A DNA stretch of 16,974 nt, taken from contig JBFMGU010000226.1 in NCBI GenBank assembly GCA_040752415.1, positions 1 to 16,974 of the forward strand, written 5' to 3'. Shown here one piece after another: positions 1-16,974 of the stretch (the stretch's first letter is position 1; the number at the start of each line of letters is the position of its first letter). Both the position numbers and the translations under genes were made by a program. The DNA comes from Myxococcota bacterium (GTDB lineage Bacteria; Myxococcota; JACRCW01). The notes beneath the pieces were generated by a model. The model was not told the origin of the DNA. It worked only from the letters and a program-made list of their open reading frames with translations, and did no database searches.

Positions 1-138
1 CCCGACGTCCTCATGCTGGTGGGTGGGGGCGTGATGCTGACCGCGCTGGTTGCCGCGGTGGTCTCCCTGGTGGTGGCGCGGCCGCTGGTGCTGGTGGGGG
101 CGGGATGGCTGACGCGCCGCGCGGTGCGGGAGGAGTGA
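1..138 (+). CDS. 3' end of a membrane protein, truncated by the window edge
   Basis: Frame 1 is open from base 1 to TGA at 136-138: PDVLMLVGGGVMLTALVAAVVSLVVARPLVLVGAGWLTRRAVREE*. It is hydrophobic, has GC3-rich codons and is co-directional with the next gene. Confidence 0.55.
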   Translation, partial: PDVLMLVGGGVMLTALVAAVVSLVVARPLVLVGAGWLTRRAVREE

Positions 139-183
139 CCGGAGGCGTGGGGCTGGCGTAACGGTGGTGGCGTGAGGTCGTTG

Positions 184-687
184 ATGATGCGTGTGCTCCT
201 GCTTTGCGTCGTGGCCGCGGTGGTGTCGTCATGCTCCCGGCCGGCGAAACCCACGCCCACGCCGGACATGAAGCTCCTCCTGGGGGACGAATGGTTCCGG
301 GCGCGTGCCGCCTACCTGGGCATCACCGAGGAACAAGCGCGCGCCCGCGACGCCGCCCTGCCGGAAGACGCTCCGCCCGACGGGATCTGGGACAGCCAGA
401 CCGGTCCGCAGGCCGCGTTGATCTTCGCGGCGCAGTGCGCCGGGTGTCACGGACCGGAGGGCTCCCTCGAGGGTGTTCCCGTCACCGACCCCGCGCCGCG
501 CAAGTTGGGCACCATGGGCATGCGCATGGGCTTCCTGTTCGGGCGGGACAAGATGCGCGCCGGGCTGTACCAGAAGATCTCCAACGGCGGGAAACCACCA
601 GCCAAACCCTCCCCCATGCCCAAGTTCCAGGGCGCGCTGGCGCGCGAGCAGATCTGGGCGCTGGTCCGCTACATCGAGAGCCTGTGA
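184..687 (+). CDS. Monoheme class I c-type cytochrome, predicted lipoprotein
   Basis: Signal peptide with lipobox-like VSSC, a CAGCH heme motif, and C-terminal SPMPKF...LAREQIWALVRYIESL typical of class I cytochromes (distal Met in PMP). Start is ATG 184 or 187 rather than GTG 172. Confidence 0.85.
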   Translation: MMRVLLLCVVAAVVSSCSRPAKPTPTPDMKLLLGDEWFRARAAYLGITEEQARARDAALPEDAPPDGIWDSQTGPQAALIFAAQCAGCHGPEGSLEGVPVTDPAPRKLGTMGMRMGFLFGRDKMRAGLYQKISNGGKPPAKPSPMPKFQGALAREQIWALVRYIESL

Positions 688-1508
688 TGCTGCGCCACGT
701 CTTTCTCGTCGTCACTTCCCTGGCCGTGCTGGCCGCGTGTGGCCCTTCCTCCTCGGGGGCGGATGCGGGCACGGACGTGCGGTTCATCAACGTGCGGGTG
801 GAGGAGATTGCGGCGCGGCGCGCCGTGGTCCGCTTCACCACCAGCCGGCCCACCACCTGTGAGGTGCACTTTGGCCTGACCCCCGACGCGCTCACCCGCA
901 CCGCCACCGACCCGGACATGGCGGAGGGCCGCCTGGAGACCGAGCACGAGGTGCCCCTGGAGGACCTCACGCCGGTGACCACGTTCCACTTCCGGCCCGT
1001 GGCCACCGACGGGGAAGGCAGGCAGTTCCAGGGAGACCCGGGCTCCTTCACCACGCTCGCGGAGTCCGGCACCACGGAGGTGAACGCGGCGCTGCTCTCG
1101 CGCGGGGCCAACGTGGCGGAGGTGAGCTCCAACTACGGTGGCGGCGACAACACCTCGGGCTGGGGGGCCAACAAGGCGCTGGACGGCGAGATGGCGACGG
1201 AGTGGGCCAGCAATGGGGACGGAGATGGCGCGTATCTCGTCGTCGACCTGGGCGCGGACGCGCTGGTGAGCGCGGTGGGTTTCCGCAGCCGCAAGATGGC
1301 CGACGGCACCTCCATCATCCGCAGCATCCGCGTGCGTCTCGACGACAGCGCGCCGCTGGGCCCCTTTGACACGCCGGACCCGGACACCACCTACCGCTTC
1401 CCGCTGGACAGCCCCACCACCGCGCGACGCGTCCGCTTTGAAGCGGTGACCACCAGCGGCGGCAACACCGGCGCCAAGGAAGTCCAGGTCTTCACGCCGG
1501 GGCCGTGA
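687..1508 (+). CDS. Lipoprotein with FN3/purple-acid-phosphatase-N-terminal-like domain and F5/8 type C (discoidin) domain
   Basis: ATG 687 overlaps the upstream TGA (TGATG coupling) and there is a lipobox LAAC. AVVRFTT...EVHFG...HEVPLEDLTPVTTFHFRPVATD is FN3-like. NAALLSRGA..VSS...KALDG....EWAS...YLVVDLG...ARRVRF...EVQVF is discoidin-like. The track's 204 start is a spurious extension. Confidence 0.8.
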   Translation: MLRHVFLVVTSLAVLAACGPSSSGADAGTDVRFINVRVEEIAARRAVVRFTTSRPTTCEVHFGLTPDALTRTATDPDMAEGRLETEHEVPLEDLTPVTTFHFRPVATDGEGRQFQGDPGSFTTLAESGTTEVNAALLSRGANVAEVSSNYGGGDNTSGWGANKALDGEMATEWASNGDGDGAYLVVDLGADALVSAVGFRSRKMADGTSIIRSIRVRLDDSAPLGPFDTPDPDTTYRFPLDSPTTARRVRFEAVTTSGGNTGAKEVQVFTPGP

Positions 1509-1511
1509 CCT

Positions 1512-2015
1512 TCACGGACGCTTCGCCACCAGCTGCGTGGTGAAGACGCCCTCGTGCTCGCCCTCATCCACGGACAGCACCGAAAAGCCCGCGTGGCGCG
1601 CCAGCCTCTCCGCCTCCCCGGGCTCCAGGCAGAACGCGCGTCGACGCGGATGCCCGCGCCGCAGGTGGTTCTCGACGTGGAAGGTCTCCAACAGCCACAC
1701 GCCTCCGGGCGCGAGCACGCGGAACAGCTCCGGGATGAGCGGCCGGTAGAGGAAGTACGTGGTGAGGACCAGGTTGAACCGGGCGGTCATCTCGTCGGGA
1801 AGGCCGTCCCGTTCCACGTCGCGCGACACCAGGATGGCCTGCGGCGCAACGCGGGCCGCCGTGGCAAGCGCCTGGGCATCGTGGTCCACTCCCACCGTCT
1901 CCCAGCCTGCCGCCACCAGCACCTCGAGGTGACGCCCGGCGCCGCACGCCACGTCGAGCGCGCGTCCCGGCGGAAGCGTCCGGATCCGCGTGGTGATGAA
2001 GGGGAGGGGAGCCAT
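1512..2015 (-). CDS. Class I SAM-dependent methyltransferase (TehB-like)
   Basis: Motif I ALDVACGAGRH, then GVD, FNLVLTTYFLYR and LAPGGVWLLETF. ATG at 2015 gives 167 aa. The track's extension to 2693 runs through a promoter region and another gene. Confidence 0.8.
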   Translation of the reverse strand: MAPLPFITTRIRTLPPGRALDVACGAGRHLEVLVAAGWETVGVDHDAQALATAARVAPQAILVSRDVERDGLPDEMTARFNLVLTTYFLYRPLIPELFRVLAPGGVWLLETFHVENHLRRGHPRRRAFCLEPGEAERLARHAGFSVLSVDEGEHEGVFTTQLVAKRP

Positions 2016-2067
2016 GGGGGCACTCGAACGCGGAAGCCGCCAACGCGCAAGCGCTGCGTGGCCCGTG

Positions 2068-2100
2068 GGTTCATCCTGAAATCCATTTTCAAGATGGACC
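2068..2100. promoter_or_regulatory. Imperfect 14-5-14 inverted repeat, candidate second operator
   Basis: GGTTCATCCTGAAA-TCCAT-TTTCAAGATGGACC has 2 mismatches between arms. It shares CATTTTCAAGATGG (2084-2097) exactly with 2159-2172. Confidence 0.45.
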
Positions 2101-2144
2101 CCCTGATCAGCAATTTCCGACGGGATGTCTTCGAGATGGTCATT

Positions 2145-2167
2145 TTGAAATTGACTTTCATTTTCAA
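2145..2167. promoter_or_regulatory. Fur-box-like operator
   Basis: TTGAAATTGA-CTT-TCATTTTCAA is a 10-3-10 palindrome with one mismatch. Its core GAAATTGACTTTCATTTTC matches 13/19 of GATAATGATAATCATTATC. It is AT-rich in a GC-rich background, lies in a divergent intergenic region and overlaps a TTGACT -35-like hexamer (2151-2156). Confidence 0.7.
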
Positions 2168-2186
2168 GATGGCTAATCCTGGGGCC

Positions 2187-2447
2187 ATGGACAACACCGC
2201 GCAGTGTCGGAGGACCTCGTTGGCGCAGAGCCCCCTGTGTCGGATTGAGGTCTGTGGTTGTGGGCATCTTCACCTGACCGTGCAGGCCGTGACGCTGCGG
2301 CTGGACGCGGGAGCGTTTGAGCACCTGACCGCCCAGATGGGGGAGGCGCTCTACCAGCTCGTCGAGCTGCAGCGACGTGGCGAGGTCACGGACCTGGAGC
2401 ACGCCGTGCATCCGCCGTGGGGCGCGCCGCCGGATGGAAGGATGTGA
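2187..2447 (+). CDS. Small hypothetical Cys/His protein (86 aa)
   Basis: MDNTAQCRRTSLAQSPLCRIEVCGCGHLHLTVQAVTLRLDAGAFEHL...; ATG lies 20 nt after the Fur-like box, codons are GC3-rich, and the stop is 3 nt before the next ATG. Confidence 0.7.
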   Translation: MDNTAQCRRTSLAQSPLCRIEVCGCGHLHLTVQAVTLRLDAGAFEHLTAQMGEALYQLVELQRRGEVTDLEHAVHPPWGAPPDGRM

Positions 2448-2450
2448 GCC

Positions 2451-3185
2451 ATGCGGCGCTGGGCCTTGGTCACCGACGGGACGGGAAGCCTGGGGCACAC
2501 CTACGCGCGCCTCCTGGCGCGGTGCGGGTACAACCTGCTCCTGGTTTCCGACGAGCCCGCCCGCCTCACCGTGGTGGCCACCGAGATTCGTCACCGCCAG
2601 GGCGTGGAGGTGCGCGAGCTCCCGGTGGGACAGGGCTGGTGGACGGGCATGGGCACGCTGCTGGACGCGGTACGTGAGGAGCGCAACCTCCACGTGGCGT
2701 TCCTGGGCAAGGACACCTTCGCGCTGCCGCGTTGCCTCTCCGGGGGCGGGCCCATCCTGCTTACCGCGTCGTCACGTCGACGGTTGATCCGCGCTGCCCT
2801 GCCCAACCTGGTCATGAACCGCGGCGCGCTCGTCCAGACGCTGGAGCTCCCCGCCTTGTGGACCGCGTCAGGCAGGAGATTGGGACGGCTGGGCGCAGCA
2901 TTGTTGGAATGCACCACGCGCTTTGATGACGCTGCCGCGGTGCGCACGCAGTGGCTGTGCGTGGGGCGGGATGGTGCGGGGGCACGTCATCCCGGGTTCC
3001 TCCCGTCGTCGGAGGCGGCGGCCGCCCGGTCCTGGGAGCAGGTGCAGTCACACGGCGGGACCTGCTTCGCCTCCATGTGGCACGCGCCCTGGTTCGCGGC
3101 GGCGGTGCTGCTCAGCGGAAAGGAGGATGCCGCCGCCACACGCGCGGGCAGCTCAGGTCAGCCGGGAATGGGTTCCCTGGTGTGA
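2451..3185 (+). CDS. Degenerate short-chain dehydrogenase/reductase (SDR)-fold protein
   Basis: The N-terminus WALVTDGTGSLGHTYARLLARCGYNLLLVS...GVEVR is SDR Rossmann-like, and LIRAALPNLVMNRGALV resembles SDR helix 4/strand 5. There is no NAG or YxxxK motif. Confidence 0.65.
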   Translation: MRRWALVTDGTGSLGHTYARLLARCGYNLLLVSDEPARLTVVATEIRHRQGVEVRELPVGQGWWTGMGTLLDAVREERNLHVAFLGKDTFALPRCLSGGGPILLTASSRRRLIRAALPNLVMNRGALVQTLELPALWTASGRRLGRLGAALLECTTRFDDAAAVRTQWLCVGRDGAGARHPGFLPSSEAAAARSWEQVQSHGGTCFASMWHAPWFAAAVLLSGKEDAAATRAGSSGQPGMGSLV

Positions 3186-3195
3186 TGCGCGCGGA

Positions 3196-5373
3196 TCACT
3201 GCACCGCAACGTGACACGTTCCGCACTGGTTGGTGTACCCGGTAGGCAAGTTCGTACCCGAGGTCACCGACAGGGACTCGCTGGGCATGTCGAACAGGTG
3301 CGAGCTGATGTCGTTCTCCCAGTACTGCGTGGTGTCCACCAGGATGCCCTTGCGACCGGCGCCGGTCTTGGCGGTCTTGGGCATGTGGCACTCGGTGCAC
3401 AAAGCGTTGTTCATCAGCGTGCCCATGCCGGTGCCCAGTTTGTCGTCGATGTGGGCGACCAATCCGGTGGGCGAGGTGTCCGGGGCCGTCAAGTTGGCGT
3501 GACAGGAGCCGCAGCTGCTGGCGTTGTCCAACGGGTCGCCGCGCAACTGCCGTGGGTTGGTGGTCTTGTGCGGATCATGACAGCTGGAGCAGGTCACCAG
3601 CTGGCTCGCATTCTTGTACTTCCCGCTGCGGATGAAGTCCGTGTACTGCTGGTGATGTGACTTGGAGTGCTTCGCCTCGTCGACGTAGAAGTCCGCCTCC
3701 TCACCGTCCAGCTGCGTGACCGCATGGTTCTTGAGGAAATCATTGCGTGAGGTGCCCGCCACCATCATCTTGCCCGCGGCGTTGACCGGGCTGTCCGTGG
3801 CAAAGGCCCCCTTGGGCCGGCTATGGCACTGCCCGCAGATCAGGGACTCACGCTCCGGCGTCAGCAGCGAGGGCGAGACGATGTATTTGCCCTGGCCCGC
3901 GGCATCCCAGTGCGCGGAGCCCGGACCGTGGCAGCTCTCACAGCCCAGGTTCATCTCGTCCTTGATGCCATCGCCGTTGTAGTCCCAGTCCCCCCACAGC
4001 GGGTCGCTCACCACGGACGCATTCCAGTTGGTGGCATCCGACCCGGTGACCGTGGCCCCGTTGGCGTGACAAGACAGGCAGTTCTTCTCGAATGACTTGG
4101 ACGCGGCGGGATTCTTGAAGACCTGGTTCGTCTCGTCGTACCAGTTGCCGGCGTTGTAGTCGCGCCAGACCTTGCGCGTGCGGTCGGAGTAGGTGTCGTC
4201 GCCCTCATGTTGGTACTGCACCGGAAGCATGGCGTGGAAGAAGCCATTGGGACCGGACACCCGCGTCATGTAGCGCTGCTTCAGCACACCTCCGCCGTAC
4301 ACCGCGTCCACGCGGTAGAATCGGTCCGGGTCCGCCGGATTCCTCACGTTGTGCAGTTGCATGGAATAGCTATCCGCCTGGTAGCTCAGCGTCAGGGTGA
4401 ACGAGACGTCGCCGGTGCCGGGGTCCGACTCCAGGGTCTTGTACTTGTCCATCTTGCGCGTGCCGTCATAGGCGTAGAACCAGATGGTGACGGCGCCGGT
4501 GAACTTCTGGGTTAGTGGCCCATAGACTTCATCATAACGCCCGGAGAAATCCTGCAGCATGCCATGCTCATACGGTGACCAGATGCCCAGACGATGCATG
4601 GTCCGGGAGATGGACACGTGGCCGTGACAGGTCACGCACCGGCCGCTGCCGATGTACTCCGCATCCACCGGTGTTGCCGATGACACCTGGATGTCCAGCC
4701 GCTTGCCCGTCAATGCGTCGGCGGTCTGGGCCGTGCGGCAGGAGCTTCCGCCAGGCAGGTGCTCCACGTCGGTGACGTCGGGGACAAAGGTCACGAAGTA
4801 GGAGCCGGCGGTCAGGGAGGTGAGCCGGTACACGCCCGTGTCATCCAGCACGGCCTGCTGGTAGGTGCTCCCGTTGGCCGCAATGACGTCCTCCAACGGC
4901 TCATCGTCCGGGGAGTCCACGGCCACGGTGGTCCTGGGCAGTGCGGCCACATCCGCGGCGGGAACAAAGTACACGATGCCGCCCTTGACCGTCTGACCCG
5001 CGCGATCGACCACACGCCCGACCACGCCGCCAGCCTCGGTGGCCAGGTAGCCCTCTCCGGCGGGACCCGCGGGACCAGGTTCACCAGCGGCACCGGGCTC
5101 ACCCGGAGCACCGGGCTCTCCGGGCTCTCCGGGCTCACCGGGCTCACCGGGCTCTCCAGCTTCACCCGGCTCTCCCTGCTCTCCCGGAGAACCTTGCGGG
5201 CCCACGGGGCCTACCGGGCCAGTGGGGCCCTGCGGACCCGTTGGCCCCTCGGGTCCCTGTGGGCCCTGGGGACCCGCCGGACCGGTTGCACCGTTTTCCC
5301 CGGCACACGCGGACATGCCGAGGACAGCGGGAAGAAGAACGGCGAAGGAGTGCTTACGAAGACTGCGTAACAT
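3196..5373 (-). CDS. Octaheme c-type cytochrome lipoprotein with N-terminal collagen-like repeat
   Basis: Lipobox MSAC (Cys23), 28 Gly-X-Y triplets and a carboxypeptidase-regulatory-like beta-sandwich segment. Eight CxxCH motifs: CVTCH, CLSCH, CESCH(GPGS), CGQCH, CSSCH, CGSCH, CTECH, CGTCH. Confidence 0.9.
5050..5301 (-). repeat. Collagen-like (Gly-X-Y)28 coding repeat
   Basis: Uninterrupted [12 protein letters not shown]...GEP x5...GPA GEG. The 9-bp units CCGGGCTC(A/T) are visible at about 5090-5155. Confidence 0.9.
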
Positions 5374-5700
5374 TGCTAGCCACCCTTTCCGGACGTCGGT
5401 GGCGCGGGGAGGAACGTTCGCGGAATCAGGCGCGCCAACCCGGACGTCTCATTCATGAAGTCGTCTCAAACACGTTCCAACCTGAGTCTTCTGGCCCGTC
5501 ACGCGTGTGCCCTTCCTGCGGTCCTGCTTTCCTTGCGCCTGCAACGAAATGAATGCCGGCCCCTGCGACGACGAGCGCCCTTCGCCGCGCGTGATACGCA
5601 TACGCCGCGCCATGGCTCCGCCCTCACAGCGCACACCCAGGACGACCGGGAAGGAGCGCAAATGTTCACGTCCGTTGCGCGCGTGTCGGAGGGTGGCCGC

Positions 5701-5716
5701 TGGCCTCTTCATTGCA
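5701..5716 (+). promoter_or_regulatory. Candidate sigma-54 -24/-12 promoter
   Basis: TGGCCT-CTTCA-TTGCA has exact GG-N10-GC spacing and ends 13 nt upstream of ATG 5729. Confidence 0.45.
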
Positions 5717-5728
5717 CCCGTCGACGGC

Positions 5729-6166
5729 ATGAACCGGATCGTCGTCGCGTGTGTCTTTGGCGCGGTGCTTGGCGTGGCGTGCAACAGCGACTCCGCCGCG
5801 ACCGTCCGCCAGTACACCTACAGCAAGGACTTCCACTACTACGACGAGAAGCAGGTCAACTCGTCCATGCACCGCATCTCCAAGGCGGCACGTGAGCTCA
5901 ACGCCCTGCTCAAGCAGCAAGAGCTGACGCCGGAACAGCAGGCGGAGGTGGTGCGGTTGCTGGGGGAAATGGAGCGGGGCGCGCGGGAGCTGAAGTCGGC
6001 GGACCCGGCGTCCAACCACCCGCGCATCACCGACAACGTGGACCAGTTCATCCGGGACATCGAGACGGCGCGCGCGTCCGCGCAGAGGACGCCGCCGAAC
6101 TACTACCTGGCCGGGAGCATCACCGGGTCGTGTTTCTATTGTCATTCCCCCACGGGAATCCCGTAA
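5729..6166 (+). CDS. Cytochrome c'-like (class II, helical bundle) monoheme lipoprotein
   Basis: Signal peptide with lipobox-like GVAC, amphipathic helices, and a single CFYCH near the C-terminus, as in class II cytochromes. ATG 5729 gives 145 aa. Confidence 0.75.
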   Translation: MNRIVVACVFGAVLGVACNSDSAATVRQYTYSKDFHYYDEKQVNSSMHRISKAARELNALLKQQELTPEQQAEVVRLLGEMERGARELKSADPASNHPRITDNVDQFIRDIETARASAQRTPPNYYLAGSITGSCFYCHSPTGIP

Positions 6167-6203
6167 CTCCCACGTGATGGCGGCCGGTCCTGTCGCGTCG
6201 TCG

Positions 6204-7346
6204 TCAGATGTCGTCGATGCCCGCGCCGCGCTGCTGAAGCGTGTTGGTCCAGGTGCTGATGATGGTGCGTGCCGCGTAACCCGCGGCCAGGGTGAACACC
6301 ACCGCGCCGACGAGAGCGATGGCCCGCTGCGCCGCGCGCTGCGCCAGGTCTTCCTGTTCCACGGCGCAGCCCCGCAGCACCTCCGGGAGACGACCACTCT
6401 GCTCTCCCACCGCCACCCGCGCCACGACGTCACCGGGAAAGACAGCCCGTATGCCCAGCACCTCCGCCAGCGTGGCGCCACGATCCAGCGTCGCGACCCA
6501 GGTGGCCTGCGCGTCGAGGAGTCGTGCGTCGTGGGTGGCGTCCGCGGCGAGCACCAGGGCTTCACGCGCGGGCAGCCCCGCGGCCAGACAGGTGGAGAGC
6601 ACGTCAGTGAAGGTGGCGTTGGATTGGTGCAGCACCACGCCACGCGCCAGGGGCAGGTACAGCGCCAGGCGACTGAGCACGGACCGCAACGTCGAGCCCG
6701 GCGGCAGCGAGGGCAGGCGCGCCACCAGGAATCCCAGCACGACCACCACCCCCACGACGGGCGCGGCCGTGCGCAGGTACGCCGCCGGACCGGACGTCAC
6801 CCAGCTTGGCAGCGGGAGCACCAGGCCCGCCACGGTGAGCAGGAGCAGGGGCTGCAGGAGTCGCGCTTGCAGGGCGCGCATGGCCTTCCGCCGTTCCCGC
6901 ATCCGCGCCACGACGTGACGGAGCGCCTCCGGCAGCCGCCCGGTCCTCTCCCCGACGACAACGAGCGCCTTCCCCGCGTGATCCAGCACGCCCAGGCGGA
7001 ACAGCGCCTCCGACGGCACCAGGTCGGTGCGTTGCAGCAACTCCCGCGCGCTCGCGGGAAGGTCACTGGCGCCCGCGCCCTGGGCGAATGCCGGCACGGT
7101 CAGTCCCGCGTCGAGCACCTGCGCGCAGTTGGACAGGAGGGTTTCCACCTGTTGCGCGTCCAGGGACACCCGCGCGGTCCCAGCGACAGGAGCGCGCACC
7201 GCCGGGACGGGGGCGGGTGACGTCGTGGCTGGTGGTCGATAGCGCGCGTAGATGACACCGCACGCGGGACACTCCATGGCGCCGGGAGGACGGGGTCGGC
7301 CGCACCGGGGACAGCCCGACGACGATGATGGCGGCGAAGTGCTCAC
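6204..7346 (-). CDS. Type II secretion F / PilC-family inner-membrane protein with N-terminal zinc ribbon
   Basis: Two T2SSF-like repeats (LDAGLTV...VVGERTGRLPEAL; LAAGLP..EAL...RGATLAEVL...VAVGEQSGRLPEVL) followed by hydrophobic segments. N-terminal CPRC-x10-CPAC. Confidence 0.8.
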   Translation of the reverse strand: MSTSPPSSSSGCPRCGRPRPPGAMECPACGVIYARYRPPATTSPAPVPAVRAPVAGTARVSLDAQQVETLLSNCAQVLDAGLTVPAFAQGAGASDLPASARELLQRTDLVPSEALFRLGVLDHAGKALVVVGERTGRLPEALRHVVARMRERRKAMRALQARLLQPLLLLTVAGLVLPLPSWVTSGPAAYLRTAAPVVGVVVVLGFLVARLPSLPPGSTLRSVLSRLALYLPLARGVVLHQSNATFTDVLSTCLAAGLPAREALVLAADATHDARLLDAQATWVATLDRGATLAEVLGIRAVFPGDVVARVAVGEQSGRLPEVLRGCAVEQEDLAQRAAQRAIALVGAVVFTLAAGYAARTIISTWTNTLQQRGAGIDDI

Positions 7347-7387
7347 GCTGGGCCGGGACGGTAGCCGTCGCAGCCCGGTTCGTCAGC

Positions 7388-10300
7388 TCACTGGAAATTG
7401 CAGCCTTCCGCCACCCACCGATAGATGAGCTGGTAACGCGGGTCGGTGGTGTCGGCGAAGAATTTCACCGGGTGCACGGCGCCACTGCCCTGCAGCGGTT
7501 CCACCAGCACCAGGCTGCGCTCCGGGTAGCCATTCTTGTTCACCAGGAACGCCTCACCCAGGTTGTCGGGGTCGGTGGCGGCCTGGTTCACCATCTCGTC
7601 GTAGAGCTCGGTGGGGTTGTTGCCCAGGAAGAACCCGCCGGGCGCGTTGGTGGCGTTGCGTCCCTCGAAGTGGCACGAGCGACACCCCGTCCCGCCCTGC
7701 TGCGGCGTGTTGGCGATGAGCGGATAGATGTCGTTGGTGAAATGCACCGGTTGCACATTCACCTGCCGCTGCGCGCCCTCCGCAATCCATGCACGAATGG
7801 CCTGGTAGGCCGGGTCCTGCGTGCTGGCGAAAGCAAAGATGGGGTGATCCTGGATTCCCGACGCCTCATAGAGAGGTCGCACCAGCAGCGTGCTCTGGTC
7901 GGGATTCTGCACGTTGACGCGCGAGGGGTATTGCGCGGGGTTGAGCTGGGCGTACGCCGACGCCGCTCCACCGGACAGGTTCAATCCGCCTGCCGGTGTG
8001 TTGCCGGAGTGACAGCCCTGGCAGCCGAATCCGCCCTGACTGACGGGCAGGAACAGCGGATACACCTGGGAATCAAAGTCCACGTTTCCGGATGGCACCG
8101 GCGCCACGCCCGTTTCCGGGAGCACCATCCAGGTCACGCCATTGGGGCGGAAGGCCTTGGCACCCACCGGGCCAAAGTAGCGCGTGGTGCCGCGCGTGGC
8201 GTCGTCGTAGGCAATGGAGAGCTGGAAATCCAACGACGCGCTCCCCGCCGTCTGCGGAATCTCCACGAACGCTACGAAATACCCACCGTGGATTTCATGG
8301 TTCTGCGAGACGGTGAAGTTGCCCGGGGTTCCGTTGTTGTCGAGGAAATACGGGCCGCGCGTGAACCATGAGGCACCGTTGGGACCGCGGATGGTGAAAT
8401 CACCCGCCGCCACGCCGCCCACCGGGTAGGGCACGCCCTGGCCCACGGTCCCGTCGTCAAGGATGCGGCCCACGATCATGGCGTAGATGCACTGGTCCAG
8501 CGGATTGAGCCCCGGCGCATGACACGCAAAGGGAGCATCCAGGTTGACGGAGTGTTGCGTGGCCACGGCGGAAACCCAGCTGTTCTCCGCGAGATAGATG
8601 TTGGTTCCCAGCAGGTTCTGTCCCTGCGCGGTGACTTCCATGTAGCTGGGGTAGTAGCCCGCCTTGTTGGCGAACAGCACCACCTTCCCGTCGGCGGGAA
8701 TCTGCATGTTGTATTCGCCCAGCGTGGTGGCGTCGGAGCTGGAGACGGCGGTGCGCACCGGGTTGGTGCCGTAGGTCATGATGGTGGCGCCTGCCACGGG
8801 GGTGTCCGTGGAAGCCAGCCAGGCTCCCAACGCCGCGGCCTTGCCTTCCAGCACCACGGTTTGCGGCGGCGGAGGCTCAAAGGCGTGCACGTGGGCTTCC
8901 GTGGTGCAGCGCACGTTGGGATCCAGCTCGGTATGGTCGTTGTTGTGCAGCGTGATGATGATCGGGTGCTCGCCCTCGGTGGCGTCGGCGGGGACCTGGA
9001 AGCGCATCTGCGGCTCGGTCCCGGCGCCCAGCAGGTATTCCGGTCCCACGGCGTGGAAATACACATGGAAATGCCCGTGCCGGTCCACGTTGGCGCCGCC
9101 CATGCCCACGGCGTCGAGCACGAAGTAACGGACGGCCACGTTGATGTCGAGATTGCCTCCCGCCTCCAGGTGCTCATTGGCGAGCGTGACGCTCACGGTG
9201 GGCGGAGGCGGCGCGGTCACGTTGATGGTCACCGCGGCCTCGGTGGAAGGCTCACACGGGGAGTGATCATTGTTCATCAGTTTCACGACGAGCTGATGGC
9301 TCCCCACGGTGGTGTTCAGCGGCAAGGCCAGCGTGAGGCTGGGTTGCGCGCCCGCGCCCAGCAGGTTCCCGTCGGCCACCGAGTCCAGGTACACGTGGTA
9401 GTGCCCGTGTCCCGCCTGGTGCGCTCCCCCAACGTGAGACGCGTCCAGCTCGAAGTTCTGCACCGCCACGTTCAGCGTGAAATCGGTTCCCGCGGGGATG
9501 TCCGAGGTTCCCACCGAGGGGGTCACCGCGGGAACGCCGGCGGACCCGGTGACCTCGACGTTGACCGAGCAGGAGACGTTCAGCGCCGTGTGATCATTGC
9601 TGTGCAACGTCACGATGATGGGATGCGGCCCCGCCGTGGCGGTGGGCGGGATGGTGACGGCGACGCTGGATTCCGCTCCGGCAACCAGCAGGTTCTCCGC
9701 GCTCACGTCGTGGAAATACACATGGTAATGCCCATGTCCCTCCACGTTGGCTCCGCCCATGCCCGCGGAATCCAGCGTGAAGTTCACGGTCTGGATGTTG
9801 ACCTGCACCTGGCCGCCCGGGGTGGTGGTTCCCGGACTGAGCGTGGCGGAGACAGCGGGTCCCGTGGGCGCCGTGACGTCGACGTTGACGGTGTAGGAGA
9901 CAGGTGGGCTCAAGGCCGTGTGGTCATTGTTCTGCAACGTCACGATGATGGGATGCGAACCGGTGCTGGCGGTCAGCGGGATGGTGACAGCCACGGTGGA
10001 ATCCGCGCCGGCGGCCAGCAGGTTCTCCGTGCTCGTGTCGTGGAAATACACATGGTAATGCCCGTGCCCTTCCACGTTGGCGCTTCCCACGGCCGCACCA
10101 TCCAGCGTGAAGTTCACGGTCTGGATGTTGAGCGTCACCTGGGCGCCCGCGGTGACTGCAGCGGGAATGACCGTGGCGGTGACCACCGGCCCGGTGGGCG
10201 CGGTGACCTCCACCTCGACGGTGCTGCTGGCATCCGGCTCCACCGGGGTGTGGTCATTGTTGTGCAGGGTCACAATGAGGGGATGGCGCCCCGGCGCGGC

Positions 10301-10606
10301 ATTGGCGGGGATGGCGGCGGTGAAGGTCTCCTCGGCCCCCGCGCCCAGCAGGTTGGTCTTGTCATGGAAATACACATGGTAATGGCCGTGGCCCTTCTTC
10401 TTGGCGCCACCCATGCGTTCCTTGTCCAGGGTGAAGTTCTGCACGCTGATGGAAAGCGTCACCTGGCTGCCCGCCGCCACGGGCCCGGGTGTGACCGTGG
10501 CGCTGACCGAGGGGTTCTGCTCTTCTTCCCCGTCCCCTTCCGGTTCCTGGCAGGCGGTGAGGGTCAGCACAACGGACCCGATCAACAGTGAATGGCTGAG
10601 ACGCAC
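7388..10606 (-). CDS. Large lipoprotein: five His-rich Ig-like repeats, beta-sandwich region and two C-terminal monoheme cytochrome c domains
   Basis: GTG start with GGAGGAG RBS and lipobox LTAC. Five ~109-aa repeats each carry HGH(Y/F)HVY and L-x-(N/S)-NDH. CQGCH (8009-8023) and CRSCH (7670-7684) lie in duplicated domains. Confidence 0.88.
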   Translation of the reverse strand: MRLSHSLLIGSVVLTLTACQEPEGDGEEEQNPSVSATVTPGPVAAGSQVTLSISVQNFTLDKERMGGAKKKGHGHYHVYFHDKTNLLGAGAEETFTAAIPANAAPGRHPLIVTLHNNDHTPVEPDASSTVEVEVTAPTGPVVTATVIPAAVTAGAQVTLNIQTVNFTLDGAAVGSANVEGHGHYHVYFHDTSTENLLAAGADSTVAVTIPLTASTGSHPIIVTLQNNDHTALSPPVSYTVNVDVTAPTGPAVSATLSPGTTTPGGQVQVNIQTVNFTLDSAGMGGANVEGHGHYHVYFHDVSAENLLVAGAESSVAVTIPPTATAGPHPIIVTLHSNDHTALNVSCSVNVEVTGSAGVPAVTPSVGTSDIPAGTDFTLNVAVQNFELDASHVGGAHQAGHGHYHVYLDSVADGNLLGAGAQPSLTLALPLNTTVGSHQLVVKLMNNDHSPCEPSTEAAVTINVTAPPPPTVSVTLANEHLEAGGNLDINVAVRYFVLDAVGMGGANVDRHGHFHVYFHAVGPEYLLGAGTEPQMRFQVPADATEGEHPIIITLHNNDHTELDPNVRCTTEAHVHAFEPPPPQTVVLEGKAAALGAWLASTDTPVAGATIMTYGTNPVRTAVSSSDATTLGEYNMQIPADGKVVLFANKAGYYPSYMEVTAQGQNLLGTNIYLAENSWVSAVATQHSVNLDAPFACHAPGLNPLDQCIYAMIVGRILDDGTVGQGVPYPVGGVAAGDFTIRGPNGASWFTRGPYFLDNNGTPGNFTVSQNHEIHGGYFVAFVEIPQTAGSASLDFQLSIAYDDATRGTTRYFGPVGAKAFRPNGVTWMVLPETGVAPVPSGNVDFDSQVYPLFLPVSQGGFGCQGCHSGNTPAGGLNLSGGAASAYAQLNPAQYPSRVNVQNPDQSTLLVRPLYEASGIQDHPIFAFASTQDPAYQAIRAWIAEGAQRQVNVQPVHFTNDIYPLIANTPQQGGTGCRSCHFEGRNATNAPGGFFLGNNPTELYDEMVNQAATDPDNLGEAFLVNKNGYPERSLVLVEPLQGSGAVHPVKFFADTTDPRYQLIYRWVAEGCNFQ
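8880..10510 (-). repeat. Five tandem ~324-330-bp intragenic repeats
   Basis: The His-motif-encoding block TGGAAATACACATGG recurs at 10365, 10041, 9711 and 9054, with a divergent copy at about 9384. Boundaries are approximate. Confidence 0.85.
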
Positions 10607-10850
10607 GGTTCTCTCCTCCGGCCATGCTCATGACCGCAATGTGTTCCGGGTCCACCGACCCATGCTGCCGATGCCCGCGGGCACCGCTTCTTGACCGTCC
10701 CCCGTTCACTCCCGGCACGTGGCGTGCAGCCAGGCCGGGAGGAACAGCGCTCAGCGCACAAAAACGCGCAACCTCGTCGTCATGCGCTGACACCCCGGAG
10801 CGTCAGGCTCCGAAATCGCGAAACCATGCAAGTCCGGTGCAAACGCGGAT

Positions 10851-11019
10851 TGCGCCAGTTTGTGCGCCGGAATCGCGCAGAACGATCACGACATCCGGGA
10901 TTCCACGCGAAGCCGCTGCAATGCGTTCGCGATCCAGGAAACCATATGCCAATGAATCGCTGGTTTCCGGCCAGACGCAGGGGATGCGTTGCGCGGAGGT
11001 TCTGCGCGATCGTCGCGCA
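10851..11019. promoter_or_regulatory. Two TGCGC-N7-GCGCA palindromes, candidate enhancer-binding-protein sites
   Basis: TGCGCCGGAATCGCGCA (10863-10879) and TGCGCGATCGTCGCGCA (11003-11019), each preceded by an extra TTGCGC half-site, in the 445-bp region upstream of the His-repeat gene. Confidence 0.35.
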
Positions 11020-11051
11020 CAATTGAGGACCGAATTTGCGCGACCGCGCGC

Positions 11052-11786
11052 TCAACCCGGTGGTGCCACCCGCTCCAGGAAACGCGCCATGGCGGTGAGC
11101 ACGCTGAACGGAATGGTGTGCGGTCCGTTGAAGGGATGGAAATCAACGTCCAGTCCGCGCTCGGCAAGGAGGCCGCGCAGGGCTTCCGCGTCGTCAAACG
11201 GCAGCAGCGGGTCCTGGCGGCCGTGGCTCATCATCACTGGCAGTCCCCGTCGCTGCGCGGCCTTGGCGCTCCAGTCCTCCTCGCAGATGAGCGTGCCGGA
11301 GAGCACCATCAGGCCGGCGGGCGCTTCTTCGAGTCGCAGCGTGACGTCGGTGGTGAGCATGGCGCCTTGCGAGAAACCGCCCAGCACCACGCGTGAGAGC
11401 GGGAGCGCGCACTGGCGTTGCACCTCGTCCAACAGCGCCATCAGCATGCGACGCGCCCGGGTCAATCCCTCGGGGACCTCCCGGCGACGCGCGCCCACCA
11501 CCGGAATCTCCCCGCGGGAGAGCGCGAGCAGACGCTCCGGCTCCAGCTGCCACCACGCGCGGCCGCCGCCGCCCACGTCGGCCAGCAGCGGTGCTTCCGG
11601 GAAGTAGAAGCGGATGCCCGGGCCGTGCGGCCCCGCCATTCGTCGGGCCACCTCCGCGCCCAGCGGCACCAGGTCGTCTCCGCCGGCGCCGTAGCCGTGA
11701 CACAGGATGACCGCGGTGTGCGTGTTCTCGTCGGGGGAAACCACCGTGGTGGCCAGCCCGCCCAACGTGGTGTGGATGTGCTTCAT
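11052..11786 (-). CDS. Alpha/beta hydrolase, phospholipase/carboxylesterase family
   Basis: ILCHGYGA, RAWW, nucleophile GFSQG, SHGRQDPLLP (Asp) and GPHTI (His). ATG at 11786. Confidence 0.9.
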   Translation of the reverse strand: MKHIHTTLGGLATTVVSPDENTHTAVILCHGYGAGGDDLVPLGAEVARRMAGPHGPGIRFYFPEAPLLADVGGGGRAWWQLEPERLLALSRGEIPVVGARRREVPEGLTRARRMLMALLDEVQRQCALPLSRVVLGGFSQGAMLTTDVTLRLEEAPAGLMVLSGTLICEEDWSAKAAQRRGLPVMMSHGRQDPLLPFDDAEALRGLLAERGLDVDFHPFNGPHTIPFSVLTAMARFLERVAPPG

Positions 11787-11854
11787 GCTGCCCTGATACC
11801 ACGGTGGGCGCGCCGCATTGCGCATCACGGTGCCGCGCGGATAAGCCCAACGTC

Positions 11855-13024
11855 GTGAACACGTTCAACCTCGAAGAGTTCCGCGCCTGCTACCGCGCCT
11901 TCCTGCGCCCGGACCGCATCCTCCTCACCGGCCACTCGCACCAGGCCTGGCCCGACGTGGCGCGCGATGCGCAAGCCGCCTACTTCGACGACTCCGCGCG
12001 TTTCGTCGACGACAAGTGGGAGGAGGCCATCTTCCCCCGGCTGGAGCGCGTCTCCGCCCGCATCCTGGCCCGCATGGGCCTGCCCACCGACGACGGGATG
12101 GCGTTCGGTCGCAGCACGCATGAGCTGGTGTTCCGCCTGCTGACCTGTCTGCGCTGGCACCAGAAGCCGCGCGTGGTGACGACGACGAGTGAGTTCCACT
12201 CCCTGCACCGCCAGCTCAGTCGGCTCATGGAGGAGGGCGTGGAGGTGGTCTGGGTGGATGCCTCCAACCGCGCCGAGCTGGTGCCCCGTCTCCTCGAGGC
12301 CATCACGCCGGGCACGGCCATGGTGGCCTTCTCCGCGGTGCTGTTCGAGGACGCGTACGTGGTGCCGGCGCTGGAGACGGTGCTCATGCGTGCCGTCGAG
12401 GTGGGGGCCATTCCGCTGCTCGACGCGTATCACGGGTTCAACGTGGTGCCGCTGCAGCTCGGTCGCGCGGCGCCCCACGTCTTTGTGACGGCGGGCGGAT
12501 ACAAGTACGCGCAGTTCGGGGAAGGCCTGTGCTGGTTGCGCATCCCCAAGGGCACCACGCTGCGCCCCGTCTACACCGGCTGGTTCGCCGACTTTGCCGC
12601 GCTGGGTCGCCCCCGCAGTCACGAGGTGCACTACGGCGATGGCGGCGCGCGTTTCTCCGGCGCCACGTTCGACGCCTCCGCGCTCTACCGCGCCGACGCC
12701 GTGCTCACGCACCTGGACCGGTTTGGCCTGGATGTGCCCGCGCTTCGCGCGATCTCGACGCGGCACACCTCCAAGCTGATCGGTCGGCTGGAGGAGCGCG
12801 GGGTGTTGCGTCAGGCCACGCTGGTGAGCTCCCGTGACGACGCGCGGCGGGCCGGGTTTGTGAGCCTGCGCACGCCCCGGGCGGGGGAGCTGGTGGAAAC
12901 CCTGCGGAAGAAGGGCGTTTTTACCGACGCGCGGGGGGACCTGTTGCGCCTGGGCCCCGCCCCCTACCTGACCGACGACGAGCTGAGCCGCGGCGTGGAT
13001 GCGCTTTCCGACGCGCTGGGCTAG
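11855..13024 (+). CDS. kynU: Kynureninase-like PLP-dependent enzyme (aminotransferase class V fold)
   Basis: LTGHSHQAWPD, EFHS, LDAYH (PLP Asp), GGYKYAQFGEG (PLP Lys), PVYTGWFA, RF.GAT, D.RG..LRLGPAPY. GTG start at 11855 is inferred. Confidence 0.7.
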   Translation: MNTFNLEEFRACYRAFLRPDRILLTGHSHQAWPDVARDAQAAYFDDSARFVDDKWEEAIFPRLERVSARILARMGLPTDDGMAFGRSTHELVFRLLTCLRWHQKPRVVTTTSEFHSLHRQLSRLMEEGVEVVWVDASNRAELVPRLLEAITPGTAMVAFSAVLFEDAYVVPALETVLMRAVEVGAIPLLDAYHGFNVVPLQLGRAAPHVFVTAGGYKYAQFGEGLCWLRIPKGTTLRPVYTGWFADFAALGRPRSHEVHYGDGGARFSGATFDASALYRADAVLTHLDRFGLDVPALRAISTRHTSKLIGRLEERGVLRQATLVSSRDDARRAGFVSLRTPRAGELVETLRKKGVFTDARGDLLRLGPAPYLTDDELSRGVDALSDALG

Positions 13025-13067
13025 GGTCCGGCCGTTCCGGCCCTGACGGGGTCGAGGAGGGTTTTCC

Positions 13068-13841
13068 ATGTCCGTGATTCGTTCGGGTGGGTTGCCGCCG
13101 GCGTTGGTGCGTGATCGCCAGCTCTCGGAGACCGCGCGTCGTCTGGGAAATGAGGCGGACCGTGAGATGGGCCTGGCCGGCAAGAGCATCAAGGAGGCGG
13201 GTCGCCACGGTGAGGCGGCGGGGACGGCGCTGGGCCGGGCCGTCGACAACGTGGCCGACGCCACCTTCACCGCTGGTCGCGCGGTGGGTAACACCGCCAA
13301 GGGCGTGGGCGCCGCCATCCTCGGCGGAGTGTCCCGCGTGGCCTCGGAGGTCACCGACGCGCTCGGCGCCGCGCTGCAGTGGCTGGGCAAGGGGCTCATT
13401 GGCCTGGGCAACAAGGCCCGCGACGTGTCCGGCATGGGCGGCCCGCAGATCACCACCGCCACCGTCCTGGGCGACCCGCGCGCCGAGCTGTTCAGCGACC
13501 GCATGTTCAAGCTGAGCCACGACGCGTTCGAGGTGGCCGGCAACCAATGGGTCCGGAGCGTGGACCACCTGGTCAGCGCCGGTGGCGACCTCGCCAAGTG
13601 CGCGAAGTGCGTCGTGGCGGCCGCGGAGAAGACGGCGGAGGCCGCGGCCCACGTGGGCAACGCGGCGGCGCTGAAGGCCGCGCAGGGTTCGGTGATCCTG
13701 GCCAAGGAAGCACTGATGGCCGCCGAGCGTGGCGTCGACGGCGCGGGCGCGCTCTTGCAGCAGGCCGGCCGCGCGGTGATCAGCGCGGGCAACGCCGTCA
13801 ACACCGCGCGCGGCAACGACACCGCCCTCTCCGGCGGCTGA
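13068..13841 (+). CDS. Ala/Gly-rich helical hypothetical protein (257 aa)
   Basis: Strong RBS GAGGAGG before ATG, GC3-rich codons, amphipathic helical pattern, no signal peptide. Confidence 0.75.
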   Translation: MSVIRSGGLPPALVRDRQLSETARRLGNEADREMGLAGKSIKEAGRHGEAAGTALGRAVDNVADATFTAGRAVGNTAKGVGAAILGGVSRVASEVTDALGAALQWLGKGLIGLGNKARDVSGMGGPQITTATVLGDPRAELFSDRMFKLSHDAFEVAGNQWVRSVDHLVSAGGDLAKCAKCVVAAAEKTAEAAAHVGNAAALKAAQGSVILAKEALMAAERGVDGAGALLQQAGRAVISAGNAVNTARGNDTALSGG

Positions 13842-13893
13842 TTCCCTCCGCGCTACGTCACCCGTGACGCCCCGTCTCCGACGACGGGCGCGC

Positions 13894-14538
13894 TCACGGC
13901 CAGTCGCGGTCCTCCACGCAACGGCTGCCCACGCAGTGCGTCCCGCTCGGGCACGTCTCGCCCCCGGCGCAGGACACGCGCTCGCACAATCCGCTGCCGC
14001 TGCACCCGAACAGGCCCACCGGGCAAACGCCCCCCACGCAGGACAGCGCGCGGCACGCCCCGTTCACGCCGCAGCCCATGCCGGGCGGGCAGTCCTCGTC
14101 GTCGGCGCACTCCTCCACGCACGAGCCGAACTCGCTGCACACCGTGGCGCCCGGACAGTCTCCGTCCGAGCCGCAGCCCAGGCACACGCCGCCCGGCGCC
14201 GCGGTGGAGCAATTGGGGCCGTTGGGCCCGTCGGGGCAATCCGCGTTGGTGGCGCATTGGCCGGAAGGTCGACCGGCGAAGGGATCCCCACCGGCGTCGC
14301 CGCCAGATGCGGTGTTGGCGTCGGAAACCGCGGCGTCGCGCGTCGTGGCGGCGTCGGGCGTGGCGGCGTCGGGGCGCTCATTGGCGTCGGGCCGTGCGGC
14401 GTCGGAGGTGCCGGCGTCGCGCGTGGCGGCGTCGGGGGCGGTGACGACGGAAGCGTCGCTGCCCGAGGTGGGGGAGGGGTTGGGACAGGCCAGCGCGCCG
14501 AGCAAGAGCAGGGCGGTCCAAGGCGGGAAGACACGCAC
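13894..14538 (-). CDS. Cys-rich repeat lipoprotein with DAA/DAG low-complexity linker
   Basis: GTG 14538 with GGAGG RBS and lipobox-like ALAC. A DAA/DAG-rich linker is followed by 20 Cys in five 4-Cys modules (e.g. CxxDxDCP). Confidence 0.8.
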   Translation of the reverse strand: MRVFPPWTALLLLGALACPNPSPTSGSDASVVTAPDAATRDAGTSDAARPDANERPDAATPDAATTRDAAVSDANTASGGDAGGDPFAGRPSGQCATNADCPDGPNGPNCSTAAPGGVCLGCGSDGDCPGATVCSEFGSCVEECADDEDCPPGMGCGVNGACRALSCVGGVCPVGLFGCSGSGLCERVSCAGGETCPSGTHCVGSRCVEDRDWP

Positions 14539-14645
14539 GGGATAGCCTCCGAAAGGCGCTTCCCTATGCCACGCCCGCCCTGGGATGCTCCACCGCGCTT
14601 GACCGCCCGGCCCCAAGGGCGCTTGGCTTCTTTGCGGGAGGCGGG

Positions 14646-16883
<2,238 letters not shown>

Positions 16884-16900
16884 GCTCGCCGGCCCCCGAG

Positions 16901-16972
16901 TCACGGCGCCGAACGTGGCCGGCTTTCGGACTGCGGTATGAAGTACCGCTTTCGCTCCGGCGGAGTGACGAG
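16901..16972 (-). CDS. Possible 3' end of a convergent gene truncated by the window edge
   Basis: Open frame LVTPPERKRYFIPQSESRPRSAP* ends 17 nt from the kinase stop. It is too short to verify. Confidence 0.25.
   Translation of the reverse strand, partial: LVTPPERKRYFIPQSESRPRSAP
16933..16952 (+). terminator. Possible weak intrinsic terminator
   Basis: GCGGTA-TGAAG-TACCGC is a perfect 6-bp stem followed by only TTT, 50 nt after the kinase stop. Confidence 0.25.
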
Positions 16973-16974
16973 CC

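Follow-up and report, generated by a model that had tools for sequence, protein, structure and literature searches.

What does an envelope protein do that carries five tandem histidine-rich domains and two c-type haems? The question is raised by a gene at positions 7388..10606 (minus strand) of the stretch of DNA analysed here, 16,974 nucleotides from a Myxococcota bacterium (hereafter, the window). The open reading frame translates without internal stop into 1072 amino acids, comprising five DUF4399-type repeats and a 492-aa cytochrome module, and its GC3 of 0.85 is typical for coding sequence in this genome. The start codon is a GTG at 10606, with a Shine-Dalgarno-like GGAGGAG (10613..10619, minus strand) 6 nt 5' of it, and it opens a signal peptide with lipobox (10550..10606, minus strand); both elements were read from the sequence. 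Bacterial lipoboxes have the pattern [LVI][ASTVI][GAS]C. The signal peptide ends in LTLTA-C19, of which L-T-A-C19 fits this pattern, and homologues keep the lipobox cysteine here; the protein is a lipoprotein, as an earlier, sequence-only reading of this DNA had proposed. No match to the 1072-aa protein (P0001) was found in NCBIfam or, with phmmer, in the PDB, and promoter and terminator scans around the gene gave nothing exceeding chance. The repeats-plus-module architecture is not an assembly artefact, because two or three repeats joined to the same module occur in nine other cluster representatives, drawn from four sources (43-52% identity).

The repeats, all on the minus strand, are R1 (aa 34-141, 10184..10507), R2 (aa 142-251, 9854..10183), R3 (aa 252-360, 9527..9853), R4 (aa 361-470, 9197..9526), and R5 (aa 471-580, 8867..9196), the last of which adjoins the module. 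They stand in tandem, are 108-110 aa long, and show pairwise identities of 36-70%. When the 11-Mb assembly was searched with a five-repeat profile, each copy was recovered at E values of 1e-49 to 1e-53 (4e-52 for R1) and no match was found beyond the five. HGH[YF]HVY, GxH, and L-x-[NS]-NDH are each present in 5/5 repeats, in line with the five units of about 109 aa first described from the letters, and the methionine or histidine "usually" seen in the preceding loop occurs in four (ERMGG, AGMGG, SHVGG, VGMGG), R2 having AAVGS. R3 aligns with the first repeat of the three-repeat homologues, and the histidine motifs of R4 and R5 are invariant in 9/9 homologues.

The AF2 model of R2 (pLDDT 95.3) is an eight-strand sandwich. 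Fold searches with this model gave nothing beyond generic matches to Ig, PKD, and FN3 domains (Foldseek TM up to 0.53; VIA Z <=9.1, rows below Z 8 being in the range called common), and neither Foldseek nor VIA yielded a copper-protein-specific match. The repeat is thus predicted to have a generic Ig-like sandwich fold, which agrees with the Ig-like domain suggested earlier. A word-indexed search with a single repeat gave no match at near lengths, four at longer lengths, and no new fusion partners.

A likeness to DUF4399, suggested in the sequence-only reading, was borne out: the Pfam model PF14347 matches the whole protein at 32.5 bits (gathering cut-off 28; E 1.1e-7) over three stretches. 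In this genome the same search found no single repeat at E <= 1e-3; in three other genomes it found canonical members at 95-105 bits. The ESM Atlas neighbours are clusters of DUF4399 and of DUF6130, a related family. Compared by eye, canonical members (L046-L048) and the repeats have GHxHxxxD, GxH, and DxH motifs in common, and the histidine set HxH, GxH, D-H is a hallmark common to canonical DUF4399 and all relatives. Canonical members are single-domain proteins with an extra HIH insertion, and in this the repeats differ from them. From motifs and profile scores, the repeats appear to be a divergent branch of DUF4399, a family with no known function, whose name is absent from the titles and abstracts of the papers among the matches listed. 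When the repeats of this protein are aligned with single-domain relatives (15-17 sequences), four histidines vary little or not at all, and these are common to bacterial and archaeal relatives of the repeat; in the three-repeat homologues, the two repeats nearest the module keep them without exception.

In other Myxococcota, the single-domain relatives are lipoproteins in which an insertion rich in His, Asp, and Glu directly precedes GH[YF]HVY, and copper markers lie within 6 kb in 8/11 of the loci of single-domain relatives (46/79 ORFs scanned in one set of loci, 15/16 in another). It should be noted that these counts are not independent, because related genomes were included (G087 twice, G115 three times, and G111 and G087 from one genus). 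The markers are YtkA/CtaK-like genes (L030, L032, L035, L036, L037), a DUF1775/YcnI-like gene (L030), MbnP (L033, L034), a MopE motif (L034), and CusB/CusA-like RND genes (L038). YcnI has reportedly been linked to Cu(II). A pentahaem cytochrome is encoded in five loci (L031, L032, L035, L036, L037); in L036, its gene stands third in an operon, after YtkA-like and PSCyt1 cytochrome genes and before the DUF4399-like gene. L030 encodes what by eye is a YtkA-PSCyt1-like fusion, and L034 an MbnP-cytochrome c fusion. YtkA/CtaK is linked to CuA assembly (PMC13344008), and MbnP is described as a copper protein (PMC11951088).

The C-terminal module begins with a transthyretin-like (CarboxypepD_reg-like) domain (aa 581-679, 8570..8866, minus strand), with a weak Pfam CarbopepD_reg_2 match; in VIA, 81 aa align with 5aq0_B (Z 10.4, rmsd 1.8). 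A middle beta-sandwich (aa 680-835, 8102..8569, minus strand) with invariant C695/C706 and many other invariant residues gave no specific row in fold searches and matched no known fold. The AF2 model of the module (pLDDT 91.7) is beta-rich between repeats and haem domains, where the earlier reading had placed a beta-sandwich region. With the whole module as a query, beta-sandwich rows dominated the Foldseek result and no haem-domain row was present.

Two haem c domains follow, as had been noticed: domain 1 (aa 836-947, 7766..8101, minus strand) has CxxCH at 862-866 and a conserved H921-P922, and domain 2, the FoxE-like part (aa 950-1072, 7391..7759, minus strand), has CxxCH at 975-979 and a conserved H1045-P1046. 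Both CxxCH motifs are conserved in relatives, as expected of a c-type cytochrome; among 229 instances of the domain 1 model the Cys-Cys-His columns have C 198, C 211, and H 211, and among 223 of the domain 2 model they have C 203, C 208, and H 208. In the distal-ligand column, histidine occurs in 196/229 and 210/223 instances, and methionine is not among the commonest residues. FoxE and the PSCyt1 protein of L036 have M-P-P at this position. Because the conserved His-Pro occupies the Met-Pro position of FoxE and PSCyt1, both haems are likely bis-His. A module-family profile searched against the PDB found FoxE (5mab_A, E 4.4e-6) with the second haem domain only, and the module model aligned with FoxE in VIA at a Z of 7.6, within the range called common (rmsd 2.8, 99 aa), FoxE being the sole haem-domain row among the top 50. 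From the profile match, the dihaem part is remotely homologous to this Fe(II) oxidoreductase. PSCyt1 (PF07635) gave no match at E <= 1 in the 1072-aa lipoprotein; it did in 6/30 scanned distant haem-domain relatives (P0050, P0052, P0053, P0056, P0060, P0087).

The module was found complete in 13/401 sampled genomes. A metagenome scan with the full-length alignment gave only six contigs, all of them short (1.3-3.3 kb). The module forms a rare Myxococcota family of its own, mostly without repeats; this standing, and the FoxE/PSCyt1-like haem part with His-Pro for Met-Pro, go beyond what had been read from the letters. Most members have no metal-binding domain and only a Pro/Asp-rich linker. Six sampled genomes encode the module and a DUF4399-like protein as separate genes, and the 1072-aa protein therefore reads as a fusion of separate partners. 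An hhalign comparison of the module with YtkA revealed no hidden YtkA-like domain. The module neighbourhoods L001-L009 (49/79 ORFs scanned) contained no copper genes and no conserved partner other than paralogues in tandem and Ser/Thr kinases; the kinases, though frequent, are common in these genomes anyway. Both the lack of a metal domain in most members and the lack of copper genes in L001-L009 and in the window speak against a copper role.

Within the window, a gene for a T2SSF (GspF)-like membrane protein with an N-terminal zinc ribbon (6204..7346, minus strand; Pfam T2SSF E 5.7e-23) lies 41 bp downstream on the same strand, with no terminator-like site between the two; co-transcription is possible. 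Farther along are a small lipoprotein with a single C-terminal CxxCH and no Pfam match (5729..6166, plus strand) and an octahaem c lipoprotein (3196..5373, minus strand) with eight CxxCH motifs and a collagen-like G-X-Y stretch (Pfam Collagen E 3e-14, Cytochrome_C7 E 3e-10, MtrC/MtrF domain E 3e-5), which is a possible electron partner. We also considered the octahaem cytochrome as an orthologue of the pentahaem neighbours of the relatives and rejected this, the match being weak (BLASTP E 9e-4). No recognisable copper-homeostasis gene was found among the window ORFs scanned.

We tentatively read the protein as an array that captures copper at the envelope and is wired to haems, likely acting as a cupric reductase, and would give this reading somewhat less than an even chance. 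In each repeat, H42, H44, and H88 (R2 numbering) would together bind one metal, possibly helped by D87, H40, and the loop Met/His; H77 is conserved but may be structural. Against the reading, ordinary Ig topology would presumably place H77 at the sheet end opposite H42, H44, and H88. The metal is likely copper, a view backed by the neighbourhoods of the relatives and by a fusion of the module to Cu,Zn-SOD. Both haems, if bis-His and so low-potential, could take electrons from the octahaem lipoprotein and the small CxxCH lipoprotein and pass them to the nearest repeat or repeats; this passage between haem and metal is predicted, and a complex prediction of R5, the module, and two haems (score 0.00, mark 0.32) weighs neither way. 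Cu(II) would most likely be reduced to Cu(I) for envelope copper handling, and Cu(I) would be passed to chaperones or transporters. In favour of metal capture joined to reduction, which the earlier reading had also proposed, are the conserved histidines, the acidic His-rich insertions of the single-domain relatives, and the kinship of the haem part with FoxE, itself a metal-ion oxidoreductase. Electron-transfer domains also recur beside copper domains: in P0034, which joins the module to a canonical Cu,Zn-SOD (PF00080, E 1.3e-34); in P0008, where a 9-repeat DUF4399 array precedes a plastocyanin-like domain (PF00127, 20.2 bits, just below the cut-off of 21.2); and in L030 and L034.

Could the metal be iron? 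On such a reading, which we consider unlikely, the module would oxidise Fe(II) or reduce Fe(III) in the periplasm as a FoxE-like enzyme, while the repeats would either bind iron or simply make the protein longer. No relative of the haem part other than FoxE, a metal-ion oxidoreductase (PMC10654088), has a solved structure, and this kinship in itself favours iron over copper. Multihaem MtrC-like cytochromes are encoded nearby in the window and in L004, and a copper domain is absent from most module-family members. However, the window has no foxY- or foxZ-like gene: the foxEYZ context would include a PQQ propeller and a DMT transporter, and neither was found among the 18 window ORFs scanned. In addition, the axial methionine of FoxE is replaced by histidine, the repeat relatives occur in copper rather than iron contexts, and the fusion partners are copper proteins (SodC and the plastocyanin-like tail).

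The repeats might instead be structural spacers. If they were Ig-like stalk or adhesion domains whose histidines bind a structural ion or none, the function of the module would be separate. Their generic sandwich fold would suit such spacers, as would a repeat number that varies (2, 3, or 5) and the long arrays of 6-10 copies in surface-anchored proteins, including P0016 and P0024 (source name Thermoplasmatota archaeon) and P0012 and P0021, which have a C-terminal hydrophobic anchor. We nevertheless find this rather improbable, as it is unusual for four histidines to be kept from archaea to bacteria in a spacer, and the single-domain forms have His-rich acidic insertions and copper neighbourhoods. 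Moreover, in P0010 and P0011, histidines are lost only in the repeat most distant from the module.

A further reading, improbable to a greater degree, keeps copper in the repeats and lets it react with superoxide, the haems serving as an electron sink or source in an envelope superoxide oxidase or reductase. P0034 joins the same module to a complete Cu,Zn-SOD, a fusion that fits a reactive-oxygen role as well as a copper role. P0028, P0031, and P0047 carry C-terminal repeats on the module (3-4 detected in each; 11 in all) with the SOD-reminiscent motifs HVH..C..GGHY..VIHD..C-DL, and the pattern of HxH on a strand plus a distal histidine in the DUF4399 repeats resembles the copper site of SOD. 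Yet these C-terminal repeats match SodC weakly (hmmsearch 9 bits in a one-sequence database, hhalign probability 5%), so that the resemblance is one of motifs; phmmer with P0031 found no match in the PDB. The DUF4399 repeats and SOD show no profile relation (hhalign probability 3-7%; 2.7% for the repeat profile against the SOD domain of P0034), the repeats have no Pfam PF00080 match, and kinship between DUF4399 and SOD was rejected. The single-domain relatives neighbour copper-trafficking rather than oxidative-stress genes.

The analogy to a haem-fed copper monooxygenase of the LPMO-plus-cytochrome kind, also raised by the earlier reading, is scarcely tenable: a histidine brace is impossible with internal repeats and a mature protein that starts at the lipidated Cys19; the Foldseek rows for it are weak and generic (6ndq, 7p3u, 4oy6; TM 0.37-0.52, E about 1e-2), not surpassing those for PKD and FN3; and carbohydrate-active genes were absent among the scanned window ORFs.

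In bacteria, the copper chaperones that assemble CuA and CuB centres work with Cu(I), yet copper in the environment is Cu(II). A wider form of the copper-capture proposal, which we hold to be doubtful as a whole, is that DUF4399 domains are copper sites and that this protein is the fused form of an unrecognised myxobacterial pathway, in which PSCyt1/FoxE-type haems would be wired to periplasmic copper domains (DUF4399, YtkA/CtaK, MbnP, SodC) as a haem-dependent extracytoplasmic cupric reductase that delivers Cu(I) to chaperones. If true, this would give a first function to DUF4399, a family found across bacteria and archaea, and close a gap, namely which protein turns Cu(II) into Cu(I) beyond the cytoplasm in bacteria. 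With five conserved histidine sites and two c haems, the lipoprotein is a test object for DUF4399 function and offers a way to characterise a rare cytochrome module whose solved distant relative, FoxE, has a different haem ligation. It can also test whether the recurring Myxococcota pairings of PSCyt1-type haems with YtkA, MbnP, SodC, or DUF4399 are signs of one shared copper pathway that is coupled to redox chemistry. Should the repeats prove to be inert spacers, the finding would come down to an uncharacterised cytochrome with a new domain architecture.

Several known systems can be set beside this protein. YtkA/CtaK, YcnI/DUF1775, CopC, and PCuAC are, like the repeats, small beta-sandwich lipoprotein domains with His/Met ligands, but the ligand motif of the YtkA-like neighbours (WMPDHGHG) differs from those of the repeats, and these periplasmic Ig-like copper domains gave no sequence or specific fold match to repeats or module (CopC row, TM 0.41). 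SodC likewise has HxH on a beta strand and a distal histidine in an Ig-like sandwich, whereas the repeats have no SodC Zn loop, disulfide, or catalytic Arg pattern. FoxE (Rhodobacter ferrooxidans SW2, PDB 5MAB) is a dihaem c-type protein with two tandem PSCyt1-like haem c domains, as in the module; counted from CxxCH, the distal ligand lies at +55 and +66 in the module, similar to the +53 and +57 given for a homologue of FoxE (PMC10654088). Unlike the 1072-aa myxobacterial lipoprotein, FoxE comes from a phototrophic alphaproteobacterium, has 291 aa and neither beta domains nor repeats, and uses His/Met ligation, where the module, from sequence alone, has a conserved His-Pro in place of Met-Pro. 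A 2020 review (PMC7558416) presents CcoG, an Fe-S protein, as the only specific bacterial cupric reductase then known, and haem-based surface reductases as known only from eukaryotes. CcoG would share with our protein only the proposed reduction of Cu(II) to Cu(I) before copper is trafficked; it is a membrane protein with two 4Fe-4S clusters, unlike the dihaem lipoprotein, and is not homologous to it. The eukaryotic Fre, Steap, and Dcytb proteins are b-haem membrane proteins without homology to the lipoprotein, and they are described in that review as haem-dependent cupric/ferric reductases of the cell surface, which the lipoprotein may resemble in function only.

The gene at 7388..10606 (-) translates into a stop-free ORF of 1072 residues (P0001). 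Its GTG start at 10606 (-) has GGAGGAG six bases ahead, and a signal peptide with the lipobox LTLTA-C19 can be read at the N-terminus. Five tandem repeats of 108-110 residues (R1 to R5; residues 34-580; pairwise identity 36-70%) precede two CxxCH motifs, at residues 862 and 975. HGH[YF]HVY, GxH and L-x-[NS]-NDH are each present in 5/5 repeats, and a Met or His lies in the loop ahead of the first motif in 4/5. The sequence-only reading had described these repeats, their usual Met/His and the two CxxCH domains behind them, and was right on every checkable point. Across the whole assembly (11.0 Mb, 520 contigs), a five-copy profile recovered every P0001 repeat (E 1e-49 to 1e-53) and matched nothing else.

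Two neighboring genes in the window encode cytochromes. An octahaem 725-aa lipoprotein (3196..5373, -) carries a collagen-like G-X-Y stretch (PF01391 at aa 49-107, E 3e-14) followed by eight CxxCH (c7, paired-CXXCH and MtrC-like matches); a multihaem cytochrome on a collagen-like stalk is unusual. The gene at 5729..6166 (+) encodes a 145-aa lipoprotein (LGVA-C) without a Pfam match, whose single CxxCH lies six residues from the C-terminus, a position reminiscent of class II cytochromes c. The gene at 6204..7346 (-), 41 bp downstream of the P0001 gene and possibly co-transcribed with it, encodes a T2SSF/GspF-like membrane protein whose N-terminus bears a zinc ribbon (CPRC...CPAC); further type II secretion or pilus genes were not found in the window, nor was any recognizable copper-homeostasis gene. 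Upstream of the P0001 gene, no sigma-70-like site was found, and TGGCAT-N5-TTCC (about 10937..10951, -) resembles by eye a sigma-54 -24/-12 element whose -12 GC is mismatched. The GC content is 0.635-0.68 across the 3-11 kb cytochrome cluster versus 0.70-0.73 in the flanks, and the one further genome of this family in the sample lacks both the repeat and the C-terminal module of P0001, a possible sign that the cluster at 3000..11000 was acquired by transfer.

The likeness to DUF4399 put forward in the sequence-only reading was borne out, as Pfam PF14347 matches P0001 with 32.5 bits against a 28-bit cut-off. Because this model detects no single repeat at E 1e-3 in the window genome yet gives 95-105 bits to canonical members of three further genomes, the repeats are, by profile score, a divergent DUF4399 branch. 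GHxHxxxD, GxH and DxH are common to both, and canonical members have an additional HIH insertion. The ESM Atlas neighbors of the repeat are DUF4399 and DUF6130 clusters.

A word-indexed search (E <= 1e-3) returned 23 proteins, including P0001 itself. Nine relatives combine 2-3 repeats with the same C-terminal module (43-52% identity). P0008 forms a group of its own, its nine repeats being followed by a plastocyanin-like tail at the C-terminus (PF00127, 20.2 bits, slightly below the 21.2 cut-off). The third group is a dozen arrays of 3-10 repeats, of which P0016 and P0024 have the source name Thermoplasmatota archaeon, while P0012 and P0021 have a hydrophobic anchor at the C-terminus. In the 3-repeat homologs, the repeats align with R3-R5, which makes R1 and R2 additional duplications. 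Both module-proximal repeats of the shorter homologs keep invariant His motifs, and degenerate motifs occur solely in the initial repeat of P0010 and of P0011. The repeat occurs in 12/401 sampled genomes of the phylum, where, outside the window genome, its carriers are single-domain lipoproteins of ~145-215 aa plus one 540-aa protein. Many single-domain relatives have a His/Asp/Glu-rich insertion directly ahead of GH[YF]HVY.

We analyzed 11 loci of single-domain relatives (9-12 kb each), scanning 46/79 called ORFs in nine of them and 15/16 in two low-GC loci; on this coverage, 8/11 have copper markers no more than 6 kb away. YtkA/CtaK-like genes are found in L030, L032, L035, L036, and L037, a DUF1775/YcnI-like gene in L030, MbnP with a MauG-like dihaem peroxidase in L033, a MopE copper motif in L034, and a CusB/CusA-like RND pump in L038. 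Pentahaem c554/MtrC-like cytochromes are encoded in L031, L032, L035, L036, and L037; the scanned ORFs of L029 and L039 contained neither a copper marker nor a pentahaem cytochrome. The YtkA domain/CtaK is assigned a role in CuA assembly (PMC13344008), YcnI is described as a Cu(II) binder (PMC8424229), and MbnP as a copper protein with a kynurenine made by MbnH (PMC11951088). A YtkA/CtaK-like lipoprotein with a conserved WMPDHGHG, a pentahaem cytochrome, and a single-domain DUF4399-like lipoprotein form a recurrent Myxococcota set (L032, L035, L036, L037; L031 is also listed with it), and the L036 operon adds a PSCyt1 monohaem cytochrome. Two more fusions of a copper domain to a c haem domain were seen: MbnP with Cytochrome_CBB3 (Pfam; L034:7480-9120, +) and, by eye, a YtkA-like protein with a PSCyt1-type CxxCH...TMPP C-terminal domain (L030:4549-5382, +). 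It should be noted that these loci are not independent, as genome G115 contributes three and G087 two, and G111 and G087 belong to one genus. Despite the related genomes, the four differing context types all indicate copper.

When 1.84 billion representatives were scanned in full with HMMER, the C-terminal module (residues 581-1072) gave 258 matches at E <= 1e-3 but only 29 at E <= 1e-30. Its related loci lie in Myxococcota and 'Deltaproteobacteria' MAGs. In the 401-genome sample, the module was detected in 17 genomes at E <= 1e-10 and was complete in 13, of which 7 have tandem pairs; the window genome has a single copy. Most module proteins are lipoproteins of 540-645 aa with only a Pro/Asp-rich linker ahead of the module. 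Standalone modules are usually encoded side by side by two paralogs that share 43-53% identity with the query (L001, L003, L005, L006, L007; G039, G062, G072, G082, G087, G107, G115), which suggests a heteromeric pair. No conservation beyond tandem paralogs and nearby Ser/Thr kinases was found around the module in L001-L009 (49/79 ORFs scanned). Six sampled genomes encode the module and a DUF4399-like protein as separate genes, so P0001 reads as a fusion of the two parts. The AlphaFold2 model of the module (35 rows, pLDDT 91.7) comprises a domain resembling transthyretin (5aq0_B, Z 10.4), a beta-sandwich that lacks any specific fold match, and two helical haem domains.

The module family profile matches one solved protein, FoxE (5mab_A, E 4.4e-6), across the second haem domain. 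FoxE is also the sole haem-domain row in the top 50 VIA-align matches (Z 7.6, rmsd 2.8, 99 residues; the tool calls rows under Z 8 common). Of 30 distant haem-domain relatives that were scanned, 6 match Pfam PSCyt1; P0001 itself does not. FoxE is described as acting in phototrophic iron oxidation as a dihaem Fe(II) oxidoreductase, with Met ligands swapped between its domains (PMC10654088). At the site of RMPPG in FoxE and AMPPG in the L036 PSCyt1 protein, the module family keeps His-Pro (H921-P922 and H1045-P1046 in P0001). His occupies this column in 196/229 and 210/223 domain instances, drawn from 150 proteins, and Met does not rank among its commonest residues. From this replacement of Met-Pro, we infer that both haems are bis-His and hence of lower potential.

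Our preferred, still tentative, reading is that P0001 is an envelope copper binder. Copper would be bound at the His sites of the repeats, and neighboring cytochromes would supply electrons to the two haems, which would exchange them with metal bound at the closest repeat(s). The likeliest reaction would be reduction of Cu(II) to Cu(I), which might then pass to Cu(I) chaperones or transporters; this direction rests on the putative bis-His ligation and the YtkA/CtaK context only. An iron redox role in the manner of FoxE, the one solved relative of the haem part and one with Met at the His-Pro site, is unlikely.

That the repeats are inert Ig-like spacers we consider rather improbable. The R2 model (AlphaFold2, 17-row alignment, pLDDT 95.3) is an eight-strand sandwich for which Foldseek (best TM 0.53) and VIA-align (Z up to 9.1) return nothing but Ig, PKD, and FN3 domains of a generic kind; the CopC rows are no better than the rest. 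Nevertheless, G41, H42, H44, Y46, G75, H77, L83, and H88 (R2 numbering) vary little or not at all across 15-17 repeat sequences. In an ordinary Ig topology, H42/H44 (strand C start) and H88 (F-G loop) would presumably share one end of the domain, with H77 at the opposite end.

A superoxide-related role, which we regard as quite improbable for P0001, is suggested by P0034, where a complete Cu,Zn-SOD domain (PF00080, E 1.3e-34) precedes the module. P0028, P0031, and P0047 have 3-4 detected C-terminal repeats each (11 overall, ~120-130 aa) with the motifs HVH..C..GGHY..NEIW..VIHD..C-DL, which are reminiscent of Cu-only SOD domains; they gave no Pfam or PDB match and weak profile matches to SOD (9 bits; hhalign probability 5%). 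In P0032 and P0175, Cys-rich repeats (C..YC..C...C..C...CR..H...HC.HA..GGG.C) flank the module on both sides; P0175 (L004:8927-11890) is itself bracketed by genes for a nine-CxxCH MtrC-like cytochrome, for a 995-aa cytochrome, and for an ApbE-redoxin fusion. The earlier idea of an LPMO plus cytochrome is not supported and an LPMO-like enzyme is hardly credible, since the mature N-terminus is Cys19, which leaves P0001 without a histidine brace, and the LPMO fold rows were as generic as the others.

P0001 is built from parts of familiar type: a His-rich Ig-like domain and a c cytochrome of class-I type. Among the matches listed, DUF4399 is in no title or abstract, titles on PSCyt1 show nothing on function, and nothing found on FoxE describes such an architecture. 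Within the literature searched, the domain combination, the module family, and the predicted His-for-Met haem ligation are thus undescribed. CcoG was, according to PMC7558416, the sole specific bacterial cupric reductase then known, and the haem-dependent surface reductases were eukaryotic; if our copper reading is true, P0001 would therefore be a new, haem c-based bacterial cupric reductase.
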